Source of the DNA: an uncultured Gammaproteobacteria bacterium | GTDB taxonomy: Bacteria; Pseudomonadota; Gammaproteobacteria; Francisellales; CACEW01 | DNA: 64,000 nucleotides | Assembly (NCBI GenBank): GCA_964539235.1 | Contig: CAZIIK010000050.1 | Span: 160 to 64,159 of the forward strand | Direction: 5' to 3' | Part shown: piece after piece, positions 1 through 64,000 of the stretch | How positions within the stretch are numbered: the first letter of the stretch is position 1 | How the letters are laid out: each line of letters starts with the position of its first letter | Notes under the pieces: generated by a model | What the model was told of the DNA's origin: nothing | Database searches by the model: none | Seen by the model: the letters and a program-made list of their open reading frames with translations, nothing else | Made by a program: the position numbers and the translations under genes

Positions 1-198
1 CTGTGTTTTGTTTATTCTAGACCTTGGTTAGCAACTGGTATTGTCATTGCCATCTTTGGCCTAGGTCATGCGTATGGCTACCTACTAGGCTTAATTCGTA
101 ACAAAGACGCAGCAAAAAGCCATACTGGTATCGTACCATTCATGTCACTGGTTGTTGCCTTAACTTTAATTGCCGGCTTGTGGGTTCACCTCCACTAG
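1..198 (+). CDS. 3' end of a membrane protein gene (partial, starts before the window)
   Basis: Frame 1 is open from base 1 to TAG at 196-198. The translation (...GIVIAIFGLGHAYGYLLGL...SLVVALTLIAGLWVHLH) is hydrophobic and TM-like. A hairpin terminator follows. Confidence 0.4.
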   Translation: MCFVYSRPWLATGIVIAIFGLGHAYGYLLGLIRNKDAAKSHTGIVPFMSLVVALTLIAGLWVHLH

Positions 199-207
199 AC
201 CAATTGA

Positions 208-240
208 GAGCGGCTCGCTGATTCTGGGCCGCTCATTTTT
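208..240 (+). terminator. Hairpin plus T-run between convergent genes
   Basis: GAGCGGC (208-214) pairs with GCCGCTC (228-234), followed by ATTTTT. It overlaps the nhaA stop codon, so it could act in both directions. Confidence 0.5.
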
Positions 241-1579
241 CCGTCTTAAGCACCTTATCTCCGCGACACATGAATCGCATCAAAATATATCCTAAACAGG
301 CTGCTATTAATGAAGCCACCAAGATCCCGATTTTTGCCATCATAATTTGTTGTCCCGATGTATAAGCCAACTCAGACACAAAAATCGACATCGTAAAACC
401 AATCGCCGCAATCAAACTAAGCGGTAAAATGTGCTGCAATGATACATCATCAGACAACCGTACCCATCGCATTTTCACAACAATAAAAGATGCACCAAAA
501 ATACCGATCACCTTGCCCAAGATCAGCCCCAGAATAATGCCCAAAGTTAAAGTTTGTAACAATATTAGCCAGACTCCTGAGCCGGCCGCCAAGTGCACAC
601 CTGCATTCAGCAAGACAAATATTGGAATAATTAAATACGTCACTGGATAGTGCAACGCATGCTCTAAACGTTGCAGAGGGGTCTCTAGCACATGTAAAAC
701 CCCTTCTATAGCCTGTAAAATAGCCGCACGCGTCCCCTGCCCAACAGCCCAGCTACCTTGCGCAGTCAAAAACTGTTGTAATAATTGCTTCAAGTCCTCA
801 CCAACCGTCATGTCAGTATGGCCCAATCGAGCAGGAATCGTAAAAGCCAACAACACACCTGCAATTGTCGCATGCACGCCTGATTTAAAAATGAAAAACC
901 ACAATACCAAGCCGATCAACAGGTAGGGTGACAACTTACGCACACCCAGAACATTAAAACCAATGAGAATACATAAGCAAACTGCCGCACACCCAAGGTA
1001 TAACCAATTCAAGCCATGGCCATAGAACGCCGCAATCACAATCACTGCCCCCAAATCATCGACAATTGCAATAGCTGAAAGTAAAACAAACAGACTTCTG
1101 GGAACGAGCTTACCCAACAAAGATAAAATCCCCAGAGCGAATGCAATATCAGTTGCCATTGGAATCGCCCACCCCTTGAGCGCACCGGGGTCATGATGAT
1201 TCAACAGGGCAAAAATAATAGCAGGCACTAACATTCCACCCAGTGCCGCAACCACTGGCAACAAAGCACGCCGCCAAGAACTCAGCTCACCCACTAAAAT
1301 TTCACGCTTGATTTCTAAACCAACCAATAGAAAAAAGATCGCCATCAAACCATCGTTTACCCAATGCTTGACTGACTTATATAGCCCAAAGGAACCAACC
1401 GAGAAGCCGACTTTTGTTTGGTTAAGCGCATCGTAGAAATGTCCATAATGGCTATTGGCCCACACCAAGGCAATCAATGTACAGATAACCAACAGGACTC
1501 CACTGAAAGCTTGGCTAGAGACAAATTCTTCGAAGGCGCGCACAACGCGCATAAAAGGCAAAGTGGGTTGCTGTGACAT
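233..1579 (-). CDS. nhaA: Na+/H+ antiporter NhaA
   Basis: 448-aa polytopic ORF with NhaA-like segments (WVNDGLMAIFFLLVGLEIKRE, IAIVDDLGAVIVIA). Confidence 0.9.
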   Translation of the reverse strand: MSQQPTLPFMRVVRAFEEFVSSQAFSGVLLVICTLIALVWANSHYGHFYDALNQTKVGFSVGSFGLYKSVKHWVNDGLMAIFFLLVGLEIKREILVGELSSWRRALLPVVAALGGMLVPAIIFALLNHHDPGALKGWAIPMATDIAFALGILSLLGKLVPRSLFVLLSAIAIVDDLGAVIVIAAFYGHGLNWLYLGCAAVCLCILIGFNVLGVRKLSPYLLIGLVLWFFIFKSGVHATIAGVLLAFTIPARLGHTDMTVGEDLKQLLQQFLTAQGSWAVGQGTRAAILQAIEGVLHVLETPLQRLEHALHYPVTYLIIPIFVLLNAGVHLAAGSGVWLILLQTLTLGIILGLILGKVIGIFGASFIVVKMRWVRLSDDVSLQHILPLSLIAAIGFTMSIFVSELAYTSGQQIMMAKIGILVASLIAACLGYILMRFMCRGDKVLKTEK

Positions 1580-1582
1580 AAC

Positions 1583-3655
1583 CTAAAGCCGCAGACAAGA
1601 AATATCGGCCACCTGTATAAAAACTTGCCTGACCAATTGCAAGAGCGCCAGGCGATTACAGCGCACCTTCTCATCTTCTGCCATCACCATGACCGCCTCA
1701 AAAAATACTGCAATGGGCCCAGATAATGTCGACAATGCCGCCAATGCCGCCTCATATTGCCTAGCAGTCACCAGCTCACTGACCTGAGCTTGTAAAGCCT
1801 CAACTGCCACAAATAATTGCTGCTCGGCCGTTTCAGCTAATAATGTTGCATCAACAATCAACGCATTGGTTTGGGCTGCTTTCGACAGCAGTTTCACCAC
1901 ACGTTTGTTTGCTGAAATTAATGATTCTGCCGATTCCGCTTGCTTAAACAACATCAATGCCTGCATACGTTTAAACAGGTCAGCAGGATTGCAAATTGGC
2001 AGCATTTCAACGGCATCGAACACATCATGCGCAAGACTTTGATCCAAAGCCAACCCTTTCAAACGCTCCAAACAAAAGTCATACACATGCTCTGCAGTTT
2101 CGGCCTCTGTCAACACACCGGCATATTGCTCAACGGCAAACTGTAATAGCGCCGCCAAATCCAGGGGCCACTCTGTTTCTAACAGCACCCGCAACACGCC
2201 AATGCTAGCCCGACGCAAGGCAAATGGATCTTTGCTGCCGGTTGGTGGCTGGCCAATGCCAAAAATACCCACCAATGTATCAATCTTATCGGCTACCGAA
2301 ACCACACACCCTAATTGTGTAGCCGGAATCTCATCGGCCGCAAAACGTGGCATGTAATGCTCTCGCAACGCCACTGCAACTGCCTCGGGTTCACCATCAT
2401 GCCGTGCGTAATATTGACCCATCACTCCCTGCAAATCTGGAAATTCACCGACCATATCAGTCAACAAATCAGCCTTACACAATCCAGCTGCCTGCTTCGC
2501 AAGCTTGGTATCAGCTCCAATCTGCTCTGCAATCCAAACGGACAACTTAGCGATACGCTCACTTTTATCCGCCAGCGAACCCAGCTGATGCTGAAAAGTT
2601 ACATTGGTCAAATTGGGCACACGATCTGTCAAACGCTGCTGACAATCTGTGCGATAGAAAAACATGGCATCTGCCAAACGCGCACGCATAACTTTTTCAT
2701 TGCCCCGCACCACTGATGCTGGATTGGTCGATTCGATATTACTCACCGTAATAAACCGCGGCAGCATCTGACCAGTTCCATCTAAAACTGCAAAACATTT
2801 CTGGTGCCTTTGCATCGCCATCATCAAAGCTTCTTGCGGGACCTGCAAAAATTCTGGATCAAATTGACACCATAACGCACACGGCCATTCCACAATATTT
2901 GCAACCTCAGCTAACAGCTCGGGTTCAATCACAGCATGACCCCCTATATCAGTTGCAATTTTGTGAGTTTGCATTTCAATCGTACGACACCGCTCATCAG
3001 CATCAGGCATTACATAGCCTTTATCTTGCAACAAGGTCGCATAATCATCTGCATGCGCCAAGACTAATGCTGCCGGATGGTGATAGCGATGACCGTACGT
3101 AACGTTAGATGCTTGACACCCATAGGCCTCGAAAGGTACGACTTCATTGCCATACAAGAGCACCAACCAATGCACAGGGCGAATAAATGGCGTATTGGCA
3201 TCACCCCAACGCATCATTTTTGGTACCGGTAAACGTTGCAAAGCAGATGCAATAATATTTGGCAACAATTCAACCAATGGCTTTCCAGGCTGAGTCGCTT
3301 TGAACCATAACCACTCACCCTTATCTGTTTTTAAAGTTTCCACCTGGTGCTGTTCGATACCGCAGGCACGCATAAAACCTTGCATGGCCTGAGTGGGTTT
3401 ACCATCTTCATCATAGGCAACCTGTACAGCAGGACCACGGCGCTCGATAGTCTGCTCTGGCTGCGCCTCTGCCACATCTGACAAATGCACTGCTAAGCGT
3501 CGCGGTGCACAGTAAACTTTCACGGCAGAAAAGGTGATGTGTTGTGCTGACAACCCTTCCGTAATTGCTACTGATAAGGCATCTGCCAGTCGAACCAAAG
3601 CCTTCGGCGGCAACTCTTCTGTGCCAATCTCAAACAATAAAGATTCATGACGCAT
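1583..3655 (-). CDS. glyS: Glycine--tRNA ligase beta subunit
   Basis: The N-terminus LFEIGTEELPPKAL is typical of GlyS. I prefer the ATG at 3655, 1 nt after the glyQ TGA; the track ORF extends to 3676. Confidence 0.95.
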   Translation of the reverse strand: MRHESLLFEIGTEELPPKALVRLADALSVAITEGLSAQHITFSAVKVYCAPRRLAVHLSDVAEAQPEQTIERRGPAVQVAYDEDGKPTQAMQGFMRACGIEQHQVETLKTDKGEWLWFKATQPGKPLVELLPNIIASALQRLPVPKMMRWGDANTPFIRPVHWLVLLYGNEVVPFEAYGCQASNVTYGHRYHHPAALVLAHADDYATLLQDKGYVMPDADERCRTIEMQTHKIATDIGGHAVIEPELLAEVANIVEWPCALWCQFDPEFLQVPQEALMMAMQRHQKCFAVLDGTGQMLPRFITVSNIESTNPASVVRGNEKVMRARLADAMFFYRTDCQQRLTDRVPNLTNVTFQHQLGSLADKSERIAKLSVWIAEQIGADTKLAKQAAGLCKADLLTDMVGEFPDLQGVMGQYYARHDGEPEAVAVALREHYMPRFAADEIPATQLGCVVSVADKIDTLVGIFGIGQPPTGSKDPFALRRASIGVLRVLLETEWPLDLAALLQFAVEQYAGVLTEAETAEHVYDFCLERLKGLALDQSLAHDVFDAVEMLPICNPADLFKRMQALMLFKQAESAESLISANKRVVKLLSKAAQTNALIVDATLLAETAEQQLFVAVEALQAQVSELVTARQYEAALAALSTLSGPIAVFFEAVMVMAEDEKVRCNRLALLQLVRQVFIQVADISCLRL

Positions 3656-3656
3656 A

Positions 3657-4562
3657 TCATTGCCCTCCTTGTGCAAGACAACCTGGAAAACCTAATGCCT
3701 CACGCGATATGTAATAAGCTTCAGCCACGCCGCGCGATAAAGTACGTACCCGCAAAATGTAACGTTGACGCTCTGTGACCGAAATCGCATGACGCGCATC
3801 TAATAGATTAAATGTGTGGGAAGCTTTTAATAACATTTCATGCGCAGGCAAAGGCAATGCCGCATCCAGTAAACGTTGGCTTTCACTTTCATAATGATCA
3901 AACTGCTGGAATAACGCATCAACCGGCGCTTCTTGGAAATTATAAGTCGACATCTCGACTTCATTTTGATGAAACACATCGCCATAAGTCACAGCACCTG
4001 CAGGTGTTTGTGACCAAACCAGATCAAACATGGAATCTACATCTTGCAGATACATTGCTAAACGCTCCAATCCATAGGTAATCTCACCGGTAACCGGCCG
4101 ACAGTCCAAACCACCTACCTGTTGGAAATAAGTAAACTGCGACACCTCCATGCCATTTTTCCAAACTTCCCAACCTAAACCCCAAGCACCTAAAGTAGGT
4201 GATTCCCAGTTGTCTTCAACAAACCGAATATCATGCTCCAGAAGATCAATTCCTAAAGCACGCAACGAGTCCAAATACAGTTGCTGAATATTGTCTGGCG
4301 AAGGCTTCAAGACGACTTGGAATTGATAATAATGCTGGGTGCGATTGGGGTTTTCACCATAACGACCATCCGTAGGACGACGAGAAGGCTGCACATAAGC
4401 CGCGTGCCAAGGTTCAGGACCAATAGCTCGCAGAAAAGTGGCAGGGTGGAAGGTACCCGCACCCATTTCCATATCATAAGGTTGCACAATAATGCAGCCT
4501 TGATCAGCCCAATACTGCTGTAACGTCAAAATAATTTGTTGAAAAGTCAAACGATTTGCCAT
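3657..4562 (-). CDS. glyQ: Glycine--tRNA ligase alpha subunit
   Basis: [18 protein letters not shown]... aligns with the GlyQ N-terminus. I prefer the ATG at 4562 over the track start at 4589. Confidence 0.95.
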
Positions 4563-4676
4563 GGCAAAAGCACTGCGCCCTCTATTCATTAAGGCCGGGG
4601 AGTATAACGCAAAATGACCAGGCCGGAAATTACGCCGACCGGCTAATTTTATCTATGATACCTCTGCACAATTCGA

Positions 4677-5159
4677 TTATTGGCGGCGTTTAGAAACCAG
4701 ACGCTCATCAAGCTCAAACGATAAAGGTACTGCTGTTGCTAATATAGCCTGACTACGTGGATGGACTGGATTAAGCACATAATTCCATTCTCTAGGCACA
4801 ATAACACTGGGAACTGCCAATACAGGACTTTCTTGAGCATGCAACCAATCATCCCCCAACGAAGCTGTCTCTGGTGGTGCTTCTGGTTCTCGCCAAGTGG
4901 TTGGTAAATGATTACGCTTCAAATAGATAATATCTTCTTGAGGTAAGGTTAGACGCAGCAGCCGATAATGCTGTAGCAACGGGTAGTGATCCAGATGAAC
5001 TAAAATTTCTAAAAGCGCCAAAGATTCTGAACCAGCAATATATAGGCAAGCTTTACCTTTACTATTCCAACGACCACCATAACGTTTGGCACCATCACCA
5101 CTGAGCGCTGTGTCCAGCCATTTTGCTTTGACCAAACGATAAGCACTGAGCGCTTTCAA
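4677..5159 (-). CDS. RES-domain toxin (NAD+-targeting toxin family)
   Basis: 160 aa with a RES-like pattern (RYGGRWNS, GSESLALLEILVH). Its start overlaps the upstream antitoxin stop by 4 nt. Confidence 0.85.
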   Translation of the reverse strand: MKALSAYRLVKAKWLDTALSGDGAKRYGGRWNSKGKACLYIAGSESLALLEILVHLDHYPLLQHYRLLRLTLPQEDIIYLKRNHLPTTWREPEAPPETASLGDDWLHAQESPVLAVPSVIVPREWNYVLNPVHPRSQAILATAVPLSFELDERLVSKRRQ

Positions 5160-5590
5160 GAGAAAACCCCATGCTCCAAACGTCCTACCAGATCTAATAC
5201 TGCTTCCATTTCAGCTGAAGTAGCCAGCATATCAATAGGACGACGATGACCTAATCCCTGTACCGGCTTGTTTAACCAAGCCCGAGTGGCAAGCTTGTCA
5301 CCTTCAAACAGCTCCTCAGCTGCTTTATATAGCCGAGCATAGCGATATAATTTATCACTTTCTTGCGCGGTAAATCGTTTACCTTTACGACGCTGCAAAG
5401 ACGCAGGTGAAATCGTAATGACTTCCGCAAATTTTTTTTTATCGAGCCCAGACAAGTCGGCCAATGTATTAAACACCGTATATGGGAGTCCCTCGTGCAG
5501 TAATTGATAAAGCTCTGGGCCACGCGATGGCATACCAACAGTTTCCCAGAAACTGCGACGCCTTGCCATATTTTGCTGCAATGTACGCAT
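5156..5590 (-). CDS. Xre/DUF2384-type antitoxin partner of the RES toxin
   Basis: 144 aa. The C-terminal part (RRPIDMLATSAEMEAVLDLVGRLEHGVF) resembles the DUF2384 antitoxin domain. It sits immediately upstream of the RES gene and overlaps it. Confidence 0.8.
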   Translation of the reverse strand: MRTLQQNMARRRSFWETVGMPSRGPELYQLLHEGLPYTVFNTLADLSGLDKKKFAEVITISPASLQRRKGKRFTAQESDKLYRYARLYKAAEELFEGDKLATRAWLNKPVQGLGHRRPIDMLATSAEMEAVLDLVGRLEHGVFS

Positions 5591-5616
5591 TTGAATTCCT
5601 CAATTGATACATCTTG

Positions 5617-5625
5617 ATTATATCA
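5617..5625 (-). promoter_or_regulatory. Extended -10 (TGATATAAT) for the TA operon
   Basis: The minus strand reads TGATATAAT about 27 nt upstream of the antitoxin ATG. It lies inside a TGATA...TATCA inverted repeat, and GAGGAA is a plausible RBS. Confidence 0.35.
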
Positions 5626-5630
5626 GGTGA

Positions 5631-5978
5631 TCAGCTTATTTCAACTTCATCCAACAAACACGCCTCAGGATACAGCAGCCGACCCTCTGCAAAATGCACC
5701 CCTTCTGTAGCCAATAGCTGAAGCTTTTTCTCTAGCGTAGCGCCTACTTGCTCACCCTGGAAACCACCCAAGGTTAAATCAGATGCAATCACACGATGAC
5801 AAGGTACTTCCGGTGCAAAAGGATTACGCCGCAGTGCTTGGCCAACTGCCTGCGCAGAGCGACAATCAATCGCTCGTGCCAAACAGGCATAAGTAGTCAC
5901 TTTACCGCGCGGCACCTGCATTAAAGCCTGATAAACGCGTTGTTGGAAAGCACTTACAGTAGCAAATTTATCATACAT
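5631..5978 (-). CDS. MGMT-family methylated-DNA--protein-cysteine methyltransferase (single domain)
   Basis: 115 aa with the active-site motif VPCHRVI and a helix-turn-wing region (TTYACLARAI). Confidence 0.8.
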   Translation of the reverse strand: MYDKFATVSAFQQRVYQALMQVPRGKVTTYACLARAIDCRSAQAVGQALRRNPFAPEVPCHRVIASDLTLGGFQGEQVGATLEKKLQLLATEGVHFAEGRLLYPEACLLDEVEIS

Positions 5979-6054
5979 TACATTACCTCCAGCCGTGGCA
6001 TATGACTGTACCGTTTGAGCACCTGACTCAAGCGTATGGGCGCACTCAATTCTG

Positions 6055-6468
6055 TCATGACAAATGTTCTGCAGCGTAACGTTTAATCGCTTTCAGCATC
6101 TCATACAACCCATTACGACGCGTTGGACTTAAATGCGCCTCAAAACCAATTTCGCCGAGAAAATCTGGTGACAAAGCCGCAATGTCTTGAGCTGACTGAC
6201 CACTGTATACCGCAAATAAAACCGCCATCAGACCTGACACGATCGCGGAATCACTGACACCAGAGAAATGCAAACAACCATCGCGGAACGAACAATCCAT
6301 CCACACCTGAGATTGGCAACCACGAATCAGGTATTGCTCGATCTGCTTCTCAACTGGAAAACTCAAAGTTTTACCCATACTAATCAGCATTTGATAACGC
6401 TCAGTCCAATCATCAAAAAAGCCAAATCGCTCAATAATTTCTGCCTGGGCCGCCTGGATGGAAGTCAT
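6055..6468 (-). CDS. sufE: SufE/CsdE-family sulfur acceptor protein
   Basis: 137 aa with IRGCQSQVWMD around the conserved Cys and a SufE-like C-terminus (LSPTRRNGLYEMLKAIK). Confidence 0.8.
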   Translation of the reverse strand: MTSIQAAQAEIIERFGFFDDWTERYQMLISMGKTLSFPVEKQIEQYLIRGCQSQVWMDCSFRDGCLHFSGVSDSAIVSGLMAVLFAVYSGQSAQDIAALSPDFLGEIGFEAHLSPTRRNGLYEMLKAIKRYAAEHLS

Positions 6469-6582
6469 GGGAGATGCTCATAAAATACAACGGCCTGAAT
6501 ATACCGAGGTTAGACAGTGTCGTCACGAGTTTTTTCGGTGTGGAAATGCGACAACTTAAAACTTGTCTTCAAACTATGAGAG

Positions 6583-6738
6583 TCTGTCGTCAAATTGCTT
6601 ACCTGTAGCGAAAAAGGTGGAAGTTTAGAACAAATGAATTCAAATTTGCGTCGAATAGCAGGGACTATTGGGCAATAATTTGAATTCATTTGGGCAAATT
6701 CAACATCTTTTGCAGCCAGGAGAGTAATTTGACGACAG
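6583..6738. repeat. Long nested imperfect palindrome (MITE-like or structured RNA)
   Basis: Outer arms TCTGTCGTCAAATT (6583-6596) and AATTTGACGACAGA (6725-6738). Inner arms AAATGAATTCAAATT (6632-6646) and AATTTGAATTCATTT (6677-6691). Apical arms AATAG (6654-6658) and CTATT (6665-6669). Confidence 0.6.
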
Positions 6739-6747
6739 ATTCTAATC

Positions 6748-7653
6748 TCAAGCGAAAAAATTTTCACCGGTCAGGCGTTCAAAAATATCGATATAGCGTG
6801 CACTGAGTGTTAACACCAGTTCTTCAGGTGCTGCTGGCAAAACTTCATCTTGGTAAGGATCACAGTGCTCGCGATACCACAAACGCAGCATTTCCTTATC
6901 AAAATTATCGGGTTCTTGGCCGTTGGCCATCAGTTCAGCATACGTCTCGGCCAACCAATACCGACTCGAATCTTGAGTATGACACTCATCAACCAGAATA
7001 ATGTCGCCATGTTCATCAACACCAAATTCATACTTAGTATCAACCAAAGTCAATCCGGCTTGCTGTGCCTTTTGTTGACCAAACGCGAATAGCGCCAAGG
7101 CTTTCTCTGCGATAAAGGTCCACTGGTCTGGCGTAATACCGCCCAGTGCTGCCAAACGCTCAGTTGTTAAGGGCTCATCATGATCTTCTGCTTTGGTAGA
7201 CGGCGTTAAAATTGCCTGCGGCAATGCTGTATTTTTCTGCAACCCATCAGGCAATGTCGTTTCAAAGAACCGACGTTCCCCTTGTTGGTACAACTGCCAA
7301 ATCGATGTGCTGGTGGTCCCGGTCATATAGCCGCGCACCACGACTTCTATGGGAAAAACTCGGCATTTTTTAACCCGCGTTTGATTCGGTGCCGGCACGG
7401 CCAATAAATGATTCGGGATGATATGCCGTGTCTGCTCAAACCACCACACACTGGTACGATTCAGCGCCTCACCTTTGAAAGGAATCTGGGCAATATTACG
7501 GTCGAAAGCACTCAAACGATCTGTGGTGACCAGCAACAGACTGTCGCCGCAATCATAACGATCGCGCACTTTTCCTCGATACTTCGGGTAAGGCAAATCA
7601 GTTTCAACAATGCAATGAGTTAGCGCTTCGCGAATCCGCGGCAAAATAGTCAT
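6748..7653 (-). CDS. purC: Phosphoribosylaminoimidazole-succinocarboxamide synthase (long form)
   Basis: 301 aa. Contains YRGKVRD, LLLVTTDRLSAFD and TKYEFG, which are SAICAR synthase-like motifs. Confidence 0.9.
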   Translation of the reverse strand: MTILPRIREALTHCIVETDLPYPKYRGKVRDRYDCGDSLLLVTTDRLSAFDRNIAQIPFKGEALNRTSVWWFEQTRHIIPNHLLAVPAPNQTRVKKCRVFPIEVVVRGYMTGTTSTSIWQLYQQGERRFFETTLPDGLQKNTALPQAILTPSTKAEDHDEPLTTERLAALGGITPDQWTFIAEKALALFAFGQQKAQQAGLTLVDTKYEFGVDEHGDIILVDECHTQDSSRYWLAETYAELMANGQEPDNFDKEMLRLWYREHCDPYQDEVLPAAPEELVLTLSARYIDIFERLTGENFFA

Positions 7654-7671
7654 AACACCTTTCCCCCAAAA

Positions 7672-8931
7672 TCAACCAGCAAAATGATAGCAGTCGGCAA
7701 CAATCGGGTTATACAGCACAGTTTCTGCCTGCAGCATCTGCGCGAATGCAGCCTGATCCACTGTATCAGGAATATCAAAGCCCCACACAATACCATGCTG
7801 CAAGTGCGTGATCTGCGTTAAGCCACACTGACGATGTAAGTTATGCAGTTTATGTTGCGCCAAGACATCTTCATGCAGACGCACCAAATACGTTAAGTCG
7901 TGCTGCAGCCCAGCCGGTTCGACTAAGAATTCTTTGCTGGAATTCCATAATTCATAACTGTCTGCCAATGCTGTTTGCAAATCCGCTGTCGACATGTCGC
8001 TACTCATTTTCCAATGCACATAACGTTTCACACCAATCGGCCAACCCATCTGGTGCAAAGCATTTTGCACAGAAACCGCCACATTATCGTGAATCACCAT
8101 AGCAACCAACAATTCGGTTTCTGATGCCTGACGGGCCCGCGGCTGAATCTGTGGTAGCGCTGCGTCATCCGTCAATGTCGTGTAATCCACCGGCTGACCC
8201 GATTCGATATAACGACGCATTGAGGTAAACACCGCGTCACCAGCTGGCGTACGTTCAGGGTGTGGCATCATCGCCAACACGTTACCCGCTGCGTTCGATA
8301 CCGCAGCCAAATTCTCAACGGCACCATTTGGATTCACTGGAAAATGCGCATCTACACGACCCGCTGCATCACAATATTGCCACAGATCAGCACCCGCTTG
8401 TTTGAGTTGCGACAACACATCTGACGTCAACACAAAACGGCCTTCGGCATGCGCCAATGGAATCTGCAGGGGTGCAGCATCACCTTGATTAAAAACGCCC
8501 GTTCCAGACTGCTTAGGTTTAATATGGCACCACGCATTGTAAAACCCAGTCCCCAATACTTGGTCATTCTGCATGCGTTTATTCTCGGTTAATGCCGCGG
8601 CAACGCGATAGGTGCCATCCGCTGCACGCACACCCGGCACTAAGCCACTTTCCACCAAAATCTGCGCACCGTTACAAATCCCTAAAACCGGCTTGCCTTT
8701 TTCTGCCTCAATAGCCAAACGTTTTAACACTGGATCTTTGGCAGCGATTAATCCGGAACGTCCACGGTCTTCATAGGAAAATCCACCCACGAGGATATAA
8801 CCCGCAAAACCATCTAAAGCGCGCGCATCGTTCCACAAATAGGGTTGCGGTCGCATGCCAGCCCGCTGCACCGCTAACGCCGTCTCACGTTCACAGTTCG
8901 AACCTGGAAACTGAATGATTGCAATATCCAT
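7672..8931 (-). CDS. purQ: FGAM synthase glutaminase subunit PurQ fused to two PurS-like repeats
   Basis: The N-terminal ~230 aa is PurQ-like (IIQFPGSNCE, GICNGAQIL, MPHPER). The C-terminal ~150 aa holds two segments resembling PurS (SVQNALHQMGW...VKRYVHWKM; LAQHKLHNLHRQCGL...VLYNPIVADCY). Confidence 0.85.
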   Translation of the reverse strand: MDIAIIQFPGSNCERETALAVQRAGMRPQPYLWNDARALDGFAGYILVGGFSYEDRGRSGLIAAKDPVLKRLAIEAEKGKPVLGICNGAQILVESGLVPGVRAADGTYRVAAALTENKRMQNDQVLGTGFYNAWCHIKPKQSGTGVFNQGDAAPLQIPLAHAEGRFVLTSDVLSQLKQAGADLWQYCDAAGRVDAHFPVNPNGAVENLAAVSNAAGNVLAMMPHPERTPAGDAVFTSMRRYIESGQPVDYTTLTDDAALPQIQPRARQASETELLVAMVIHDNVAVSVQNALHQMGWPIGVKRYVHWKMSSDMSTADLQTALADSYELWNSSKEFLVEPAGLQHDLTYLVRLHEDVLAQHKLHNLHRQCGLTQITHLQHGIVWGFDIPDTVDQAAFAQMLQAETVLYNPIVADCYHFAG

Positions 8932-8943
8932 ATATCAAGACCT

Positions 8944-9990
8944 TTATAATAGATTGACGACCGATTGCGCTGCAGGCACCACTTCACCTATCCGGTAATA
9001 CGGCATCTCCGCCTGTTCTGCCAACACGGACTCCAACGCGGAAACTTGCTCAGGCGCAACGACGATCACCCAGCCAATCCCCATATTAAATGCGCGATAA
9101 GCTTCGTCGATGGGCAACTGGCCCAATTCGCATAAGCGTGCGAATAATGGTGGCGCTGACCAACTGTCTAACGCAATATTCACACCACAGCCTGACGGCA
9201 ATACCCGTGGAATATTTTCCAACACACCACCGCCGGTAATATGCGCCATGCCTGCAACCTGAACACCTGCATCCAACACAGCGTGTACAATGCTGCTGTA
9301 ATTGATATGCGGTGCTAGCAAAGCCTCTGCAACGGTTTGACCTACGGTGTCTAATTCAGCGTCGATGGCGTAACCACCGACTTCAAATAACAGTTTGCGC
9401 GCCAATGAAAACCCATTCGTATGCAAACCACTGGATGCCAAACCATACACCACATGACCTGGTGCAATGGTTCGACCATCAATAATAGCATCGAGTTCGA
9501 CTACACCGGTCACCACGCCGACCAAGTCATGCTCACCAGGTAAATACGTATCGGGCATTTCCGCGGTTTCACCGCCGACCAAAGACACACCATTCACACG
9601 ACAAGCTTCCGCCATGCTTTTCACAATGGTTTCAACCGTATCTGGGTTCAATTTATCATTAGCGACATAGTCCAACATCGTTAAGGTTTTGGCGCCTAAT
9701 ACCAAAATATCATTGGCACAAGCGCTCAATAAATCATGACCCAAATGGGCAAACTGACCTGCCATGCGCGCAACAATGGTCTTAGTCCCAACACCATCGA
9801 TGCTCTGCACCATGACCGGATGATTGTAGCCAGACAATGCCGACTTCAAATCGAACATAGCGCCGAAACCACCGATCCCACCGATCACGTGAGGTGAAAA
9901 CGTGGCTTGCACCGCCGACTTAATCCGACGAACCACCTCGTTCCCAGCTTCAATATCAACACCGGCATCGGCATATGTGACTTGTGACAT
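8944..9990 (-). CDS. purM: Phosphoribosylformylglycinamidine cyclo-ligase (AIR synthase)
   Basis: 348 aa with YADAGVDIEAGN, DGVGTK and GLHTNGFSL motifs. Confidence 0.95.
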   Translation of the reverse strand: MSQVTYADAGVDIEAGNEVVRRIKSAVQATFSPHVIGGIGGFGAMFDLKSALSGYNHPVMVQSIDGVGTKTIVARMAGQFAHLGHDLLSACANDILVLGAKTLTMLDYVANDKLNPDTVETIVKSMAEACRVNGVSLVGGETAEMPDTYLPGEHDLVGVVTGVVELDAIIDGRTIAPGHVVYGLASSGLHTNGFSLARKLLFEVGGYAIDAELDTVGQTVAEALLAPHINYSSIVHAVLDAGVQVAGMAHITGGGVLENIPRVLPSGCGVNIALDSWSAPPLFARLCELGQLPIDEAYRAFNMGIGWVIVVAPEQVSALESVLAEQAEMPYYRIGEVVPAAQSVVNLL

Positions 9991-10154
9991 AGTTTTTTAT
10001 CCTAGTTTATATAGCGTGATAGGGCGCACTTCGCTAAAAGATACAAATGACTGAGTCTGTGGAAGTCGATGCCTATAAAAGGTCGCACCAAAACGGATTC
10101 AATCAGCAGTTCAAATACCTCGGCTCATTTACCCCATACGTTTCTTCATGCTTT

Positions 10155-12485
10155 TTATGCATTCAACCGTTGGCGCAAACCGTCTTGCCACAACTGTTTT
10201 GCTTCAGCAATCGGTAATGCGTGACCATTGACGGATAAGACACCATCCGTTGTGGTATGACCCAGATTTTGCCATGGCAAACCAGTTGATTCTAACGCGC
10301 TGGAAACCGCGGCATAATCCTCAGCAGAGACTTCTAATACAAAGCCAAATGATTCACTGAACAAAGCCTCTATCTCTGTCAATTCCGTTGCTAACGTCAC
10401 CGAGCAGCCAAAGCCTTTGGCAATACTCATGAGTGAAATCGCCGTCAACACGCCCCCTAATGCCACTGACTTCGCCGCCAAAATCTGGCCTGCTTGAATC
10501 TGCTGCTGCAGCCACACCAGGCTGGCACGCACCTTGGCCAAATCAGGTTTTGGTAAAGCAGCACCCAAAGCATCATGGCATTGGTAATACACACTGCCGC
10601 CACATTCGGCCTGCGGCATGCCCAGTAAAATAATCTGCGAATCAGCACGCTGAAAGTCGGTGCCGATGGCTTGCTCAACATCCGCCAAACGCCCCAAGCA
10701 ACTGATCATCGGACTGGCCGGAATCGCTCCACTCTTGGATTCGTTATACAACGACACATTCCCTGCCACAATCGGCAAGGCCGCGTCGGGATGGTCGAAT
10801 AAGGTTAATGCCTGACATGCTGTTTTCATGCCATCTATCGCCGCGACAAAATCAGCCATTTGTTCAGGTTTTTCTGGATTACCAAAGCATAAACAATCGG
10901 TAATGGCTTCAGGTGTTGCCCCAGTCGCAACCACTTGCGCAACCGCTTGTACAACGGCATTAATGGTTGCCCAATAGGGATCAATTTTGCCGTAGCGCGG
11001 ATTAGCAGCCACGGCTAATGCGACACCAACCTGTTGAATTTCACTCGGCCATTCTGGTCCATTAAAAGGCGCTAACACACCGGCATCTGCACGACCGCGT
11101 TCTAAAACTGTACGGCCCTGCACTTGCTTGTCATAGGTTTCATAGACGCACGCCCGACTGGCAATATTTTCATGCGCCAGCACGCGACGCCAGGTCGACA
11201 ACACATCGGCTGCTGGTAAAGTCGGCGCGGCTAACTGACGTGCAACAGACTTCACTGGGCGATCATAGACAATGCCCTGTGTAATATCTTTCGCCATCGC
11301 ATCGATCAATACTTCACCTTGATAGGTCACACGATAACGACCGCCTTGCTTAATCTGGCCAACCACCGTTGCACGCGCGCCTTGAGAGACGGTGGGCAAA
11401 GCATATTCTTCATTGTAATGTGCCAAAACTTCCGCGGTGAGCTCTGGCGGGCAAACCCACATATACCGTTCTTGCGTCTCTGAGCATAACAACACCGCTG
11501 GGTTTAAATGTTCCATGCTGACGCGCACATCATCTAAACACACTTCGGCACCATAACCCGCTGCTTCAGCCAATTCGACACTGGCGCAGGCAATACCACC
11601 CGCTCCTAAATCTTTAAACCCAACACGGTGGACTTGATTACGCGCTGCCAACTTTTCAAACAATGCATAGTTGGACTTCAACATCATACGACCCAAAAAG
11701 GCATTGGGCTCTTGCACAGCCCCACGGTTTTGTTCATCTGCTTCTGCCTCCAAATCAACCGATGCAAAACTGGCGCCGCCAAAACCACTGTTATCCGTGG
11801 GTTTTCCGACCAGAATCAAATCATAACCATCGGCATTTTCCGGCGCATAAGAATGCGTAATATGATCAGCCTTCACCACACCCAGCGTCACTGCCGTCAC
11901 TAAGCAATTCTCGTTATAGCCCGCATCAAACTGCACATCACCCGCAATATTGGGCACACCCAATGCATTGCTGTAACTGGCAATCCCAGCCACAACACCT
12001 TCGTAAACCCAATGGGTTTTATGTTGCTGAATATCGCCAAAACGCAAACTATCGGCATTGGCAATCACGGTTGCACCCATGCAACACACATCGCGCACAT
12101 TACCGCCAATACCGGTTGCAGCACCTTCAAATGGCACCACCTGAGAAGGGTGATTATGCGATTCATGGCTGATGACAACACCGTACGCATCACCGGCTCG
12201 ATCACGCGCAATTTCAACCACACCTGCATCTTCTTTGGCACCTAAAATGACATTAGGCCCATCGGTCATCAATGTCTTCAGATGCACACGCGAGCTTTTA
12301 TAGGAACAATGTTCTGACCCTTGAATACCCCACAAAATACATTCTGACAACGTCGGCGCACGCCCCACCATTTCCTGAATTTTCAACGCTTCCGCTACGG
12401 TAATGGATAACTGATTTTCATCAATTAAACGCTGGATTTCGGTTTCTGCTAATGCGGCAAAATCAAATTGTATGTTGTCAGACAT
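10155..12485 (-). CDS. purL: FGAM synthase subunit PurL (small, ~780 aa type)
   Basis: 776 aa with SEHCSYKS, ESHNHPS and duplicated PurM-like domains. No glutaminase domain, consistent with a separate PurQ. Confidence 0.95.
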   Translation of the reverse strand: MSDNIQFDFAALAETEIQRLIDENQLSITVAEALKIQEMVGRAPTLSECILWGIQGSEHCSYKSSRVHLKTLMTDGPNVILGAKEDAGVVEIARDRAGDAYGVVISHESHNHPSQVVPFEGAATGIGGNVRDVCCMGATVIANADSLRFGDIQQHKTHWVYEGVVAGIASYSNALGVPNIAGDVQFDAGYNENCLVTAVTLGVVKADHITHSYAPENADGYDLILVGKPTDNSGFGGASFASVDLEAEADEQNRGAVQEPNAFLGRMMLKSNYALFEKLAARNQVHRVGFKDLGAGGIACASVELAEAAGYGAEVCLDDVRVSMEHLNPAVLLCSETQERYMWVCPPELTAEVLAHYNEEYALPTVSQGARATVVGQIKQGGRYRVTYQGEVLIDAMAKDITQGIVYDRPVKSVARQLAAPTLPAADVLSTWRRVLAHENIASRACVYETYDKQVQGRTVLERGRADAGVLAPFNGPEWPSEIQQVGVALAVAANPRYGKIDPYWATINAVVQAVAQVVATGATPEAITDCLCFGNPEKPEQMADFVAAIDGMKTACQALTLFDHPDAALPIVAGNVSLYNESKSGAIPASPMISCLGRLADVEQAIGTDFQRADSQIILLGMPQAECGGSVYYQCHDALGAALPKPDLAKVRASLVWLQQQIQAGQILAAKSVALGGVLTAISLMSIAKGFGCSVTLATELTEIEALFSESFGFVLEVSAEDYAAVSSALESTGLPWQNLGHTTTDGVLSVNGHALPIAEAKQLWQDGLRQRLNA

Positions 12486-12588
12486 CGTGGTGCGGCAATA
12501 CCCTGAAATTTGAAGAGCGCGATAGTAACATGGGTATTATAAAAACCCAATCAAGAAGACCATTGCATCACCGCAGTAGCAGTAAGGC

Positions 12589-14151
12589 TTACGCCGCCGT
12601 TTTTTGATAATCCTCAACCGTACCGGAAAAACGACTTAAGGTGCCGTCTGTAATCAGATACAGCTCATCGACCAAGCTACGCAGCAAATAGCGATCATGC
12701 GACACTAAAATTAATGCCCCATTGTACTGCTGTAAAGCGAGCATCAAAGCTTCACGCGTTTCCAAGTCTAAATGATTGGTCGGTTCATCAAGCAATAACA
12801 GATTTGGTCGTTGCTGAATAATCATCGCTAAGGCAACCCGCGATTTTTCACCGCCAGAAAACTGCGACAGGGCTGTTTGCGCGGCATCACGGTCGAAACC
12901 AAAGCTACCTAAATATCGAATCAAATCTTGATCCGGCGCATGAGGCGCTTGGCGGCGCAACAACTGCAGTGGCGTATCCTCGGCGGATAACTCATCCACT
13001 TGATGCTGAGCAAAATAACCTATCTTAACCTGACCGGCACAATCGACCTGGCCTGATAATGGTGTTAAAGCACCGCATAACCCTTTGATAAAGGTACTTT
13101 TACCCGCCCCATTTAAGCCTAACAAACCAATACGCATACCCGCAGCCAAACTGAATTTGACGCCGCACAGCACCAAATCATCGCCATACCCTAAATCGAC
13201 CCGGTCCATTTTGACCATGGGATTGGGCATATGTTCAGCTGCTTGAAATTCAAAACGAAACGGCAAAGTATCGTGAATCGGTTTGAGTAACTCCATGCGC
13301 TCAATCCGCTTCAAGCGGCTTTGTGCTTGTTTGGCCTTACTGGCTTTAAACCGAAAACGATCGACATATTTCATCATATGATTAATCTGCGCCTGCTGTT
13401 TCCTGAATTGCGCATTTTGTAAGGCGATTTGCTGCGCGCGCAGCAACTCAAAATTCGAATAATCACTGTGATATAACTTCACCTGACCCGCTTCAATATG
13501 CGCGATATCAGTGGTCACACGATCAATAAAATCACGGTCATGCGACACCATTAACACCGCGCCACTGTAGTGTTTGAGATATTTCTCCAGCCAGATAATA
13601 GCTTCCATATCCAAATGGTTAGTCGGTTCATCCAACAGCAATAAATCACTGGGTTTGAATAAACAACGCGCCAAATTCAAACGCATGCGCCAACCCCCAG
13701 AAAATGATTTCACCTGCTTGGCAATGGTTGCTTGCGAAAAGCCTAATCCATGCAAAATCTTGGCCGCATTGGCCTGCGCAGCATAACCATCCATTTCAGA
13801 CAGGCGATGATGACATTCCGCCATTTCATTAAAATCATTTAATGCCTCAGCTTGTGCTAACGCTGCGAGCACTTGTGCCAAAGGTTCATCGGCTGCTACT
13901 ACATAGTCCAAAGCTGTTTGCTTGGTACCTTGGACCTCTTGCTGCAAATGGTTAATACGTGTACCGCTTTTCAGTGAAATTTCACCGTCGCTCGGCTCCA
14001 ACTCGCCCAAAATCGCAGCAAATAAACTCGATTTACCACAGCCGTTTTTACCCACTAACGTCATGATTTGTTTGGCATATAAGGCAAATGAAACCTGGGT
14101 CAATAATGGTTCCGCACCTCGGGAAATACTGATGTTATTTAATGTAATCAC
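12589..14151 (-). CDS. ABC-F family ATPase (two ABC domains, no TM domain)
   Basis: 520 aa. Two Walker A sites (GKNGCGKSS, GLNGAGKST), two signature motifs (SGGWRMR, SGGEKSR) and an inter-domain linker. Confidence 0.9.
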   Translation of the reverse strand: MITLNNISISRGAEPLLTQVSFALYAKQIMTLVGKNGCGKSSLFAAILGELEPSDGEISLKSGTRINHLQQEVQGTKQTALDYVVAADEPLAQVLAALAQAEALNDFNEMAECHHRLSEMDGYAAQANAAKILHGLGFSQATIAKQVKSFSGGWRMRLNLARCLFKPSDLLLLDEPTNHLDMEAIIWLEKYLKHYSGAVLMVSHDRDFIDRVTTDIAHIEAGQVKLYHSDYSNFELLRAQQIALQNAQFRKQQAQINHMMKYVDRFRFKASKAKQAQSRLKRIERMELLKPIHDTLPFRFEFQAAEHMPNPMVKMDRVDLGYGDDLVLCGVKFSLAAGMRIGLLGLNGAGKSTFIKGLCGALTPLSGQVDCAGQVKIGYFAQHQVDELSAEDTPLQLLRRQAPHAPDQDLIRYLGSFGFDRDAAQTALSQFSGGEKSRVALAMIIQQRPNLLLLDEPTNHLDLETREALMLALQQYNGALILVSHDRYLLRSLVDELYLITDGTLSRFSGTVEDYQKTAA

Positions 14152-14154
14152 GGA

Positions 14155-14493
14155 CTAATCACATTCCTGTGTATAAGTCACTGTACATTCTGAAGCGTCA
14201 TTGCCTGTAGGCTGACAGGTTTGATGTTTCACTGCATGACAATGCGGCGTGTTGTGATGCTCCACCTGATGCTGCGTGTGCGCCGATGGTTTCGGTGCAC
14301 TGGGACCCGAAGGCACGGTTGGTGCCGGCGGCAAAGTTGCCGGGCCTGCTTCAGTTTGGGCCTGGTCATGCATGGCCTGTGTTTGCTCAGCGTCGTTAAT
14401 TAAGGCTTGCCAATTCACGTCGCTTTTACTGCAGGCCGTGAGCGCACCAAATAAGGTGATCAACGCTAAGATTTGAATGAAATTTCGATACAT
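14155..14493 (-). CDS. Small lipoprotein with a His/Cys-rich C-terminus
   Basis: Start ATG at 14493 (MYRNFIQILALITLFGALTAC, lipobox LTAC). The tail HTQHQVEHHNTPHCHAVKHQTC...ECTVTYTQEC suggests metal binding. The stop is 3 nt from the ABC-F start. Confidence 0.6.
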   Translation of the reverse strand: MYRNFIQILALITLFGALTACSKSDVNWQALINDAEQTQAMHDQAQTEAGPATLPPAPTVPSGPSAPKPSAHTQHQVEHHNTPHCHAVKHQTCQPTGNDASECTVTYTQECD

Positions 14494-14660
14494 ACGGACA
14501 ATTTCCCAGATCAACAAGGCGAGCAAGCATAGCACAGGGCATAGAATATATATCCCAGCGTATTAATCCCTATTGACCGAATATGAAGGGCTCGGGCAGG
14601 CTGGTCGCCTAACTTAATTGTCGTGAGATTTAAACTGTAAAACATAAAAAGGTAACCGCC

Positions 14661-15089
14661 ATGCTCATTAAAAATATCTTCGCCCTTACAATTGTCAGTT
14701 CAGCCATTGCAACCGCATCACTTGGTTTCTCAGGTGTTCAGGCTCAAACCTGCCATTTGAATCAAAATCCAGATGGATCATATACACAAGTTGGCTGCAG
14801 CAAAAGAGGTAATGATACTTTCCAAGTGTTTGCTGGAAATGTCATAACACTTCAGCCACACCTACAACACATATTTTTTCAAATCACACATGCTGACAGT
14901 ATTAAGGTGAATGGTGTTAACACCCAGTACTTTAGAGACCTAATGACTCAAGGCACAACCTTCAGAGTTAGTATTATCGGTCGCGGTGAGACCCAAATCC
15001 CCAACGGCACAAAGCTTTTCAGTGTTTCATACAAAGCAAAGGTATTGGATTTCGCCAATTCGGAGCTGGTGTGTCAACCTGTCTATTAG
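14661..15089 (+). CDS. Secreted hypothetical protein
   Basis: 142 aa with an N-terminal signal peptide (…GFSGVQA/QT). I recognise no family. Confidence 0.5.
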   Translation: MLIKNIFALTIVSSAIATASLGFSGVQAQTCHLNQNPDGSYTQVGCSKRGNDTFQVFAGNVITLQPHLQHIFFQITHADSIKVNGVNTQYFRDLMTQGTTFRVSIIGRGETQIPNGTKLFSVSYKAKVLDFANSELVCQPVY

Positions 15090-15093
15090 GCAA

Positions 15094-15843
15094 CTAAAGC
15101 CCACAGCCAAAGGGTGAGCCGCAGCCCATACTGAAAATATTGCCACCGGCTGACACAGCTGTGCAGTCGGTGCGTTCGCGCGCGGCCACCAGGTCCGCTG
15201 TGCCGTGATATAACGCTGGATCTAACAATTGTGCAGCCATTTCAGTTTCCAGCGCTGCGGCTTTATGCAAGGTTTCTGTAGACATACGGCACAAATCAGT
15301 TTGATCACTATTCACGCAAGGATCACATTCCAAACTGCGATGCGCCAAAATCGGTGAGCCGCTACGTTCAACCAAAGCCAGAATGTCCGCATCATCGTGT
15401 TTGAATAATGGGTGCCATACCGCGCGTTCGCCATAATGCGGACTGTCTTCGATGTGCTCAGGCAATTGATTCAAACTCACCGCAGCCGCACGACGATGCG
15501 CCAATAGAATAGTAGCTTCCAAATCAGGATCACACTCTACTTGATCTAGCCAAGCCAATAACGGCAAACCTTTGAGAAATCCGGCACACCACTGAAACTT
15601 ACGCGACGGAAAACTGCCACGTGTTTGCATCAAACGAACAAAATCTGCTTGTGGGCGCAACACCACCCACTTAAAACCCAAACCTGACACCCAAGCCTCG
15701 CACTGTTCGACCCGCGCCGGCCATTCCGGTGCCGCCCAACCGGTTTCGACATAGACCACGGCAACATCAGTTAACGATTGTTCAGCAGCCCATTGAATTA
15801 AGGCAACACTGTCATTACCAAAATTAGCTGGAATCACATACAT
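15094..15843 (-). CDS. PAPS-reductase/PP-loop family protein, translationally coupled to queC
   Basis: The ATG at 15843 shares one base with the queC TGA (TGATG on the minus strand). Contains NFGNDSVALIQW, FQWCAGFLKGLP and ECDPC. The track ORF's Cys/Arg-rich extension to 15936 lies inside queC and is rejected. Confidence 0.7.
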   Translation of the reverse strand: MYVIPANFGNDSVALIQWAAEQSLTDVAVVYVETGWAAPEWPARVEQCEAWVSGLGFKWVVLRPQADFVRLMQTRGSFPSRKFQWCAGFLKGLPLLAWLDQVECDPDLEATILLAHRRAAAVSLNQLPEHIEDSPHYGERAVWHPLFKHDDADILALVERSGSPILAHRSLECDPCVNSDQTDLCRMSTETLHKAAALETEMAAQLLDPALYHGTADLVAARERTDCTAVSAGGNIFSMGCGSPFGCGL

Positions 15844-16535
15844 CACGCGCAACCTGTAACACCGGCCACATAACGTGTTGGATCTGCAACACCTGCAGCA
15901 GCAAAACCTTCGCGACGCAATACACAGCTGTCGCAACGACCACAGGCTTCACCCACTGCATTTGCCTGATAACAGGAGACACTCAAACTGTAATCCACAC
16001 CCAAGGCCACACCGGCTTGAATCGTTTCTGCCTTACTTAATTGCACCAGCGGCGCGCTGATTTGAATGGCTTGGCCCGATACACCTTGTTTAGTCCCGAC
16101 GTCCGCCACCTGCTGGAAAGCTGCAATAAATTCAGGTCGACAATCAGGATAACCTGAGTAATCCACACTGCTAACACCAATAAAAATTCGCTCGGCACCA
16201 ACCACTTCGGCATAACCCAAGGCAATCGATAAAAACACGATATTGCGTGCTGGCACATAGGTTGCTGGGATCTCACCATCTCCAGCATAATCAGGCACAT
16301 CAATTGTTGTATCGGTTAATGTTGAACCACCCAATGCCCCTAACGACTTTAAATCAATCACTCGATGCGGCACCGCAAAAGTCTCCGCAACACGAAGTGC
16401 TGCAGCCAATTCAGCCACATGACGCTGCTGGTAATCAAAACTAATCGGGTAAGGCGCATAGCCTTCTGATTGTGCTAACGCCATACAGGTCAAACTGTCT
16501 AAACCACCGGACAACAGCACCACCGCTTTTTTCAT
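15843..16535 (-). CDS. queC: 7-cyano-7-deazaguanine synthase
   Basis: 230 aa with a PP-loop ([10 protein letters not shown]) and a C-terminal Zn-Cys cluster (CGRCDSC). Confidence 0.9.
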
Positions 16536-16611
16536 ATCACACTCCTTTACGCAGGTTTGAGTTTTCAGGTTATCTGAGACCTTTGCGCGAACAGATTATT
16601 GGGTGAAACTC

Positions 16612-18501
16612 TCAAAAGGTCTCAATCTGTTTATCGCGTTTTTTCAGATGAACCAACAGCAAGGAAATCGCTGCCGGAGTGACACCCGAAATGCGACTCG
16701 CTTGCCCAATAGTTTGCGGACGCACATCGGTTAATTTCTGCCGCACTTCATTCGATAAGCCGGATACGTTGGCATAATCTAAATCCGCCGGCAATACCGT
16801 TTGTTCATGACGCTTCTGACGTTCGATTTCTAAGGTCTGCCGTTCAATATAACCGGCGTACTTCGTTTGAATTTCAATCTGCGCTGCCGCTTGTGCATGC
16901 GCCAAGCCAGGGCCCAAACCCTCAATCTGCATTAAGTCAGCATACGTCACCTGCGGACGCTTCAGCAATTCTAATACGGGGTATTCTCGTGTCAGTGATT
17001 GATCCAAAGCCACTGAAAAAGCCCGTGCCGCCGCAGTGTCAGGCCGCACCCAAGTCGTGCGCAAACGCGCCAGTTCAGCCGCAATTAACTGCTGTTTTTC
17101 TTGAAACACCTGCCAACGGGTTTCATCAACCAAACCCAGTTCCTTGCCTAATGGCGTGAGCCGCGCATCGGCATTATCTTCGCGCAGCAACAAACGATAT
17201 TCCGCACGTGATGTGAACATGCGATACGGTTCTTGCGTACCGTTCGTAACTAAATCATCTACCAACACACCTAAATAAGATTCATCACGGCGCGGTGTCC
17301 ATTGCTCACGCCCAGCGGCCCGGCGCGCGGCGTTCAACCCGGCTAACAAACCTTGTGCACCGGCTTCTTCATACCCAGTGGTGCCATTGATTTGCCCAGC
17401 AAAGAACAAGCCTTGCACCGCCTTAGTTTCGAGGGTGAGTTGCAGTCCACGTGGATCAAAGTAGTCGTATTCGATGGCATAACCCGGACGTGTGATGTGG
17501 GAATTTTCAAAGCCTTTAATTGCGTGGACAAAGTCTTGCTGCACGGCAAATGGCAGGCTGGTGGAAATACCATTCGGATACAGCTCAAATGTATCCAAGC
17601 CTTCTGGTTCAACAAAAATCTGGTGTTTGTCTTTATCAGCAAACCGCATCACTTTGTCTTCAATCGATGGGCAGTAACGCGGTCCAACACCTTCAATATT
17701 ACCGGAATACATGGCGGAACGGCTGATGTTCTGCGTGATGATGTCATGCGCCTGGGCATTGGTATAGGTGATGTAACACGGCACTTGGCGTGGATGTTGG
17801 CCGGCGTCGCCTAAAAAGGAAAATACCGGCGTGGGTTCGTCACCAGGCTGTGTTTGCATCACAGAAAAGTCGACGGTATTGCCATCGATTCTCGGCGGTG
17901 TGCCAGTCTTTAAACGCCCAACTTCAAACGGCAAGGCACGTAGTCGTTTCGCCAAAGCATTTGCTGGCGGATCACCTGCACGTCCACCGCCATAGTTAAC
18001 GTCACCAATGTGGATGCGACCGCCCAGGAAAGTGCCCACTGTCAGTACGACATTGTTTGCCATAAAGCGTAAACCCATTTGGGTAATCACGCCGGTCACA
18101 CGGTCGTGTTCGATCACCAGGTCTTCTACGGCTTGTTGAAACAGCGTCAGGTTAGTTTGTTGTTCAACCAGACGACGAATGGCTTGGCGATATAGATTAC
18201 GATCGGCCTGAGCACGCGTTGCTTGTACCGCTGCGCCTTTGCTGGCGTTTAGAATACGAAATTGTATACCCGCTTGATCGATTGCCTGAGCCATAGCGCC
18301 ACCCAGTGCATCAATTTCTTTGACCAAATGGCCTTTGCCAATGCCGCCGATCGCCGGATTGCAGGACATTTGGCCGATACTGTCGATGTTGTGTGTGAGC
18401 AATAAGGTGCGCGCACCCATGCGCGCTGCTGCCAACGCCGCTTCTGTACCGGCATGGCCACCACCAATCACTATCACATCGTAAACATTTTGTTCGGACA
18501 C
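16612..18501 (-). CDS. mnmG: tRNA uridine 5-carboxymethylaminomethyl modification enzyme MnmG (GidA)
   Basis: 629 aa with an FAD-binding N-terminus ([16 protein letters not shown]) and GidA-like motifs throughout. Confidence 0.95.
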
Positions 18502-18673
18502 GCGACAATACTCATCGTCAAGGGTTAAAAATGGACGCGCATGATAGCGAATTCCGTGGAAATGCGCAAAATTAGACCAGAAAATGGCGAGCGCCCGCTG
18601 TTAAATGGCTGACCTGAAACGAAAAAAGCCGGGTTGTTGAGTGATGGACTATAAACGGAAGAACTAAGTTAAC

Positions 18674-18775
18674 CGGCGTTTTATCTATATCTCCTTCGAA
18701 ACGCCGTTAATGCATCCCTGCAGGCTGACACTGCGACCTCCTGTCGCAGAGCCTTCTCAGGAGATATAGCTAAAA
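18674..18775. repeat. Nested, mutually exclusive inverted repeats (candidate structured RNA or MITE remnant)
   Basis: CGGCGTTT (18674-18681) pairs with AAACGCCG (18699-18706). CTATATCTCC (18685-18694) pairs with GGAGATATAG (18760-18769), with flanking extension. An apical hairpin runs GGCT..CTGCGAC-ctcct-GTCGCAGAGCC (18723-18753). Confidence 0.5.
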
Positions 18776-18895
18776 CACTTTGAACGGCATTGCCGCCCCA
18801 GCAGCTTTCAAAATAACCGAAATTTACATTTTTAGTATTTTTAACGGAATTTATAATAGAATTAGTCCATTAATGGATTGTTTTGGAAGTAGAAC

Positions 18896-19534
18896 ATGTA
18901 TGTCTGCAGAGTTTGGACAATCGGAAGAGATGGCAAACCAAATTTTTACATAGGCGATGACAAGGCTAAAATTGATAAGGCACAAGCTAGGGCCTATCAG
19001 GATGCAGGTAAAAACTCTTATCCACAGCACCATGACGCAATCACTCATATCGTGTGGATTGGAGGCACTATGCCGAGTGAAGGCGATACAGAAACCTTAT
19101 ATTCCGTACCCGCTTTAACACTTAATGCAAAAGATATTCGGCCTAAAGCATGTGCGCGTATTCGAGAAGACCTGGCCCAAACTATTGCAAAATTATTTGC
19201 AGAAGAGCGCATATATACTTCCCAATGCTCTGTCATCATTAACACAGTAATCGTTGCCAATGTGGCTACGGCAATTGAATGTATTCAGGGCATGCTAAAG
19301 AAAGGCCTTATAATTGAGATAACACCCTGTAATGTTTATCGGTATCTTACATATCTTTCATCTTCATCAGAATCAAGCAATCCATTTCGACTCACGTTTT
19401 TTGAGTATGCGAAAGCATTAAAAGATCAAAACGCACGACGATACTCAGATCGATATGGAATTGAATCGAAGAAAGACTCAGAGCAGCCAGTTGAAATAGA
19501 AATGTCGCTAATGGGTGATAGTCGACCTGATTAA
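18896..19534 (+). CDS. Hypothetical protein (orphan ORF, AT-rich by eye)
   Basis: 212-aa ORF with no motif I recognise. Its composition looks lower in GC than its neighbours. It contains a perfect TTATCCACA at 19018-19026. Confidence 0.4.
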   Translation: MYVCRVWTIGRDGKPNFYIGDDKAKIDKAQARAYQDAGKNSYPQHHDAITHIVWIGGTMPSEGDTETLYSVPALTLNAKDIRPKACARIREDLAQTIAKLFAEERIYTSQCSVIINTVIVANVATAIECIQGMLKKGLIIEITPCNVYRYLTYLSSSSESSNPFRLTFFEYAKALKDQNARRYSDRYGIESKKDSEQPVEIEMSLMGDSRPD

Positions 19535-19692
19535 ATCAACAACTGCCTTGCCATCCAACACTATCTTTAAAACATTTGCATATTCGGTTTGACCTGGATG
19601 GAACACGATGCCTAATATTCACTTGATATCAAAAGCATCTACTGGCATAAGTGATCAAATAATATCCTTTTAATGATCGGAGCGCCGTAACC

Positions 19693-20178
19693 ATGCACAC
19701 TGTAAACGCACAACATTGGATTCATAAGTTGAATCTAGAACCGCACCCGGAAGGTGGTTACTACGGTGAGTTTTATCGCTGCTTAGAAAATGTAATCTGC
19801 AGTGACACACAAAAGCGTTCCGCATGCACCTCGATTTACTACTTATTGGAAAACGATCAAAAATCGCATTTACATCGTTTAACTTCAGATGAGATCTGGC
19901 ATTTTTACGCAGGACAGACACTCATCATCTATGAAATCAGCCCAGAGGGCCAGCTGACGGAAACTGCCTTAGGGCAAGGTGAAACAGATGTGTTTCAACA
20001 TGTAGTACCCGCCGGAAATTGGTTTGGTGCAAAGTTACAAAAGCCCAACGGGTTTTCGTTGGTTGGGTGTACAGTTGCACCTGGTTTTGAATATGTAGAC
20101 TTTGAACTGGGAAGCCAGGCAAGCTTGCAAGCATTGTATCCTCAACACCAGCAGTTAATCACGGAACTGTCTAACTAG
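19693..20178 (+). CDS. Cupin-fold protein, DUF985 family
   Basis: 161 aa with HPEGGYY, SIYYLL, HRLTSDEIWHFY and GCTVAPGFEYVDFEL, typical of the DUF985 cupin family. Confidence 0.8.
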   Translation: MHTVNAQHWIHKLNLEPHPEGGYYGEFYRCLENVICSDTQKRSACTSIYYLLENDQKSHLHRLTSDEIWHFYAGQTLIIYEISPEGQLTETALGQGETDVFQHVVPAGNWFGAKLQKPNGFSLVGCTVAPGFEYVDFELGSQASLQALYPQHQQLITELSN

Positions 20179-20222
20179 CGCGGAATATACTAACCAAATT
20201 TTTAATCTGAGACTTTGTAAAA

Positions 20223-20351
20223 ATGGCACAAGAAATCATTACAGAAAATGATCAGTTGGCACTGACGGAGACGGATAGCCAACGTGTTTTAGACCTATTA
20301 GGCGATCTCCCAACACCGCGCACCAAGCTGATATACGCCCACGCCAAATAA
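20223..20351 (+). pseudogene. Possible remnant of a DUF1778/TacA-like antitoxin (C-terminal part only)
   Basis: 42-codon ORF MAQEIITENDQLALTETDSQRVLDLLGDLPTPRTKLIYAHAK. It resembles the C-terminal segment of DUF1778 antitoxins. There is no RHH N-terminus and no GNAT toxin downstream. Confidence 0.3.
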
Positions 20352-20429
20352 ACATGCCAAACCCGTTAGACAATGCCCGGGCAAATGTCTATCATACGCA
20401 CAATTCTCCTTCTGCCTGGGTTTTATCCT

Positions 20430-23400
20430 ATGAAACACTCCATTAAAAAAGTCTTACTCCTCGGTTCTGGCGGCTTACGCATTAGCCAAGCAGGTGAGTT
20501 TGATTATTCCGGCTCACAAGCGATTAAAGCCCTAAAAGAAGAAGGTATCACCGTTATTTTGGTGAATCCGAACATCGCAACGATTCAGACTGATCCGGAC
20601 ATGGCGGACAAGGTCTACTTGCAACCGTTGAACAAGCCCACTGTCACCGAGATCATCCGCACCGAACGTCCTGACGCCGTACTGCTAGGTTTTGGTGGAC
20701 AAACGGCCTTGAATTTAGGTTTAGCATTGGAAGACGATGGCGTTTTCAAAAAATACAACGTTGCCGTCCTGGGCACAGATACACAAGCGATTCGTTTGTC
20801 TGAAGACCGTAAATTATTTAAAGAAGAACTCGACAAAATCGGCGTCTGCACTGCCAAGAGTTTTGGTGTTTCCACCGTAGAAGATGCGATCATTGCTGGC
20901 CGCGAAGTCGGCTACCCTTTAATGATGCGCTGTGCTTTTTCACTTGGCGGTTTGGGCTCTGGCATTGTCGACGACGAAGCCACACTGAGATCACGTGTCA
21001 CTGAAGCGTTGAGCGTCGCGCCTCAAGTGTTGATCGAAGAAAACATGATCGGCTGGAGTGAGTTTGAATACGAAATCGTGCGTGATGCTGCTGGCAACGC
21101 ATTAACCGTGTGTAACATGGAAAACTTCGACCCCATGGGCATTCACACCGGTGAAAGTATTGTCGTTTCACCTTCGCAGTCACTGACCAACCGCGAATAC
21201 CACATGCTGCGCGAAGTGGCGATTAAGGTCGCTAATCACTTTAATATTATTGGTGAGTGCAATATTCAATACGGTTTCAACTTAAAAACCAGCGAATACC
21301 GGGTCATTGAAATCAATCCCCGACTGTCGCGTTCCAGTGCTCTGGCTTCTAAAGCCACCGGTTACCCACTTGCCTTTGTCGCGACAAAATTGGCCTTGGG
21401 CTACAAGCTGCATGAACTGAAAAACAGCATCACCAAAAAGACCTGTGCTTACTTTGAACCTGCGTTGGATTATGTCGTAGTTAAAATTCCGCGTTGGGAT
21501 ATTCAAAAGCTGAAAGGCGCTGAACGCCGCATCGGCACGGAAATGAAAAGTGTTGGTGAAGTCATGGCCATTGGCCGCAGCTTTCCAGAAGCCTTGCAAA
21601 AAGCCATTGGCATGTTGAACATCGGCGCCACAGGTTTGTTGGATTACCCATACGAAATTCCAGATTTGGAAGCAGAAATTGCCCAAGCGACTGACCGCCG
21701 TATTTTCGCCTTACACCGTTTCTTTGTGGCAGGCGGCACGGTCGAAAAAGCTGCTGAACTATCCTGCATCGACCCGTGGTTCTTGCACCACATGTATGCC
21801 ATTGCAGATACTGAGCGCCAACTGAAAAAACACAAATTATCCGCTGACTTACTGCACCATGCGAAGAAAATGGGCTTTTCTGACCGCATCATCGGCCAAT
21901 TGATTAAAAAAGATGAAAACTTTGTCCGCGAACGTCGTTTGGCAGATGGCATTACACCAATGGTCAAACAAATCGATACCCTGGCTGGCGAATTCGACGC
22001 ACAAACGAATTATCTTTACCTCACGTACCACGGATGTGAGCACGATGTGGCGCCGGCGGAACAGCCGTTAAGCATTATACTTGGCTCAGGCCCATACAGC
22101 ATCGGCTCTTCAGTGGAATTTGACTGGTGTGGCGTGACCACAGCGAGAACCTTGAAAAAACTCGGCAAAGGTTCTGCCATTATCAACTCCAATCCGGAAA
22201 CAGTGTCAACCGACTACGATGAGTCAGACCGCCTGTACTTCGAACAACTTACCCTGGAACGGGTACGTGATATCGCAGATTTCGAAAACCAGGATGGCAT
22301 TGTGGTGTCCATGGGCGGACAGATTGCCAACAACTTGGTGCCACATTTGACTGCACATGGCTATCCAATTTTAGGGACTTCACCAGAGAATATTGAACGT
22401 GCGGAAAACCGCGAAAAATTCTCCTCCATGTTGAATGACCTCGACGTTGACCAGCCTGAATGGATCGCTGCCGAGACTTTGAGCAAAGCGAAAAAATTTG
22501 CCAATCGTGTCGGTTATCCAGTATTGATTCGTCCTTCCTTTGTTTTGTCTGGCGCCGCAATGAATGTGGTATTTTCCGAAACCGAAATGGAAAAATACCT
22601 GGCGGAAGCCTCTATGGTATCACCTGACCACCCCGTGGTGATTTCTGACTTTATTCAAGATGCGAAAGAATTAGAAATTGATGGTGTTGCACAGAACGGT
22701 CAAATCGAAATTTATGCCATTTCGGAACACGTGGAAAATGCCGGTGTGCATTCCGGAGATGCCACCATCGTGTTACCACCGCAGCGACTCTATCTAGAAA
22801 CCATCCGCCGTGCCAAACACATCACGCGTAAGATCGTGTCTGAGCTGGATATCTCAGGTCCGTTTAATATCCAATTCATCGCCAAAGATGACGACATTAA
22901 GGTGATCGAGTGTAATGTCCGTGCATCACGCTCTTTCCCATTCGTGTCTAAAGTCACCGGTCACAACTTTATCGATATTGCTGCCCGCGTATTGCTGAAT
23001 TGTTATCAATCACAACATTACAACACTCTAGACCTCGACCATGTTGGCGTGAAAACACCACAATTTTCTTACAGCCGTCTGAAAGGCGCGAACCCGGTGG
23101 CCCATGTTGAAATGGCGTCGACGGGTGAAGTCGCCTGTATCGGCGATGACCTATTAGATGCGTTTTACCGCTCTTGGCAAGCAACAGAACAACAGGTATT
23201 GCGCAAGAAAATTTTTGTCAGCATCAGTTCGAATAAAAAACCACGCTTATTGGAGGCGTTACAACATTTAGATGAATTGGGTTGGGAAATTTACACCACC
23301 GAAGGCACTCATGATTACCTCGCTAAGATGGGTGTGAGTTCACGTTGCGTCTTTAAAGCCAGCACGCAAAATACACCGAATGTTGCCGATATGATTCGCG

Positions 23401-23603
23401 AGCAACAGGTTGATTTGATTGTGAATATTCCAAGCAGCCGCGCCAGCAGCAGCCAAGTCACCGATGGTTTTACCATTCGACGCCTGGCGATTGACCATCA
23501 CATTCCGCTGATCACTAATCTACAGATTGCACAAGTCGCGTTGCATTGTTTAGCCGAATTGCATGATCGGCCGACCACAGTAAAGGCTTGGCAAGAGTTT
23601 TAG
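20430..23603 (+). CDS. carB: Carbamoyl-phosphate synthase large subunit (no adjacent small subunit)
   Basis: About 1057 aa from the ATG at 20430 ([31 protein letters not shown]). It has two ATP-grasp halves and a C-terminal MGS-like domain. The track start at 20373 is rejected. Confidence 0.9.
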   Translation: [1057 protein letters not shown]

Positions 23604-23818
23604 TCTGAGACCAGACCTAAAACTGGCTTTATTCTGCTGTGACTGTACAGTTCTCCTAAGTTCCTTATCTGTTAAGTATCACTGAAGTTATGAAACAGCC
23701 TTTATAATTGCAAATGCGCAACATTGAGAAACAAAAAAATGTTGTGCAACACATTTTTATTGACAATAGTTGCGCGTTTAGTATCGTTGCATTCTCGCGA
23801 TTAACTTGGAGAAAGATC

Positions 23819-25051
23819 ATGCAATGGGACGCTTTGGGGTTTAGCGATAATCCATTTAATACCGACCCAATTCGGCAAAAGACATTAGATTTATACATTG
23901 GTCGTGATAAAAATGTTGGCATTTGTAAAAATGTCCTAGCAGAAAAAAATGTGTTACTCATCATTGAAGGCGCACGAGGGATAGGCACCACGTCATTTGG
24001 CAACTACCTGAGATTTAATTCACAGGCACAGAAAAAATATTTCACGCCGTCAAATGAAATTAGAGTGGGAGCCGGTTGGAATATTGAGACTTTATTGGCT
24101 GTCATCGTTGGCAATATCGTGCGTGAACTTGATATCTTTCAATCAGCGCTTGTTGCAAACAATAAAAAATTTCAAGATGCCAAGGCGCTCACGATGCGCA
24201 TTGCTGAAACATACCGTTCCTTTGGTATTGATGCATTAGGCTTTGGGGTAAATTATGGGAAGAACGCAGGAATTTCTTTTCAACCCAGTATTGTGCCGGC
24301 AGCGATTTTAGGGCATCACCTTGAGGATTTAGCTAATTTAGTGCAATCCCTTGGTTATGAATTCGGTATTTTGCTGCAATTAAATAATTTGGATGTTGGT
24401 GCTATACATGAAGCAAAACACTCAAAGTACTTATTTAATGAACTGAGAGACTATATTCAAACTGATTTAGTCAGTTGGATGTTGGTTGGCGATATTGGCT
24501 TACGGAAATTTATTGCGCAACAAGTTGATCGGTTAGATGATATTGTTAGTTACGAAGTGAGAATTGATGCTTTATCAAAGCAAGAGTTTCTAAATCTAAT
24601 TGATCAACGTGTCAGTTTCTACAAAACACATAAAAATGCAGAACTGCCAATTGATAGAGCCGTCTTTTTGCATCTTTTTAAAATAACTAAGGGCAGGCTG
24701 CGCTATGTGTTCGGACTTCTTAAACGGCTGCTTAACGAGTTAAGTATTGGGGACCTGACAGATCGCTTAACGCTTGATATTGCAAAGCCTATGGTGACAA
24801 GGTTGACACAGGAAAGAATTGTACAATATGACATTACCCCAAAAGAATTAAGTCTATTACAAATGATTGTAAAAGCAGGCTATGGTAATGCGAGTAAGCT
24901 TTCTGCCAAATTGGGGCAATCTCGCCAGGCCATATCAAGAGCATTGGTCAATTTGCTGGAGATAAAACTGTTGCATGTCCAACAATCAGGCCGGGATAGA
25001 ACTTATTATCCTGTGCTTGAAGCAGAAATAGCCTACTTAAGTCAGGAGTAG
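23819..25051 (+). CDS. ORC/Cdc6- or ExeA-like P-loop NTPase with a C-terminal winged-helix domain; degenerate Walker A
   Basis: ATG at 23819 preceded by GGAGAA. N-terminus FSDNPFNTDP. The P-loop reads GARGIGTTS, with Thr where the Walker lysine is expected. The C-terminus is MarR-like wHTH (ASKLSAKLGQSRQAISRALVNLLEIKLL). The gene looks AT-rich. Confidence 0.7.
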   Translation: MQWDALGFSDNPFNTDPIRQKTLDLYIGRDKNVGICKNVLAEKNVLLIIEGARGIGTTSFGNYLRFNSQAQKKYFTPSNEIRVGAGWNIETLLAVIVGNIVRELDIFQSALVANNKKFQDAKALTMRIAETYRSFGIDALGFGVNYGKNAGISFQPSIVPAAILGHHLEDLANLVQSLGYEFGILLQLNNLDVGAIHEAKHSKYLFNELRDYIQTDLVSWMLVGDIGLRKFIAQQVDRLDDIVSYEVRIDALSKQEFLNLIDQRVSFYKTHKNAELPIDRAVFLHLFKITKGRLRYVFGLLKRLLNELSIGDLTDRLTLDIAKPMVTRLTQERIVQYDITPKELSLLQMIVKAGYGNASKLSAKLGQSRQAISRALVNLLEIKLLHVQQSGRDRTYYPVLEAEIAYLSQE

Positions 25052-25161
25052 TGGAATTTTCAGCAGAGCGTTATGGTTTGAGAACCGGTTTTTGAAATCT
25101 TGCATGTCGAAACCGTAATTTTTTGTTGGTTCACTCCCATTGGTCCAAGCGCTAGGCAAAA

Positions 25162-26515
25162 TTAATCTGAGATCTGTAAGAGCCGCTGCAACTGCTCAAT
25201 CAAATAAAATGGAATCGACGACAGCTGATATTTGGCGACTTGCCCATCATGTAGTTTGACCGCAACCGGCACCTGACTCGGCAGATCAGCATTAACCCTG
25301 ACAGCATGAGGTAGTTGTTTTAGATGCATGAACAGATGCAATGATTTTAAACTGCCGGTTGCACCTGACTTCACCTCAATCGGCACGATTTGACCACCAG
25401 ATGCCCAAACATAATCTAATTCCGCATTAGCACTTTTATTTTCACGCGCCCAGTAATAGGTCTGTGGTGCTTGATACAGTGGTTGGCTGGCGCGCAATAA
25501 CTGACCGACAATTTGTTCAGAAATAGCACCTTGGTTAATCAGATTAATGTCACCGATTTGATTGACTTCATGTAATTGCAATCCGAGCAAAGCCGAGGTC
25601 ATGCCCACATCTAACAGCCCAACTTTAAATCGCTTAGCATTGGCTTCTGCCATTAATGGCACACCATTTGCCGCAGTTGCAACGGCTTTGTAACACACAC
25701 GTGCCTGGCACAGTAAACCTAAGGCTGCTTTCAGTTTGGTTGACTGTAAATCTCGTGCGACCTGGCTGTAAACAAACTTACCACCCAAAAGACGGGGCAC
25801 AGCCTGCCATACCGCGTCTAAATATTGCGTATCAATTCTCGGGGTGTATTTGACAAAGTCATCCCGATAAGCCATACGCAAATCACTCTGTATACGAGCA
25901 ACTTCTGCCAGCGCATCGGTATTGACCCAAGTCGCCACAGCTTCTGGCATACCACCCACAATCAGATACTCGCGGAATAAATCCAACAACTTATGGTGCA
26001 CGGGCAAAGCAACAGGGGTTGTGAAATCCATCTGTTGTATAAACGCTAACAAGACCGTTTCATTTTTGGCCAACAAAAATTCTTCAAAAGATAAGGGTTC
26101 GATATAGCAAAAAGATACGCGCCCGACCGGCATGCTGAACTGATGGTCACCTAAGGTAAAGTCCAACAAAGATCCTGCCGCGACGACTGCAAGCTCTGGC
26201 ATATCTTCATAAAACCATCGCAATTTTGCCAATACATCCGGAAATGCTTGCGACTCATCCAAAAATAATAAGGTCTGCTCAGGTTGCAAGGTTTGCTGCT
26301 GCGCTAAACCGATATCACGCAGAATGACTTGCACATCATTGGTGTGGAAAAACTGCTTGTGCGCTGGAAACTTCTCAAAGTTCAATTCAACTAATTGCTT
26401 ACCACTGGACTCCACCAAATGACGCACCAACCTGACGGGCACCGCGCATAATCATCGGCTTGCGAGCTGAATTCTGCAGCCACTGCTGCAAATATTGAGA
26501 GGCATAACGTTGCAT
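25162..26515 (-). pseudogene. DUF4143-type AAA ATPase/PD-(D/E)xK protein, frameshifted in the P-loop
   Basis: An N-terminal fragment from ATG 26515 (MQRYASQYLQQWLQNSARKPMIMRGARQVGAS..) stops at 26399. The main ORF (25162-26442) is in another frame and lacks a Walker A. Walker B is LLFLDESQ and the tail is ELDYV...IPIEVKSG. Confidence 0.75.
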
Positions 26516-26564
26516 GGCTGCATCCTCTGAATGCACATATTTCAGACTAATATAGCACAATTAA

Positions 26565-26619
26565 CAAAAAGACCCTTGTGTTTTTGTAACAAACCATCAA
26601 AAACACAAGGGTCTTTTTT
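26565..26619 (-). terminator. Strong rho-independent terminator after argH
   Basis: A ~19-bp perfect stem, AAAAGACCCTTGTGTTTTT / AAAAACACAAGGGTCTTTT, with a 13-nt loop and flanking A/T runs. It starts 5 nt after the argH stop. Confidence 0.8.
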
Positions 26620-26623
26620 ATTT

Positions 26624-28000
26624 TTATGTCTGATTTAGTCGCTCCTGTGCGTAGGTAAGTTGCTGTAAAACGGCTTGTTTTGCCGTGCCACCCCGCACGC
26701 AGCGGGCTTCGACAGCATGCTCTGGCACTAAAGCCGTATAAACATCTGCAGCGAATAATTCACTGTGTGTCTGCAGCGTATGTAATGGCAGATCCACCAG
26801 TAACTGTTGCTGCTGAATACACTGCATCACCAACTGACCTGTCACTTCGTGAGCTTGACGAAAAGGCATGCCTTTTTTCACCAAGTAATCTGCCAATTCA
26901 GTGGCATTGGAAAAATCTTGCGTCACTGCTTGGCGCATATTCTCTACGCGCACTTTCAGCGTTGCTAACATGGGCGCAAATAAATCTAATGAACCATGCA
27001 AAGTCGTTAAGGTATCGAATATCCCTTCTTTATCTTCTTGCATGTCTTTGTTGTAGGCCAAAGGCAATCCCTTGAGCACAGTTAAAATACCGATTAACGC
27101 ACCGTAAACACGACCAGTTTTACCCCGCACCAATTCTGGCACATCTGGGTTTTTCTTCTGCGGCATCATGCTGCTGCCAGTACAATATGCGTCATCTAAT
27201 TCAATGAAACTAAATTCTTTACTGCACCACAGCACCAACTCTTCACTCAATCGTGACAAATGGGTCATGATTAAAGCCGCATGTGAAAGGAGCTCCACCA
27301 CGAAATCTCGATCACTGACCGCATCCAGACTGTTTTCATACACCGCTGAGAAATCCAAGGCTTCTGCCACACTAACGCGATCAAATGCGAAACCTGCACC
27401 CGCTAACGCACCGGCGCCCAGTGGGCAAACATTAATGCGTTTTAAACTATCGGTCAGGCGATCGATATCACGCTGAAACATCCAAAAATAAGCCAATAGA
27501 TGATGTGCCAGCCGCACGGGTTGAGCACGTTGTAAATGCGTATAGCCAGGCAATATGGTGTCGACATGCTCACTGGCTTGCGTGACCAAAGCCTGCTGCA
27601 CAGCTTTAAGTTTTTGCACCATACTTTCAACATGCAGGCGTAAATACAGATGCATATCGGTGGCCACTTGGTCATTACGACTGCGACCCGTATGCAATTT
27701 ACCAGCCAATGCACCAATTTCTTCATGCAGCAAACGTTCAATATTCATGTGAATATCTTCATCAGCCACTTGAAACGTGACTTCATCTGCTGCAATGCGT
27801 TGCTGAATGGCATGCAGACCGGCAACAATGGTGTCGCATTCTTCATCGGTCAGCACATCGCATTGCAACAACAACTGCGCATGCGCCACACTACCTTGGA
27901 TGTCGACCATGGCTAACTCATGATCAAAATGAATCGACGCGGTGAATTCATCGACTAACTGGTCAGTTGGTTTGGTAAAACGGCCACCCCAAAGTTTCAT
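26624..28000 (-). CDS. argH: Argininosuccinate lyase
   Basis: 458 aa: [18 protein letters not shown] and the signature [12 protein letters not shown]. Confidence 0.95.
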
Positions 28001-28070
28001 GTTTTGTTATCCTTTTTTCATGTAGGCCTTTATCTAAATTTTGCTAAAAACCAAACCCTTTAATAGGCTT

Positions 28071-28192
28071 GACTTCGACAAAAGGTTCCTGTCCTTCGAC
28101 CAAAGGCTCCTGAGCTTGTCGAAGGACAGTCAGCGAAAATTAGGTCCATGAGCCTGTCGAAGGGACCATCTTTCGGAGGCTCAGGGAACGGC
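28071..28192. repeat. Cluster of REP-like hairpin units (core CCTTCGAC / GTCGAAGG)
   Basis: Perfect 12-bp hairpin CTGTCCTTCGAC (28089-28100) / GTCGAAGGACAG (28118-28129). It is flanked by the two halves of a second unit (28073-28086 and 28142-28164), which match the copy at 57921-57955. Confidence 0.6.
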
Positions 28193-29385
28193 TACTGATT
28201 CACCATTTTATAAACCTGTAACGGCAACCCCCACAACTTAATAAAACCTTCTGCCGCAGCATGATCAAACTGATCATCGGGTTTATAGGTCGCTAATTCA
28301 AATTGGTATAACGATTGCTCAGACTTACGGCCAGTCACCACGGCTTGTCCTTTATGTAGTTTGACGCGCACCACACCAGAAACAGTTTTCTGCGTCTCGG
28401 CAATAAACTGTTTCACCACATCTGTGAGGGGGGAATACCACATCGCTTCATAAATGAGTTCCGCTAACTTCTGCTCCATCACCGGCTTAAAATGCATCAT
28501 TTCCCGCGGCATGGTTAAGGCTTCCAAAGCTTTATGCGCCTTGATCAACGTCATCGCGGCAGGTGCTTCGTAGACCTCACGCGACTTGATGCCAACCAAA
28601 CGGTTTTCAATATGATCGATACGACCGACACCATGTTGACCAGCCACCTGGTTTAGGGTTTCAATCAGCGTCACAAATGGCATGGCTTCACCATTTAATG
28701 CCACTGGCTTACCGTGTTGAAAGGTAATTTCAATCTCTTCTGCCGTATCCGGTGTATCAGCAATAGCACTCGTCCATTCATAAGCCGCTTCGGGTGGTGC
28801 TGCCCAAGGATCCTCTAGCACACCACATTCGCAACTTCTGCCCCACAGGTTTTGGTCGATGCTAAACGGGTTATCGAGATTGATCGGCAAGGGAATAACG
28901 TGTTCGTTGGCATAAGCAATCGCATCTTCACGTGCCATTGGCGCTTCACGTACAGGTGCTACAATTTTCAGATCAGGATTCAACGCATGAATCGATACAT
29001 CAAACCGTACTTGGTCATTGCCTTTACCGGTACAACCATGCGCGACAGCCACCGCACCAGTTTGCTGAGCGATATCGACCAGCACCTTCGAAATCAAAGG
29101 CCGTGATAAAGCTGAAACTAACGGATATACCCCTTCATATAAGGCATTGCCCTGCAAAGCTGGTAGTAGATATTCTTCTGCAAAAACTTTCTTCACATCG
29201 ACGATATGACACTCAACTGCGCCAACGTCTAAGGCCTTTTGCTTGATAAAATCGAGATCTTTACCTTCGCCAACATCCATCGCGGCGGCCACCACGTCGT
29301 AACCATATTTATCTTGCAACCATTTAATGGCGATGGAGGTATCTAAACCACCGGAATATGCCAATACAATTTTATCTTTTGCCAT
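28192..29385 (-). CDS. argG: Argininosuccinate synthase
   Basis: A start at 29385 gives [17 protein letters not shown]. Also [14 protein letters not shown]. The track start at 29412 is rejected. Confidence 0.95.
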
Positions 29386-29399
29386 GTTTTTTCTCCCTT

Positions 29400-30260
29400 T
29401 TATTTGGTACACAGCGTGCCAACACCGGCTTCTGTGAAAATCTCTTCAATTAATACATGAGGTCGTTTGGCACCCAAAATATGGATATTGTTCACGCCAC
29501 GACGCAGCGCTTTGAGAATGGTATTCACTTTGGTCAGCATGCCACCGACCACAATTTCTTCGTCAATCAACAACTGTAATTTAGCAGCATTACAAACCGA
29601 CAGCGGTTCATCTGCCTGGTAGATACCGGCCTGATCCGTCAAATAAATTAATTTCTCCACCCCGAGCTCAGCTGCTAAGCAACAGGCAGCCCAATCAGCA
29701 TTCACATTGACTGCTTGACCATTTTTCATCACTCCAATGGGTGACACAACCGGAATAAACGCAGCCTGATCATCGGCTTGCTGCATCTGCATGAAATGAC
29801 GCAATAAATCTAAGTTGACCTGTGAAATTTCACCCACTAGACCCAGTTCTGCGGACACCAAATCACATTGCAACATTTGTTGGTCAACACCGGATAATCC
29901 AATCGCGGGAACTGCCAGAGCATTTAAACGTTTCACCAACATTTTATTGACCTGACCACTCAACACCATCTCGATAACATCCATCATATCGGGTGTCGTA
30001 ACCCGCTGACCTTGGTGAAATTGCCATGACAAATTATAGGTCGACAAAGCCGATTCAATAGCTTTGCTCCCCCCATGCACAATGACAATGGCAATCCCTG
30101 CCGCACGGAGTAATTTAAGGTCTTGGCAAAGACTTTCGACTAGGGCGGGCTCATCCAAGATTGAACCCCCCATTTTGATCAAAATACTTTTACCTTGAAA
30201 TTGCTGCACATATTGCAGTGCTTGTAATAGTAAGTCGGTCTGTTGTACCTGCATGTTCAA
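29400..30260 (-). CDS. argB: Acetylglutamate kinase
   Basis: 286 aa with [15 protein letters not shown] and other amino-acid-kinase fold motifs. Confidence 0.9.
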
Positions 30261-30263
30261 TCC

Positions 30264-31463
30264 TTAACTGACGTATTCCGCATTGATTTTGACGTAGCGT
30301 TCCGATAAATCGCAGCCCCATGCCGTTGCCATCTGTTCACCCGCATGCATATCAACTTCCAACACAACAGTATCTTGTTGCATTAATTGCTTCAGTTTTG
30401 CTGCATCGACAGCTTGCGGTTGTTCCGCAGAAAATAGCGTCATGCCTTGGAAACGCAATGAGACTTGTTGCAAAATTTCCACGGGCACCTGTTCTGCACC
30501 GAGACGCCCAATAAAACGGCCCCAATTAGGCGACTCGCCATAAATCGCTGTTTTAATCAGTGGGCTCATGGTCAAGCCACGCGCGACTTGCTGAGCCAAA
30601 GCCAAGGTGGGCGAATTTTTCACCTGTGCTTCAATTAACTTGGTTGCGCCTTCACCATCACGCGCAATGCTTTTGGCCAAAACAATGGCTACCTCTTGTA
30701 AAGCTGCCCAGAAAATTTCTTGGTCGGCTGAAGTGGCCAGCGACACGCCACTGGCACCGTTTGCTAATAGAAAAACACTATCATTCGTCGAAGTATCACC
30801 ATCGACACTGATCATATTAAAGCTGTGATCAGTCACCGCTTTTAAACCGTGTGCAGCTGCTGCAGTATCTAAAGCCACATCAGTCAGCAAGTAGCCCAAC
30901 ATAGTTGCCATATTGGGATGAATCATGCCCGAGCCTTTTGCGACACCGGTAATACAGACTTCACCTTGCGATAAGGTGATTTTTTTCATCACCGTTTTGG
31001 GCACGAGATCTGTTGTCATCACTGCCAAGGCAAACTTCTCGGCAATGTCACTGGTACTTTGACAGAGCTCCGGCACTGCCGCCGTTATTTTGTCAACCTC
31101 CATTGGTTCGCCAATCACGCCGGTCGAAGCAGACAATACCTGATGAGTTTCGCATTGCAATTGCTGGGCAACCGCGGTAACCATTGCCTGATTATCCAGC
31201 TCACCTTGAGGACCTGTTGCCGCATTGGCCTGACCACTGTTGGTGATCACCGCGCGGATGTTATCCGCTGGCAGCAATGCCTGTGAATACCGGACGGGCG
31301 CTGCTTGGCAGGTGCTTTGGGTAAAGACACCGGCAGCCACAGCAGGCACTTGCGAAATCACAATGCCCAAATCAGGCCGATAACGTCGCACACCACAGTT
31401 CACACCAGCTGCGACAAACCCCTGTGGCAATTGGGTTCTAAAAATTCCTGCACCTGGCGTCAT
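30264..31463 (-). CDS. argJ: Bifunctional ornithine acetyltransferase/N-acetylglutamate synthase
   Basis: 399 aa with the ArgJ autoprocessing region (GMIHPNMATMLGYLLTD) and the C-terminus INAEYVS. Confidence 0.9.
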   Translation of the reverse strand: MTPGAGIFRTQLPQGFVAAGVNCGVRRYRPDLGIVISQVPAVAAGVFTQSTCQAAPVRYSQALLPADNIRAVITNSGQANAATGPQGELDNQAMVTAVAQQLQCETHQVLSASTGVIGEPMEVDKITAAVPELCQSTSDIAEKFALAVMTTDLVPKTVMKKITLSQGEVCITGVAKGSGMIHPNMATMLGYLLTDVALDTAAAAHGLKAVTDHSFNMISVDGDTSTNDSVFLLANGASGVSLATSADQEIFWAALQEVAIVLAKSIARDGEGATKLIEAQVKNSPTLALAQQVARGLTMSPLIKTAIYGESPNWGRFIGRLGAEQVPVEILQQVSLRFQGMTLFSAEQPQAVDAAKLKQLMQQDTVVLEVDMHAGEQMATAWGCDLSERYVKINAEYVS

Positions 31464-32512
31464 ACCACCTCCCCAGGCAAAAGCCCTAAACTGACCGGCC
31501 AGTCATAGTAACGATTTAAATTCTCAATCGCTTGTGAAGCCGCGCCTTTATGCAAATTATCAATAAAACAAAATACTTGAACCCCATGCGCATCAACTGT
31601 GTACACCAGGTGCGTCATCGGTGTGCCCACCACCGACTTCAAATGCAATAACTGCGGCGCTTGCTGTTCAGCCTGTAACAACGGCATCTGTGTCACCAAT
31701 GGATAGTCTTGATAGGCTTGGGTGAATGCTTGTTCCACATCTTGTGCAGTCACACCCGCCTTGAGCCGAGCATACGCTGTCATAGCAATGCCTTGCTGCG
31801 TGGGCAAAATTTGCGTGGTTAATTTGGGTGCTACCGTTTGCCCAGTCACACCGGCAATAGCGTGGGTAATTTCCGGTGTATGCTGATGACGACCCACTTT
31901 GTACGGATAAAAATCACCGGCCACTTCGGCAAATAGCATATGACGTTTTGCTGAGCGGCCCGCACCTGTCACACCGGATTTACCATCCAGAATTAGACTA
32001 TCGACATGCATCAAAGGCACCACAGGTAAAACCGCCATCAATGCGGCCGTGGCATAACACCCCGGATTGGCAATTAACTGCGTCGGTTTTGCAGACTGCC
32101 AAGGTGATAAACCGTAATGAGCTTCATCTAAGAAGCCTGGCGCTTGATGTGTAAAACCGTACCATTCTGGATGCGCAGCTTCCGGCAAACGAAACCCACC
32201 ACTCAAATCAATCGTCAACACGCCGGCAGCCAAACAAATAGGTACCCATTCAATTGAAACATTGGCCGGCGTTGCCAAAAACACCACATCCAAACTGGAT
32301 AAATGCTGTGGAAAATCTTCCACTGAAAAGGTTGGCACGCGCTGAGCCTTGGGGTGTATGAGGTCGTGACCTAACTGCCAATCATCCTGACGAGCAAAAA
32401 CAGTCGCTAACTCAACCTGGGGGTGATCAAGCAGATAGCTTGCCAATGTCAGGCCACTGTAGCCCTGCGTGCCAATTATTGCGATTCTCTTTTTCAACGA
32501 TTTATACTGCAT
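31460..32512 (-). CDS. argC: N-acetyl-gamma-glutamyl-phosphate reductase
   Basis: 350 aa with an NAD-binding N-terminus (IAIIGTQGYSG) and the active-site segment ANPGCYATA. Confidence 0.9.
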   Translation of the reverse strand: MQYKSLKKRIAIIGTQGYSGLTLASYLLDHPQVELATVFARQDDWQLGHDLIHPKAQRVPTFSVEDFPQHLSSLDVVFLATPANVSIEWVPICLAAGVLTIDLSGGFRLPEAAHPEWYGFTHQAPGFLDEAHYGLSPWQSAKPTQLIANPGCYATAALMAVLPVVPLMHVDSLILDGKSGVTGAGRSAKRHMLFAEVAGDFYPYKVGRHQHTPEITHAIAGVTGQTVAPKLTTQILPTQQGIAMTAYARLKAGVTAQDVEQAFTQAYQDYPLVTQMPLLQAEQQAPQLLHLKSVVGTPMTHLVYTVDAHGVQVFCFIDNLHKGAASQAIENLNRYYDWPVSLGLLPGEVV

Positions 32513-32528
32513 AATTAGTCAATTTAAC

Positions 32529-32603
32529 TGAATAATAATACACATAGTGGCGCTAGGCAAGTTTATTTTGCATTTTTATTTAGTTACATTGATTTTTTAT
32601 TCA
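32529..32603. promoter_or_regulatory. ARG-box-like operators in the divergent argC / aminotransferase-argR control region
   Basis: TGAATAATAATACA (32529-32542), TGCATTTTTATTTA (32569-32582) and TGATTTTTTATTCA (32590-32603). All resemble TGAATwwwwATTCA, and the last two are spaced 21 bp apart. Confidence 0.5.
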
Positions 32604-32648
32604 CTATTTGGCAAACTACGTATCACTTCAATGATGCTGACCACCTGA

Positions 32649-33842
32649 ATGAACGATCTAATCAAACTGGAAAATCAATACAGCGCACACACGGTTAATT
32701 CCTTACCGATTGTTTTAACCAAAGGCCAGGGCTGCTGGGTTGAAGACAATCAAGGTAAACGCTATTTAGACTTTGCCTCAGCGCTGGCTGTGAATAATTT
32801 TGGACATTGCCACCCTCATATTGTGCAGGCTGCACAGTCACAGGCTGCAAGTCTCACCATGTGTTCACGGTTATTTTATAATGAACACCTTGGCACGCTA
32901 TCTCAGAAGCTTTGCCAACTCACAGGGATGGACCAAGCACTACCGATGAACAGTGGTGCTGAAGCCTTTGAGACAGCAGTGAAAGCAGCACGCAAATGGG
33001 GTTATGAACGCAAACATGTGCCAGATGATCAAGCTAATATCATCATGTGCCACAATAATTTTCATGGTCGAACCGTCACGGCCATCAGCGCATCAACCAA
33101 ACAAAACCACCGCACACATTTTGGCCCTTTCACACCAGGCTTTACCTTTATTGATTACAATGATGTTGCTGCACTAGAAGCTGCCATCCAGCCGCACACC
33201 GTGGCTTTTATCATTGAGCCGATTCAAGGTGAAGGCGGCATTATTATGCCTGACACTGATTATCTGCAACGCTGCGCCGATCTGTGTCAAAAAAATAACG
33301 TTTTGTTTATTTTGGACGAAATTCAAACTGGAATGGGCCGTACCGGTCAATTCCTCGCCTGCCAACATGCTAATGTCTTGCCTGATGGCGTATTGCTCGG
33401 TAAAGGCCTCGGCGGTGGTGTATTGCCAGTGTCCATATTAGTCGGAAAGGCTGATTTCATGTCAGTATTCACACCCGGCAGTCATGGCAGCACTTTTGCT
33501 GGCAGCCCATTTGCTTCAGCCGTTAGCATCGCTGCACTCGAAGTATTAGAACAAGAAAAGCTATGTGAAAATGCACAGACATTGGGCACCTATTTACTCA
33601 ATGGCATGCAAAACGTTCAACATCCTGCTATTCGAGATATTCGTGGCCAAGGCTTACTGGTGGGGATTGAATTTGATACCGACCAAATCGATGTGGCACA
33701 GCTATGCCAACAACTGGCAGAGGCAGGTCTATTAGTCATTAACACGCATAATTACTTAATTCGCTTGGCTCCGCCACTCAATATTGAAGCAACACATATC
33801 GACCAAGCTGTCTCCATTCTGCAACAGGTTCTTAGCTCATGA
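32649..33842 (+). CDS. Class-III aminotransferase, ornithine aminotransferase-like (may serve as ArgD)
   Basis: 397 aa. LPMNSGAEAFETAVKAARKWGYERKHVPDDQANIIMCHNNFHGRT and LDEIQTGMGRTG look closer to RocD/OAT than to classical ArgD (from memory). Confidence 0.85.
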   Translation: MNDLIKLENQYSAHTVNSLPIVLTKGQGCWVEDNQGKRYLDFASALAVNNFGHCHPHIVQAAQSQAASLTMCSRLFYNEHLGTLSQKLCQLTGMDQALPMNSGAEAFETAVKAARKWGYERKHVPDDQANIIMCHNNFHGRTVTAISASTKQNHRTHFGPFTPGFTFIDYNDVAALEAAIQPHTVAFIIEPIQGEGGIIMPDTDYLQRCADLCQKNNVLFILDEIQTGMGRTGQFLACQHANVLPDGVLLGKGLGGGVLPVSILVGKADFMSVFTPGSHGSTFAGSPFASAVSIAALEVLEQEKLCENAQTLGTYLLNGMQNVQHPAIRDIRGQGLLVGIEFDTDQIDVAQLCQQLAEAGLLVINTHNYLIRLAPPLNIEATHIDQAVSILQQVLSS

Positions 33843-34294
33843 CACAACCACTCACACGCGATTTACACGATTTGTTGATGGCGGGCACCGCTGCCAGCCA
33901 AGATCAACTTTGCCAGTTACTAACTGCACAGGGCCATGAGATTAACCAGTCGAAAATCTCTCGCTTACTGCGCAAATTGGGCGCAGTTAAAAGCAAAAAC
34001 GCTCAAGGCGAAATTGTCTATCGGCTACCGAAAGAACCTGCGCCGCCAACGCCTTCGAGCCCATTAGCCGACCTGATTCTCAGCATTGACTGTAATGAAG
34101 CCAATATTGTAATCACCACCAGCCCAGGCGCCGCGCAACTGGTTGCGCGCTTGTTGGACTACAACCGCGAGCATACCGGTATACTGGGCTCAGTTGCCGG
34201 CGACGATACTATTTTGGTCATTCCGACCAGCATTCATCAAACGCAGCTGACCCTGGAAAAATTGAAACAACAGCTCCTGGAAACGGCCGGATAA
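33839..34294 (+). CDS. argR: Arginine repressor
   Basis: 151 aa with an N-terminal wHTH (SQDQLCQLLTAQGHEINQSKISRLLRKLGAVK) and the C-terminal GSVAGDDTILVI. Its start overlaps the upstream stop (ATGA). Confidence 0.9.
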   Translation: MTQPLTRDLHDLLMAGTAASQDQLCQLLTAQGHEINQSKISRLLRKLGAVKSKNAQGEIVYRLPKEPAPPTPSSPLADLILSIDCNEANIVITTSPGAAQLVARLLDYNREHTGILGSVAGDDTILVIPTSIHQTQLTLEKLKQQLLETAG

Positions 34295-34365
34295 ATGTCT
34301 GACCACCGCACTGTCTAGAAAAACATGCTACCCTAACGCACCATTTCAGCCACACATCCATTCTG

Positions 34366-34989
34366 ATGTCATTCAACCAAACACTGCAGACAGCACTTTC
34401 AAAGGTAACATCCATCACCACCGAACAGCTCACACAAATTTCTACCTATCTCACCGAATTGGAAAAGTGGAATCGCACACATAATCTGACGGCGATTCGC
34501 AACCGCGATGACATGATTACGCGCCATATTTCAGACAGCTTAACCCTCTTGCCTTATCTTCATGGCACAGACTTATTGGATATCGGTACAGGCGCTGGCT
34601 TACCCGGCATCCCACTGGCAATTGCACGCCCAGAACTAAACATCAGTTTACTCGACAGCAATGGTAAAAAATGTCGGTTTCTGCGGCATATCGTACAGGT
34701 GTTAGGCTTAAGCAATGTCACTGTATTTCATCAACGCACTGAACAGCATACCCAACAATATGACATGGTCACTGCACGTGCTTTGGCGACCTTGGATCAA
34801 CTCTGGCAATGGGCTAAACCTCTGCTGCACCCACATGGCGAATTAATTGCGATGAAAGGCCAAAAACCTGAGACAGAAATCGCCGCCTTACATGCAATCG
34901 ATACAGTGGAAGTCACACTGCATACTTTAGAAACTTCACAATGCACTGAAGCGGTGGCGCGGCATATTTTGGCTGTGCGGGTGGCTTAA
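34366..34989 (+). CDS. rsmG: 16S rRNA m7G527 methyltransferase RsmG (GidB)
   Basis: 207 aa with WNRTHNLTAIR and the SAM motif LLDIGTGAGLPGIPLAI. Confidence 0.9.
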   Translation: MSFNQTLQTALSKVTSITTEQLTQISTYLTELEKWNRTHNLTAIRNRDDMITRHISDSLTLLPYLHGTDLLDIGTGAGLPGIPLAIARPELNISLLDSNGKKCRFLRHIVQVLGLSNVTVFHQRTEQHTQQYDMVTARALATLDQLWQWAKPLLHPHGELIAMKGQKPETEIAALHAIDTVEVTLHTLETSQCTEAVARHILAVRVA

Positions 34990-35020
34990 GCAATTGCATA
35001 GGGACCATTGCACGATTCGA

Positions 35021-36193
35021 TTACAACAATTCTCCCTCCCACAGCCGTGATAAAAATGTTTGCCAGGGTAAACACAAGACGCCTTCTGTCTGACGCGCAA
35101 ATGCATCACACGAGACCAAGAAATATTGCTGACAAATATTTTCCTGCTGCAACATGCGCAAAGATTTTAGATGCTTGGACTGAATCTGTGTCGTCGACTT
35201 TACCTCTATCGCTATTTGATCGCCAATGATGAAATCCACTTCATAACCATGTTTAGTGTGCCAATAACTTAAAGGCAGTTTCTGACGCGTATAACTTAAA
35301 TAGGCGCTGAGCTCCATAGCAATAAAATGCTCAAAAGCATGACCAAACAGCTCGGTCTTATCCGGAATATGATAGTTCTGGATCAGCGCATTACGCACAC
35401 CTAAGTCAAAATAATAGAACTTTGCAGTTGCGACCGGTTGACGCTGCACACTCTTGCGCCAACTTGGCAACATGAACCCGAGGAAAGTATCCGCCAATAC
35501 TTGGTAATACTCTCGGATAGTGGCTGCTGTCACGCCAATTTCATTTGAGATCGCCGTAAAATTCAGCATATGGCCACTGCTTAAAGCCGATAACTGCAGA
35601 AACTTTGAAAATACAGGCAAGTTGCGCACCAATGCTTCAGCCTGAATTTCATCACGCAAATAGGTATGCGTATAGGCATATAGCTCATCTTCTGGGTCAG
35701 TACTGTTATAAATGGCCGGTAACCCGCCATATTGCAGGTAACGCTGTAAATTAAAGTCTGGTATTTCTTGACTGGTTAATGGAAATAATTCTGCTTGCCA
35801 AGCACGACCGGCCAATAAATTAACACCCGCCAGCTTGAGTTTCCTGGAACTGCTACCGGTTAATAAAAATGTTACGCCACGCTGTTCAATTTGACGGTGC
35901 ACTTCGTTTAATAAAATCGGCAGACGTTGGATTTCATCGATCACGATTAGCTTTGCCTGTGGATAAGCCGCCAACATCTCAGCAAACGCGCCTGGATTGG
36001 CTGATAAAGTTAAATAGAGATCATTGCGCAGCAAATCAAATACCGGTGTGTCCGTTGGTAATTGTTGATTGGCTAAAAAAGATTTGCCTGTTGCTCGAGG
36101 GCCAAATAGGAAAAAAGATTTCTTGGCTAATAACGCTTTAATATCCAATAATCGATGAATAACCATGATATTTCCGGAAATTCTATAGTTCAA
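35021..36193 (-). CDS. DUF4143-type AAA ATPase with a PD-(D/E)xK-like C-terminus
   Basis: Walker A FGPRATGKS, Walker B LIVIDEIQ, tail YEVDFIIGDQIAIEVKS. An alternative start is at 36166. Confidence 0.8.
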   Translation of the reverse strand: MNYRISGNIMVIHRLLDIKALLAKKSFFLFGPRATGKSFLANQQLPTDTPVFDLLRNDLYLTLSANPGAFAEMLAAYPQAKLIVIDEIQRLPILLNEVHRQIEQRGVTFLLTGSSSRKLKLAGVNLLAGRAWQAELFPLTSQEIPDFNLQRYLQYGGLPAIYNSTDPEDELYAYTHTYLRDEIQAEALVRNLPVFSKFLQLSALSSGHMLNFTAISNEIGVTAATIREYYQVLADTFLGFMLPSWRKSVQRQPVATAKFYYFDLGVRNALIQNYHIPDKTELFGHAFEHFIAMELSAYLSYTRQKLPLSYWHTKHGYEVDFIIGDQIAIEVKSTTQIQSKHLKSLRMLQQENICQQYFLVSCDAFARQTEGVLCLPWQTFLSRLWEGELL

Positions 36194-36218
36194 CTATCGA
36201 ATTTCCGATTTTCACCCT

Positions 36219-37127
36219 CTAGCCCACCAGCAATTTCGTTGCGCAAATACCTTGGTCATAGTGCAACATCCCCATAAAACGATCTGCACAGACAACGCGA
36301 TACCAACCGGTTTTAGGCGCGACAATATCGGCCTGTTGCTTACGCCCTTGTTGTAAATGCGCACATTGTTCAGGAGTAATGTCGAGTAGTGGACAGTGCT
36401 GCAAGCCTGTGTCCACGGGTAATAGCAGGGTGGATAATGTCGCGGAGTCTTGCGCAGCTGCTACCGCATCCAGCGTGTGCATAGCAGTCGCGGCAAAGCC
36501 AGCACAGTGATCACGACGCAGCACAATCAAGTGTCCTAAAGTGCCCAGTTTTTTGGCCAGATCTTCCGACAACGTGCGCACGTAGGTACCTTTACTACAA
36601 CACGCTTGAAACGTCAGCTGCGCCAAATCAGGTTGCCAATCAAGCAGTGTTAATGAATGGATGGTTACCACGCGTTGTTTTTGTGGAACCACAATGCCCT
36701 TGCGCGCCCAGTAGCACATCGGTTTGCCTTGATACTTCAAGGCAGAATAAATCGGCGGGGTTTGCGTCACTTGGCCGACAAATTCATGCAATACGGTTTG
36801 CAGCTGTGACGCTGTCAGTTCAGGCACTGCTTGTTGAGCCAGTGGCTCGCCCTCACTGTCACCCGTTGTGGTTGCTTGGCCCAACTGCACTGTGGCCGTG
36901 TAGCTTTTGTCCGCATCAAGTAAAAACTGAATAAATTTGGTGGCCTGACCAAAAGCAATCGGCAACATACCGGTTGCCAGAGGGTCCAATGTCCCCGTAT
37001 GACCTGCTTTTTTGGCAAGAAAGTATCGACGCACTTTTTGGAGTGCTTGATTAGAAGACAAGCCCGTGGGCTTATCCAGCAAGATAATGCCGTCAATCGC
37101 TTGCCAGGGCATGGAAGGTTTACTCAT
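36219..37127 (-). CDS. truB: tRNA pseudouridine55 synthase
   Basis: 302 aa with GIILLDKPTGLSS and GHTGTLDPLATGMLP, which holds the catalytic Asp. Confidence 0.9.
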   Translation of the reverse strand: MSKPSMPWQAIDGIILLDKPTGLSSNQALQKVRRYFLAKKAGHTGTLDPLATGMLPIAFGQATKFIQFLLDADKSYTATVQLGQATTTGDSEGEPLAQQAVPELTASQLQTVLHEFVGQVTQTPPIYSALKYQGKPMCYWARKGIVVPQKQRVVTIHSLTLLDWQPDLAQLTFQACCSKGTYVRTLSEDLAKKLGTLGHLIVLRRDHCAGFAATAMHTLDAVAAAQDSATLSTLLLPVDTGLQHCPLLDITPEQCAHLQQGRKQQADIVAPKTGWYRVVCADRFMGMLHYDQGICATKLLVG

Positions 37128-37476
37128 GTCCTTTTTTGAGCGCTGATTGAATCAATTCATCGAGTTGATTGGCAGCATCCGTCGTATTGTCATACAGAAA
37201 GTGTAATTGAGGCACAATTCTCAGTTCACAATTCTGCGCAACCAGGCGGCGTAAATACCCTGCCGCTTTCTGCAAGGCTGCAGTGGCACCCTCTATTGCT
37301 GCCTGGTCACCGAATGTCGAAAAATAGATTTTGGCATGTGCCAAGTCACGACTGACTTGTACGTCCAAAATGGTGACCATAGACAAGCGCGGATCATTAA
37401 CTTCACGCTGAATCAATTCAGATAAAGTCTTTTGCACCAAATCTGCCACGCGCTCCGCACGTGTCGATGTGGCCAT
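37120..37476 (-). CDS. rbfA: Ribosome-binding factor A
   Basis: 118 aa, RbfA-like (RAERVADLVQKTLSELI...DPRL), in the conserved position after infB. Confidence 0.9.
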   Translation of the reverse strand: MATSTRAERVADLVQKTLSELIQREVNDPRLSMVTILDVQVSRDLAHAKIYFSTFGDQAAIEGATAALQKAAGYLRRLVAQNCELRIVPQLHFLYDNTTDAANQLDELIQSALKKGHE

Positions 37477-39998
37477 TATTCAATGACCCGTTTCACTTCT
37501 GTGACTTCGAACACTTCGATGTGGTCACCGACTTTGACATCGTTATAGTTTTTCACGCCAATCCCGCATTCCATACCTTCACGCACTTCTGCGGCATCGT
37601 CTTTGAAACGACGTAATGATTCCAATGCGCCTTCATAAATCACCACGTTGTCACGCAATACGCGAATAGGATTATTCCGTTTCACCACACCGCTGGTCAC
37701 CATACAACCGGCAATAGCACCCAATTTAGGTGAACGGAACACATCGCGGACCTCTGCAATACCAATGATTTCTTCTTTCATTTCAGGCGGCAGCATACCG
37801 GACAGCGCTTGTTTCACATCATCCAATAGTTGATAAATGATACTGTAATAGCGCAGTTGCAGACCTTCTTTTTCGGCCAAGCCACGTGCAATCGCATCTG
37901 CACGCACATTGAAACCGAACATCACAGCACCTGAAGCTAATGCCAAGTTAACATCTGATTCAGTAATCCCACCAACACCGCTGGCAATGACCTTAACAGC
38001 CACTTCATCGTTGGAGAGCTTATGTAAAGAATCGGTCAAGGCTTCTAAGGAGCCTTGTGCATCGGCTTTCAGAATGACTGAGAGCTGTTGTGCGGCATTC
38101 TGCTCTTTGAAGTTACTGAAAATATCATCCAGGTTCATCGCCGGTTGGCTGAGCTCCGTGTTACGTTGCTTCTCACGACGATAATCACTGACTTCACGTG
38201 CCTTACGTTCATTCGGCACCACAATAAACTCATCACCACTGACTGGCGCAGCTGACAAACCTAATACTTCGACTGGAATCGACGGACCAGCTGATTTGAC
38301 CGGTTTGCGGTTTTCGTCTAACAATGCCCGCACCTTACCAAAAGCAACACCAGTTAAGACAATATCACCTTTGTGTAGTAAGCCACTTTGTACCAGCAAA
38401 GTCGCGACAACACCTAGACCTTTATCTAAACGTGATTCCACCACAACACCACGCGCTGCACCGGTAGCAACCGCACGCAGCTCTTGAACTTCGGCTTGTA
38501 AAAGAATGCCTTCTAATAAACTATCAATACCCGTGCCTTTCTTGGCTGAGACTTCGACAAACATGTGCTCACCACCCCAATCTTCTGGAATGATTTCATG
38601 TTGCGTCAATTCATTTTTGATTTTTTCTGGATCCGCTTCTGGCTTATCAATCTTATTGACCGCCACGATAATCGGTACACCCGCTGCCTTGGCATGTTGG
38701 ATGGCTTCGATAGTCTGTGGCATCACACCGTCATCGGCTGCCACAACCAACACTACGATATCAGTTAGATTCGCACCGCGTGCACGCATCGCCGTAAAGG
38801 CCGCGTGACCAGGGGTATCTAAAAAGGTGATGATGCCTTTTTCAGTTTCCACATGGTAAGCACCAATATGCTGCGTAATGCCACCAGCTTCCGCATCAGT
38901 CACACGCGTGCGACGAATGTAATCGAGCAAGGACGTTTTACCGTGATCGACGTGACCCATAATAGTCACAATCGGTGGGCGTTCTGCCGTTTCTACATCT
39001 TCAGCAGGCGCGGCTTGTTGCATGAGCGCATCTTCCAAAGCGGACTCACTGACAATCACCGGTTTGTGCCCCATTTCTTCGACAACTAATACGGCCGTTT
39101 CTTGGTCAACCACTTGGTTTACAGTTGCCATTACACCCATGCCCATCATGATTTTAATGACTTGGGCAGCTTTCACACTCATTCTCTGAGCAAGTTCTGC
39201 AACGGTTAGATTTTCTGGGGTTTTTACTTCGTGCACTTTATTCTCTGTTGGTCTTTGGAATGCTTGGGTTTTAGATCTGTTTGGATTTGGCTTAGCACGG
39301 GTGATTTTGGGCCGTGCAGCAGCTTCATCTTCCACATCATTGTCGTCATCACCGTAGTTTATATACTGCTGACGCAAACCTTGCTTACTGCTGGTTTTAC
39401 GATCCTGAGTCCGTTGACGCGCTTGTTGCTTACGCTTTTTCTCAAATGGGTCAACTTCTTCAATGGGTTTAGTCGGATTTTTAACCTCGGTCGTGTCAGA
39501 CTTAGCGACATCAGTTGTTTCAGCAACATTGTTTTCAGACTTTGCTGCTGTCTGCGTTTCAGCGGCTTGCGCGCGTTCTGCTTGCTGACGCTGTTTTTCA
39601 GCCGCTTCAGCTTCGGCTTTTTCCCGTGCAAGACGTTCTTGCTTCTCGCGTGCCGCCTGTTCAGCTGCTAAACGCTCTGCTTCTTCAGCCGTTCGCTGAC
39701 GCGCTATCTCTTCTGGAGAGGGATAAGTTTTCTTTTGACGGATTTCGATGTTAACAGTCTTACCACGTGCACCACCGCTTTGCTTTAGGGCGCTGGTACT
39801 CTTACGTTTTAAGGTAATACGTGTTGGCGAAACTGTTTGACCACCACGAATATGGCTCAACAAAACTTGTTTCTGCTCGTCACTCACCAGATCATCCACA
39901 GAAGTCTGCGGTAGATTTGCTTCTTTGAGCTTCTGCAACAGTTGCTGCTCATCGATGCCAACACTTTTTGCTAATGCACTGACGCTTACTTCTGCCAT
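37476..39998 (-). CDS. infB: Translation initiation factor IF-2
   Basis: 840 aa with a charged N-terminal region and a GTPase core ([23 protein letters not shown]). Confidence 0.95.
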
Positions 39999-40080
39999 AC
40001 CTTTCTACCCTCACTCTTCCACAACTGATCGCAATTGGCGGCTATGTCATTCATGCTCACCATCTATCGCTTTACATTAT

Positions 40081-41559
40081 TTATTCAAACCAAGGTTTGC
40101 GTGCCGCCATAATCAGTTCAGCTGCACGTTTCTCATCTAAACCGTCAATCCTGAAGCTAGTTAGATCATCAACCGCTTGTTCGGCTAACGTTTCCATGGA
40201 CTCAATGCCTTTCTCAAATAATTTCGAGGCCATGTCTTGATCCATGGTGTCAACATTCATCAAATCACACTCAGCCGGCAGACCACCACCGGACAAAGCT
40301 TTGGTTAATAAAGCATTCTTGGCGGTTTCTTGTAATAGAACAACGGTTTCTTCTTCAAATAAACCGACCGCCATGAATTCTTCTTGTGGCACATAAGCCA
40401 CTTCCTCCAAAGTTGAGAAACCGACTTCAACTAAAGCTGCGGCAATATCTTCTTCCAAGCCCATTTGCGTCATGAACAGCTGTACAGTTTTTTGTGCTTC
40501 CGCTTCTTGTTGCTCTTCTGCCTCTGTATCGGCAATGACATTTAGCTGCCAACCGGTTAGCTGTGTTGCCAAACGCACATTCTGCCCGCCTTTACCAATA
40601 GCCTGCGACAGCTGCTCTTCTTTAACCGCCACTTGCATGGTATGTGATTCTTCGTCAACCACGATCGATACCACCTCTGCAGGTGACATGGCATTGATCA
40701 CAAACTGTGCGGGGCTGTCATCCCACAACACAATATCAACACGCTCACCATCCAACTCATTAGAAATCGACTGTACCCGTGAACCACGCATACCCACGCA
40801 AGCACCGACCGGATCGATACGACCATCGTTGGTTTTAACCGCGATTTTAGCGCGCATACCAGGATCACGTGCCACACTTTTTACCTCGATTAATTGCTCC
40901 GCAATTTCAGGCACTTCTAATTTGAATAATTCCGATAACATTTCGGCACTGGTACGACTCAAACGCAATTGTGGACCGCGCGCATCGCGATCAATTTCCA
41001 TCAAACAGGCACGCACACGATCGCCCATGTGGAATGCTTCCTTCGGCAAAGCATCTTGGCGAGATAATAGGCCTTCTGCATTTTCACCAAGATCTAGGAA
41101 AATATTATCGCGTGTCACACGTTTAACCGTGCCATTAACCAGTTCGCCCATACGCTTTTCATATTGCTTGACCATCTGCTCACGCTCAGCTTCTCGTACT
41201 TTTTGTACAATGACTTGCTTAGCAATTTGTGCCGCAATACGCCCAAATTCAATCGATGGAATAGGCTCTGCTATCACCTCGCCTTCTTGTACTTCAGGTG
41301 AATCTTTTTGCGCTTCAGAAACCGTGATTTCTGCCTCAGGATTCTCAATTTCCGCATCGTCTGCTACAACAGTCCAACAGCGAAAAGTATCATAAGCACC
41401 AGTTTTGCGATCAACTTCAACACGCACGTCCCAATCCAAGCTATTCTTTTTCTTGGTTGCCATTGCCAATGCTGCTTCCATTGCTTCGAACAACGTATCC
41501 TTCGCAATATTTTTCTCGTTAGAAACCGCTTCAATCACCAATAGTAATTCTTTACTCAT
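40081..41559 (-). CDS. nusA: Transcription termination/antitermination factor NusA
   Basis: N-terminus SKELLLVIEAVSNEKNI, with S1 and KH domains and C-terminal acidic repeats. The ATG at 41559 overlaps the rimP TGA. Confidence 0.95.
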   Translation of the reverse strand: MSKELLLVIEAVSNEKNIAKDTLFEAMEAALAMATKKKNSLDWDVRVEVDRKTGAYDTFRCWTVVADDAEIENPEAEITVSEAQKDSPEVQEGEVIAEPIPSIEFGRIAAQIAKQVIVQKVREAEREQMVKQYEKRMGELVNGTVKRVTRDNIFLDLGENAEGLLSRQDALPKEAFHMGDRVRACLMEIDRDARGPQLRLSRTSAEMLSELFKLEVPEIAEQLIEVKSVARDPGMRAKIAVKTNDGRIDPVGACVGMRGSRVQSISNELDGERVDIVLWDDSPAQFVINAMSPAEVVSIVVDEESHTMQVAVKEEQLSQAIGKGGQNVRLATQLTGWQLNVIADTEAEEQQEAEAQKTVQLFMTQMGLEEDIAAALVEVGFSTLEEVAYVPQEEFMAVGLFEEETVVLLQETAKNALLTKALSGGGLPAECDLMNVDTMDQDMASKLFEKGIESMETLAEQAVDDLTSFRIDGLDEKRAAELIMAARKPWFE

Positions 41560-42035
41560 CACGCTTTTCCTTTATGACTGTCATACTCTGCCAATACTTT
41601 TGCTTTCTGCACGTTGTGCAATGGAATGGCAACTTCAACCGATTCCACATCCAAAATCACCGTTTCATTGTCAGCCGACACAATTTCACCCATGTAACGA
41701 CGCTTAGTTTGTACCGGCGTTAATAGGCTCACTTTTATACGACTGCCGCAGTATGCCCGATAGTGTTCCGGCATAAAAAAATACCGCTCTAAACCGGGCG
41801 AAGAAATCTCTAAGTTATATGCACCATTCACTGGATCTTCAACGTCCAATAAAGCACTCGCTTGCAAACTTACTTCCCCACAGTCATCAACCGTAATGCC
41901 ATTTTCATGGTCAATGTACACGCGCAACAAAGCGTGTTTACCCTGGGGTAGATATTCAATGCCCCATAATACAAAACCACAGCCTTCAACCGCGGGTTTG
42001 AGCAATGAGAATAATGTTTTTTCTAATCGTGTCAT
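41559..42035 (-). CDS. rimP: Ribosome maturation factor RimP
   Basis: A start at 42035 gives MTRLEKTLFSLLKP. It sits in the conserved position between tRNA-fMet and nusA. The track start at 42068 is rejected. Confidence 0.85.
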   Translation of the reverse strand: MTRLEKTLFSLLKPAVEGCGFVLWGIEYLPQGKHALLRVYIDHENGITVDDCGEVSLQASALLDVEDPVNGAYNLEISSPGLERYFFMPEHYRAYCGSRIKVSLLTPVQTKRRYMGEIVSADNETVILDVESVEVAIPLHNVQKAKVLAEYDSHKGKA

Positions 42036-42054
42036 GTGCTGATCACTCAGGTAC

Positions 42055-42076
42055 AAAAAAAGGCCCAAAGGCCCTT
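42055..42076 (-). terminator. Small hairpin plus U-run between tRNA-fMet and rimP (attenuator-like)
   Basis: The minus strand reads AAGGGCC-TTTG-GGCCTTT followed by TTTT. The position is analogous to the terminator after metY in the E. coli metY-nusA operon. Confidence 0.4.
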
Positions 42077-42094
42077 CGTGTCTTTACTAAAAAT

Positions 42095-42171
<77 letters not shown>

Positions 42172-42209
42172 ACGACCAAAGAACCAAGACAGCTTGATTC
42201 GAGACGCGC

Positions 42210-42238
42210 ATGGTACGCAACTTTAAAGGGAGATGCAA
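42210..42238 (-). promoter_or_regulatory. Candidate sigma70 promoter for tRNA-fMet
   Basis: The minus strand has TTGCAT (42238-42233), a 17-nt spacer and TACCAT (42215-42210), followed by a GC-rich GCGCG discriminator. This is about 35 nt upstream of the tRNA 5' end. Confidence 0.3.
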
Positions 42239-42340
42239 GGCTTGTTTGTAAAAGCATAGAAACAACATAATCAATTACTTTTATGTGCTTCTATTTTCTC
42301 TTGAAACCCTAAAAAGCGCGCTGCCCGCTACCCAAGTGTA

Positions 42341-42538
42341 TTAGTTTTTACGCACATTAATGGCTGAAGGACCCTTGGGGGTGCTTTCAATATCGTAAGA
42401 TACACCATCGCCATCGTTAATGTTTCCCTCAACATTGTTTTGATGTACGAACACATCTTTACTGCCATCAGCTGGCGTAATAAACCCGTACCCTTTGGTT
42501 GTGTTGAAAAATTTAACGGTTCCCGTATTACTAGACAT
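42341..42538 (-). CDS. Cold-shock protein (CspA family)
   Basis: 65 aa with [17 protein letters not shown] and VFVHQN, the RNP1/RNP2 motifs. Confidence 0.9.
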
Positions 42539-42700
42539 ATTTTTTACCCTGTTTTACATATAAATCAATTCGCATCCCTCAGCAGGGAAAGCGAGCGCTG
42601 ATGCTAACACACCCTGCCAGACAGTGCCATTCAAAAAAACTATTGCATCACTTCATTAACCGCAAACTTCATCGCTATGACTATTGAGTGCAAAGGTACT

Positions 42701-43929
42701 CTACGTACCAGACTGCGTTTGCGTTTGCGTTGGCGCAGCAAACTCTGGTGCTCCAGCTGCCAACAATGCTGACAAGTCACCACCCAACGGCGGATAAATT
42801 CGATCTTGGTTAATATGACGCTTAAGTGTTTTGGCTACCAGGCCAATTTTCTGCGTTTTACGTACCCAGCCTTCAGTGTAGATACCACCCCATTCGCCTA
42901 GGTCAGCACATGTCACATAGTTTCGTTGTGCGTATGCCAACGACAGCTTACCCACCAAATTGGCAACCGCATTGTATCCGGCATAACGACCCTGCGGCCG
43001 ACCCTGTTGACAACTCATCACGGAGCCATGGTTTTCATCGACAGACACCAACGCCAGGTCGCCTGCCACGTAGATATTGGATTGCGTCGGCAATTGTAAA
43101 TATTGATTAACTGGCACACGCCCTAATGGATCCAAATTCTCTGCAAGCTGTTGGCCTAATGGGTGTGCTTGCAGACCCAGCGTTGAGATCGACATATCAA
43201 CGGCCAAAGTCTTCTCTGTGTTGTACGCCACCTCACCTGACCGCACTGCTGTTACAGTTGCCTGATCAATCGCTATGACACCAGACTGAGCCAATGCTGC
43301 TTGCACATGTACACTGGTATCGCCACCCAAACTATCGCGGACTTGATGACGGTCCAGTAAATAAACCGTCGGGGCCACCATCGGCAATTGATTTTTCTCA
43401 GCAATTTTCCGACACCACACAGGCAGTTCACAGGCCAGCTCAAGCCCAGTAATACCGGCGCCTAAAATCGCTAAGCAGCACGGCTGTTGCTGGCCGATTC
43501 TAGCAACATAGGTTTCTTCTAACGATCACGCAGCGCCATCGCAGCTGTATAAGTATCAATATTATGCGCCAGCTCTATGCCAGGAATCGGCGGCATGCTT
43601 AATCGACTGCCAGCTGCAACGACTAGCGCGTCAAAAGCCACCATATCACCGTCATCGCACGTCAATTGCTGCGCATCTGTATCAATATGCGTAACAGCAG
43701 CGTATTTAAGCTTCACGCATAAAGGCTGCAAAAAATCGGCCAACGGCACCTGTGTCTCTTCCAGTTCATACTCATAATAACGTGGCCGAATGCCCAAATA
43801 AGGCGATGGAATAATCAGTTGAACTTCAATGTCATGTACAGCCAAACGATGACACAGACTCGCCGCGGCTAGCGCCGCTGAACTGCCGGCATGACCGCCT
43901 CCAACAATACATACACGTCGCATAATCAT
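42701..43929 (-). pseudogene. NDH-2-like FAD-dependent pyridine nucleotide-disulfide oxidoreductase, frameshifted
   Basis: The N-terminal ORF (43519-43929; VCIVGGGHAGSSAA) ends at TAG 43519-43521. The second Rossmann motif (AILGAGITGLELACEL) and the rest continue in another frame that opens just after TGA 43526-43528. Confidence 0.75.
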
Positions 43930-43931
43930 GC

Positions 43932-45185
43932 CTACCCGAAATAATGTGTTGTGTTGATCTCGCGCAAGGTTTTGGTTTTTGAACGCATGACAATACTGTG
44001 CGTTTTTGCACCACCAGGGAATGTGCGTACGCCTTGTAACATCGTGCCAGTCGTCACACCCGTCGCTGCGAACATAATTTCACCATCTGCCAAATCATGC
44101 AGATAATATTTCTTCGCAAAGTCGGTAATACCATAACTCTGCGCACGCGTTTTTTCAGCCTCATGGAGAAATACCAAACGACCTTGCATTTGCCCACCGA
44201 TACAACGCAAAGCAGCAGCCGCCAATACACCTTCTGGCGCACCGCCTGTGCCAATATACATATCGATACCGCTATCAGGTTGCGCGGTTGCAATCACAGC
44301 TGAAACATCACCGTCATTAATAAGCGCAATACGTGCACCTGCTTCGCGTACTTCTTGGATAATAGTTTCGTGACGTGACCGGTCTAAAATACAAACAACT
44401 AAAGAACCAACCGTGGTTTTCTTAGCCTGCGCCAGGCTGTGCAAACTGTCCGCAACACTGGCATCTAAGTCGATCACATCAGAGCCTTCAACACCGGCCG
44501 CAATTTTTTGCATATAGGTATCGGGCGCATTTAAGAAACCATTGTGTTCCGCCATGGCAATCACCGCCAATGCATTCGGACCGCCTTTGGCTGTAATTGA
44601 AGTGCCTTCTAAAGGATCTAAAGCAATATCAACCTTGGGACCTTCCCCGCAACCAACCGGTTCACCAATATAAAGCATGGGGGCCTCATAGCGCTCACCC
44701 TCACCAATAACGACCGTGCCGTCAATATACAAACTATCAAAAGCCGTACGCATGGCATCAACAGCTGCCTGATCAGCCGCTTTTTCATCACCACTAAACG
44801 TCTGTTGATAGGCAAACGTACCACCCTTTATTTGACAAACATTATGATCGTTATTGACAACCATAACCCCATTCGCCTCGATAATTTCACCCGAGGCAAC
44901 TCGTACGGTGGATCCCGGATGGGTTACCCAGAAGTAAAAATGTGGATGATCAAAAAAGTCACCCGTGGTATCAACTGCATAGTCTTTGGACCAGTTGATA
45001 CCCGGAACAATAATCGGTGTTTGTGGCAATGTTGTTTCACCCGGGCTGGTATCGATACCGTCGAAAGCACCAAAATGATACGCCAAGGTACAACTTTGAC
45101 TATTTTCTATATTTATGGCCTTATGTGTCGCAGCGACTGCGGCACTGCTCGCCACGCATAAAAAGATCGCAATTGCACAAGCCAT
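43932..45185 (-). CDS. glpX: Class II fructose-1,6-bisphosphatase (GlpX) core with an unrelated signal-peptide-bearing N-terminal ~135 aa
   Basis: From GDEKAADQAAVDAMR onward it aligns with GlpX as I recall it (IGEGE..APMLYIGE, DPLEGT, GGAPEGV). The N-terminus MACAIAIFLCVASSAAVAATH... looks like a signal peptide followed by an unknown domain. Confidence 0.8.
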   Translation of the reverse strand: MACAIAIFLCVASSAAVAATHKAINIENSQSCTLAYHFGAFDGIDTSPGETTLPQTPIIVPGINWSKDYAVDTTGDFFDHPHFYFWVTHPGSTVRVASGEIIEANGVMVVNNDHNVCQIKGGTFAYQQTFSGDEKAADQAAVDAMRTAFDSLYIDGTVVIGEGERYEAPMLYIGEPVGCGEGPKVDIALDPLEGTSITAKGGPNALAVIAMAEHNGFLNAPDTYMQKIAAGVEGSDVIDLDASVADSLHSLAQAKKTTVGSLVVCILDRSRHETIIQEVREAGARIALINDGDVSAVIATAQPDSGIDMYIGTGGAPEGVLAAAALRCIGGQMQGRLVFLHEAEKTRAQSYGITDFAKKYYLHDLADGEIMFAATGVTTGTMLQGVRTFPGGAKTHSIVMRSKTKTLREINTTHYFG

Positions 45186-45398
45186 GGGACCGTAACATAG
45201 CGAACACCCTTTACAGAATAATTAATAAAAATATTGATATAATATATAGATATGTTTATTTTTCAACCAAAAATCCTCAGATATATTATTTATATAAATC
45301 ATGGCCTTGCTATTTGCATAAATCAGGGTAGAAGGCATCACGCTGCTATCGCACAATACTCAGGACCTATTCTTAAAATTGATTAGAGAATTACTGGT

Positions 45399-45730
45399 CT
45401 ATAGAGCAGCACCATCAAAATGATACACCTTAAGACGCGCCCAGTCGCAGTCGTCAAGCGCATGCAAATTTACTGTATGCTTCTGGAGATTAGGTGTTGG
45501 GCCATATATGAAAATGCCGCAATGTTTGCAGAAATAATGCTCACCTTTCATCTGATTAAACGTATAACGAGCCAAGCCCGCTTCACCCTCAACAATTTTA
45601 ATATCATCTACAACTGAATAACTGTGTGACGCTTACTACAGTACGAACAATTACATACAATCGGCTGTTTCAGCTCAAATTCACATTCAAACTTAACGCT
45701 TTGACAGTGACATGAACCTGTATATTTCAC
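45399..45730 (-). pseudogene. GFA (glutathione-dependent formaldehyde-activating/CENP-V) family gene, frameshifted
   Basis: My own minus-strand translation. GTG 45730 gives MKYTGSCHCQSVKFECEFELKQPIVCNCSYCSKRHTVIQL, then a stop at 45614-45616. A second frame gives ..YSVVDDIKIVEGEAGLARYTFNQMKGEHYFCKHCGIFIYG...FDGAAL, with a stop at 45399-45401. Confidence 0.6.
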
Positions 45731-46039
45731 CTTCACCCTCACTTATTGAAGCAAATGATAAAACCGAATAATAAGCACAAAACCATAAATAATAACCGCA
45801 ACCCGTGGCACCACACACGCAAAACAGTTTCATTCTAACTCGTCTGGTGAGTACTTTAATTAAAACAACAGCTCTCGGTTCAATCCGTCAATCAAAAAAA
45901 CAGTTCATCTTCAGACACCATAAACCACGTTACGCAAAGTACGCACCACAAAACATGGTGCGGCAATTCTTAAACCATGGACACTGATCCAATCACAACA
46001 AAAACACAGTAACGCAGAGTGAGGGAAAAAGACGCAGAA

Positions 46040-46129
<90 letters not shown>

Positions 46130-46142
46130 GTTTTACAAAATA

Positions 46143-46228
46143 TGGTGCCGGCGGACGGAGTCGAACCGTCACGGGCGATGCCCACCACCCCCTCAAGATG
46201 GCGTGTCTACCAATTCCACCACGTCGGC
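46143..46228 (-). tRNA. leuU: tRNA-Leu (anticodon GAG)
   Basis: 86 nt with acceptor GCCGACG, anticodon loop TTGAGGG, a long variable arm and an encoded CCA. It lies directly after secG, as in E. coli secG-leuU. Confidence 0.9.
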
Positions 46229-46230
46229 AA

Positions 46231-46671
46231 TTATTTTGTGGTCTTGTGCGAGAATGCCTGATAAGTTGATTTTACATCGGTACTTTTTAGCGACACCGGT
46301 GCATTCATATTTTGTGAAGTTGGCTTCTGACCAGCCTGCAAAGCTTGCAAACGTTTCTGCATCGAAGCAGGTTTCGCTACTTCCTTTTGCGCAACTGGTT
46401 TTGGTGCGACAGGCGCTGAAAGTGTTTGCTCTGCGGCAATATTACGATGTGCTAAATAACCTAACGACAAGCTGGTGACAAAAAACAAGGCAACCAAACC
46501 GCCGGTTAACTTCATCAAAAAGGATGCAGGTCCTCGGCTGCCGAACAGGGTGTTGGCACTGCCACTGCAAAATGCAGCGCCCATATCAGCGCCTTTGCCT
46601 TGCTGTAACAAGACCAACGCAACAATCGCAAGCGCGATAACAATATGGATAAACAGAATAATGCCAAGCAT
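46231..46671 (-). CDS. secG: Preprotein translocase subunit SecG (extended C-terminus)
   Basis: N-terminus [27 protein letters not shown] is SecG-like. A long low-complexity tail follows. The stop is 2 nt from the tRNA-Leu 5' end. Confidence 0.85.
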
Positions 46672-46788
46672 CTTTACAAAGAGTCCCCGTTTTGCAGGCG
46701 AACACCTTATACGATTTGATGCTTTTGCGCAATACTCCCAGAACGAGACCTGCTCTACATTAGAAACAAGGTTCAGCTCGCTTTTGGC

Positions 46789-48045
46789 TTATTGCAGTAC
46801 ATATAGTCCTAAGCTTTCAAACTGTTGAATGCGGTGCATATCTTGAGCGATTGCCTCTGCATTGCCCATCAACAAAAGATGCATGGGGCTGCTGGCATAG
46901 TCATGAGTCACTGCCAACCAATCACCCGGTTCTAGATAGGGTTTGACCCATCTCACCGTCGGCAAGTTTTGAATATCCTCTAGATAACGAAAAGCCTGGA
47001 GCTGACCAGATACCTGACTGCGTAACAGATACAATTTTGCTGACTGTTGCAAGGCATAATGTACAGATCGCTGTGCAAAGCGTTCTGGTTTTGCATAAGC
47101 TTCTATCATCACATCAAGCTGTGTTGCTGTTATACACTGCTGCAAATATTGGATTGGAAATAGGCCTCCCATCAAACGTGCGCCAAGTTCAACCAACACC
47201 GGACCATTTTTTGTCATGACAATATCGCTGGTGGTTGGGCCTTCTGTAATCGCCAGAGCTTGTAACACCTGCTCGATATACGCAATCAATTGTTTTTGCA
47301 CCGCACCTGTTGCCGGTAATAACTCAACCTGGTCATACAGAAAACGCCCCGCACCATCTACAACTTTAGTCATATCCCAGACATCAGTCACCACACAACG
47401 ACCGGCTCGACTGACGGTATTCACTCGATATTCGCGCCCGGTTAAAAAGCCTTCGGCCAACACGTGTTGATTTGAGATACCGCATTGATTTTGCTTACCT
47501 TGAATGCGCTGAAATGCTGCTTCAGCCGTTGCCACATCATGACAACGATAAACATCTTCCGCTGACGCACTGTTTAATGGCTTGAGCACCCAGGGACCTA
47601 GCGACTGTCTATCTAACCATACGGCCAACTCGCGCCAATCTGTTGCACATTTAAAAGACGGCACTTTCACCTGTGCCTGCACCAAAGCCAGACGCTGCTG
47701 GTATTTATCACAGCGGGCTGCACTCAATGCCGTACCATTGCCGGGCAAGTTAAAGGCCTCATTCAATTGATCAGCCAACGCAACGCCCATATCAAAACCC
47801 GCGCAGACATGTGTGATCGAATAGGGTGCTAACTGCTGTAGTAATTTCGCAAAGTCACCGTCGTACCACAGCGTCTCAACATAATCTTGGGCACAAATTG
47901 ACTGTTCATAGTAAGCGTGTAATTGACGCACTGTACGCACATGAACACAGCGATAACCCTGCGCATTAAAGGCTTTTACTAGACTTGCAGCTTGGGAATA
48001 AGCATCGACAATGACAATGGTATTCAGTTGATGTGAAGCAACCAT
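46789..48045 (-). CDS. ATP-grasp ligase, L-amino-acid-ligase-like
   Basis: 418 aa. The layout resembles BacD-type ligases: an N-terminal Rossmann-like part (TIVIVDAYSQAA), GPWVLKPLNSASAEDV, EGFLTGREYRVN and LVELGARLMGG. Confidence 0.7.
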   Translation of the reverse strand: MVASHQLNTIVIVDAYSQAASLVKAFNAQGYRCVHVRTVRQLHAYYEQSICAQDYVETLWYDGDFAKLLQQLAPYSITHVCAGFDMGVALADQLNEAFNLPGNGTALSAARCDKYQQRLALVQAQVKVPSFKCATDWRELAVWLDRQSLGPWVLKPLNSASAEDVYRCHDVATAEAAFQRIQGKQNQCGISNQHVLAEGFLTGREYRVNTVSRAGRCVVTDVWDMTKVVDGAGRFLYDQVELLPATGAVQKQLIAYIEQVLQALAITEGPTTSDIVMTKNGPVLVELGARLMGGLFPIQYLQQCITATQLDVMIEAYAKPERFAQRSVHYALQQSAKLYLLRSQVSGQLQAFRYLEDIQNLPTVRWVKPYLEPGDWLAVTHDYASSPMHLLLMGNAEAIAQDMHRIQQFESLGLYVLQ

Positions 48046-48057
48046 TTAAACGGATCC

Positions 48058-49179
48058 TTAGTGGGTTAAAGCCGCCTTGATCAAAGGGTCTAACACCCTG
48101 TATCTAGCCTGTTGATCTTTGAACACATAATCCTTTTCAAGTAAAAAGTTCATCGCGCGGTGGATGCTGGTAATGGGCATACTGGTTTCTTGTGCATACT
48201 CATGACTAAATGGGTTTTCCACATAATCTGCACTGGCTAAATGCAGCAGTAATCGTCGTTGATTTAGCTTCAACAGCATCGCTTCCTGTTCAACTCTGGC
48301 TTTATTCTCTTGGACATAATCCATCCATTCTTGCCGAATAGCTTCCGCCGTAGCTGGCTTAGGCAGTCTCAAAATCATGGAACAAAGTTTGTTAATGTAA
48401 TACGGATGGCGTTCTGTACACGCAAAAATAATGTCATATGCATCTTCTTTGAGCATGTCACCCCACCGATCTAGGCTGGCCTGCTTAATATGCTCGCTAT
48501 AATGTTTTGCAGAAATTCGATTTAATTGGATTTCATCGCACGCGTTAAAAAAAGACCTACTGTCATCGTGAAACATGCGCTCTATCAAGTGTCGGTTACT
48601 CCCTGCAAAAACATAGCGCACAGATTTTGATTTTTGCATGGCTTCTCTTATAGCCGACCCAATACTTTTATTCGGTGTAACTTCCGCCAGCGTTTGGAAT
48701 TCATCTAAGAACAGAATGCAGCCTGATATACCTGAGTGCTCAGTCACATAGTGATCGAGTTTTTCTAGGGCGGTCAAAATAAGGTCAACTGCACGTTTAG
48801 GACGCTGAGTAATTTCCAAGCTCAAATCTTTGCCATAAAGCGAGATATTAAGCTGCAGTGCACCAAAGAAATTACCCGCTGCTTTCAAAAGCTTTGTCGG
48901 TGTTTTCTCTGTTTGGCTGATGATTTTCCCAATACCATGCAAAATATATTGCGCAATTTCTTGTTCATTGAGTGCTTTATATAAATCAACATGTGCATAA
49001 GGCAGTTCAAGCTTTGAAAAAGCCTGTAATGCCAAACTTGTTTTGCCATAGCGTCTAGGCGATATCAGCAAAGATGGCGTGCCAGTTTCAAGATTATAAA
49101 TGAGGCGCTCGGTTTCAACGCTTCTATTGCAAAAAGCTTCCCGGGTCGCTACCATTGTTGGAAAATAATTTTTCGTCAT
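48058..49179 (-). CDS. ATPase_2 (archaeal-ATPase)-like P-loop NTPase with a C-terminal winged helix
   Basis: FCNRSVETERL, Walker A SPRRYGKTS, Walker B ILFLDEFQ, and a C-terminal wHTH-like tail. It lies 12 nt upstream of the ATP-grasp gene, with AAGGA as the RBS. Confidence 0.7.
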   Translation of the reverse strand: MTKNYFPTMVATREAFCNRSVETERLIYNLETGTPSLLISPRRYGKTSLALQAFSKLELPYAHVDLYKALNEQEIAQYILHGIGKIISQTEKTPTKLLKAAGNFFGALQLNISLYGKDLSLEITQRPKRAVDLILTALEKLDHYVTEHSGISGCILFLDEFQTLAEVTPNKSIGSAIREAMQKSKSVRYVFAGSNRHLIERMFHDDSRSFFNACDEIQLNRISAKHYSEHIKQASLDRWGDMLKEDAYDIIFACTERHPYYINKLCSMILRLPKPATAEAIRQEWMDYVQENKARVEQEAMLLKLNQRRLLLHLASADYVENPFSHEYAQETSMPITSIHRAMNFLLEKDYVFKDQQARYRVLDPLIKAALTH

Positions 49180-49203
49180 ACGCGCGGTTTAATCCTCAAA
49201 GTG

Positions 49204-49280
49204 AGATACGCAAAATGTAATACGCAAAAAGCGTATTGTCAATTCCGTTTGGGGCCCTATATCGGCAATATCTCGAGATA
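49204..49280. promoter_or_regulatory. Palindromes and direct repeats upstream of the ATPase/ATP-grasp operon
   Basis: ATACGCAAAA appears twice (49206-49215, 49219-49228). The palindrome AATACGC-aaaaa-GCGTATT spans about 49218-49236. A perfect 12-bp palindrome TATCTCGAGATA lies at 49269-49280. Confidence 0.35.
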
Positions 49281-49477
49281 ATCGTGAGCGCTGAAGACCC
49301 GAGAAATGCTGCTGCATCATTTAAGTAGCATTTGAAGAAGATTCTAACGATGAGGTTCGCGACTCATGAGGTGATGCAACGGTATTTGAGAATAAGCAGC
49401 GACAATACAATTCCTTGATACCAGCTCAGAAAAATTGTTCAATCACAAGGCAAGTAATACTAAGGAAGGATCATTAT

Positions 49478-49774
49478 ATGCTAGCAGGTCATCGCCTAGA
49501 AGAATGGCAGCAACTGCTTAATTTATATGGCGAACACATGAAATGGGGCCCTGAATTCATCAACTGTATGTTGGATTCCTTGATTGAGACAGGTGACTCG
49601 CTAAACCCAGCAGATCAAGAAGTGCTCAATTTTCAATGGCAGAATATGACAGCTGCCATTACCGGAAAACCTGTTTGCGAACCATCGCTGCCGTTGTTAG
49701 GCCACATGATCAATCGGGGTGATGCGCATAAGGCAGAATATCAGCAATCAACCAGTCCTGCTGGGGTAAAATAG
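49478..49774 (+). CDS. Hypothetical small protein
   Basis: 98 aa from ATG 49478, preceded by AAGGAAGGA. I recognise no family. Its 3' end overlaps the convergent SDR gene by 34 nt. Confidence 0.35.
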   Translation: MLAGHRLEEWQQLLNLYGEHMKWGPEFINCMLDSLIETGDSLNPADQEVLNFQWQNMTAAITGKPVCEPSLPLLGHMINRGDAHKAEYQQSTSPAGVK

Positions 49775-50457
49775 CCATCGGCACTGTCTAACAAGAGCCA
49801 ACGCAAACCTGTCGCGACCTCAGCAGGTGACAATAATTGATCATTGGCTTTTAGGTCCTGGAAAAAACCACTCACCGGAAGATCTTCAGCATCAGCAGCG
49901 CGCAATTTGTTTTGCATCGGTGTATCGACGGTGCCAGGTCGCACACTACCAAACAGCACAGCGCTGTCAGCATAATCAGCCTGGCAAACCAAATATGCCA
50001 TATGTAATGCTGCCTTGCTGATGCAGTACGCCGCCATGCCAGACAAAGCACGATGTGCCAAGCCACTGGAAATATGCAACACACGCCCACGGGTCATTAA
50101 CGGCACCAATTGCTGGGTGAGAAACAACGGTGCTTCGACATTGACAGCTTGTGCTTGGCGCCACTGCTCCAAATCAAGTGTTTGCAAAGGCTTTAACGGT
50201 TTAACCAATGCCGCATTATGCACGATGTACTGTAAATCACCGTGTGCTTTGACAGCTTTAACCAGTATGTCTCGACCTGCTGCTGTACCCACATCCGCGA
50301 CAACCGTGTGAATCTGTTCAGGATAACGTTGCTGGGTCTGAGCTAAAGTGTCCGCTGTACGACCAGCGACTATGACGCGTAGACCACGCTCAGCTAACGC
50401 CCGCGCTAACGCCTGACCAATTCCAGAACCACCACCGGTAATTAAAGCTGTTTTCAT
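49741..50457 (-). CDS. Short-chain dehydrogenase/reductase (SDR)
   Basis: A start at 50457 gives MKTALITGGGSGIGQALA. The catalytic YCISK is present. The track start at 50523 is rejected. Confidence 0.85.
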   Translation of the reverse strand: MKTALITGGGSGIGQALARALAERGLRVIVAGRTADTLAQTQQRYPEQIHTVVADVGTAAGRDILVKAVKAHGDLQYIVHNAALVKPLKPLQTLDLEQWRQAQAVNVEAPLFLTQQLVPLMTRGRVLHISSGLAHRALSGMAAYCISKAALHMAYLVCQADYADSAVLFGSVRPGTVDTPMQNKLRAADAEDLPVSGFFQDLKANDQLLSPAEVATGLRWLLLDSADGYFTPAGLVDC

Positions 50458-50474
50458 GATCTTTCTCCCATCAT

Positions 50475-51365
50475 TTAAGTCGCCGCAACCGCAGTTTTGA
50501 TACAGTCCATAATGTGCTGACAAGCGGCTTTTTTAGCAGAACTGGTACGCCATAACATGCCAATCTGGCGATGTGGCGCTGGCGCTGTAAAAGTCTGCAG
50601 CGCAACCTCTGGCGTATTAACTGTATCGGCTACCAATTTGGGTAGTAAGGTAATGCCTTCACCCAATGCAACCATCTGGATCAACATCGACAAACTCGTC
50701 CCTTGATAACGCGCATGATCGGGATTGCGAATGTGTTGGCAAACAGACAACGCATGGTCTTTCAAACAATGGCCCTCGCCCAATAACAGTAATTCATCGA
50801 CCGAGACTGCGTCGATGGTTAGGGTGTCTTGCGCGGCTAAAGCATGGTCTTTTGGCACTGCCAACACAAAATCTTCTTCGAATAATGGCCGGCAGATAAA
50901 GTCGTCGATTCCAGCAACCGGTAATGCCAATAAAATCGCATCCAACTGCCCTTGCTTGAGCTGGGTAATCAGGGTATGCGTCTGCATTTCTTGTAGCTGA
51001 AAGCGCAAATTGGGCAATTGCTGTTTAAAGTACGGTAACACCCGCGGCAGTAAATAAGGCCCTAATGTCGGAATTGCACCAAGATGAAACGTGCCACTCA
51101 ACGGCGCGCGAATTTGTTGCGCCAATACGGTTAATGCCTCAATGTCTTGCAAAACCACGCGCGCCTGCGCAATCACTTGCTCACCAGCAGAAGTCGGCAT
51201 GACATGTTTGGGTTGGCGTTCAAACAACTGCAAACCCAGCGTTTCTTCTAACTTTTTCAGTTGCATACTTAAGGTCGGTTGACTCACATGGCACCGTTCC
51301 GCAGCACGGCCAAAACGCTGTAAATCGGCAACGGCAACCAGATATTGCAAATCTTTGATATTCAT
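50475..51365 (-). CDS. oxyR: LysR-family regulator, OxyR-like
   Basis: The HTH is RAAERCHVSQPTLSMQLKKLE. The redox Cys pair has OxyR spacing (GHCLKDHALSVC, C-x8-C). Confidence 0.8.
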   Translation of the reverse strand: MNIKDLQYLVAVADLQRFGRAAERCHVSQPTLSMQLKKLEETLGLQLFERQPKHVMPTSAGEQVIAQARVVLQDIEALTVLAQQIRAPLSGTFHLGAIPTLGPYLLPRVLPYFKQQLPNLRFQLQEMQTHTLITQLKQGQLDAILLALPVAGIDDFICRPLFEEDFVLAVPKDHALAAQDTLTIDAVSVDELLLLGEGHCLKDHALSVCQHIRNPDHARYQGTSLSMLIQMVALGEGITLLPKLVADTVNTPEVALQTFTAPAPHRQIGMLWRTSSAKKAACQHIMDCIKTAVAAT

Positions 51366-52000
51366 CTTGCCAATAACTCACTCAGCAAGGGCGCCAAATG
51401 TTGCCTCTGATGTTTCTGCCGGTGGCGTTCGGCGGTAATAATGCCGATTAAAGCCGCTAAGGCCTGCTCGAAATCATCGTTCACCACCACATAATCGAAC
51501 TCACCACAATGCGCCATTTCGTCTGTTGCCGCGGACATGCGTTGCGCCACAACATCTGAACTGTCTTGATTGCGTTGGCACAATCTGTCGTGCAATACCT
51601 GACGAGATGGCGGCAGAATAAAAATGCTGCTGTTTTGTTCTGGAAATAAGTGCCTGACTTGTTGTGCACCTTGCCAATCAATATCTAGTAGCACATCGTG
51701 GCCAATCGCCAAAGACGCAGCCAATGTGGTTTTCGACGTGCCATAGTAATGACCAAAGACTTGCGCCGATTCGATAAAGGCGCCTGCTGATTGTAAATTT
51801 TTGAATTCCGTTTCACTGACAAAGTGATAATGCTGACCCTGAACTTCCTGTGGTCTCGCCGGACGTGTGGTATGTGAGACAGAAACAACCAAGTCTGGCA
51901 TTTTTTCGATCAGCGCTTGAATCAGGCTGGTTTTACCCCCACCAGACGGCGCTGCGATCACAAAAATGGTGCCGGAACCTTGGGTCGACATTGTGTTCAC
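51362..52000 (-). CDS. gmk: Guanylate kinase
   Basis: P-loop APSGGGKTSL, plus SHTTRPARPQE and YHFVS. Its stop overlaps the oxyR start (ATGA). Confidence 0.9.
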   Translation of the reverse strand: MNTMSTQGSGTIFVIAAPSGGGKTSLIQALIEKMPDLVVSVSHTTRPARPQEVQGQHYHFVSETEFKNLQSAGAFIESAQVFGHYYGTSKTTLAASLAIGHDVLLDIDWQGAQQVRHLFPEQNSSIFILPPSRQVLHDRLCQRNQDSSDVVAQRMSAATDEMAHCGEFDYVVVNDDFEQALAALIGIITAERHRQKHQRQHLAPLLSELLAR

Positions 52001-52100
52001 CCGTGCTTTTGGAAGCGCAGTCTATCGGGGGTGCCTCATAAAAGCCAGTCTGAAACGTGTACTTCGATACATTGACCTGATTACAAAACTTGCATAGCAT

Positions 52101-53099
52101 GTGCCACCTCTGCATGACAGGACCTGGCACGTGACCATTGAAGATATCTACGAACTCGTTGCAACTGACTTTGACGCCACTGACCAACTGATTCGTCAGA
52201 ACCTCACCAGCCAAGTCCCACTCACTAACATCATCAGCGATTACATTATCAGTAACGGCGGCAAACGCCTCCGACCTCTGTTGACATTACTACTCGCAAA
52301 AGCATTAGATTATCGCGGCACCCAGCACCACACCCTGGCGGCAATCGTTGAAATCATCCACACCGCGACCTTGCTGCACGACGATGTCGTCGACAACTCT
52401 GGCCTACGCCGTGGCAAAAAGACCGCCAACATTATCTGGGGCAATCCCGAGGCTGTACTCAGTGGTGATTTTCTCTATTCAAAAGCGTTTGTGCTGATGG
52501 CACACCTGCGCATCCCTGATGCCATGATCTTATTAACCGAAAGCACTAACCGCATTGCTGACGGAGAAATGCTGCAATTACTGAACGTGCGTAATGTTGA
52601 TACCACAGAAGCTGACTACTTCGATGTCATCTACCATAAAACCGGTAAATTGTTTGAAGCTGCGTGTGTATTGCCCGGCTTCCTCGTGGACGCATCAACT
52701 GAAACACACGACACACTCGCAAATTTCGGGCGCCATCTGGGCACTGCATTTCAATTGATTGATGACGTATTGGATTACACTGCCTCTGCCGAAGAAATGG
52801 GCAAAAACCTGGGCGATGATTTAGCTGAAGGCAAACCAACCTTGCCGATTATCTATGCACTACAACACAGCGCCGCTTCTGATCGCGAGCTATTACGTCA
52901 GGCTATTCTGCAGGGCAATACCGAAGATGTCGTGGCCATTCAAACCATCGTGCAAGCCAGTGGCGGTATTGCGTATACACAATCTAAGGCCATTGCAGAA
53001 GTCGAGCAGGCAAAACAAAACTTGCATCAACTGGTGGCGTCAGACTACCGTGCAGCGTTAGAAACCTTATGCGACTACGCCATCGAGCGCTGTGCTTGA
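52101..53099 (+). CDS. ispB: Octaprenyl-diphosphate synthase
   Basis: Two DDxxD motifs (LLHDDVVDNS, LIDDVLDY). The real start may be the GTG at 52131 (VTIEDIYELV). Confidence 0.85.
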   Translation: MPPLHDRTWHVTIEDIYELVATDFDATDQLIRQNLTSQVPLTNIISDYIISNGGKRLRPLLTLLLAKALDYRGTQHHTLAAIVEIIHTATLLHDDVVDNSGLRRGKKTANIIWGNPEAVLSGDFLYSKAFVLMAHLRIPDAMILLTESTNRIADGEMLQLLNVRNVDTTEADYFDVIYHKTGKLFEAACVLPGFLVDASTETHDTLANFGRHLGTAFQLIDDVLDYTASAEEMGKNLGDDLAEGKPTLPIIYALQHSAASDRELLRQAILQGNTEDVVAIQTIVQASGGIAYTQSKAIAEVEQAKQNLHQLVASDYRAALETLCDYAIERCA

Positions 53100-54250
53100 A
53101 CAAGCAACCACATCACAACCCCCCCCATCGCTTTTGAGACGTATAACTTAGCCTTGCGACCGGTTTTGTGTTGGTACTCAGCCGTGACCTGTGCCACAAA
53201 GGCGTCGCGCGATGCATTATCCACCAGCGCCACCGCACAACCACCAAAACCCGCGCCCGTCATGCGAGCTCCAAAACAGCCCGGTGCGTTTTGCGCAATG
53301 GCAACGATGTCATTAAGGGCATCATTAGTGACCTCAAAATACTGATCCAAGCTCGTATGGCTGGCCTTCATGAGCTCGCCCAATGCGCGCGGGTCATTTT
53401 TGTCCATCGCCAAAGCTGCTGCTTGGACACGTTGATTTTCCATGAGCACATGAAAGGCCCGTTTATAGGCAATAGGATCCATTTGATCTTGCGCTTGTAC
53501 AAGGTCGTTCAATTCAACCGCACGCAACGTACGGTGACCTAAAAACTGCGCCGCAGCTTCGCAAGATTGACGGCGTTCGTTATACGCTGATGTTACCAAA
53601 TCACGGCGTGTACAGGCGTCCATCACCACCACGGCGGTATTTGTCGGTAATGGCACCGCAGTGGTCGACAAATCCTGGCAATCGATCATCAGTGCCTTGC
53701 CTGCTTCCGCCGCTGCGCAAATCAATTGATCCATAATGCCACAGTTTACGCCCGCCCAGTCATTTTCAGCCTGTTTGCCGCAGCATGCTGCTGTCACCGG
53801 ATCCCATGCAATATCATTGGCATGGCACAATGCACGCGCAATCGCCATTTCGAAAGAAGCGGATGAAGACAGGCCAGCGCCAATGGGCACATTAGCGGCA
53901 ATCACCGCGTCAAAGCCACACGCTAGGGTCACACCAGCTTGCGCATAGGCCCACACAACACCTTTGACATATTCACACCAATGATCGGTGCAGTTTTGCG
54001 TCGGTGTGAGATCGGCTAAAGACAGCTCAGTGAACTCATCAAAATCAATACTTCTGACCCGGATCTGGGCATCCTCACGCCCTGAGCACACCATATGTGT
54101 CGACATTTCCAACGCCATGGGTAATACGAAACCATCATTGTAATCGGTATGCTCCCCAATCAAATTGACGCGACTCGGCGAACAAATGGTTGTCTGTGGC
54201 GCCACACCAAACTGTTGTTGAAACACTGCTGATAGATCGGTATTCATCAC
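53075..54250 (-). CDS. galK: Galactokinase
   Basis: PSRVNLIGEHTDYN is the galactokinase signature and GAGLSSSAS is the GHMP motif. Confidence 0.9.
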   Translation of the reverse strand: MMNTDLSAVFQQQFGVAPQTTICSPSRVNLIGEHTDYNDGFVLPMALEMSTHMVCSGREDAQIRVRSIDFDEFTELSLADLTPTQNCTDHWCEYVKGVVWAYAQAGVTLACGFDAVIAANVPIGAGLSSSASFEMAIARALCHANDIAWDPVTAACCGKQAENDWAGVNCGIMDQLICAAAEAGKALMIDCQDLSTTAVPLPTNTAVVVMDACTRRDLVTSAYNERRQSCEAAAQFLGHRTLRAVELNDLVQAQDQMDPIAYKRAFHVLMENQRVQAAALAMDKNDPRALGELMKASHTSLDQYFEVTNDALNDIVAIAQNAPGCFGARMTGAGFGGCAVALVDNASRDAFVAQVTAEYQHKTGRKAKLYVSKAMGGVVMWLLVQAQRSMA

Positions 54251-54257
54251 ACTTCCT

Positions 54258-55268
54258 CTACAACGCGGATAATCTTTGGGCGGCCTGTTCAGGCGTTAAA
54301 TCGCGTTGAACTTCTGCCAACATTTCATAGCCCACCATAAATTTTTTCACCGTACTGGAACGCAAAAGCGGCGGATAAAAATGGGCGTGTAACTGCCAAT
54401 GTTCTGCGGTTGAGCCATCATTAGGTGCACCATGCCAGCCCATGGTATGCGGAAAAGAAACATCAAATAACGCATCGTAACGCCGTAATAAGTTTGACAA
54501 TATCTGCGCCAAACTGCGCTGCTGCTCCACCGATAATTCGGTCAAACGTGCGACAGGAAAAGTCGGTAATAGTAAAGTTTCAAACGGCCAGCAAGCCCAA
54601 TAAGGCACTACCACCAGCCAATCCGCATTTTGGCAGACAATCCGTTCGCCATAAGCCTGCTCTTGTTGGACATAATCCAGTAACAAGGCTTGATGGTGTT
54701 CGGCAAAGTAAGCCTGCTGAGCGCGCTGTTCTTTGGCAATTTCGGTCGGTAAGTGCGCACTGGCCCAAATCTGACCATGAGGGTGTGGACTCGAACACCC
54801 CATGATTTCGCCTTTGTTTTCAAAAATCTGTACCCACTGGTATTTCTGCCCCAGTTCCGCAATTTGTGCAGCCCACGGTTCAATAACAGCCATCATCTGA
54901 TCTTCAGATAAATCTGCCAACGTTTGACTGTGATCCGGTGAAAAACAAATGACACTCGCTTCGCCAGACACGGCTTCCGATTTGAATAGGGGTGATTGCG
55001 CAGACGCTGGCTTGATGTCCACTTGCGGCAACATGGCAGGATGGTCGTTATCAAACACAAATGTTTTAGCGTAATCCGGATTGGTTTGCCCACCGATACG
55101 CTTATTGCCTGGGCATAAGTAACAGTCAGGATCGTAGGCAGGTCTTTTCTGTGTCGGTGTGCTTTCTGTTTTACCTTGCCAAGGTCGTTTGGCGCGATGT
55201 GGCGATACTAAAACCCATTCGTCAGTGAGTGGGTTATAGCGTCGATGCGGGTGTTCGTCGTGCTTCAT
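54258..55268 (-). CDS. galT: Galactose-1-phosphate uridylyltransferase
   Basis: HRRYNPLTDEWVLVSPHR, CYLCPGN and the active site SSPHPHGQIWA. Confidence 0.9.
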   Translation of the reverse strand: MKHDEHPHRRYNPLTDEWVLVSPHRAKRPWQGKTESTPTQKRPAYDPDCYLCPGNKRIGGQTNPDYAKTFVFDNDHPAMLPQVDIKPASAQSPLFKSEAVSGEASVICFSPDHSQTLADLSEDQMMAVIEPWAAQIAELGQKYQWVQIFENKGEIMGCSSPHPHGQIWASAHLPTEIAKEQRAQQAYFAEHHQALLLDYVQQEQAYGERIVCQNADWLVVVPYWACWPFETLLLPTFPVARLTELSVEQQRSLAQILSNLLRRYDALFDVSFPHTMGWHGAPNDGSTAEHWQLHAHFYPPLLRSSTVKKFMVGYEMLAEVQRDLTPEQAAQRLSAL

Positions 55269-55437
55269 GCAAACGCTGCTCTGCGTGAAAAGCGGCTAAT
55301 GTATAAATCCACTCGGAGAAATGCAAGGTTGAGACCTCCACACGAACAAACAGGCGATGTACACCACATGTTGTTTGGCAAAAGCGTGATATACTGCAAA
55401 ACCTTAATTTCGTACACAATATATAGGGAATCTGTCC

Positions 55438-56259
55438 GTGGCAAAAATCATTGTCATTACCTCGGGTAAAGGCGGCGTGGGCAAAACCACCACCAGCGCC
55501 GCATTCGGTACCGCACTTGCTATTAAAGGCGCAAAAGTCGCCATCGTCGACTTTGATGTAGGCTTACGTAACCTCGACCTGATCATGGGCTGCGAACGTC
55601 GCGTGGTATATGACTTGATCAATGTGATTAATGGTGAAGCCAAATTAAATCAGGCCTTAATCAAAGACAAACGCGTCGACAGCCTATACATCCTGCCAGC
55701 ATCCCAAACACGTGATAAAGACGCACTCGATAAAGAAGCCGTCGGCAAAGTGTTAGAAGAGCTTGCCAAAGACTTTGACTACATCGTCTGCGATTCGCCC
55801 GCGGGTATCGAACGCGGTGCTTTCTTGGCCATGTACTACGCGGATGAAGCCGTGATTGTGACCAACCCTGAAGTGTCATCGGTACGTGATTCAGATCGCA
55901 TTCTCGGCGTTTTATCTAGCAAATCCAAACGCGCTGAAAATAATGAAGAAAGAATCAAAGAACACCTGCTACTGACGCGTTATTCACCAGAACGTGTTGC
56001 TCGAGGCGATATGCTCAGCGTGGCAGATGTCCAAGAAATTTTATCGATTCCGTTATTGGGTGTTATTCCTGAATCCAAAGCCGTGCTCAAGGCCTCGAAT
56101 GCCGGCACACCGGTGAGTTTGGACCAAGAAAGTGATGCCGGTCAGGCATACCTAGACGCTGTCTCCCGTTTTATGGGTGAAGATGTGCCACATCGATTTA
56201 TTGATGTAGAAAAAGTAGGCCTGTTTCAGAAGTTATTCGCGCGGAGGAAAGCCGGATGA
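55438..56259 (+). CDS. minD: Septum site-determining ATPase MinD
   Basis: GTG start; deviant Walker A SGKGGVGKTT; C-terminal amphipathic helix (GLFQKLFARR). Confidence 0.95.
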   Translation: MAKIIVITSGKGGVGKTTTSAAFGTALAIKGAKVAIVDFDVGLRNLDLIMGCERRVVYDLINVINGEAKLNQALIKDKRVDSLYILPASQTRDKDALDKEAVGKVLEELAKDFDYIVCDSPAGIERGAFLAMYYADEAVIVTNPEVSSVRDSDRILGVLSSKSKRAENNEERIKEHLLLTRYSPERVARGDMLSVADVQEILSIPLLGVIPESKAVLKASNAGTPVSLDQESDAGQAYLDAVSRFMGEDVPHRFIDVEKVGLFQKLFARRKAG

Positions 56260-56567
56260 GTTGGTTAGATTTTTTGTTCAAGCCTAAAAAACCCGCCTCT
56301 GCTTCAATGGCAAAAGAACGTTTGCAGGTCATTTTCGCCCATGAAAAGGCTCGCGCCAACAGCCCAGAGTATTTGCCAAAAATGCAAAGGGAGATCATGG
56401 AAGTAATCGCCAAGTATGTTGATGTCGACCCCGACCAAGTCAAAGTCGAATTCGAACAAGCCGGTGAACGCTCGACACTGGAGCTGAACGTGACCTTACC
56501 TGAGCAAGAGAAAAAATCAGGGCAGAAAAAACCGCGTACGCGTAGCAAAAAAGCCGCTGCCAGTTAA
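56256..56567 (+). CDS. minE: Cell division topological specificity factor MinE
   Basis: SASMAKERLQVIFAHEKA is MinE-like. Its start overlaps the minD stop. It has a Lys-rich C-terminal extension. Confidence 0.9.
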   Translation: MSWLDFLFKPKKPASASMAKERLQVIFAHEKARANSPEYLPKMQREIMEVIAKYVDVDPDQVKVEFEQAGERSTLELNVTLPEQEKKSGQKKPRTRSKKAAAS

Positions 56568-56592
56568 GCAACCCAATCAACTGCTTTGACGA

Positions 56593-57813
56593 TCAACCAC
56601 CGGGGCTTGTGTCTTCTGTGAGTCGCTCTTCACCTGAAACTGTAACGGTAATTTCTTCAAGCTCACGGCACGCCTCTTTGGACTCCGTATGGTGATACCC
56701 CGCCGCACTACAGGTACCGGCAAGCGAAGCTAATGACCAAGCAAGATACCGGGCATCCATGCCGAACATCTCTTGCGCCAACAAAGTACGTAACATAATA
56801 AAGACTGAAGCAGCTGTTCCCACAGCATGCATCAACGGTCCCTTCCACTTGATGCCTTCACGCAGAAAAGCAGAAGCGGTTTTTGGCACAAAAGGCTCGG
56901 TTTTTGGGTTAGTCAATCTAACCGCAGCACGCATGGCATCATCAGATGCTTTACCTTCGAATAACCAGTTTTGCACCGCGGTTGGCGTGATACAAGCCAC
57001 GGCAAAGACCAGAGCGCCCCCGACTAACCCAACAATCCCTAAAGTTTCACCACTCACCTGAGCTATTTCCGGTGCGGGCAGCATTAATACGACATCAATG
57101 ACATGTTCAGCCACATGCCATGCACTACCACCACGAGCTATCCAGGTGCGAAAAGCATTATTCTGCAGGCACGTTTCCGAACAGATTAAATGCATGGCGT
57201 GATAACGATCAGCTGGCGCCTTAGTCCACTTATGAAGACCTTCACCAACAGCTGAAACATCTGTGGTGAAATCAAATGGCAAACGTAGAAATAGGGCAAT
57301 GGCTAAAGTAATCACTACACCACGCCAACCTAGCCAGGGCGTTAGATTGCCATCAAAGTCTGAATCTTGTTGATATTCATAACACCAGGCGACCAGGCTC
57401 TCAATTTCAAAGTACACCTCTAATAACGCTTTCACAATCGAAAAACTTATATAAAGCCCCATCGGTACGCCTTGTTTGTCTTGGCAAAACTTTTGCACCC
57501 GAGAGGGTGGAGGTTTATCAGATTCATCAGATTCACTGTCAGATTCATCACCATCCTCAACCCAGGCTTCTCGCACTTGAAAAGCTGCTTTATTCAGAGA
57601 CTCAATGCCGCCCATGAACGCACCAACCGTCAAAGCCAGCGGCCCCGGCTTCTTGGTCAATCCTGCAATTGTCGCCACAAAATTTCCCGTCACATTAGCA
57701 CCTTCTGCCAGGACATATAGGCCTTGTTTAGTTCGACGCCCACACTGGCTTTTTTGCGGTCTTCGACAACAACAAGCTTGTTTGATTCTTTTCCACCATT
57801 TCATAGACATCAT
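56593..57813 (-). CDS. Hypothetical multi-pass membrane protein
   Basis: 406 aa with a basic, Cys-rich N-terminus (KQACCCRRPQKSQCGRR), an acidic tract (EDGDESDSESDESD), several hydrophobic segments and a Glu-rich C-terminus. I recognise no family. Confidence 0.5.
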   Translation of the reverse strand: MMSMKWWKRIKQACCCRRPQKSQCGRRTKQGLYVLAEGANVTGNFVATIAGLTKKPGPLALTVGAFMGGIESLNKAAFQVREAWVEDGDESDSESDESDKPPPSRVQKFCQDKQGVPMGLYISFSIVKALLEVYFEIESLVAWCYEYQQDSDFDGNLTPWLGWRGVVITLAIALFLRLPFDFTTDVSAVGEGLHKWTKAPADRYHAMHLICSETCLQNNAFRTWIARGGSAWHVAEHVIDVVLMLPAPEIAQVSGETLGIVGLVGGALVFAVACITPTAVQNWLFEGKASDDAMRAAVRLTNPKTEPFVPKTASAFLREGIKWKGPLMHAVGTAASVFIMLRTLLAQEMFGMDARYLAWSLASLAGTCSAAGYHHTESKEACRELEEITVTVSGEERLTEDTSPGG

Positions 57814-57912
57814 CCCTGTGTTTATGTATTGCGCGGCAGTATATACAGAACTTTGCTATCTTCAAATGCGAATAATTATCATTTGCATTTTTCGGGCTGA
57901 TCGTTTGATTTG

Positions 57913-57955
57913 AGGGACCTCCCTTAGACAGGCTCAGGGACCTTTTGTCGAAGGG
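57913..57955. repeat. REP-like hairpin unit (same family as 28071-28192)
   Basis: CCCTTAGACA (57921-57930) pairs with TGTCGAAGGG (57946-57955) with one mismatch. Its reverse complement matches 28142-28164 at 21 of 23 positions and 28073-28086 at 14 of 14. Confidence 0.55.
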
Positions 57956-58063
57956 ATGATAAACCCATTAAACGTCCGAAAATTCGTGAGATAGCGAACA
58001 GACGCCATGAACACTTTCACGTATACTGTAAACCTTTCTTACCGTCAGAGCGCTACTCATACC

Positions 58064-58594
58064 ATGAATGTTCGCCAGTTTGCCGAAGCCATCCCCAATG
58101 TCAGTCAAGGCGTGTTTATCGATCTCAGTGCCGTGGTCACAGGCCGTGTCAGCTTAGGTCCAGACGCTTCCGTCTGGCCTTGTGTATCGATCCGCGGTGA
58201 TTTAATGCCGATCACCATTGGTGCGCGCAGCAATATCCAGGACGGTAGCGTGTTGCATACCACGCACATGAGTGATTACTGCCCAGAAGGCCATGCATTA
58301 ACCATTGGTGAAGACGTAACGGTTGGCCACAATGTGACATTGCATGGCTGTACCATTCACGATCAAGCCTTGATTGGTATGAATGCGGTAGTGTTGGATG
58401 GTGCCGTCGTAGAAAGCCACGTGCTGGTTGCCGCGGGCAGTGTGGTTGGACCCGGAAAAGTCTTAGAAAGCGGTTATCTCTGGTTAGGTAATCCGATTCG
58501 CAAAGCACGCCCACTCACAGACAAAGAAATACAATTCTTTCGTTACAGTGCTGAGCATTACGTTAAGCTAAAAGACAAACATGCGCAGAGGTAG
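58064..58594 (+). CDS. Gamma-carbonic-anhydrase-like hexapeptide-repeat protein (YrdA/PaaY/CaiE family)
   Basis: I prefer the start at 58064. It has left-handed beta-helix repeats and His ligand motifs (LHTTH, VTVGHNVTLHGC). Confidence 0.8.
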   Translation: MNVRQFAEAIPNVSQGVFIDLSAVVTGRVSLGPDASVWPCVSIRGDLMPITIGARSNIQDGSVLHTTHMSDYCPEGHALTIGEDVTVGHNVTLHGCTIHDQALIGMNAVVLDGAVVESHVLVAAGSVVGPGKVLESGYLWLGNPIRKARPLTDKEIQFFRYSAEHYVKLKDKHAQR

Positions 58595-58598
58595 TGTT

Positions 58599-59753
58599 TT
58601 AGCTGCGTGGCTTTAGCAGAAAATCATGAATATTGAGCACATCAATATTAGGTTTGTACGCGTCACTTTTTCCACAATACACTAAGAACCCTTGATCATT
58701 TTCTTCCAAATAAGATTCCACATGTCTTAACATTCTGGGATGAAACGTCGCATTATGCTTTACCTCAATTAATTCACGGAACTGTTTCCGGTCAATAATA
58801 ATGTCGATCTCTTCTCCACCATGTGTTCGATAATAATAAACTTCAGCGTTTGACTGTTGATGCCGCTCGCGTTTGACAATTTCGGACATAACATAATTTT
58901 CAAACAAAGCACCACTCATAGGGCCATGCGTATAATGTTCGTACGATTCAATGCCAACCAAATACGAAACTAACCCGGTATCATAGAAGTAAATTTTGGG
59001 CGCCTTCACAAGGCGTTTACCGTAATTGTTAAAATAAGGTGGAACCAAAAACAAAATGTACGAGGCCTCCAGTACAGATACCCAACGCGATACCGTCGAA
59101 ACAGCCACACCCAACGCGCGAGCCAATACTGATAGATTAAGCTGTTGAGATACACTAGCCGCCAACAGATGGATTAGACGTTGAAAATCGCGCAGATCGC
59201 CAATTTTGTGCAACGTCCTAATATCTTTTTCCAAATAAGTTTCCAAGTAGGCGCCATACCACAATCCTCTATTGCGATAGTTTTGCAACACCAGCTCAGG
59301 GTACGAACCTTGCCAAACCGCACTATCTCTCTCTGTCTCGGGCAATTCGGCATATTCCAACGGCAATAGGCATAGATTAACGACTCTACCAGCCAATGAC
59401 TCGGAGATATTTTTCAATAGATTAAACCGATGCGATCCACTGACCACAAGCTTGCCATAGCGCTGCCTATCTTGGTCAACAGCCAACTTAATATATTCAA
59501 ATAGTTCCGGCACCAGTTGCGCTTCATCAAACACCACACGATCAGCATATCTGGCCATAAACGCCACAGGATCATGGTAGAAGCGGCTACGAATATCGGG
59601 TTGATCTAAACGAACCACCTCGTATTGATTCGCCAGTAAGTGGGCAATAATTGTTGACTTACCAGATTGATGTGGCCCCGTTACGGCAACAACCGGGAAC
59701 ATCTCTAATGCCGACAAAAATGTTGGTTCTAATGCACGTTGATAATATGTCAT
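58599..59753 (-). CDS. DUF4143-type AAA ATPase with a PD-(D/E)xK-like C-terminus
   Basis: Start ATG at 59753 (MTYYQRALEP). Walker A TGPHQSGKST, Walker B VVFDEAQ, tail EEIDIIID...LIEVKH. An inverted repeat CTTGAAAT...ATTTCAAG lies just upstream. Confidence 0.8.
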   Translation of the reverse strand: MTYYQRALEPTFLSALEMFPVVAVTGPHQSGKSTIIAHLLANQYEVVRLDQPDIRSRFYHDPVAFMARYADRVVFDEAQLVPELFEYIKLAVDQDRQRYGKLVVSGSHRFNLLKNISESLAGRVVNLCLLPLEYAELPETERDSAVWQGSYPELVLQNYRNRGLWYGAYLETYLEKDIRTLHKIGDLRDFQRLIHLLAASVSQQLNLSVLARALGVAVSTVSRWVSVLEASYILFLVPPYFNNYGKRLVKAPKIYFYDTGLVSYLVGIESYEHYTHGPMSGALFENYVMSEIVKRERHQQSNAEVYYYRTHGGEEIDIIIDRKQFRELIEVKHNATFHPRMLRHVESYLEENDQGFLVYCGKSDAYKPNIDVLNIHDFLLKPRS

Positions 59754-59825
59754 AGCCACACCTTTTACTTGAAATCTTATCATGGCATCGAAATATTTCA
59801 AGTGAAAATACTGCATAACGTCAGA

Positions 59826-61058
59826 TTAATAATGCCGATACCTGGCCAGCAACACGATACCCAATAGCGTAGCCACACAGGCCAACACCAGTGCACCTAC
59901 ACTGTCAACTGTATTCAACCAGACCCCCAAGGCATTAACCAAGGTATTGGCTAGGGCTAAAATAGCGCCGGTAATACCCATTACCCATCCTTGTTTCGTT
60001 TGATCAACCTGGCGTGAAAAGGTGCTAACCAAAAAGGTATAGGCCAAACCAAATGCGGCGTTCAAGGGAATCGTAATGATCCAAATCAACCAGACCCAAG
60101 GCACTATACTGATCAAACCAATACTGATAGCCAACAGCACAAGATTGACCAATATAACGCATCGATGACTCAACCGACTGTGTTCAAAATGCCGCGGCAA
60201 CCAAGCCGTTCCGAGCGCCAAACCAACACCGATGAGTGCCATGTATACACTCACCATGGTGCTATCCAGAGCAAATCGTTTGATCAGCAGCACAGAAATA
60301 AAAAAGTAGTAACCGTTATAACCCATCAGAATAAACAGATAGGCAGTCGACAGCGATCGTACGGTGTTGTGCGTGAAAGCCGACAGCAAGACTTTAATCG
60401 GCTTGGTCAAACTCAATTGTATGCGCCCGTGACGACCTGAGGTTTCAGTAAAACTGTACCCAATCAAAATAAAGTTCATCGCGCTGAGTAATGTCACCAC
60501 ATACAACGGCGTCGTATCTGAAAACCAACTGACCCAGTGACCGTTAGATAAAAAACCACCGATGATTGGTCCACCCACCAAACCTGCACTAAAGAAAAAC
60601 ATCACGTAACCCAGACTTTGCGCGAGCTGATCAGGTGGACTTACATCTGTAATCGCGGCTTGTGCAATCGGTTGGCTACCCGCTGTTAGACCGGCAATCA
60701 TACGCCCAAGCAGTAGCAACCATAAACTGTGAACAATAAATGCGCCTGCCGTGATCAAATAGGCAATGCTGACACCAGCCATACAGATCATCAGCGCTTT
60801 CTTGCGCCCGGTAGTGTCCGATAGATCACCCAAAAATGACGCACCAAACAACCAACTTATGAAGTATACGGCGAACACCGCACCATAAATCAGATTACGA
60901 AAATGACTGTCTCCATATGAAATTAACAGATGGTTCTGTGGATCAATCAGTGCGGTACTCAACAAGGGCATTAAAATTCCAATACCCATCGCATCGATAA
61001 ATAGTACGGTATATAAACTGATTAAAGACCATCTTTGGTGTGACATATTACGCTCCAT
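59826..61058 (-). CDS. MFS transporter (TetA/drug-efflux-like, 12 TM)
   Basis: 410-aa polytopic ORF with the MFS motif GDLSDTTGRKKAL. Confidence 0.8.
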   Translation of the reverse strand: MERNMSHQRWSLISLYTVLFIDAMGIGILMPLLSTALIDPQNHLLISYGDSHFRNLIYGAVFAVYFISWLFGASFLGDLSDTTGRKKALMICMAGVSIAYLITAGAFIVHSLWLLLLGRMIAGLTAGSQPIAQAAITDVSPPDQLAQSLGYVMFFFSAGLVGGPIIGGFLSNGHWVSWFSDTTPLYVVTLLSAMNFILIGYSFTETSGRHGRIQLSLTKPIKVLLSAFTHNTVRSLSTAYLFILMGYNGYYFFISVLLIKRFALDSTMVSVYMALIGVGLALGTAWLPRHFEHSRLSHRCVILVNLVLLAISIGLISIVPWVWLIWIITIPLNAAFGLAYTFLVSTFSRQVDQTKQGWVMGITGAILALANTLVNALGVWLNTVDSVGALVLACVATLLGIVLLARYRHY

Positions 61059-61104
61059 CTTTTTTGTTTTCAGCCAACAACTGGATAACTCATGCCAGCA
61101 TAGC

Positions 61105-61118
61105 GAAACAATTGTTTC
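61105..61118. promoter_or_regulatory. Perfect 14-bp palindrome in the MFS/LysR divergent region
   Basis: GAAACAATTGTTTC lies between the divergent MFS and LysR genes and is a candidate LysR operator. Confidence 0.35.
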
Positions 61119-61165
61119 TTATATATATTCAATAACTAAAATTACTGTTTCATATTAGGAACAAT

Positions 61166-62050
61166 ATGCAGCTTTCAGATCTAGATATTTTCTATCAAGT
61201 GGTCCGCTCGGGTAGCTTCACGCAAGCAGCTGACAGACTGCAATGCTCGAAGGCGCAAGTGAGTCGCCGGGTTACGGCATTAGAACAGCACCTTAAAACC
61301 AAGTTGCTCAACCGCACCACTCGAACCCTGCACCTGACAGAAGCAGGACAGGTGTGTTTTGAGCTGTCGTGTAACGTTCACGATGCAGTGAAGGCCGGTA
61401 TTGATCAGTTAGACCATCTCAATCAACACCCGCAAGGCAAACTTAAAATTTCGCTGCCGCCTGCCTTTGGTGAATATGCCCTCGCACCGCTATGGCCAAA
61501 GTTTTGCCGACAGTATCCAGACATTAACCTCGATGTGCAGCACCACACCCGAGTGGTGAATGTCATTGAAGAAGGCTTTGATGTGGTCTTACGCCGTGCG
61601 CACTTAGCCGACTCCAACCTCATTGCCCAACCGCTGTGCACGCCTCAGCAATGGTTGGTGACCACGCCTCAGTATATTGAACGATATGGAGCCATTAGCC
61701 AATTAGAAGACCTAAGGACCCGACCTTGTCTGACTTACACAGGCCAGCCTGAACACCATTGGCACATCATGGACCATCGTTTATGCCAAGAAATCGCTGT
61801 TCCTATCCACAACGTTTTTCGCGCCAATAGCGTGAATGTCATCCTCGAAATGGTGCTGGCGCAGCAAGGTGCTGCTTTACTACCGGACTTCATGGTGAAG
61901 GACGCTATCGATAAGGGTTCGCTCGTTCGGCACTTGCCACAGATTGAAACCTTAAGCCGGACTGTGCACATTGTGTATCCGTCACGCGACTATTTACCGC
62001 CAAAGACCCAAATGCTGATCACATTCTTAAAGGCACACTTTGCCAACTAA
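61166..62050 (+). CDS. LysR-family transcriptional regulator
   Basis: 294 aa with an N-terminal HTH (GSFTQAADRLQCSKAQVSRRVTALE) and a LysR substrate-binding domain. Confidence 0.85.
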   Translation: MQLSDLDIFYQVVRSGSFTQAADRLQCSKAQVSRRVTALEQHLKTKLLNRTTRTLHLTEAGQVCFELSCNVHDAVKAGIDQLDHLNQHPQGKLKISLPPAFGEYALAPLWPKFCRQYPDINLDVQHHTRVVNVIEEGFDVVLRRAHLADSNLIAQPLCTPQQWLVTTPQYIERYGAISQLEDLRTRPCLTYTGQPEHHWHIMDHRLCQEIAVPIHNVFRANSVNVILEMVLAQQGAALLPDFMVKDAIDKGSLVRHLPQIETLSRTVHIVYPSRDYLPPKTQMLITFLKAHFAN

Positions 62051-62066
62051 TGACAGTTGATAAACA

Positions 62067-62729
62067 CTAACGCACACGGCATAGCGTTAATCCACCACCA
62101 ATGGGAATCATACAAATATCGATGCGGTCATCGCCATGCAATTGGTGGTTAAAGGCAACCAATGCTTTGGCATAAGGGCGGTCACTGTGCACATTCAAAT
62201 CACTAGTGGCCATCACATTATCAACCGCAATAACGCCACCTTGGCGCACTAATTGCAGGCCATATTCAAAATAATTGGGATAATTCAATTTATCGGCGTC
62301 GATAAACATAAAATCAAACTGCCCGGTTTTGCCGGCTTGCACCAATGACTCTAAGGTTTCTAAAGCAGGGGCAATTTTCAGCGTAATCTTGTTAGACACG
62401 CCCGCTTGTTGCCAAAAATCTTGGCCAATACGCGTCCATTCTTCGCTGACATCACAGGTCGTGATATGGCCATCTGCCGGTAATGCCAATGCCATGGCCA
62501 AAGCACTGTACCCCGTAAAACACCCGACTTCTAAAACCTGTTGAGCACCCTGCATTTTGACCAAGAATTGCATGAGCTGCCCTTGGTCTGGTGCGATTTG
62601 CATATTGGAGTCCTGCGTATGCGCATGCGTATGTGCACGCAGCTCGGTTAGCACAGGATGCTCACGCACGGCCGTATCCAAAATATGTTGATAAGCTTCT
62701 GGGGTTAAATGGTGAAATCCACTGCTCAT
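62067..62729 (-). CDS. Class I SAM-dependent O-methyltransferase (caffeoyl-CoA OMT/YrrM-like)
   Basis: 220 aa with the SAM motif VLEVGCFTGYSALAMA and the metal-binding segment FDFMFIDADK. Confidence 0.8.
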   Translation of the reverse strand: MSSGFHHLTPEAYQHILDTAVREHPVLTELRAHTHAHTQDSNMQIAPDQGQLMQFLVKMQGAQQVLEVGCFTGYSALAMALALPADGHITTCDVSEEWTRIGQDFWQQAGVSNKITLKIAPALETLESLVQAGKTGQFDFMFIDADKLNYPNYFEYGLQLVRQGGVIAVDNVMATSDLNVHSDRPYAKALVAFNHQLHGDDRIDICMIPIGGGLTLCRVR

Positions 62730-62782
62730 AATTTTCTCCTTAACATTTTAGGGTGTCGTGACACACAGCATGCCATGTCATG

Positions 62783-63619
62783 TCAATCAGCCGACAAAAC
62801 CTGCTGATAAATAGCTTGGGTGTCTGGCCTCACACCGCGCCAAACAGCAAAAATCTCCGCATTTTGCTCCACCAACATACCGATACCATCCGCGGTTCGT
62901 TGACAACCCTGCTGCTTTGCCCAGGCGATAAACGCGGTATCTGCCTGACGGCCATACATCATGTCATAGCAAAAAGTTTCTGTTTGCAGAATGCTATCTG
63001 GAATGGGCGGCACTTCGCCAGACAAACTGGCGGCGGTGCCATTGATGATCACATCAAATGATTGCGTTAATGCGTCATAAGGCATACAAGTCAACACATC
63101 TGAAGCAAAGCGTTCGCATAAACGTTCGGCCTTGGAAATGGTCCGATTTGCCAAGACAACCAACTGTGGTTGCTGCACCAACACTGTGCCTAAAACACCC
63201 TGCACAGCGCCACCAGCACCGGCCAATAAAATTCGTTTATCCTTTAAATCGATTTGATGACGGCGTTGTAAATCCCACACCATACCCATGCCATCCAAGT
63301 TGTCGCCATACAACACGCCATCGTCACGGAAGTGTAAGTAACTCACCGCACCAGCTTGCTCAGCCAGCGAACTGACCACATCGGCATATTGATAAGCCAT
63401 AGTTTTTAAGGGTAACGTGACATTCAAACCGCATATGTTTTCTGATCTGAATGCCTGCAGCCTGTCAGGCAATTGTTCTGCTGTCACGCGATATCGGTCA
63501 TACGCAATCCTCTGCTGGCACTGGGCAGCAAAAGCCAAATGAATAGCAGGTGATAAACTGTGCGCAACGGGATCACCTATCACGCCATAACGATCATATG
63601 CCGCCACGGTCAAAACCAC
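62783..63619 (-). CDS. aroE: Shikimate dehydrogenase
   Basis: VIGDPVAHSLSP, LNVTLPLK and LLAGAGGAVQGV are AroE-like motifs. Confidence 0.9.
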   Translation of the reverse strand: MVLTVAAYDRYGVIGDPVAHSLSPAIHLAFAAQCQQRIAYDRYRVTAEQLPDRLQAFRSENICGLNVTLPLKTMAYQYADVVSSLAEQAGAVSYLHFRDDGVLYGDNLDGMGMVWDLQRRHQIDLKDKRILLAGAGGAVQGVLGTVLVQQPQLVVLANRTISKAERLCERFASDVLTCMPYDALTQSFDVIINGTAASLSGEVPPIPDSILQTETFCYDMMYGRQADTAFIAWAKQQGCQRTADGIGMLVEQNAEIFAVWRGVRPDTQAIYQQVLSAD

Positions 63620-64000
63620 CTAGTTTGATGAAATGTATTTTTCACGTCTCACGGATTTGGTATCAAAGCCATAAGTTTCCGTCAACAAATTGAAAGCATC
63701 ATCGACCATGTTAGGGTTACCGCATAGATACACCACATCTTGGTCCGCATTGAGATCTAGGTTTTCTAAACTGCTTTGGATATATCCTGAACGCTCATCC
63801 GTTTGTAGTGTTGAAGTTTCACGACTCAGATGGCTGAGATACTGTGCATGCGCTGGATTGTCCTGACAAAATTTCTGAAAATCGTTGGCATATAATAAAT
63901 CCGCACGGTATTGCACGCCTTGTAAAATCACCGCTTGAGTTCCAGCAGAGCAGGTCTTGTGCAACAATGGCAACATAGAGCGGTAGGGGGCAATCCCGGT
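63620..64000 (-). CDS. Ferredoxin-NADP reductase-like oxidoreductase, C-terminal NAD(P)-binding part (partial)
   Basis: The frame stays open to the window end. Upstream codons read TGIAPYRSM, the FNR NAD(P) motif. The C-terminus has YLCGNPNMV. Confidence 0.75.
   Translation of the reverse strand, partial: TGIAPYRSMLPLLHKTCSAGTQAVILQGVQYRADLLYANDFQKFCQDNPAHAQYLSHLSRETSTLQTDERSGYIQSSLENLDLNADQDVVYLCGNPNMVDDAFNLLTETYGFDTKSVRREKYISSN

Follow-up and report, generated by a model that had tools for sequence, protein, structure and literature searches.

The juxtaposition of queC with a gene for a PAPS-reductase-like protein, here called the partner, is probably a lineage-specific feature of gene order that puts a canonical queC next to a gene from an uncharacterised family of Fe-S proteins with the PAPS-reductase fold, and not a dedicated deazapurine module. 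The pair lies in a 64,000-nucleotide stretch of DNA (the window) from an uncultured gammaproteobacterium. An earlier note on this DNA had proposed that the two genes could form a dedicated module for a deazapurine derivative or for nucleic-acid modification. As the pairing turned out to be confined to one small lineage, chance gene order is the most likely explanation, rather than a new module. We read the partner as a putative ferredoxin-linked Fe-S enzyme, whose family is sister to the phage family phrog_424.

Both genes lie on the minus strand, with mnmG upstream of queC on the same strand after a gap of 76 nt (Table 1). The layout described in the earlier note was seen again in the sequence, including the TGATG in which the queC stop and the partner start share one base, mnmG as the neighbour on the other side of queC, and the four listed partner motifs (NFGNDS, residues 7-12; QWCAGFLKGLP, 84-94; ECDPC, 172-176; CGSPFGCGL, 241-249). 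The partner frame comprises 750 nt, from the ATG at 15843-15841 to the stop at 15096-15094. A mechanical ORF list runs this frame back to a TTG at 15936 (280 aa); because 43 homologues align with the N-terminus at [12 protein letters not shown], we take the ATG to be the real start.

Table 1. Features of the queC/partner locus (positions in the window)
Feature	Position	Strand	Evidence
mnmG (tRNA uridine-5-carboxymethylaminomethyl modification enzyme)	16612..18501	minus	ORF; Pfam GIDA, GIDA_C_1st and SAM_GIDA_C in the identical gene of contig L081
Canonical queC (7-cyano-7-deazaguanine synthase), 230 aa	15843..16535	minus	Pfam, NCBIfam, motifs
TGATG junction: queC TGA (15845-15843) and partner ATG (15843-15841) with common A	15841..15845	minus	Sequence read
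Partner, 249-aa PAPS-reductase-fold (adenine-nucleotide alpha-hydrolase) protein	15094..15843	minus	Pfam, PHROGs, AlphaFold2, Foldseek, homologues
NFGNDS, partner residues 7-12, at the PP-loop/P-loop position of the fold	15808..15825	minus	Motif and profile alignment
Cys86 in QWCAGFLK, candidate Fe-S ligand	15586..15588	minus	Invariant in alignments A1 and A2
ECDPC, residues 172-176, CxxC pair, candidate Fe-S ligands	15316..15330	minus	Invariant in A1 and A2
C-terminal CGSPFGCGL, residues 241-249, with invariant Cys241 and Cys247	15097..15123	minus	Alignment, motif
Convergent 142-aa ORF with signal-peptide-like N-terminus	14661..15089	plus	ORF list; without Pfam match

No terminator-like sites were found between mnmG, queC and the partner gene, which together with the 1-nt overlap makes co-transcription of queC and partner very probable, in line with the co-expression that had been expected from the overlap. 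The two genes probably form a small operon, and mnmG may be part of it. The overlap itself is unremarkable, as 11 of the 41 same-strand junctions in the window overlap; gaps of 10 nt or less occur at 18 of the 41. In the two related lineages that have the pair, the queC/partner junction is a 2-nt gap (TAAttATG or TAAgcATG) and not an overlap. The surroundings of the partner in the window contain no phage genes, and the whole 64 kb contain no ferredoxin gene. On the far side of the partner, its stop and that of the convergent 142-aa ORF are 4 nt apart. A 140-aa ORF, also without a Pfam match, occupies the same convergent position in one related lineage (L085), a likeness of size and position only, and a convergent ORF is missing at the locus of another (L086).

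The queC product scored 254.7 bits against the Pfam QueC model and 205.9 bits against NCBIfam TIGR00364 (cut-off 150.3), i.e. above the curated equivalog cut-off. Canonical QueC proteins (Cluster 1 of PF06508) carry the signature LxSGGxDS, YxQxHxxE, VPxRN and YPDC together with the Zn motif C(x)8CxxCxxC (PMC13329287). This signature is complete in the queC product ([25 protein letters not shown] and [17 protein letters not shown]), with a first spacer of 9 rather than 8 residues in the Zn motif. Judged by its sequence, the window queC is thus canonical. The same survey of QueC-family neighbourhoods gives queD and queE as linked genes, a linkage found in only about 26-33% of canonical members and not needed for membership (PMC13329287). 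Neither queD nor queE lies in the ~13 kb around the window queC and, as had been noted before, the other preQ0 genes are not adjacent: among the called genes with Pfam matches on the identical contig L081, folE, queD, queE and a tgt-like gene were all absent from the ~13 kb around the pair. No Rfam family, such as a preQ1 riboswitch, was detected near queC. Nor was there a TGT-like (dpdA) or other dpd-like gene of a Dpd-type system around queC, which is the sole preQ0 gene there. In its main text and one supplementary file, the QueC-family survey names neither a PAPS reductase nor PF01507 (PMC13329287), and our literature search on a link between QueC and PAPS reductases returned nothing specific.

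Across genomes, queC lies directly upstream of the partner only in the window lineage and in two related metagenomic lineages, L085 and L086, whose partner proteins are 64-65% and whose QueC proteins are 71-72% identical to those of the window. Conservation of the adjacency therefore essentially ends with the two closest metagenomic lineages. Among other genomes, queC was found within 6 kb on either side of the chromosomal family members at 0 of 80 loci, and within 10 kb on either side of viral sister-family genes at 0 of 80 viral loci. Conversely, none of the 80 queC loci nearest to the window queC had the partner within 4 kb on either side. In two Legionella genomes, both genes are present on different contigs. 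In a neighbour-joining tree, the queC-adjacent state forms a single terminal clade. These counts do not bear out a dedicated module of QueC and a PAPS-reductase-like protein.

Tight coupling of the partner gene to a neighbour is not informative, because the gene is equally tight with unrelated housekeeping genes and overlaps are common in the window. The sister sub-clade (53-59% identity) has the order dsbB-partner-hslR with 4-nt overlaps, and in other clades the partner overlaps, or is separated by 0-3 nt from, lpxK, dps, prpD or trpS. The flanks of the pair differ as well; upstream of it lies mnmG in the window and a divergent acetyltransferase gene in L085 and L086. Selection on the pair gains mild support from its persistence in three lineages, at about 65-72% protein identity, despite the rearrangements on both sides of it.

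A rival reading is that, in the window clade, the partner was drawn into 7-deazaguanine metabolism, so that queC and partner would be a true functional operon. In such a case, the partner could be a ferredoxin- or thiol-dependent reductase acting on preQ0, epoxyqueuosine or a derivative, or a modifier of Q-family nucleosides in tRNA or DNA. The 1-nt stop/start overlap and the retention of the pair in diverged lineages are consistent with this idea, as is the predicted architecture of the partner, which resembles an Fe-S reductase with a nucleophilic cysteine tail. The known epoxyqueuosine reductase QueH is also of the Fe-S type, and its alpha-hydrolase-like fold is related. However, the absence of the pairing from all three sets of 80 loci, the unlinked genes in Legionella, the lack of any other Q gene, tgt/dpdA-like gene or preQ1 riboswitch nearby and the QueC-family survey, as far as its main text and the one supplementary file go, all speak against recruitment. 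The window protein also shows no departure from the rest of its family at invariant positions. Overall, recruitment into deazaguanine metabolism appears very unlikely, and a lineage-specific gene order remains the preferred reading.

The partner is a divergent protein of the PAPS-reductase fold and not an ordinary cysH product, as had been suspected from its motifs. It passed the Pfam PF01507 gathering cut-off marginally (24.7 versus 22.5 bits). Its AlphaFold2 model has a pLDDT of 92.7, with a C-terminal tail that is modelled uncertainly (pLDDT 56-72). In Foldseek searches with this model, the best matches among solved structures were CysH, APS reductase and TtuA at TM 0.45-0.55. We collected 154 close homologues, and 169 library representatives matched at E<=1e-30; a cluster look-up left the window protein and its relatives without names or accessions. 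Five cysteines are invariant in the chromosomal family (Cys86, Cys173, Cys176, Cys241 and Cys247). Cys86 sits in a segment alignable with CysH (...K(V/I)EP), and presumably corresponds to the cluster ligands that APS reductase carries in CC..RK. The NFGNDS position aligns with SSFG of Escherichia coli and Vibrio CysH in a profile alignment. In searches against PDB sequences, the family alignment profile gave only chance matches to eL14, whereas a profile of viral sister proteins (A3) reached CysH at E 0.004, the sole profile to do so. One apparent fusion of a DUF559 endonuclease-like N-terminus to the family domain (P0043) was set aside as a probable merged gene call, being a single case with a repetitive linker.

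The nearest named enzymes are the sulfonucleotide reductases, and the partner might be a true, if divergent, APS/PAPS reductase of sulfur assimilation in which ferredoxin replaces thioredoxin as the reductant. CysH, PAPS reductase and APS reductase are its best structural matches (PDB 2goy, 1sur, 6vpu and 2oq2; Foldseek TM 0.46-0.55), the core motifs are collinear with those of CysH (P-loop, DTG, ..LK..P, RR, R-loop), and the protein carries the annotation 'PAPS reductase' in its sources. Fe-S APS reductases also have a CxxC pair and a flexible, cysteine-bearing C-terminal tail like that of the partner. Yet identity to the CysH and APS reductase structures is only 12-20%, and the partner matched none of the NCBIfam models for CysH, PAPS reductase or APS reductase (TIGR00434, TIGR02057, TIGR02055 and NF002537) at E<=1. 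Where APS reductase has a Cys-Cys pair, the partner has one cysteine, preceded by Trp, and the catalytic ECGLH of the CysH tail is replaced by CGSPFGCGL, the replacement already recognized in the earlier note. CysH would be expected beside cysDN and cysIJ, a context that the partner family lacks; in calls made partly by eye, no recurrent neighbour cluster at the 80 loci resembles a sulfate-assimilation gene, and what is conserved beside the partner is a ferredoxin gene rather than one for a thioredoxin. The nearest relatives, moreover, are phage proteins encoded in DNA replication and methylation modules. Finally, as cultured Legionella, Francisella, Piscirickettsia and Coxiella are, to our knowledge, cysteine auxotrophs without assimilatory sulfate reduction, a role in sulfate assimilation is unlikely. 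Taken together, a sulfonucleotide reductase in the strict sense is very improbable.

The closest detectable relative of the partner is phage phrog_424 in the PHROGs collection (45.6 bits, E 1e-11). The window protein is 41% identical to a putative PAPS reductase of Rhizobium phage RHph_X2_30 (QXV73623.1) over 82% of its length, and the gene of this phage protein adjoins a primase/polymerase gene. Identity to 80 viral homologues had a median of 38% and a maximum of 45%, and the viral sequences formed a clade of their own in the neighbour-joining tree. Phrog_424 and the chromosomal family share GNDS, DTGW, x(W/F)C(T/A)xxLK, ECxPC and a C-terminal cysteine pair, and an ECxPC-type CxxC is present in 84/86 chromosomal and 65/70 viral members. 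The hallmarks of the phage subfamily (invariant GNDS, RRxES, GIRxVxxWA and a Cx4C tail) and its phage context, in contrast, do not extend to the partner and its chromosomal relatives. GNDS was found in 70/70 viral but only 21/86 chromosomal members, where it is degenerate; RRxES in 66/70 versus 0/86; and GIRxVxxWA in 52/70 versus 1/86. The tail cysteines are spaced as Cx4C (CDSGxCG) in 63/70 viral and 0/86 chromosomal members, and as Cx5C in 85/86 chromosomal members. The contexts differ too: the chromosomal family lies among housekeeping genes and is linked to ferredoxin, whereas the phage phrog_424 genes lie in replication and DNA-methylase modules, with DNA methyltransferases, helicase, RecT and RusA as neighbours. 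The phage family has been taken as a cysH auxiliary metabolic gene in the literature (PMC13369170), in which we found nothing specific on a tested function for phage PAPS reductases. A broader scheme would make the chromosomal family, and with it the widespread phage 'cysH' genes, ferredoxin-dependent Fe-S modifiers of nucleic acids and not enzymes of sulfate assimilation. The position behind queC in the window clade would then reflect an action on queuosine synthesis or its intermediates, such as that of a non-orthologous, third kind of epoxyqueuosine or preQ0 reductase. This was the least probable of the readings considered, with very little chance of being right.

The fold, a (R/Q)(W/F)C..LK motif and conserved cysteines are also common to the partner and to DndC, SspD and BrxP of type 4 BREX. 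In PADLOC searches, the partner matched SspD (19.5 bits) and BrxP (15.7 bits), both weakly and with scores well under the cut-offs. The DndC model TIGR03183 was not matched by the window protein and was matched by viral sisters at 16-39 bits, compared with a cut-off of 290. This model has 447 positions and the partner, with 249 aa, is about half that size. No dndABDE, sspABC or BREX genes were seen near the partner in the window or at the 80 loci. Assignments of the partner as CysH, APS reductase, DndC or SspD were rejected, as curated models, motifs and context do not fit.

Members of the chromosomal family occur in Legionellales, Piscirickettsia-like Thiotrichales, Berkiella/Coxiellaceae and Francisellaceae-like gammaproteobacteria; the family is unannotated, chromosomal and vertically inherited, and a literature search returned nothing specific on a described PAPS-reductase-like gene of Legionella. 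A ferredoxin gene lies within 5 kb of the partner at 26/80 loci and is the gene directly downstream at 24/80, with a median offset of about 21 nt. It encodes a 7Fe ferredoxin of the FdxA type (Pfam Fer4 and DUF3470). The ferredoxin-adjacent loci are spread over deep branches of the tree, with at least 10 differing upstream contexts and several downstream ones, and ferredoxin is the sole neighbour of the partner that recurs across deep branches. In another clade, the partner is flanked by NfuA and ferredoxin-NADP reductase. The recurrent neighbours at the 80 loci include ferredoxin, TsaB, Dps, NfuA and Fpr, all checked with Pfam, and GpsA, PgsA, LpxK, PrpD and TrpRS, named by eye only. The ancestral neighbourhood appears to have been (uvrC-pgsA)-partner-fdxA-(yoaA/dinG)-tsaB-gdh. 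The ferredoxin adjacency falls partly within a larger conserved syntenic block and could reflect inherited gene order, not functional coupling.

Several neighbours in different clades are related to tRNA or the ribosome (tsaB at 19/80 loci, mnmG, trpS, hslR, rsmE and a pseudouridine synthase), so that a role in translation, in which case queC would be a meaningful neighbour, is conceivable. The partner family could consist of tRNA or rRNA modification enzymes, for example Fe-S thiolases of the TtuA/TtcA/NcsA type, and mnmG, queC and partner could form a loose 'tRNA modification' operon, co-regulated and without a chemical link through deazaguanine. In Foldseek, the [4Fe-4S] tRNA thiolases TtuA and NcsA matched the partner with probabilities comparable to those of CysH (TM 0.45-0.49). 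The three cysteines and the tail cysteines of the partner resemble those of three-Cys cluster thiolases, the cluster chemistry of TtuA and NcsA is a plausible analogue, and GNDS is retained where the PP-loop lies in the window protein. In the chromosomal family as a whole, however, the PP-loop is mostly degenerate and RRxES is lost in 86/86 members, which argues against a conserved ATP-dependent adenylation. The structural alignments with TtuA and NcsA are poor (rmsd about 10 A). Unlike these thiolases, the partner has neither zinc fingers nor a canonical SGGxDS, and its 249 aa contain no THUMP, PUA or zinc-ribbon domain for RNA binding. Nor is there a gene for a TtuB-like sulfur carrier near the partner. 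As for the neighbours, tsaB lies within one syntenic block and so does not count as independent evidence, and translation genes are common beside any housekeeping gene. A tRNA- or rRNA-modifying function is thus unlikely, though it deserves somewhat more weight than recruitment to deazaguanine metabolism.

For the partner as a putative ferredoxin-linked Fe-S enzyme, we can outline how it might work. By analogy with APS reductase, DndC and TtuA, Cys86, Cys173, Cys176 and one tail cysteine would bind a [4Fe-4S] cluster. The other tail cysteine may be a mobile redox residue or one that carries a persulfide, and ferredoxin would be the likely electron source. The nucleotide-binding core would then act on a nucleotide or nucleic acid, and not on the PAPS of sulfate assimilation. 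Among such possibilities we rank first, with low confidence, a reaction of the DndC/TtuA type in which ferredoxin supports a sulfur transfer or a reduction.

The pairing of queC and partner in itself matters little and gives no basis for proposing a new deazapurine pathway. Of value, instead, is the partner, which points to a whole family of Fe-S proteins with the PAPS-reductase fold. This family is compact, well conserved and entirely without annotation, and its carriers include important intracellular pathogens: Legionella, Piscirickettsia and relatives of Francisella and Coxiella. It is routine to class phage 'PAPS reductase' genes as auxiliary metabolic genes for sulfur, but at the loci studied here they lay among genes for DNA methyltransferases, helicase and recombination. 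Once solved, the chemistry of either subfamily and the link to the 7Fe ferredoxin would correct a common annotation, and this chemistry might reveal a new Fe-S-dependent modification or redox reaction.

The queC gene and the 249-aa PAPS-reductase-fold ORF joined to it (hereafter the partner) share one base at 15843, the A of the queC TGA stop being the A of the partner ATG, as the earlier note had read it. A mechanical ORF list starts the partner frame at an upstream TTG, giving 280 aa; as homologues begin at the ATG-encoded N-terminus (alignment of 44 family members), we take the ATG as the true start. The gene on the other side of queC is indeed mnmG, 76 nt upstream on the same strand, and no terminator-like sites were found between mnmG, queC and the partner. 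Other queuosine genes, previously described as not adjacent, are absent from the called genes of the surrounding ~13 kb (Pfam), and no Rfam elements were found near queC. By its sequence, queC is an ordinary enzyme: it scores 205.9 bits against TIGR00364 (cut-off 150.3) and 254.7 bits against Pfam QueC, its closest relatives (57-66% identity) come from Legionella, Coxiellaceae, Cellvibrionaceae and Pseudomonas, and it has every motif of the canonical signature, LxSGGxDS, YxQxHxxE, VPxRN, YPDC and a cysteine Zn motif (2026 QueC-family survey, PMC13329287). The overlap with the partner is nothing special among the 41 same-strand junctions of the window, 11 of which overlap and 18 of which have a separation of 10 nt or less. 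The stop codons of the partner and a convergent 142-aa ORF are 4 nt apart; the related metagenomic lineage L085 has a 140-aa ORF without Pfam match at the same convergent position, a likeness of size and position. Two further ORFs, of 126 and 212 aa, are also called as genes in metagenomic contigs identical to the window (L081-L083). In Legionella sp. W10-070 (L174) and a Legionellales MAG (L203), queC has mnmG ~2.5 kb upstream, encoded on the opposite strand, and from these two genomes the closeness of mnmG and queC may be older than the window arrangement.

Coordinates of the queC-partner pair and other features in the window
Feature	Position	Strand	Description
queC	15843-16535	minus	230 aa; TGA stop 15845-15843
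partner	ATG 15843-15841, stop 15096-15094	minus	249-aa frame
142-aa ORF	14661-15089	plus	convergent to partner; signal-peptide-like N-terminus; no Pfam match
126-aa ORF	14155-14535	minus	112 aa as called; lipoprotein-like, Pro/His/Cys-rich; directly after ABC-F gene; no Pfam family
212-aa ORF	18896-19534	plus	between mnmG and Cupin_5 gene; no Pfam family
ferredoxin-NADP reductase-related gene	63623-64000	minus	runs off right end of window

Adjacency of queC and the partner is conserved only locally, in the window and the two closest relatives of the partner (64-65% identical, from unrelated metagenomes). There, queC is directly upstream with a 2-nt gap instead of the overlap, QueC is 71-72% identical to that of the window, and the other flanks differ, with a divergent acetyltransferase upstream in place of mnmG and different downstream genes. 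The next sub-clade (53-59% identical; L087-L090, L253, L254 and the P0010 contig) has the order dsbB-partner-hslR, in which the partner and hslR (Hsp15) overlap by 4 nt. A tblastn search with the window QueC found no queC within ±6 kb in any of the other 80 loci retrieved from genomes (74 of them with 1 kb or more of sequence upstream), and the queC-linked state forms a single terminal clade in a neighbour-joining tree. Likewise, the ±4 kb around the 80 queC genes that best match the window copy contain no partner; in Legionella sp. W10-070 and in Legionella sp. LH_M43 both genes occur, but on separate contigs. Tight spacing is typical of the partner gene whichever gene adjoins it, be it lpxK (20-nt overlap), dps (0-2 nt gap), prpD, trpS or fdxA. 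Coupling to queC therefore speaks for co-expression in the window lineage, which we accept as first proposed, and not for joint function. The evidence indicates a lineage-specific juxtaposition and no system at all, and the queC link is probably incidental. With queC context confined to one small clade, the dedicated module for deazapurine or nucleic-acid modification envisaged before is not borne out. A queuosine-branch role, suggested by the adjacency, ranks third of four candidate roles for the partner, and it is very improbable that the partner serves queuosine or deazapurine chemistry even in the window clade.

All motifs quoted for the partner in the earlier note are present (NFGNDS, QWCAGFLKGLP, ECDPC and a terminal CGSPFGCGL). 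The partner passes Pfam PAPS_reduct marginally (24.7 bits, threshold 22.5), matches the PADLOC models SspD (19.5 bits) and BrxP (15.7 bits) weakly, and at E≤1 hits none of the curated NCBIfam set covering CysH, PAPS reductase, APS reductase and DndC. The AlphaFold2 model, computed with the family alignment as input, reaches a mean pLDDT of 92.7 and loses confidence only over roughly the final 20 residues. Its top solved-structure matches are PAPS and APS reductases, then the [4Fe-4S] tRNA thiolase TtuA, with TM-scores near 0.5 and 12-20% identity; a sequence-profile search found no solved relative of the chromosomal family. With the profile of the viral sister family, CysH comes up at E 0.004, and the P-loop, DTG, ..LK..P and RRxxS..R motifs align in order. 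The partner thus belongs genuinely, though distantly, to the PAPS-reductase fold; it is an orthologue of no characterised enzyme and, as had been left for checking, not an ordinary cysH. A true APS/PAPS reductase, the reading closest to the leading structural matches, ranks last of the four candidates; a tRNA or rRNA thiolase-like role, to which the TtuA match is relevant, ranks second.

Close homologues number 154 in a collection of 5.8 billion proteins, nearly all of 235-260 aa and unnamed; the few names assigned, in Piscirickettsia and Legionellales MAGs, read 'PAPS reductase family protein'. Among 1.84 billion cluster representatives, the family profile matched 169 at E≤1e-30, a number that rises to 852 at E≤1e-3. 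Relatives are encoded by 97 species (GTDB contigs, one genome per species), and the 80 loci retrieved from these represent Thiotrichales/Piscirickettsia, Legionella (nine or more named species), Tatlockia, Berkiella, Coxiellaceae and Francisellaceae-like MAGs. Cys86, Cys173, Cys176, Cys241 and Cys247 are invariant in the family alignment, as are Lys91, Thr34 (in the DTG-like motif), Arg140 and Arg169. One family protein (P0043, ENA contig) is called as a 419-aa fusion of a DUF559 endonuclease-like domain, a repetitive 'PQGRRELEKPCHSQA' linker and the PAPS-reductase-like domain; we rejected it as a true fusion, since the repeat has probably caused separate genes to be called as one.

Clustering of neighbours across the 80 loci gave one association spanning deep tree branches, a ferredoxin of ~107 aa (Pfam Fer4 + DUF3470) of the Azotobacter FdI/FdxA 7Fe type. 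It is found no more than 5 kb from the partner in 26/80 loci, and in 24 of these 26 it is the next gene downstream on the same strand (median offset ~21 nt). The partner-fdxA pair is kept where the upstream context has been replaced, in at least ten ways, and also in several loci with replaced downstream context. Gene strings suggest an ancestral block (uvrC-pgsA)-partner-fdxA-(yoaA/dinG-like helicase)-tsaB-(large NAD-glutamate dehydrogenase), and this block is kept across many uncultured Legionellales-like gammaproteobacteria (L005-L079, 26 genome loci). In another clade NfuA and ferredoxin-NADP reductase flank the partner, and in a Francisellaceae-like clade a Dps-type ferritin is directly upstream. 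No sulfate-assimilation-like genes were among the recurrent neighbours of the 80 loci, and no ferredoxin gene was found within the 64-kb window. The ferredoxin-NADP reductase-related gene at the window's right end is 37.5% identical to the Fpr-like neighbour in the genome locus L080; it is ~48 kb from the partner and implies no linkage.

On the PHROGs family phrog_424 ('PAPS reductase') the partner reaches 45.6 bits (E 1e-11), a better score than on Pfam. A 'putative PAPS reductase' from Rhizobium phage RHph_X2_30, whose gene directly follows one for a primase/polymerase (L091, 5953-6816), shares 41% identity with the partner over 82% of the partner's length. At least 195 viral contigs encode such sister-group relatives, which form their own clade in the tree. 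Judged by motifs, the two subfamilies are cleanly separated: the tail is Cx5C in 85/86 chromosomal and 2/70 viral sequences and Cx4C in 0/86 and 63/70, whereas RRxES (0/86 against 66/70) and GIRxVxxWA (1/86 against 52/70) are viral traits. Viral proteins end in CDSGxCG and have an invariant GNDS loop (70/70; chromosomal, 21/86) as well as four or five conserved cysteines. Their scores on the DndC and CysH models are weak, similar to each other and far under the cut-offs. In the 80 viral neighbourhoods retrieved, recurrent neighbours were DNA methyltransferases, helicase, RecT and RusA, a replication, recombination and DNA-modification module; none was a sulfur-metabolism gene, and queC was within ±10 kb in 0/80. 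In the literature, phage PAPS reductases are counted among the sulfur auxiliary metabolic genes, a label given without testing their function (PMC13369170). Our observations point to a DNA-related Fe-S enzyme, not CysH, for the phrog_424 genes.

The chromosomal family thus combines its fold and invariant cysteines with a ferredoxin neighbourhood, without sulfate-assimilation, Dnd/Ssp or BREX context and with queuosine context absent outside one small clade. Ferredoxin-supported reduction or sulfur transfer on a nucleotide or nucleic-acid substrate ranks first of the four candidates. Cys86, presumably at the position of the second Cys of the Cys-Cys pair in Fe-S APS reductases, would bind a [4Fe-4S] cluster together with Cys173 and Cys176 of the CxxC pair and one cysteine of the tail. 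The remaining tail cysteine may serve as a mobile nucleophile or persulfide carrier, like the C-terminal cysteine in CysH, with FdxA as putative electron donor, and the nucleotide-binding core (DTG, Lys91, Arg117/118, Arg140) would hold a nucleotide-containing substrate. Classical ATP-dependent adenylation is disfavoured in the chromosomal subfamily by the loss of RRxES and by a PP-loop that has degenerated in most of its members; the window partner keeps GNDS.

Overall, the queC-partner pair is part of no known system: the features that define Dpd, Dnd/Ssp, BREX type 4 and sulfate assimilation are lacking. The partner is a distinct, unannotated PAPS-reductase-fold variant, chromosomal, ferredoxin-linked, with a Cx5C tail and sister to phrog_424. 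It is a modestly interesting lead, mainly because the cultured members of the pathogen-rich lineages carrying the family are cysteine auxotrophs and because it makes the 'cysH AMG' label, routinely given to the phage relatives, doubtful.

Follow-up and report, generated by a model that had tools for sequence, protein, structure and literature searches.

A putative self-repressing ORC/Cdc6-like AAA+ protein with a lysine-less P-loop, apparently spread as cargo of Tn3-family transposons

The stretch of DNA analysed here (64 kb, hereafter the window) carries, next to carB, a lone AT-rich gene whose product begins like an ATPase of the ORC/ExeA type and ends like a MarR-type regulator, yet has threonine in place of the P-loop lysine. 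Such a locus raises the question of whether the protein is a decaying enzyme, a component of a defence, replication or transposition system, or a regulator in its own right, and how the gene came to lie there.

Gene and genomic setting

The gene is an intact open reading frame of 410 amino acids with an ATG start (23819-25051, + strand), and GGAGA is located 7 bases 5′ of the ATG. An alternative TTG start at 23708 would lengthen the frame; every homologue begins with MQW. Upstream, carB ends at 23603. Downstream lies an AAA_14/DUF4143 gene (25162-26442, minus strand) whose Walker A lysine region has been removed by frameshift or deletion; the initial annotation, a 410-aa gene inserted between carB and a DUF4143 pseudogene, was correct. 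With a GC content of 0.393 and GC3 of 0.36, the gene has the lowest GC among the 43 long ORFs of the window (mean GC 0.476, sd 0.029; mean GC3 0.452, sd 0.045), confirming the AT-rich character that had been judged by eye. Rfam and tRNA scans of the cassette region found nothing.

Domain architecture and family

The AlphaFold2 model of the protein (pLDDT 86.7) displays the three-domain plan of Orc1/Cdc6, comprising an AAA+ base, a helical lid and a C-terminal winged helix. The best Foldseek matches, over the full length, are the archaeal Orc1/Cdc6 structures 1w5t, 2qby and 2v1u (E ~1e-9), and the top seven hits are all Orc1/Cdc6 chains (E 1e-9 to 2e-8, TM about 0.45-0.5). Residues 1-335 form the AAA+ module, with a helical insert after strand 2. 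Structural matching thus supports the proposed ORC/ExeA-like NTPase fused to a winged helix, and the assignment of 23819-25051 to such a gene is further based on the reading frame, more than 416 full-length homologues and dN/dS. TnsC was also matched in both Foldseek and profile searches, while Foldseek against viral structures returned generic clamp-loader/AAA+ matches only.

The C-terminal domain (residues 337-399; 24827-25015, +) is a MarR/ArsR-like winged helix-turn-helix (wHTH) according to profile matches and the model, in which helices 341-353, 358-365 and 369-381 are followed by a beta wing at 385-398. The third helix is the recognition helix (residues 369-381; 24923-24961, +). With the family profile, PDB searches return ArsR/SmtB/MarR structures, and Pfam MarR_2 scores 22.6 bits at residues 337-394, below its cut-off of 27; the MarR-like domain noticed earlier is therefore supported by structures and model, with a Pfam score under the gathering threshold. 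Databases file the protein as ‘MarR family regulator’ or hypothetical, ignoring the 330 residues of the AAA+ module.

In Pfam, NCBIfam and PADLOC searches with the window protein, only the wHTH was matched, below threshold, and no ATPase family was matched at a curated threshold; a single-sequence PDB search likewise returned the wHTH only. Relatives do match ATPase models below threshold, namely orc1/cdc6, ExeA-like PEP-CTERM ATPase, AAA_16 and AAA_22, in line with the ExeA/ORC-like beginning (GFSDNPFNTDP...IGRD) that had been read from the sequence. Among 65 members of the wider superfamily, 36 match AAA_16 and 20 match nSTAND models, mostly sub-threshold, 17 match the ExeA/PEP-CTERM type sub-threshold, and 8 match TIGR02928, far under its cut-off. 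The superfamily profile, from strand 4/box VII through the lid to sensor 2, aligns with 8g28 (‘ATPase, AAA family’; E 1e-9) and with Orc1-1 (2qby_A; E 1e-4). The region with the AAA+-type box VII and sensor 2 motifs thus aligns to AAA+ structures, and neither the sensor/repeat domain nor a curated HMM match of the STAND class was found in the protein.

Family hosts are mostly Legionellales, Coxiellaceae, Francisellaceae and related uncultured gammaproteobacteria. Up to four paralogues occur per genome, as on the 2.9-Mb contig CAVQDV010000005.1, which carries four copies.

A conserved nucleotide site without catalytic residues

All motifs quoted in the initial annotation were verified letter for letter. 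The Walker A motif reads GARGIGTTS (residues 51-59; 23969-23995, +) instead of the GxxGxGK[ST] of Orc1/Cdc6, and Thr57 aligns with the lysine of GKT-bearing relatives. In an alignment of 24 sequences with 54-92% identity (A1), conservation peaks in this loop, with 10 of the 13 positions from E50 to N62 invariant (E50, G51, R53, G54, G56, T57, T58, S59, F60 and N62). The Walker B equivalent, ILLQLNNLD (residues 184-192; 24368-24394, +), occupies strand beta3 according to the alignment and the model, where a strand spans 184-189. Here LLQLNN replaces the hhhhDE of Orc1/Cdc6, N189/N190 standing for Asp-Glu, and Q187, N189, N190 and D192 are invariant in the 24 sequences. The absence of the usual DE is thus a family-wide feature.

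Threonine occupies the lysine position in 120 of the 120 homologues listed, whereas the 150 representatives of an HMM scan show K in 91, T in 23, L in 1 and A in 1; lysine-position counts are unbiased only in these two sets, as some loci were fetched with patterns containing TTS. At the Walker B equivalent the same representatives show NN in 77 and DN in 20, and across the alignment of 65 superfamily members N190 never varies. Sequence comparison thus indicates that Asn-Asn is a trait of a wider unnamed superfamily, most members of which retain GKT, and the loss of lysine is accordingly derived. The genomic contexts of two GKT-bearing relatives are variable.

Degeneration of both Walker motifs could mean that lysine loss is a recent lesion in a pseudogenising ATPase gene, and truncated or frameshifted family copies do exist elsewhere (the second copy at locus L057, and loci L077 and L080). 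Nevertheless, the reading frame of the window copy is intact, identical substitutions are found in all of the homologues listed, dN/dS against homologues is 0.03-0.08, indicating strong purifying selection, and no segment of the protein is better conserved than the P-loop. Decay was therefore ruled out, and it can be given practically no weight; close homologues that keep GKT/S beside a decaying copy were not found.

Instead, the catalytic residues have been replaced in a fixed way (Lys to Thr, Asp-Glu to Asn-Asn), from which we infer that canonical ATP hydrolysis would be excluded. Two arginines are also conserved: R238 (DRLDD, before strand 5), which is arginine-finger-like (box VII), and R295 (GRLRY, at the start of a lid helix), which is sensor-2-like. 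Both assignments are based on motif and profile alignment, and both residues fall within the stretch aligned to 8g28 and 2qby_A. Because the P-loop, R238 and R295 are all strongly conserved, the pocket probably still performs a non-catalytic role, as a ligand or nucleotide switch or an oligomer interface.

Probable spread by Tn3-family transposons

A 1.46-kb unit (about 23688-25148) is found again in five or more unrelated contexts, where its DNA is 79-90% identical, and in all close cassettes the homology with the window ends at 25146-25148. The right edge of the cassette is a 97-bp Tn3-family terminal inverted repeat (25052-25148, +), composed of a terminal part of about 40 bp and an inner conserved block. 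An inverted copy of this repeat lies beyond the 3′ end of tnpA at locus L166, with 92.5% identity over the terminal 40 bp and 92.6% over the inner 27 bp. At this locus the gene, 92% identical to that of the window, is cargo of a 5.1-kb tnpA-tnpR transposon, bracketed by two inverted repeats in the order inverted repeat, tnpA (DUF4158 + DDE_Tnp_Tn3), serine resolvase, intergenic res region, cargo and inverted repeat. The hairpin 3′ of the window gene was reread as a transposon inverted repeat. Its candidacy as a terminator was rejected (fold z = -1.08 against shuffles; no terminator-like site in the scan).

tnpR also adjoins the gene at L167 and L251, and Tn3 gene fragments adjoin distant family members at L030, L081 and L085. 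Searches by tblastn found no tnpA or tnpR match in the 64-kb window, and a second inverted repeat, as in a miniature Tn3-derived cassette, was not found at the left edge of the cassette. The L166 element is flanked by TATAT and TACCT, without a clean 5-bp target duplication. In the window, an 11-nt direct repeat (TTAGTCTGAGA / TTAATCTGAGA, at 23600 and 25162) was rejected as a target duplication because repeats of such quality arise in 22% of shuffles.

The GC content of the cassettes is 0.39-0.42 against 0.345-0.458 for their flanks, and about 40% is kept in hosts of 35-46% GC. The window protein is 91% identical to a Cysteiniphilum halobium copy, but CarB is only 71-72% identical to that of the nearest genomes, in which none of the window's neighbouring genes is present. 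An ArgH search returned Firmicutes-like matches only. With neighbourhoods that differ and a GC content largely independent of the host's, neither conserved synteny nor normal composition was observed. Taken together, the comparisons indicate that the gene reached this genome by horizontal transfer, as the cargo arm of a Tn3-family transposon of which only this arm, between the edge near res and the terminal inverted repeat, is left here. We know of no description of cargo of this type on Tn3-family transposons.

The position next to res/tnpR at L166, L167 and L251, the inclusion of the L166 copy within the 5.1-kb Tn3-family inverted repeats, and the TnsC matches could suggest an accessory factor of transposition like TnsC, MuB or TniB, acting in target choice, immunity or tnpR/tnpA control for its carrier. 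This role is highly improbable, as most copies, including that of the window, are under purifying selection without a transposase, resolvase or second inverted repeat, and the conserved binding sites lie in the gene's own promoter rather than in the inverted repeat. Tn3-family elements are not known to require an AAA+ helper.

Neighbouring genes and a possible defence role

All-against-all clustering of 543 neighbour ORFs from 72 loci revealed no conserved partner gene. The top neighbour cluster was AAA_14/DUF4143, present within 5 kb at 8 of the 72 loci, the window included, in variable orientation and at variable distance. The link to defence islands suggested in the initial annotation was not supported, given this lack of a partner and the absence of a PADLOC match on the ATPase part. 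One might still envisage an anti-phage or anti-plasmid ORC/STAND-like switch whose winged helix senses invader DNA and blocks it by coating or occlusion, with the gene's own sites limiting expression. BREX-type systems repeatedly contain ATPases of the ORC/Cdc6 clade as well as inactive ORC/STAND domains (PMC12839542), and a GKT-bearing distant relative (P0261) remotely matches the model of DS-41 (E 2.7e-5), a validated anti-phage protein (10.1101/2025.01.08.631726). Moreover, the recognition helix diversifies fast, some genomes hold several paralogues, copies are carried on mobile elements, and the nearby AAA_14/DUF4143 ATPases (PDC-S01) are themselves candidates for defence. The DS-41 score, however, reaches 23 bits where the cut-off is 370 and concerns another clade, PADLOC matches the wHTH alone, and the proximity of DUF4143 is as variable as described above. 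Together with the absence of an effector domain and the many copies that sit amid housekeeping genes, this makes a defence function unlikely.

Upstream sites and promoter

The upstream control region of the cassette extends from the left homology edge to the start codon (23688-23818, +), as delimited by blastn and a second alignment (A2); in blastn, similarity to L001/L011, L166, L251 and L002 sets in at 23688-23703. Within otherwise diverged upstream DNA, A2 reveals invariant islands, and the repeated half-sites noticed earlier proved real, three sites being kept in six cassettes. Site 1, TGCGCAAC (23715-23722, +), is the right half of a GTTGCGCAAC palindrome, with GCGCAAC invariant in the six. 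Site 2, GTTGTGCAAC (23741-23750, +), is a full 10-bp palindrome centred 28 bp from site 1, directly 5′ of the -35 element and inside a 24-bp near-palindrome (23735-23758). The palindrome is perfect in five of the six aligned cassettes, while the window copy has one mismatch to the consensus GTTGCGCAAC. A predicted sigma-70-type promoter follows (TTGACA, 16-nt spacer, TATCGT; 23760-23787, +), scoring 10/12 in a consensus scan, with TTGACA invariant in all six cassettes. Site 3, GTTGCGC (23769-23775, +), is a left palindrome half located in the promoter spacer, with GTTGCG invariant in the six. The classic position of a repressor is between -35 and -10.

In most family members a clade-specific palindrome is repeated two to six times between -20 and -105, at intervals of 18-19 bp. 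Among 69 upstream regions, 30% contain a perfect 10-bp palindrome twice or more, compared with 1% for shuffled sequences and 0% for the interior of the gene. Palindrome type tracks the sequence of the recognition helix across clades, SRQAISRAL being paired with GTTGCGCAAC and NRTFISKLI with GATACGTATC, a co-variation that is confounded by shared descent. A single operator for the whole family was rejected, the operators being clade-specific. Within loci of 10-20 kb, palindromes occur almost only 5′ of the family member's own gene. The 64-kb window has no further GTTGCGCAAC cluster (8 near-matches against 4.5 expected, sd 2.2), and so no regulon is visible. The suggestion that the protein may be a regulator rather than an enzyme gains weight from the way in which the operator arrays change along with the recognition helix, and it is the best-supported reading of these sequences.

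An ORC/Cdc6-like fold with two to six spaced cognate sites 5′ of its gene is also the layout of archaeal origins and initiators, where orc1/cdc6 adjoins its ORB repeats, and recalls a plasmid rep gene beside its iterons, raising the prospect of a replicon module in which the protein acts as initiator, copy-control or incompatibility factor and the array as origin. Paralogues of one genome differ in site specificity, as if avoiding incompatibility, and two close copies (L166 and L167) lie beside a resolvase on contigs of ~31 kb, one of which also has a MobA/MobL relaxase and TraD. Nonetheless, such a role is very unlikely. The active site has lost its catalytic residues, upstream conservation extends over only about 115-130 bp, and the DNA between sites is neither conserved nor AT-rich in other cassettes. 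No DnaA box is present in 23500-25200, no circular contig occurs among the fetched loci, and large chromosomal contigs, up to 2.9 Mb, hold most copies. The family has no relatives in 72,556 PLSDB plasmids, 50,697 phage records or IMG/VR, and a scan of unannotated ORFs on plasmid-like contigs for Rep domains gave nothing informative. A comparison with iteron-plasmid Rep proteins likewise found no PLSDB match, DnaA box or conserved AT-rich stretch.

Proposed function and significance

We favour, with somewhat better than even confidence, a non-hydrolysing, self-repressing ORC-like DNA binder that is spread by transposition. Winged-helix dimers would bind GTTGCGCAAC-type palindromes, occupying the three sites, 28 bp apart, upstream of and within the sigma-70 promoter, probably cooperatively through the AAA+ module, and this occupancy would repress the gene's own transcription. 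The pocket may then serve as the switch or interface considered above. DNA binding to the sites, autorepression and loss of ATPase activity are all deduced from sequence evidence. Self-regulation alone does not account for the retention of the gene.

A more speculative and rather improbable extension regards the module as a bacterial counterpart of archaeal orc1/cdc6 with its repeat array, in which a hydrolysis-dead protein would polymerise on phased sites and the module could act as an origin, origin decoy or silencing element where mobile elements compete. Neighbouring dimers would be set at comparable angles by the 18-bp spacing and by the 28 bp of the window clade, which adds a turn of the helix. 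Carried by Tn3-family transposons, the module would diversify in specificity, and its P-loop would have been put to new use as the sensor of a ligand that is not Mg-ATP.

The labels ‘MarR family’ and hypothetical hide an ORC/Cdc6-like module. On the favoured reading, that of a self-repressing DNA binder, the family would offer a natural experiment, an initiator-type AAA+ fold without catalysis whose pocket is under strong selection, with GKT cousins for comparison, and its clade-specific operator arrays would be ready-made pairs for the study of protein-DNA specificity. The Tn3-family link also explains why AT-rich islands of a single gene occur in these genomes. If the pocket does bind a ligand, the protein would represent a new class of bacterial signal-responsive repressor.

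Comparison with known systems

Archaeal Orc1/Cdc6 proteins (1w5t, 2qby, 2v1u) are the closest full-length match, sharing the AAA+ base with its insert after strand 2, the lid and the winged helix. LLQLNNLD takes the place of vvLDEiD, DRLDD and GRLRY probably correspond to the box VII arginine and to the GDAR of sensor 2, respectively, and both systems have cognate repeated sites directly 5′ of the gene. In contrast, the present protein is bacterial, has the Lys to Thr and Asp-Glu to Asn-Asn replacements and no curated HMM match, rides a transposon and has short palindromes at 18-28 bp in its promoter, with no evidence of origin function.

A regulatory role for an ORC-type protein on a mobile element has a precedent in Orf8 of the haloarchaeal virus SNJ2, an Orc1/Cdc6 homologue that acts as a transcription regulator (PMC10123103). 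Unlike the lone gene studied here, the SNJ2 system is archaeal, involves a homologue of a cellular AAA+ ATPase within a three-gene module and uses it as an activator that responds to DNA damage (PMC10123103).

In BREX, BrxD is a standalone ATPase, BrxC has an N-terminal ATPase and a wHTH, and BrxB/PglW contain inactive ‘iSTAND’ domains (PMC12839542). These ORC/Cdc6-clade proteins resemble ours as bacterial AAA+ modules that have a helical bundle and an insert after strand 2; they also possess an arginine finger, to which R238 may correspond. They show, moreover, that ORC/STAND domains without Walker motifs can be kept as scaffolds. BREX loci are multi-gene, however, whereas this gene stands alone without a PADLOC or BrxC_BrxD match, and its P-loop is highly conserved rather than lost.

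ExeA/GspA (AAA_22) and the PEP-CTERM ATPase (TIGR03015) share the N-terminal lead-in ‘G(L/F)xxNPF ... GR’, but they keep GKT, lack a C-terminal MarR-like winged helix and have secretion or exopolysaccharide partners. DnaA domains III-IV likewise join an AAA+ module to a C-terminal DNA-binding domain, bind site arrays cooperatively and repress their own promoter; DnaA differs in its GKT ATP switch, its essential role at oriC and its type of HTH, and gave no close sequence or structural match.

Regarding mobility, terminal inverted repeats of about 38-40 bp are found in two copies at L166 and as the cargo-side copy in the window, which keeps, of a Tn3-family transposon, the cargo and this one repeat without tnpA, tnpR or the second repeat. 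Finally, MarR/ArsR autorepressors share with this protein a winged helix that includes a recognition helix and, at the sequence level, palindromic operators over their own promoter. They are small proteins of about 100-180 aa that consist of the wHTH and dimerisation helices, whereas in the 410-aa protein described here the wHTH makes up the last ~70 residues.

Position, composition and conservation of the ORC-like gene

A single plus-strand ORF, the ORC-like gene (23819–25051), lies in the interval from the carB stop codon (23603) to that of the minus-strand AAA_14/DUF4143 gene (25162). It starts with ATG at 23819, has GGAGA 7 bases upstream, and its 410-aa product carries the MQW N-terminus found in all homologues. 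The initial annotation had placed one gene here and had read its motifs exactly, namely the N-terminal lead-in GFSDNPFNTDP...IGRD, the P-loop GARGIGTTS (residues 51–59) and the Walker B equivalent ILLQLNNLD (residues 184–192). The AT-richness noted by eye also held, with GC of 0.393 and GC3 of 0.36 against means of 0.476 (sd 0.029) and 0.452 (sd 0.045) across the window's 43 long ORFs, among which this gene has the lowest GC. Neither Pfam nor NCBIfam has a model for the family, whose only annotation is MarR-like.

Among 5.8 billion protein sequences searched, more than 416 relatives were found; the top 120 are nearly all full-length (about 407–442 aa) and 54–92% identical. In a 24-sequence alignment, E50, G51, R53, G54, G56, T57, T58, S59, F60 and N62 are invariant, and so are Q187, N189, N190 and D192, D237/R238/D240/D241 and G292/R293/L294/R295/Y296; the lysine-less P-loop is the most conserved stretch. 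It had been proposed that Walker A lacks its lysine and Walker B its DE, and also, as a rival reading, that close homologues keep GKT while this copy is simply decaying. The former is confirmed and the latter refuted, because the P-loop and Walker B residues (including N189-N190) are invariant, Thr57 recurs in 120/120 listed homologues, and pairwise dN/dS among six close cassettes (~1.46-kb units of control region, gene and terminal repeat) is 0.03–0.08. On the same comparative grounds, the lysine-less P-loop is judged a fixed, selected feature.

Fold and superfamily

Curated libraries (Pfam, NCBIfam and PADLOC) match only the C-terminal winged helix, below threshold. An AlphaFold2 model built from the family alignment (pLDDT 86.7, pTM 0.82) contains a strand (46–51) followed by the P-loop and a helix, a helical insert after strand 2 (89–134), a glycine-rich conserved loop of low confidence (139–152), a strand ending in N189-N190 (184–189), a further strand (218–224), R238 in the loop preceding strand 245–249, lid helices, one of which begins with G292-R295, and a winged helix (341–398), as expected from the MarR-like domain described initially. 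Foldseek against the PDB placed archaeal Orc1/Cdc6 structures on top (1w5t, 2qby and 2v1u; E about 1e-9) with full-length alignment, followed at lower ranks by the archaeal ATPase PAB2304, Apaf-1, RuvB, TnsC and RFC.

When 1.8 billion representatives were scanned with an HMM, without bias towards the TTS motif, 746 relatives were detected (E up to 1e-3). Distant members of this set are full-length and 19–27% identical, keep the N-terminal motif and C-terminal wHTH, share a common hhhhNN(L/I)(D/E) motif and mostly retain GKT. Among 150 representatives, the Walker A position is K in 91, T in 23, L in 1 and A in 1, and the Walker B equivalent is NN in 77, DN in 20, EN in 2 and DD in 1. In a 65-member superfamily alignment N190 is invariant and R295 nearly so. 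In the stretch that begins with strand 4 and box VII, spans the lid and ends at sensor 2, the superfamily profile aligns to 8g28, whose PDB entry names it 'ATPase, AAA family' (E 1e-9), and to Orc1-1 (2qby_A, E 1e-4). Profile searches with single superfamily members, which covered those suggested earlier (AAA_22, ATPase_2, ORC/Cdc6 and KAP), gave sub-threshold matches to AAA_16 (36/65 members), AAA_22 (28), nSTAND1 (20), KAP (19) and ATPase_2 (13) in Pfam, and to an ExeA-like PEP-CTERM ATPase (17), orc1/cdc6 (8) and the RFC small subunit (4) in NCBIfam. The proposed ORC/ExeA-like NTPase-wHTH architecture is thus upheld. By sequence comparison the family is placed in an unnamed AAA+ superfamily of ORC/Cdc6-ExeA type, as a clade that has secondarily lost the lysine; the catalytic glutamate is already missing throughout this superfamily. 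The predicted motif mapping would pair LLQLNNLD with ORC vvLDEiD, DRLDD with box VII and GRLRY with GDAR.

The glycine-rich loop FGIDALGFGVNYGKNAGISFQP (residues 136–156, window about 24224–24286) is highly conserved, and its GxGxG core is kept superfamily-wide. It is the sole long low-confidence stretch of the model (pLDDT <50 at 139–152), carries Phe in this copy where most homologues have Ser, and may contact DNA or a partner.

P0261, a GKT-bearing distant relative from outside the window, matches the DS-41 anti-phage protein model NF053860 (NCBIfam) over residues 166–406 (E 2.7e-5), which hints that a validated defence gene may share the wider superfamily. This remote match favours reading the ORC-like protein as a defence sensor, against which the ATPase part matches no defence model and no partner gene was found among the neighbours. 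Of the suggested link to defence and mobile islands, the defence part finds no support, while the mobile part stands in the form of Tn3-family cargo.

Predicted operators and promoter

The upstream regions of six cassettes (72–86% DNA identity) have diverged apart from a few conserved islands: GCGCAAC (23716–23722), GTTG(C/T)GCAAC (23741–23750) and TTGACAA..GTTGCG (23760–23774). The repeated half-sites reported initially are therefore real. Since these islands overlay a scanned promoter (TTGACA, 16-nt spacer, TATCGT; 23760–23787), one half-site is predicted in the promoter spacer, a full palindrome abutting the -35 element and the other half-site 28 bp further upstream. At 28 bp, this clade's spacing exceeds the usual 18 bp by about one helical turn, which would keep the angular relation of neighbouring dimers.

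Comparison of family upstream regions indicated that this clade's motif is not common to the whole family. Most members instead carry 2–6 copies of their own 10–12-bp palindrome at -20 to -105, spaced 18–19 bp apart (for instance GGTTAATTAACC, TGTGAATTCACA, ATCAATTGAT, GATACGTATC, GTGATATCAC, ATGACGTCAT and TGTTATATAACA). Of 69 upstream regions, 30% contain a perfect 10-bp palindrome in two or more copies, versus 1% of shuffles and 0% within the gene. Across clades palindrome type follows the recognition helix: SRQA(I/V)SRAL goes with GTTGCGCAAC, NRT(F/Y)xSKL with GATACGTATC, SxSxISHxL with ATCAATTGAT, xSYISNIL with GTGATATCAC and S(K/R)PYISK with GGTTAATTAACC, a co-variation that partly reflects common descent. 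On one 2.9-Mb contig, each of four paralogues has a site of its own. Within 10–20 kb loci, sites are nearly confined to the region upstream of each member's own gene, and no enrichment of the operator motif was found elsewhere in the 64-kb window. Taken together, strong comparative evidence argues for dimeric sequence-specific binding to the own promoter, i.e., autoregulation. Were the gene instead a replicon module, such sites might serve replication; the family is, however, absent from the plasmid and phage collections searched, and no unwinding element or DnaA box was found.

A near-perfect operator copy, ATTGCGCAAC, lies inside the coding sequence at 24512–24521 and is absent from other close cassettes. 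In locus L051, two more perfect GATACGTATC palindromes, 18 bp apart (7274–7301), follow the stop of the family gene (6001–7230) in the convergent gap before a gene for a 1938-aa repeat-rich protein, so that site arrays flank the family gene on both sides.

Transposon origin and spread

DNA homology to close cassettes begins at 23688–23714 and ends at 25146–25148 in most of them, or earlier, at 25035–25080, in L002/L003, L004 and L252. Neighbourhoods are unrelated between loci: carB and the DUF4143 pseudogene here, dGTPase and RecF-like genes on one side and a MoeB-like gene on the other in Cysteiniphilum halobium (L001, L011), an unknown 682-aa gene and DUF4143 (L002, L003), CTP synthase (L004), an amino-acid permease and an MFS transporter (L252), or a serine resolvase (L166, L167, L251). 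Cassette GC is constant within the close clade (0.39–0.42) and flanks vary from 0.345 to 0.458, so the cassette is AT-richer than this host and GC-richer than C. halobium. Identity to the C. halobium copy is 91% for the ORC-like protein; for the slowly evolving enzyme CarB, the best value against any GTDB species representative is 71–72% (Cysteiniphilum sp., Caedibacter taeniospiralis).

The 97-bp segment directly downstream of the gene (25052–25148) recurs inverted in L166, just past the 3' end of a Tn3-family tnpA (terminal 40 bp 92.5% and inner 27 bp 92.6% identical), which defines a 5.1-kb element composed of inverted repeat, tnpA, tnpR, intergenic res region, ORC-like gene and inverted repeat. 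Distant family members also adjoin Tn3-family tnpA/tnpR fragments (L030, L081, L085). No tnpA, tnpR or second inverted repeat was found in the window, which keeps the cargo arm alone, from the res-side homology edge to the inverted-repeat tip; such solitary arms are fixed at several chromosomal sites. A role as transposition helper, considered for a gene so placed, is countered by transposon-free copies still under purifying selection.

An 11-nt direct repeat (TTAGTCTGAGA / TTAATCTGAGA; 23600–23610 and 25162–25172) brackets the insert exactly at the carB and DUF4143 stop codons. Its placement is striking, but it may be chance, because 22% of shuffles hold a repeat of that quality somewhere in the flanks. 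In several genomes paralogue pairs, about 53–55% identical, lie 4–6 kb apart (L252, 4612–5844 and 10001–11242; L002, 1542–2771 and 8001–9233; L057, 6001–7218 and 11144–12362). These diverged pairs, the frameshifted second copy of L057 and truncated copies in L048, L077 and L080 indicate birth-and-death turnover of the family.

Neighbouring genes and source lineage

The DUF4143 neighbour (25162–26442, minus strand, plus about 26450–26570) is a pseudogene, as first described. Its N-terminus (MQRYASQYLQQWLQNSARKPMIMRGARQVG, ending GARQVG) lies in another frame upstream of a GTG ORF, and the residues after GARQVG, GKT in intact homologues, have been lost from the junction by frameshift or a short deletion. 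Its PADLOC match is the candidate family PDC-S01 (E 1.6e-129). In 8/72 loci an intact DUF4143 gene lies no more than 5 kb from the ORC-like gene.

Beyond it lie argH-argG-argB and downstream genes (26624–32512, minus strand). ArgH most resembles Firmicutes sequences (up to 66%), among them Paenibacillus and Bacillus, and the best 80 species representatives include none from gammaproteobacteria; the arginine cluster, too, may be foreign. For CarB (gene at 20373–23603, plus strand), the closest of 185,579 species representatives are Cysteiniphilum sp. 19S12-1 and Caedibacter taeniospiralis (71–72%), then Chlamydiales MAGs (67%). The source, with a GC of 47%, seemingly represents a Francisellaceae/Fastidiosibacteraceae-like lineage without a close sequenced relative in that set. 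A second AT-rich patch (18600–19600, GC about 0.39–0.41) holds a 212-aa orphan ORF (18896–19534, plus strand; GC 0.408, GC3 0.319) with no significant Pfam match, which could be another acquired gene.

Proposed function

Overall, the gene is best described, from sequence comparison and modelling, as encoding a putatively catalytically silenced, self-targeting and transposon-borne ORC/Cdc6-type AAA+ protein with a wHTH. The best-supported mechanism is that of a non-hydrolysing DNA binder which would repress its own promoter, probably binding cooperatively via the AAA+ module, with the nucleotide pocket kept for a non-catalytic role. The earlier suggestion of a regulator rather than an enzyme is likewise the best-supported, as palindromes in the own promoter track the recognition helix. 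The predicted protein–DNA specificity pairs and the GKT/TTS contrast make the family directly testable. Precedents are SNJ2 Orf8, an ORC-type protein that works as a regulator (PMC10123103), and BrxB and PglW, in which inactive ORC/STAND modules persist as scaffolds (PMC12839542).

What the first reader, a model, noticed from the sequence alone, without database searches (positions are those of the whole stretch)
28071..28192. REP-like hairpin family with one unit apparently inserted into another
The argG-argH spacer is filled with copies of a hairpin unit: arms CCTTCGAC(A)/(T)GTCGAAGG and loop ~AAAGGTCCCTGAGCC. The single copy at 57921-57955 (reverse complement CCCTTCGACAAAAGGTCCCTGAGCCTGTCTAAGGG) defines the unit. 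At this locus the left half (CTTCGACAAAAGGT, 28073-28086) and the right half (AGGTCCATGAGCCTGTCGAAGGG, 28142-28164) of such a unit are separated by about 55 nt. That spacer contains a complete variant hairpin (28089-28129, perfect 12-bp stem). The tetranucleotide AGGT occurs at both junctions. This looks like insertion of one element into the loop of another with a short target duplication. A further partial inverted loop copy (GGCTCAGGGAAC, 28178-28189) follows. Such a pattern would be direct evidence that these small palindromes are, or were, mobile.
Basis: seen in the sequence. Interest (0 to 1): 0.55.

Follow-up and report, generated by a model that had tools for sequence, protein, structure and literature searches.

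The report
Widespread small hairpin repeat, clustered between argG-argH
The argG-argH spacer holds a cluster of small REP-like hairpin repeats whose 19-base core also occurs in hundreds of unrelated bacteria and phages, but the proposed "one unit inserted into another, with an AGGT duplication" is not the best reading of this locus.

Summary

The basic unit is not the 35-nt hairpin. It is a ~23-nt unit: a 4-nt tag (AGGT/AGGC), a short stem, the loop TGAGCYTGTCGAA, and the return stem. About 9 hits are expected by chance in the genome collection. The stem covaries strongly. A covariance model built only from foreign copies finds the three intact window units.

AGGT begins every forward unit here, so its presence at "both junctions" is not a target duplication. 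It pairs with an inverted degenerate unit, which is the commonest arrangement in the family. The "left half" overlaps the right by 9 nt, and 15 nt of non-repeat DNA would have to be co-inserted.

Clear nested arrays do exist in four other genomes. They sit at YTG^TCGAA inside the loop and show no duplication. So "these palindromes are or were mobile and can nest" is plausible for the family but is not shown at this locus.

No transposase was found, and no genome-wide count was possible.

The parts
28071..28091 (+). K1, a truncated copy of the 35-nt composite. It has the left arm CTTCGAC, the junction AAAAGGT, and the first 5 nt (TCCTG) of a forward unit.
   Evidence: 18/19 identity to the 57.9-kb copy. 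Direct tandem repeat with 28094-28114 at 81% identity and a 21-nt period (D3).
28089..28129 (+). K2, a complete composite hairpin with a perfect 12-bp stem. It contains one forward unit: tag AGGC, stem TCC/GGA, loop TGAGCTTGTCGAA at 28111-28123.
   Evidence: I1. Covariance-model hit 28103-28131, E = 5.6e-07. RNA fold of the minus strand, -23.1 kcal/mol.
28130..28141 (.). Non-repeat spacer TCAGCGAAAATT (15 nt if the preceding CAG of the stem is counted). It holds the only SNP between strains, at 28131.
28142..28167 (+). u2, a complete basic unit: tag AGGT, stem GGTCC(A)/GGGACC, loop TGAGCCTGTCGAA at 28149-28161.
   Evidence: Covariance-model hit 28141-28169, E = 3.4e-05. Exact loop match.
28165..28191 (-). 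u3, a degenerate inverted unit (CCGTT-CCC-TGAGCCT-CCGAA-AGA) carrying the widespread CCGTTC tag. It pairs with u2 to form hairpin 2 and starts directly after the argG stop codon (28192-28194).
   Evidence: I4. Folds (-17.7 kcal/mol). 22/28 identity to the 57.9-kb unit. The covariance-model hit is only marginal, E = 9.6.
57921..57955 (-). K57, a single complete 35-nt composite in the divergent intergenic region between 56593-57813 (-) and 58007-58594 (+). The window strain has GTCTAAGGG. Other strains have the canonical GTCGAAGGG.
   Evidence: Covariance-model hit 57916-57944, E = 0.002.
57908..57920 (-). AGGTCCCTCAA (CGGTCCCTCAA in other strains). This is the first ~8 nt (tag plus stem) of a further unit, abutting K57 head-to-tail and truncated.
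   Evidence: Complete head-to-tail arrays CGGTCCCTGAGCTTGTCGAAGGG x3 occur in L280.
28192..29412 (-). argG, argininosuccinate synthase. The likely true start is the ATG at codon 10.
26624..28000 (-). argH, argininosuccinate lyase.

Best explanation
**What it is.** The spacer holds a cluster of REP-like, non-coding hairpin repeats. They have no transposase of their own.

**The basic unit.** It is about 23 nt long: a 4-nt 5' tag (AGGT/AGGC here), a 3-6 bp stem, the 13-nt loop TGAGCYTGTCGAA, and the return stem. This unit is a local variant of a family found in many bacterial phyla and in phage contigs. In that family the loop is near-invariant and the stem covaries.

**The 35-nt composite.** In this organism the unit mostly travels as a 35-nt composite.

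**Layout of the locus.**
- a truncated composite
- a complete composite
- 15 nt of non-repeat sequence
- a forward unit paired with an inverted degenerate unit

**How it most likely arose (inferred).** Copies accumulated by repeated insertion or local duplication of single-stranded hairpin units, mobilised in trans by an enzyme not identified here. The mechanism would resemble REP/RAYT or IS200/IS605 transposition, which recognises a tag plus a hairpin and leaves no target duplication. The left fragment is either a 21-nt slippage duplication or a truncated copy.

**Likely effect (inferred).** On the arg mRNA (minus strand) the cluster forms two stable hairpins without a U-tract, starting 5 nt after the argG stop codon. 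The likely side effect is protection of the mRNA 3' end or uncoupling of argG from argH expression, not termination.
For: **Shown: family membership**
- Coordinates and repeats are confirmed.
About 9 hits are expected by chance in the 596-Gb genome collection.
- The hosts span Bacteroidota, Cyanobacteria, Actinomycetota, Chloroflexota, Acidobacteriota, CPR and all proteobacterial classes. They include cultured isolates.
- Stem covariation: among 77 unselected loop instances the flanking triplets are complementary in at least 10 different forms. Formally, the covariation score is 0.503, against 0.16 in shuffles (0 of 500 as high) and at most 0.18 with partners slid.
- Model R1, built from foreign copies only, finds exactly the three window units, at E = 5.6e-07, 3.4e-05 and 0.002.

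**Shown: family architecture**
- The 5' tag is asymmetric and the 3' flank is not conserved.
- Neighbour pairs: forward-then-reverse 53, direct 32, reverse-then-forward 20, with a minimal spacing of 22 nt. u2/u3 have exactly that spacing.

**Shown: no obvious alternative function**
- No U-tract terminator was found.
- The hairpin energies are -23.1 and -17.7 kcal/mol.

**Signs of mobility in the family**
- Balanced nested arrays (3:3 and 2:2) in L333, and further nested arrays in L124, L176 and L186.
- A unit interrupting a TCACTCG heptamer array in L110.
- Patchy distribution: only 1 of 80 unselected mnmG loci carries it. That genome, Moraxella lacunata, has 6 copies in 8 kb.
- The unit is absent from sister-species contigs.
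Against: - The genome-wide copy number in this organism is unknown. The genome is in none of the searchable DNA collections, and only two loci lie in the 64 kb.
- There is no presence/absence polymorphism among same-species contigs. Nothing therefore shows recent movement here.
- No Y1/HUH or other transposase was seen in the window (Pfam lists).
- No protein family recurs next to the unit in 240 foreign loci. The mobilising enzyme is pure inference.
- A 13-nt loop that stays the same across phyla is unusual for selfish REPs, which normally co-evolve with a lineage-specific enzyme. A conserved host function cannot be excluded.
- The origin of the left arm of the 35-nt composite is unexplained.
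Confidence: 0.6

Rival explanations
1. A 35-nt unit (28073-28086 plus 28142-28164) was split when a second unit (28089-28129 plus adjoining bases) inserted into its loop, duplicating AGGT.
For: - Joining the two fragments gives a 35-mer that is 32/35 identical to the canonical 57.9-kb copy.
- At the diagnostic positions both fragments share the 57.9-kb copy's variants (A after GAC, T after AGG, GAGCC, GGG), whereas the inner copy differs.
- Nesting does occur in this family elsewhere.
Against: - AGGT is the tag of every forward unit, so it carries no information as a duplication.
- The right fragment is a complete unit in a canonical inverted pair.
- The fragments overlap by an imperfect 9 nt.
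- 15 nt of non-repeat DNA lies on one side of the 'insert' only.
- The junction is not the YTG^TCGAA site used in the clear nested arrays, and those arrays show no duplication.
- The shared variants are simply the family consensus.
Confidence: 0.15
2. The hairpin is a conserved functional nucleic-acid motif, not selfish DNA. Its invariant loop would be a binding site on RNA or single-stranded DNA for a widely conserved protein. The arg copies would then regulate the operon.
For: - The loop is invariant and the stem covaries across phyla.
- Tandem sheared G-A pairs inside the loop are possible (T-A, G.A, A.G, G-C).
- G.T wobbles outnumber A.C mismatches 15 to 4 in the three firm stem pairs, which hints that one strand is the one that folds.
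Against: - There is no orientation bias relative to neighbouring ORFs. Copies lie in convergent, divergent and co-directional gaps and inside ORFs (a crude gene call).
- No gene association was found.
- Presence among genomes is patchy.
- Tandem and nested arrays and truncated copies are typical of repeats, not of regulators.
- No Rfam family matches.
- The two intact arg units are antisense to the mRNA.
Confidence: 0.15
3. The cluster arose purely by local slippage or tandem duplication of a single ancestral hairpin, with no transposition at all.
For: - A 21-nt direct tandem repeat at 81% identity (D3).
- A second direct repeat, 28104-28125 versus 28142-28163, at 82% identity (D2).
Against: - A near-identical composite lies 30 kb away at 57921-57955.
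- One unit is inverted (u3) and carries a different tag.
- The same core occurs in hundreds of unrelated genomes.
Confidence: 0.08

Closest known systems
REP / BIME / REPIN elements with RAYT transposases (E. coli, Pseudomonas; PMC3116915)
   Same: - Short extragenic palindromes with an unpaired conserved tag at one end.
- Frequent inverted pairs with the tags outside.
- Clusters in gaps between genes of an operon, forming mRNA hairpins without U-tracts.
- Non-autonomous.
   Different: - There is no GTAG tag.
- No RAYT gene was seen.
- The stem is only 3-6 bp and the loop is a long 13 nt.
- Here the loop is conserved across phyla and the stem varies. Classical REPs are lineage-specific as a whole.
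CGTC-tagged REP superfamily (Di Nocera, De Gregorio, Rocco 2013, PMC3733652)
   Same: As described in the paper's text:
- a tag CGTC that changes to TGTC or CCTC
- head-to-head dimers predominant
- some copies inside genes
- several phyla
- no associated transposase

In my sample, 48% of units carry an xxTC tag (GTTC 105, TGTC 31, GCTC 28, CCTC 20). If T-A, G.A, A.G and G-C inside the loop are counted as stem, the format becomes an 8-position stem with a 5-nt loop.
   Different: - The stated features 'A-T in the first two stem positions' and 'CCA tail' are not general here.
- The window copies carry AGGT or CCGTTC tags.
- The paper's consensus figures are not held, and its text and supplements contain none of the motif strings.
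- Identity with one of the CGTC families is therefore unverified.
Small dispersed repeats (SDR) of Nostoc (Elhai et al. 2008, Genome Res 18:1484; cited in PMC3116915)
   Same: From my memory of that paper, which is not held:
- 21-27 nt repeats
- hairpin-forming
- found nested within one another and inside heptamer tandem repeats
- no known enzyme

The L110 and L333 arrays look like this.
   Different: SDRs were described as cyanobacterial. Their sequences could not be compared here.
MITEs (for example Correia/NEMIS, ERIC)
   Same: - The 35-nt composite has 9-bp terminal inverted repeats.
- In Moraxella lacunata the inverted pair sits inside a ~135-nt element with GGTATTGTTAA inverted termini.
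   Different: - No flanking target duplication at 57921-57955 or 28089-28129.
- The size is far below that of MITEs.
- There is no parent insertion sequence.

Membership tests
REP/REPIN-RAYT | Short imperfect palindrome, extragenic, in many copies per genome | tested here: inconclusive
   The repeats are palindromic and extragenic. Only 2 loci with 4-5 units lie in 64 kb. The rest of the genome is not available.
REP/REPIN-RAYT | Conserved GTAG tetranucleotide at one end of the hairpin | tested here: not met
   The tags are AGGT/AGGC or CCGTTC. The single GTAG before u3 is the argG stop-codon context. The family-wide tag profile is CCGYTCR.
REP/REPIN-RAYT | Cognate Y1 (HUH) transposase gene, usually flanked by the repeats | tested here: not met
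   There is no Y1_Tnp or OrfB domain among the window's genes (Pfam lists). No protein family recurs next to the unit in 240 foreign loci. Genome-wide absence cannot be tested.
REP/REPIN-RAYT | Inverted doublets that fold into a larger hairpin | tested here: met
   u2/u3 at 28142-28191 (I4). Family-wide, forward-then-reverse pairs are the commonest arrangement, 53 of 105 neighbour pairs.
CGTC-tagged REPs (PMC3733652) | Unpaired CGTC/TGTC/CCTC tag at one end | tested here: inconclusive
   Family-wide, xxTC tags occur in 193 of 406 units, but CGTC itself in only 3. The window copies have AGGT/AGGC or CCGTTC.
CGTC-tagged REPs (PMC3733652) | 8-9 bp stem starting with A-T pairs, 4-5 nt loop, 3-nt CCA tail | tested here: not met
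   The Watson-Crick stem is 3-4 bp with a 13-nt loop. No CCA tail is present. The 8 + 5 format is reached only by counting non-canonical pairs inside the loop.
CGTC-tagged REPs (PMC3733652) | Head-to-head dimers predominant; no linked transposase; several phyla | tested here: met
MITE | Terminal inverted repeats plus a flanking target-site duplication | tested here: not met
   The inverted termini are present. There is no direct repeat flanking 57921-57955 or 28089-28129. The proposed AGGT is the unit's own tag.
Intrinsic terminator | G+C-rich hairpin followed by a U-tract on the transcribed strand | tested here: not met
   No terminator-like site was found in 28001-28191 on either strand. No T-run follows either hairpin on the minus strand.
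Small dispersed repeats (Elhai 2008) | 21-27 nt units, nested in each other and in heptamer arrays | not testable with these tools
   The paper is not held. Analogous arrays were seen in L333, L124, L176, L186 and L110.

The most novel reading that the evidence does not exclude
The unit belongs to a pan-bacterial, phage-borne family of ~23-30-nt mobile hairpins. Its near-invariant 13-nt loop would be both the recognition element and a preferred insertion target (YTG^TCGAA), producing balanced L-L-L-R-R-R nested arrays. That would make it a self-targeting single-strand mini-transposon, moved by a conserved and so far unidentified host or phage enzyme, and not described as such in the searchable literature or in Rfam.
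Probability: 0.25. Interest if true: 0.7.

Novelty: new variant of a known kind. Interest (0 to 1): 0.42.

Why it matters
At this locus the result is modest. It is a REP-like cluster between two genes of an operon, probably shaping arg mRNA stability.

The wider point is that what looked like a lineage-specific palindrome is one face of a hairpin whose 19-nt core is identical in hundreds of unrelated bacteria and phage contigs. That hairpin has a covarying stem, self-nesting arrays and no linked transposase.

How such tiny elements spread, and why their loop stays constant across phyla, is an open question about the smallest mobile DNAs. Moraxella lacunata NCTC10359, a cultured strain with dense copies, would make the question experimentally testable.

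Tried and rejected
- **Scans with the composite-specific pattern** CTTCGACNAAAGGNNCCTGAGC. The genome collection gave 3 hits and the JGI metagenomes gave 2. The two metagenome hits, read directly, are chance matches in high-GC coding DNA. The three genome hits lie in unrelated lineages and match the ~4 expected by chance. The source genome is not in these collections.
- **Orthologous spacers.** Four same-species contigs are identical apart from one SNP. The sister species (ArgH 81% identical) has an 809-nt spacer with a DUF559 gene and an unrelated hairpin repeat. No empty site could be obtained.
- **The 57.9-kb site in two sister species.** The unit is absent, but the region is too diverged for a precise empty site.
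- **Rfam.** Nothing in the spacer or in 18 foreign loci.
- **Literature searches** for the DNA strings and the peptides they would encode. Nothing relevant. The Elhai 2008 paper is not held.
- **GIY-YIG idea.** I recalled that such repeats precede small GIY-YIG genes. No recurrent neighbour protein was found in genome loci. In viral loci only homologous phage head-module genes recur.
- **Orientation relative to ORFs.** No bias.
- **Composite-like arrangement elsewhere** (left arm plus unit). Rare: 2-3 clear cases among 7 pattern hits, out of 406 units.
- **A weak extra match at 10052-10064.** Rejected as chance, because it has no stem.
- **ARG-box or terminator readings.** Rejected on sequence.

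Full report
**1. The observation**

- The 191-nt gap between argG (28192-29412, -) and argH (26624-28000, -; both confirmed) carries repeats from 28071 to 28191.
- These are the fragment CTTCGACAAAAGGT(TCCTG), a hairpin with a perfect 12-bp stem (28089-28129, I1), AGGTCCATGAGCCTGTCGAAGGG (28142-28164), and an inverted partial copy (28165-28191).
- One complete 35-nt copy lies at 57921-57955 (-) (1 mismatch, none expected by chance).
- Alignments between the two loci give E = 7e-07 to 3e-04.
- The spacer folds better than shuffles, with z = -4.2 as DNA and z = -3.0 as RNA.

Three details were missed:
- The left fragment matches 5 nt beyond AGGT.
- The right fragment pairs with the inverted copy as a second hairpin (I4).
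- 28073-28093 and 28094-28114 form a 21-nt tandem repeat at 81% identity (D3).

**2. The source organism and the limits of the search**

- The composite-specific pattern gave only chance-level hits in 596 Gb of species-representative genomes and in the JGI metagenomes.
- The best ArgG and MnmG matches in the genome collection are 73% and 72% identical. The organism is therefore a deep, uncultured gammaproteobacterium that is absent from the DNA collections.
- Exact-protein look-ups recovered same-species metagenome contigs. All carry the identical cluster, with one SNP in the 15-nt non-repeat stretch.
- At the 57.9-kb locus, some strains have the canonical GTCGAAGGG where the window has GTCTAAGGG. 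This is followed by CGGTCCCT, the start of a further, truncated unit.
- The sister species (ArgH 81% identical) has an 809-nt argG-argH spacer with a DUF559 gene and five copies of an unrelated hairpin repeat.
- Two sister contigs lack any unit upstream of the gamma-carbonic-anhydrase gene, but the DNA there is too diverged to define an empty site.

**3. The key finding: the core is not lineage-specific**

About 9 hits are expected by chance.
- It hit the limit again in IMG/VR.
- The hosts include Bacteroidota, Cyanobacteria, Actinomycetota, Chloroflexota, Acidobacteriota, Nitrospirota, CPR lineages and all proteobacterial classes. Cultured isolates are among them.
- In the 240 fetched loci (1.9 Mb) the 13-mer TGAGCYTGTCGAA occurs 406 times.

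*Stem covariation.*
- In the genome loci, 77 instances lack the searched CCC/GGG flanks. Their flanking triplets are nevertheless complementary: GGC/GCC 21, TGG/CCA 10, TGC/GCA 8, TCC/GGA 4 and others.
- On an alignment of 116 distinct copies, the three pairs next to the loop are paired in about 90% of sequences. They show 5-6 pair types each.
- The covariation score is 0.503. Shuffles give 0.16 (0 of 500 as high) and slid partners give at most 0.18.

*Architecture.*
- The unit is asymmetric. It has a conserved 5' tag (consensus CCGYTCR; GTTC 105, TGTC 31, GCTC 28, CCTC 20; an NGGT subfamily of about 30). The 3' flank is not conserved.
- Neighbouring units are most often forward-then-reverse with the tags outside (53), then direct (32), then reverse-then-forward (20). 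212 units are solitary.

*Test on the window.* A covariance model built only from these foreign copies finds exactly three significant hits in the window: 28103-28131 (E = 5.6e-07), 28141-28169 (E = 3.4e-05) and 57916-57944 (-) (E = 0.002). The degenerate inverted copy scores only E = 9.6.

**4. Re-reading the locus**

- Every forward unit in the window starts with AGGT or AGGC (28083, 28104, 28142, and 57.9 kb). This belongs to the NGGT tag subfamily.
- With the inverted unit 28165-28191 it forms a forward-then-reverse pair whose loops are 22 nt apart. That is the minimum spacing seen in the family.
- The inverted unit carries the widespread CCGTTC tag and starts directly after the argG stop codon.
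- The 35-nt "unit" is a composite: an inverted copy of the unit's last 9-10 nt, then MAAAGG, then the unit.
- Its derived junction is shared by the two copies at 28 kb and by the one at 57.9 kb. The composite itself was therefore copied.
- Similar composites are rare elsewhere: 2-3 clear cases among 7 pattern hits.

**5. The nested-insertion claim**

Arguments against it at this locus:
- AGGT is the tag, so it is not evidence of duplication.
- The fragments overlap by an imperfect 9 nt.
- 15 nt of non-repeat DNA would have to be co-inserted on one side only.
- A 21-nt tandem duplication explains the left fragment equally well.

The general idea finds support elsewhere:
- L333 has perfectly balanced arrays of three left halves followed by three right halves, and also two plus two.
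- L124, L176 and L186 show the same pattern, with partly matched stems in nested order.
- In all of these the inner unit sits between YTG and TCGAA of the outer loop, with a 4-5 nt tag and no duplication.
- L110 has a unit interrupting a TCACTCG heptamer array.
- L280, L271 and L097 have head-to-tail arrays with a 21-24 nt period.
- Only 4 strict nested cases occur among the 406 units, so nesting is real but uncommon.

**6. Mechanism**

What was found:
- No protein family recurs beside the unit in genome loci. In viral loci only homologous phage head genes recur.
- No transposase lies in the window.
- Orientation relative to ORFs is unbiased.
- Distribution is patchy. Of 80 unselected mnmG loci, only Moraxella lacunata carries the unit. 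It has three inverted pairs in 8 kb, each inside a ~135-nt element with inverted termini.

What I infer:
- This is a non-autonomous hairpin element moved in trans. The mechanism would resemble REP/RAYT or IS200/IS605 single-strand transposition, with tag plus hairpin recognition and no duplication.
- This step is inferred, not shown.
- On the arg mRNA the cluster gives hairpins of -17.7 and -23.1 kcal/mol without a U-tract. Established knowledge of REPs suggests 3'-end protection or an effect on translation termination, not transcription termination.

**7. Comparison with known elements**

- It works like a REP/BIME cluster, but it fails the GTAG and RAYT criteria.
- The closest described class is the CGTC-tagged REP superfamily (PMC3733652). 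That class shares related tags, head-to-head dimers, presence in several phyla and the lack of a transposase.
- The stated stem, loop and tail features are not met as written. The paper's consensus figures are not held, and none of the motif strings occurs in its text or supplements.
- From memory, the nested and heptamer-embedded arrays resemble Elhai's small dispersed repeats. That paper is not held.
- Rfam has no matching family. No paper in the library contains the strings.

**8. Verdict**

This is a real dispersed palindrome family that is plausibly mobile, but the AGGT-flanked nested insertion is not the best reading.
- The locus itself is ordinary.
- The cross-phylum conservation of the loop and the self-nesting arrays deserve follow-up.

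Noticed in passing
L209:1127-1935 (sister species, argG-argH spacer): The orthologous spacer is 809 nt. It holds a 134-aa DUF559/Vsr-like endonuclease gene flanked by five copies of a different ~50-nt hairpin repeat (CTCACCCGAAAAAACTATTGTTTTTTCGACCTCTCCCAGAGGGAGAGGTG). The argG-argH gap seems to be a hotspot for palindromic repeats in this lineage.
   Followed up: partly
L404:2250-2380, 2720-2850, 6160-6300 (Moraxella lacunata NCTC10359): Three copies of a ~135-nt MITE-like element with inverted termini GGTATTGTTAA. Its centre is a forward-reverse pair of the same hairpin (GAC-TGAGCTTGTCGAA-GTC ... TGG-TTCGACAAGCTCA-CCA) bracketed by CCGTTCG/CGAACGG.
   Followed up: partly
L125, L171, L157, L102, L103 (foreign loci): Sister hairpin motifs with the same layout but different loops: GTCATYCTGAGCGNAGCGAAGRATC and GTCCCTCGACTTYRCTCGGGAC. 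This suggests a superfamily of the form stem - GAGC - 3-4 nt - (T/G)CGA - stem. The first contains the GCGNAGC mini-hairpin.
   Followed up: no
window 26566-26618: A perfect 21-bp inverted repeat (AAAAAGACCCTTGTGTTTTTG / CAAAAACACAAGGGTCTTTTT, 11-nt loop) lies 6 nt downstream of the argH stop codon, with A/T runs on both sides. It is probably the bidirectional terminator of the arg operon. The terminator scan missed it because of its loop-length limit.
   Followed up: partly
window 57862-57888: An AT-rich palindromic box (AAATGCGAATAATTATCATTTGCAT) in the divergent promoter region is conserved in both sister species, while the DNA around it is not. It looks like a metal-regulator (Fur/Zur-type) operator.
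   Followed up: no
window 25162-26442, 35021-36193, 48058-49179, 58599-59816: At least four paralogous AAA_14/DUF4143 ATPase genes lie in 64 kb, one directly downstream of argH. That density is unusual. In one strain the 35-kb copy is called as two separate genes, AAA_14 and DUF4143 (L084).
   Followed up: no
L211-L214 ends, about 6.9 kb beyond 58594 (window end): All same-species contigs break at the same place, next to a gene fragment with an Rpn-type HTH domain. This suggests a multi-copy element at the end of the source contig.
   Followed up: no
L246, L255, L271, L276, L283, L327 (IMG/VR): In HK97-like phage or prophage head modules (portal, prohead protease, major capsid), the hairpin sits in the short gaps between structural genes, sometimes as 21-nt tandem copies.
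   Followed up: partly

Follow-up and report, generated by a model that had tools for sequence, protein, structure and literature searches.

An open reading frame joining an orphan gene to 5'-truncated glpX through a single 224-bp deletion is most likely an early-stage pseudogene in an uncultured gammaproteobacterium

Introduction

Chimeric open reading frames (ORFs) and fusion pseudogenes made by deletion are a general phenomenon of reductive genome evolution. The locus described here shares with the fusion pseudogenes of decaying lineages a deletion that runs from inside one gene to inside its co-oriented neighbor and joins the two, and it is likewise strain specific and polymorphic, with further inactivating changes and other broken genes nearby. 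It differs from the usual fusion pseudogenes in two respects. The join is in frame and the ORF is fully open, so that it is annotated as a 417-aa fructose-1,6-bisphosphatase (FBPase), and the ancestral and derived alleles were both recovered from sister samples.

The enzyme involved is class II FBPase (GlpX). Its sugar bisphosphate substrates are cytoplasmic. The closest described proteins are the solved GlpX structures of Francisella tularensis (PDB 7JS3), Mycobacterium tuberculosis (6AYY), and Escherichia coli (1NI9, 2R8T, and 3D1R), with which residues 132 to 417 of the ORF align end to end; the F. tularensis protein is ~70% identical over these residues, as read from the alignment. The catalytic Thr (T195 in the ORF) and other invariant columns are common to the ORF and the solved proteins. 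In contrast to the solved proteins, the ORF has 131 unrelated residues in place of the first 29 native ones (helix alpha-1), Tyr at the Asp61-equivalent position, Leu at Arg340, and Ser at Asn247. An E. coli GlpX D61A mutant was reported to be essentially inactive (PMC10289334).

A preliminary description, prepared from the DNA letters and ORF translations, regarded this ORF as a signal peptide and an unplaceable domain fused to a GlpX core that lacks its first helix. Three explanations were offered: a gene fusion created by deletion, a genuinely exported or moonlighting FBPase, and translation from an internal start. Here, the ORF was compared with protein family profiles, solved structures, large protein collections, and, above all, the same locus in sister-strain assemblies.

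Results

A 417-codon ORF with an ATG start was confirmed by ORF listing at positions 43932 to 45185, on the minus strand, of the window (the whole 64,000-nucleotide stretch of DNA analyzed, from an uncultured bacterium of the Francisellales). The ORF is a chimera in which an orphan gene is joined in frame to a 5'-truncated glpX; an identical protein (P0001) occurs in NCBI and Logan, and a 417-aa variant (P0124) was also recovered. Residues 132 to 417 are class II FBPase. The Pfam profile FBPase_glpX (PF03320) matched residues 125 to 414 with 412.2 bits (cut-off, 27), spanning profile positions 18 to 307 of 307, and the NCBIfam profile TIGR00330 (glpX) matched with 321 bits (cut-off, 259.3) over positions 20 to 324 of 334; thus, both curated family cut-offs were exceeded. 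With the match beginning only at position 18 (Pfam) or 20 (NCBIfam), the ORF lacks the start of the family profile, and its GlpX domain is incomplete, with helix alpha-1 (profile positions 1 to 17; native residues 1 to 29) gone. Among solved structures, F. tularensis FBPase II (PDB 7js3) was the best match, at E = 1.4e-108, and GlpX from M. tuberculosis and from E. coli ranked next.

The glpX remnant occupies positions 43932 to 44794 (minus strand). By Pfam, NCBIfam, PDB 7js3, and the ordinary GlpX proteins P0002 (315 aa) and P0003 (314 aa), its nearest metagenomic relatives at 83 to 84% identity, the remnant corresponds to native residues 30 to 315 and begins at the second base of codon 29, codons 1 to 28 being absent. 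The N-termini of P0002 and P0003 are MPKLDRNLALEVVRVTEAAALSASRQMGR (also given as MPKLDRNLALEVVRVTEAAALSASRQMGRGDEK), in place of which the window has NVCQIKGGTFAYQQTFSGDEK. Homology to GlpX starts at G132 (GDEKAADQ), and the missing native segment is 29 residues long. The chimera proposed in the preliminary description is therefore real, with a GlpX match that lacks the profile start and with residues 1 to 131 unmatched. The alignment with GlpX does extend to the C terminus as described, but it starts at G132 rather than at residue ~136; likewise, the first helix is absent as described, but the loss amounts to 29 residues rather than ~25.

Six residues of interest (D138, E162, E164, D190, E193, and T195) are kept in the GlpX body. 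T195 is the counterpart of F. tularensis T89 and E. coli T90, the catalytic Thr, and we take D138, E162, D190, E193, and T195 to be catalytic or metal-binding positions. In the AlphaFold2 model of P0002, alpha-1 comprises residues 5 to 24 (pLDDT of ~90) and alpha-2 comprises residues 32 to 47, so alpha-1 is deleted in full, together with the loop after it. Structure prediction for the full ORF, as suggested in the preliminary description, gave a GlpX body folded from about residue 134 and a pLDDT below 50 for residues 1 to 132 (22 to 44 in the N-terminal part), where the sole helix, of low confidence, spans residues 2 to 24. The chimera model also shows a modest drop in confidence relative to P0002 near alpha-2 and the T195 helix, a difference too weak to serve as evidence, and the Psi-loop has low confidence in both models.

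The ancestral state of the locus was found in a sister-strain contig, L087 (ERZ27295699), whose first 1.5 kb within the compared stretch share ~99.3% identity with the window. In the DNA alignment, L087 has 224 extra bases (L087 positions 2261 to 2484) exactly between window positions 44795 and 44794. In them, the orphan gene runs through its last 11 codons to a stop, a 101-bp spacer follows, and glpX then begins at its native start. The orphan frame of L087 runs on past the window junction through QQTF and TCTWPKNQNPCS to a TAA stop (the gene ends in TFTCTWPKNQNPCS), and glpX opens with ATG CCA AAA TTA GAT, encoding MPKLDRNLALEVVRVTEAAALAASTQMGR, in frame with GDEK. The window has lost 38 nt of the orphan ORF along with its stop, which is counted in them, 101 nt of spacer, and 85 nt from the 5' end of glpX. 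Strain-contig alignment places the junction at positions 44794 to 44795 (minus strand), and hybrid codon 131, AGT (Ser), combines the A of ACT (orphan Thr131) with the GT of CGT (GlpX Arg29). No microhomology was found at the two breakpoints, and neither the deleted segment nor a second glpX was found elsewhere in the window.

Because the 224 extra bases of L087 hold the orphan stop, the spacer, and the glpX start, the window ORF is an in-frame deletion fusion, and because the N-terminus of L087 GlpX is almost identical to those of P0002 and P0003, L087 carries the ancestral allele and the window the derived one. Each breakpoint lies inside an ORF, and the two genes are separate in this close relative. 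The undeleted allele is known from one contig, L087 (128 glpX codons), and from the end of a second, L088. The deletion, its breakpoints and polarity, its spread in the population, and the substitutions that followed it (see below) are demonstrated directly. A fusion by deletion between a gene for a secreted protein and glpX had been among the explanations offered earlier, together with the advice to compare the glpX locus in relatives; that comparison, in which L087 retains the 224 bp with both gene ends, a separate orphan gene, and a normal glpX start, bears the proposal out. In its strict form, the proposal of an internal start that yields a GlpX of normal length is refuted, the first 28 native codons being physically absent.

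The orphan-derived part of the ORF, at positions 44795 to 45185 (minus strand), consists of codons 1 to 130 and the first base of hybrid codon 131; in L087 the frame continues for 11 codons to TAA, giving an ancestral orphan gene of 142 codons. Of the six frames, that of the orphan gene scores highest for codon usage (+0.14 bit per codon), and its GC3 (0.405) equals that of nusA and of the glpX body. Codon usage and GC3 thus indicate a native coding sequence and not a chance ORF. By hydropathy and AlphaFold2, codons 1 to 22 (positions 45120 to 45185, minus strand) encode a signal-peptide-like hydrophobic N-terminus, MACAIAIFLCVASSAAVAATHK. The hydrophobic region, AIAIFLCVASSAAVAA, has a mean Kyte-Doolittle value of 2.16 over residues 2 to 20 and contains AVA-A and VAA-T motifs, so an h-region, ~10 to 15 residues long in Sec signal peptides, and the small residues that follow it there at positions -3 and -1 are present. 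The basic n-region of Sec signal peptides is absent, with no Lys or Arg in residues 1 to 21, and an in-frame start further upstream is ruled out by a TAA stop 12 codons 5' of the ATG. Judged by these features, the leader is signal-peptide-like but atypical; the preliminary description was correct about its signal-peptide-like character and AXA site, but the leader falls short of a typical signal peptide at its start, which has no basic residue. The mature part of the ancestral orphan product contained four cysteines, Cys32, Cys117, and two in the deleted tail. These features are consistent with a small exported protein as the ancestral orphan product.

Searches with the N-terminal part alone gave no homolog, in agreement with the earlier view of this domain as unplaceable. 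Residues 1 to 131 had no Pfam match even at E<=10, and a word-indexed search of 5.8 billion proteins with the N-terminal part came back empty. An exhaustive HMMER search of 1.84 billion representatives with this part returned three hits, each summed from 7 to 9 weak repeat matches: the best was to Big_3-type repeats (P0125), and the others were to a Por-tail protein and to a tandem repeat that looks like junk. All three were rejected as homologs, the resemblance being at motif level only. No paralog of the orphan gene turned up in the window or among the retrieved loci, and no relative was found in JGI metagenome contigs with the exact 28-mer before the breakpoint or with degenerate peptide patterns. 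Residues 1 to 131 are therefore without a convincing homolog in any collection searched. Residues ~58 to 105 (GINWSKDYAVDTTGDFFDHPHFYFWVTHP) share the strand motif G.W..YAVD..G....h..Y..VT.P with the Big_3-type Ig-like repeats of the giant surface protein P0125, at 31 to 37% identity over 38 to 59 residues. Against a relationship to Ig-like repeats stand the composite nature of the E-values and the blank Pfam result, and P0126 resembles a translated tandem repeat; the likeness to P0125 hints at a beta-sandwich fold and at no more than that.

The deletion junction was found in four independent assemblies, namely, the window, L001 (SRR8816671), L005 (ERZ27295698), and L086 (ERZ23487864), which come from NCBI, Logan, and two ENA assemblies and from different samples. 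In all four, ACGTTTA is followed directly by GTGGTGATG. The L088 contig stops exactly at the breakpoint and, with L087, forms a second haplotype group. The deletion allele is the commoner one (four of the six assemblies found), which argues against a strongly harmful effect in this niche. Deleted and undeleted alleles were recovered from adjacent sample accessions within the same studies; thus, the polymorphism segregates within one population.

The 90% cluster of P0001 includes four further proteins from other assemblies. P0121 and P0122 (86 aa) are real T6-to-T5 frameshifts: strain alignment shows that the T6 run at codons 77 to 78 (positions 44952 to 44957, minus strand) is T5 in L087 and L088, by which the orphan ORF is frameshifted to 86 aa. 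P0123 (273 aa, from L086) was rejected as a frameshift variant, since a 100-N scaffold gap cuts the call. In a protein search with the whole ORF, the identical P0001 was the only full-length match among the matches listed, and the other 119 listed matches cover at most ~73% of the query. Among 8000 scored GlpX relatives, none outside the 90% cluster exceeded this coverage. Neither a chimera nor the source species was found in 185,579 species-representative genomes, in which 80 loci matched residues 125/132 to 416 only. An apparently longer match (L063, residues 79 to 414) was discarded when tblastn with the upstream protein did not reproduce it. The preliminary description had named orthologs that carry the N-terminal region as a conserved cytoplasmic domain as a finding that would speak against it; such orthologs were looked for, and no chimera was seen outside the cluster. 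Because the fusion architecture is confined to one species-level cluster and is polymorphic there, an exported FBPase is unsupported.

Substitutions in the GlpX body were examined by homolog and strain alignments. Codon 166 (positions 44688 to 44690, minus strand) is TAT (Tyr) in place of GAT (Asp) and is the counterpart of E. coli Asp61. Column 166 is paired with an Ala, at position 63 of E. coli chain 2r8t_A (338 residues), where the wild type has Asp; we take this position to be native Asp61, counting native E. coli GlpX as 336 aa. Asp occupies the column in 100% of 119 homologs. Codon 166 encodes Tyr in the window, L001, and L086 and Asp (GAT) in L005 and the undeleted L087, and since L005 bears the deletion, D166Y is younger than the deletion. 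Codon 247 (positions 44445 to 44447, minus strand) encodes Ser in place of the Asn found in 97% of homologs; L005 keeps Asn, and N247S arose within the deletion lineage. The changes that followed the deletion are thus D166Y and N247S versus one synonymous change, counts too small for dN/dS. Codon 340 (positions 44166 to 44168, minus strand) encodes Leu in place of the Arg found in all 119 close homologs; the Arg counterpart is also present in E. coli and M. tuberculosis, and F. tularensis has Asn. R340L is common to the 417-aa deletion alleles (window/P0001 and L005/P0124).

In a relative-rate comparison at sites where eight outgroups agree, seven changes were specific to the window and one was specific to P0002 (p of ~0.07 by estimate, not significant); with three outgroups, the counts of conserved-site changes were 9 and 6, also not significant. 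An excess of window changes at conserved sites is only suggested by these counts. The undeleted L087 glpX carries A137D at a nearly invariant Ala, a single observation which hints that constraint on glpX may already be loosened throughout the species.

The gene order at the locus is secG, tRNA-Leu, tRNA-Ser, a GFA pseudogene, the orphan gene, glpX, ndh, cspA, tRNA-Met, rimP, and nusA. The nusA product puts the organism among uncultured Gammaproteobacteria; its best named matches are ~65% identical. Damaged genes on both sides of the ORF, as noticed in the preliminary description, are indeed present. Upstream, Pfam and ORF listing identified a GFA-family pseudogene in two fragments (profile positions 2 to 34 and 68 to 102 of 115) at positions 45399 to 45742 (minus strand), a stretch in which the strain contigs differ by SNPs only, with no indels. 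Downstream and codirectional, at positions 42701 to 43929 (minus strand), is an ndh-like (Pyr_redox_2) gene that starts a few bases past the glpX stop and, by Pfam and strain alignment, is split in the window where codon 134 has lost 1 bp, at ~43525. In L001 and L086 ndh is unbroken and encodes 407 aa; in L005 a separate loss of 1 bp, in codon 328, arose independently. Since different strains carry different lesions in the orphan gene, glpX, and ndh, the unit looks dispensable and appears to be decaying strain by strain. The loci of the glpX relatives P0002 and P0004 have other neighbors (a DM9 gene, Peptidase_M50, and ATPase_2) and are uninformative on the orphan gene.

The translation start of glpX and its presumed promoter lay in the deleted DNA, so expression of the fused ORF could come only from the signals of the orphan gene. 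The best sigma-70-like site, TTGAAA-16-TATTAT, lies at positions 45239 to 45266 (minus strand), ~54 nt 5' of the ATG, and matches the consensus at 10 of 12 positions. Judged by this consensus match, it is the only evident candidate promoter left for the fused ORF.

Discussion

The 417-codon ORF is a chimera that arose by one recent 224-bp deletion in one lineage, and in all likelihood it is a glpX pseudogene at an early stage. The ancestral order, which L087 still shows, was a 142-codon orphan gene for a small Cys-containing protein with a hydrophobic, signal-like N-terminus, a 101-bp spacer, a 315-codon glpX, and ndh. A single deletion then cost the orphan gene its last 11 codons and its stop, took out the spacer entirely, and removed codons 1 to 28 plus one base of glpX, and the two frames were joined by chance. 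The predicted product would consist of the hydrophobic leader, ~110 orphan residues, and a GlpX body without alpha-1, and it would probably be enzymatically dead or misdirected. The locus would then be an early pseudogene that has not yet gained a stop codon, with D166Y, N247S, and the independent ndh frameshifts as later lesions in the deletion lineage. We infer that FBPase function has been lost and that selection on the chimera is absent. With a hydrophobic leader, a lost core helix, and, in the window, Tyr where Asp61 would be, an active cytoplasmic FBPase is very improbable. The preliminary description had leaned toward decay or fusion, and the L087 allele, the later substitutions, the broken ndh, the GFA fragments, and the frameshifted orphan gene of L087 and L088 now support that view. 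Some observations count against a pseudogene: the 286-codon GlpX body is still open, the residues that we take to be catalytic or metal binding are kept, the L005 version retains Asp166, the excess of changes at conserved sites is only suggestive, and the deletion allele is the commoner one in the assemblies found.

A rival reading has translation beginning within the orphan part. An in-frame ATG at codon 107 (GVMVVNNDH), with G-rich sequence just 5' of it, would yield a cytoplasmic 311-aa GlpX with some FBPase activity, at least where Asp166 is kept; L005 retains both Asp166 and Asn247, the GlpX body is intact and modeled as folded from about residue 134, and the deletion allele is common. 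However, such a protein would carry 25 foreign residues in place of the physically deleted alpha-1, and this replacement is modeled as helix-free coil with a pLDDT below 50. Codon 107 lacks a convincing Shine-Dalgarno sequence and promoter evidence, the downstream ndh is decaying independently in two strains, and the window has D166Y at the Asp61 position, where D61A was reported to be inactive (PMC10289334). Together, these points make a functional Met107 form unlikely. A fusion that exists only in the assemblies, the true genome having two separate genes, would fit metagenomic samples with mixed strains, the L088 contig that breaks at the junction, the 100-N scaffold gap of L086 60 nt downstream of it, and a four-gamete pattern at codons 166 and 183 that hints at mixed consensus sequences. 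The identical junction in four independent assemblies, from different samples and assembly sources, argues decisively that it is not an assembly artifact, and we consider a sequencing or assembly origin extremely unlikely.

The chimera might instead be a newborn functional gene, its leader exporting or membrane anchoring a GlpX-derived phosphatase for a new role outside the cytoplasm, and this we hold to be very improbable. The frames do join, the N-terminus is hydrophobic with AXA-like motifs, a promoter-like site lies upstream, and the chimera is present in four assemblies. Expression from the orphan promoter, delivery of the body to the membrane or periplasm, and spread to most of the sampled strains through a benefit would form a coherent course of events, which is nonetheless highly doubtful. 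Conservation is limited to one species-level cluster, the leader is without a basic n-region, helix alpha-1 is lost, and the Asp61-equivalent residue was mutated after the fusion. The fusion also cost the orphan protein the last two of the four cysteines of its mature domain, and the sugar bisphosphate substrates of the enzyme are found in the cytoplasm. The exported or moonlighting FBPase considered in the preliminary description is accordingly very unlikely, its architecture being polymorphic, restricted to one cluster, and without alpha-1, with D166Y in the window. An early-stage glpX pseudogene remains the preferred reading.

The locus is a new instance of a known process, ordinary gene decay caught early, and offers nothing new in enzyme type, in export route, or in regulation. 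It does provide a clean, dated case of an in-frame fusion ORF born from a single deletion, with both alleles still segregating in sister samples and later lesions already building up. The finding bears mainly on annotation: the 417-aa protein is stored publicly as a member of the GlpX family and would be counted as a functional gluconeogenic FBPase in metabolic reconstructions of this gammaproteobacterium. The ORF is most likely dead and should not be tallied as a working enzyme.

Neighborhood of glpX

Directly downstream of glpX lies an ndh-like Pyr_redox_2 gene (window positions 42701-43929, minus strand; 9263-10485 in L005, a strain contig that shares the 224-bp deletion of the window). This gene is unbroken, at 407 aa, in L001 and L086, the two other contigs with the deletion. 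The window copy carries a 1-bp deletion at ndh codon 134 (near position 43525), and the L005 copy carries an independent 1-bp deletion at ndh codon 328; homopolymer context is absent at both sites. A GFA-family gene (glutathione-dependent formaldehyde-activating enzyme) is present in two pieces at 45399-45742 (minus strand), matching profile positions 2-34 and 68-102, and this stretch differs among the strain contigs compared by SNPs only, with no indels. In the window, the split GFA gene is adjoined by tRNA-Ser and tRNA-Leu genes (46042-46228).

The glpX neighborhood in the closest other species (L002, L003, and L004) is unlike that of the window. In these loci, a divergent DM9-domain gene lies upstream of glpX, and either ATPase_2 or Peptidase_M50 lies downstream. 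Hence only the window's species has glpX linked to ndh beside tRNA genes.

Gene calls and search matches

The 273-aa "GlpX" called on L086 (P0123) was rejected as a biological truncation. The call is an artifact of a 100-N scaffold gap (L086 7879-7978), which is flanked by a 55-bp duplicated stretch. P0126 (820 aa), matched by the N-terminal part of the chimera in the exhaustive HMMER search, consists of near-identical repeats of ∼67 aa each and gathers odd partial Pfam matches. It resembles the translation of a tandem DNA repeat, and summation over the repeats inflates the E-value of its match to the query.

Allelic variation within glpX

When the window, L005, L086, and the sister-strain contig L087 were compared at codons 166 and 183 of the chimeric ORF (window positions 44690 and 44637), all four possible allele combinations were present. 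Such a pattern means that strains have recombined, that mutations have recurred, or that the metagenome assemblies contain consensus sequences of mixed strains.

The native, undeleted glpX allele of the sister strain (L087 2400-2783) carries an A137D substitution (EKADDQ versus EKAADQ, chimeric ORF numbering). Residue 137 is a nearly invariant Ala, followed three residues further on by an invariant Asp. Selection on glpX may therefore be relaxed across the whole species, beyond the lineage that carries the deletion.
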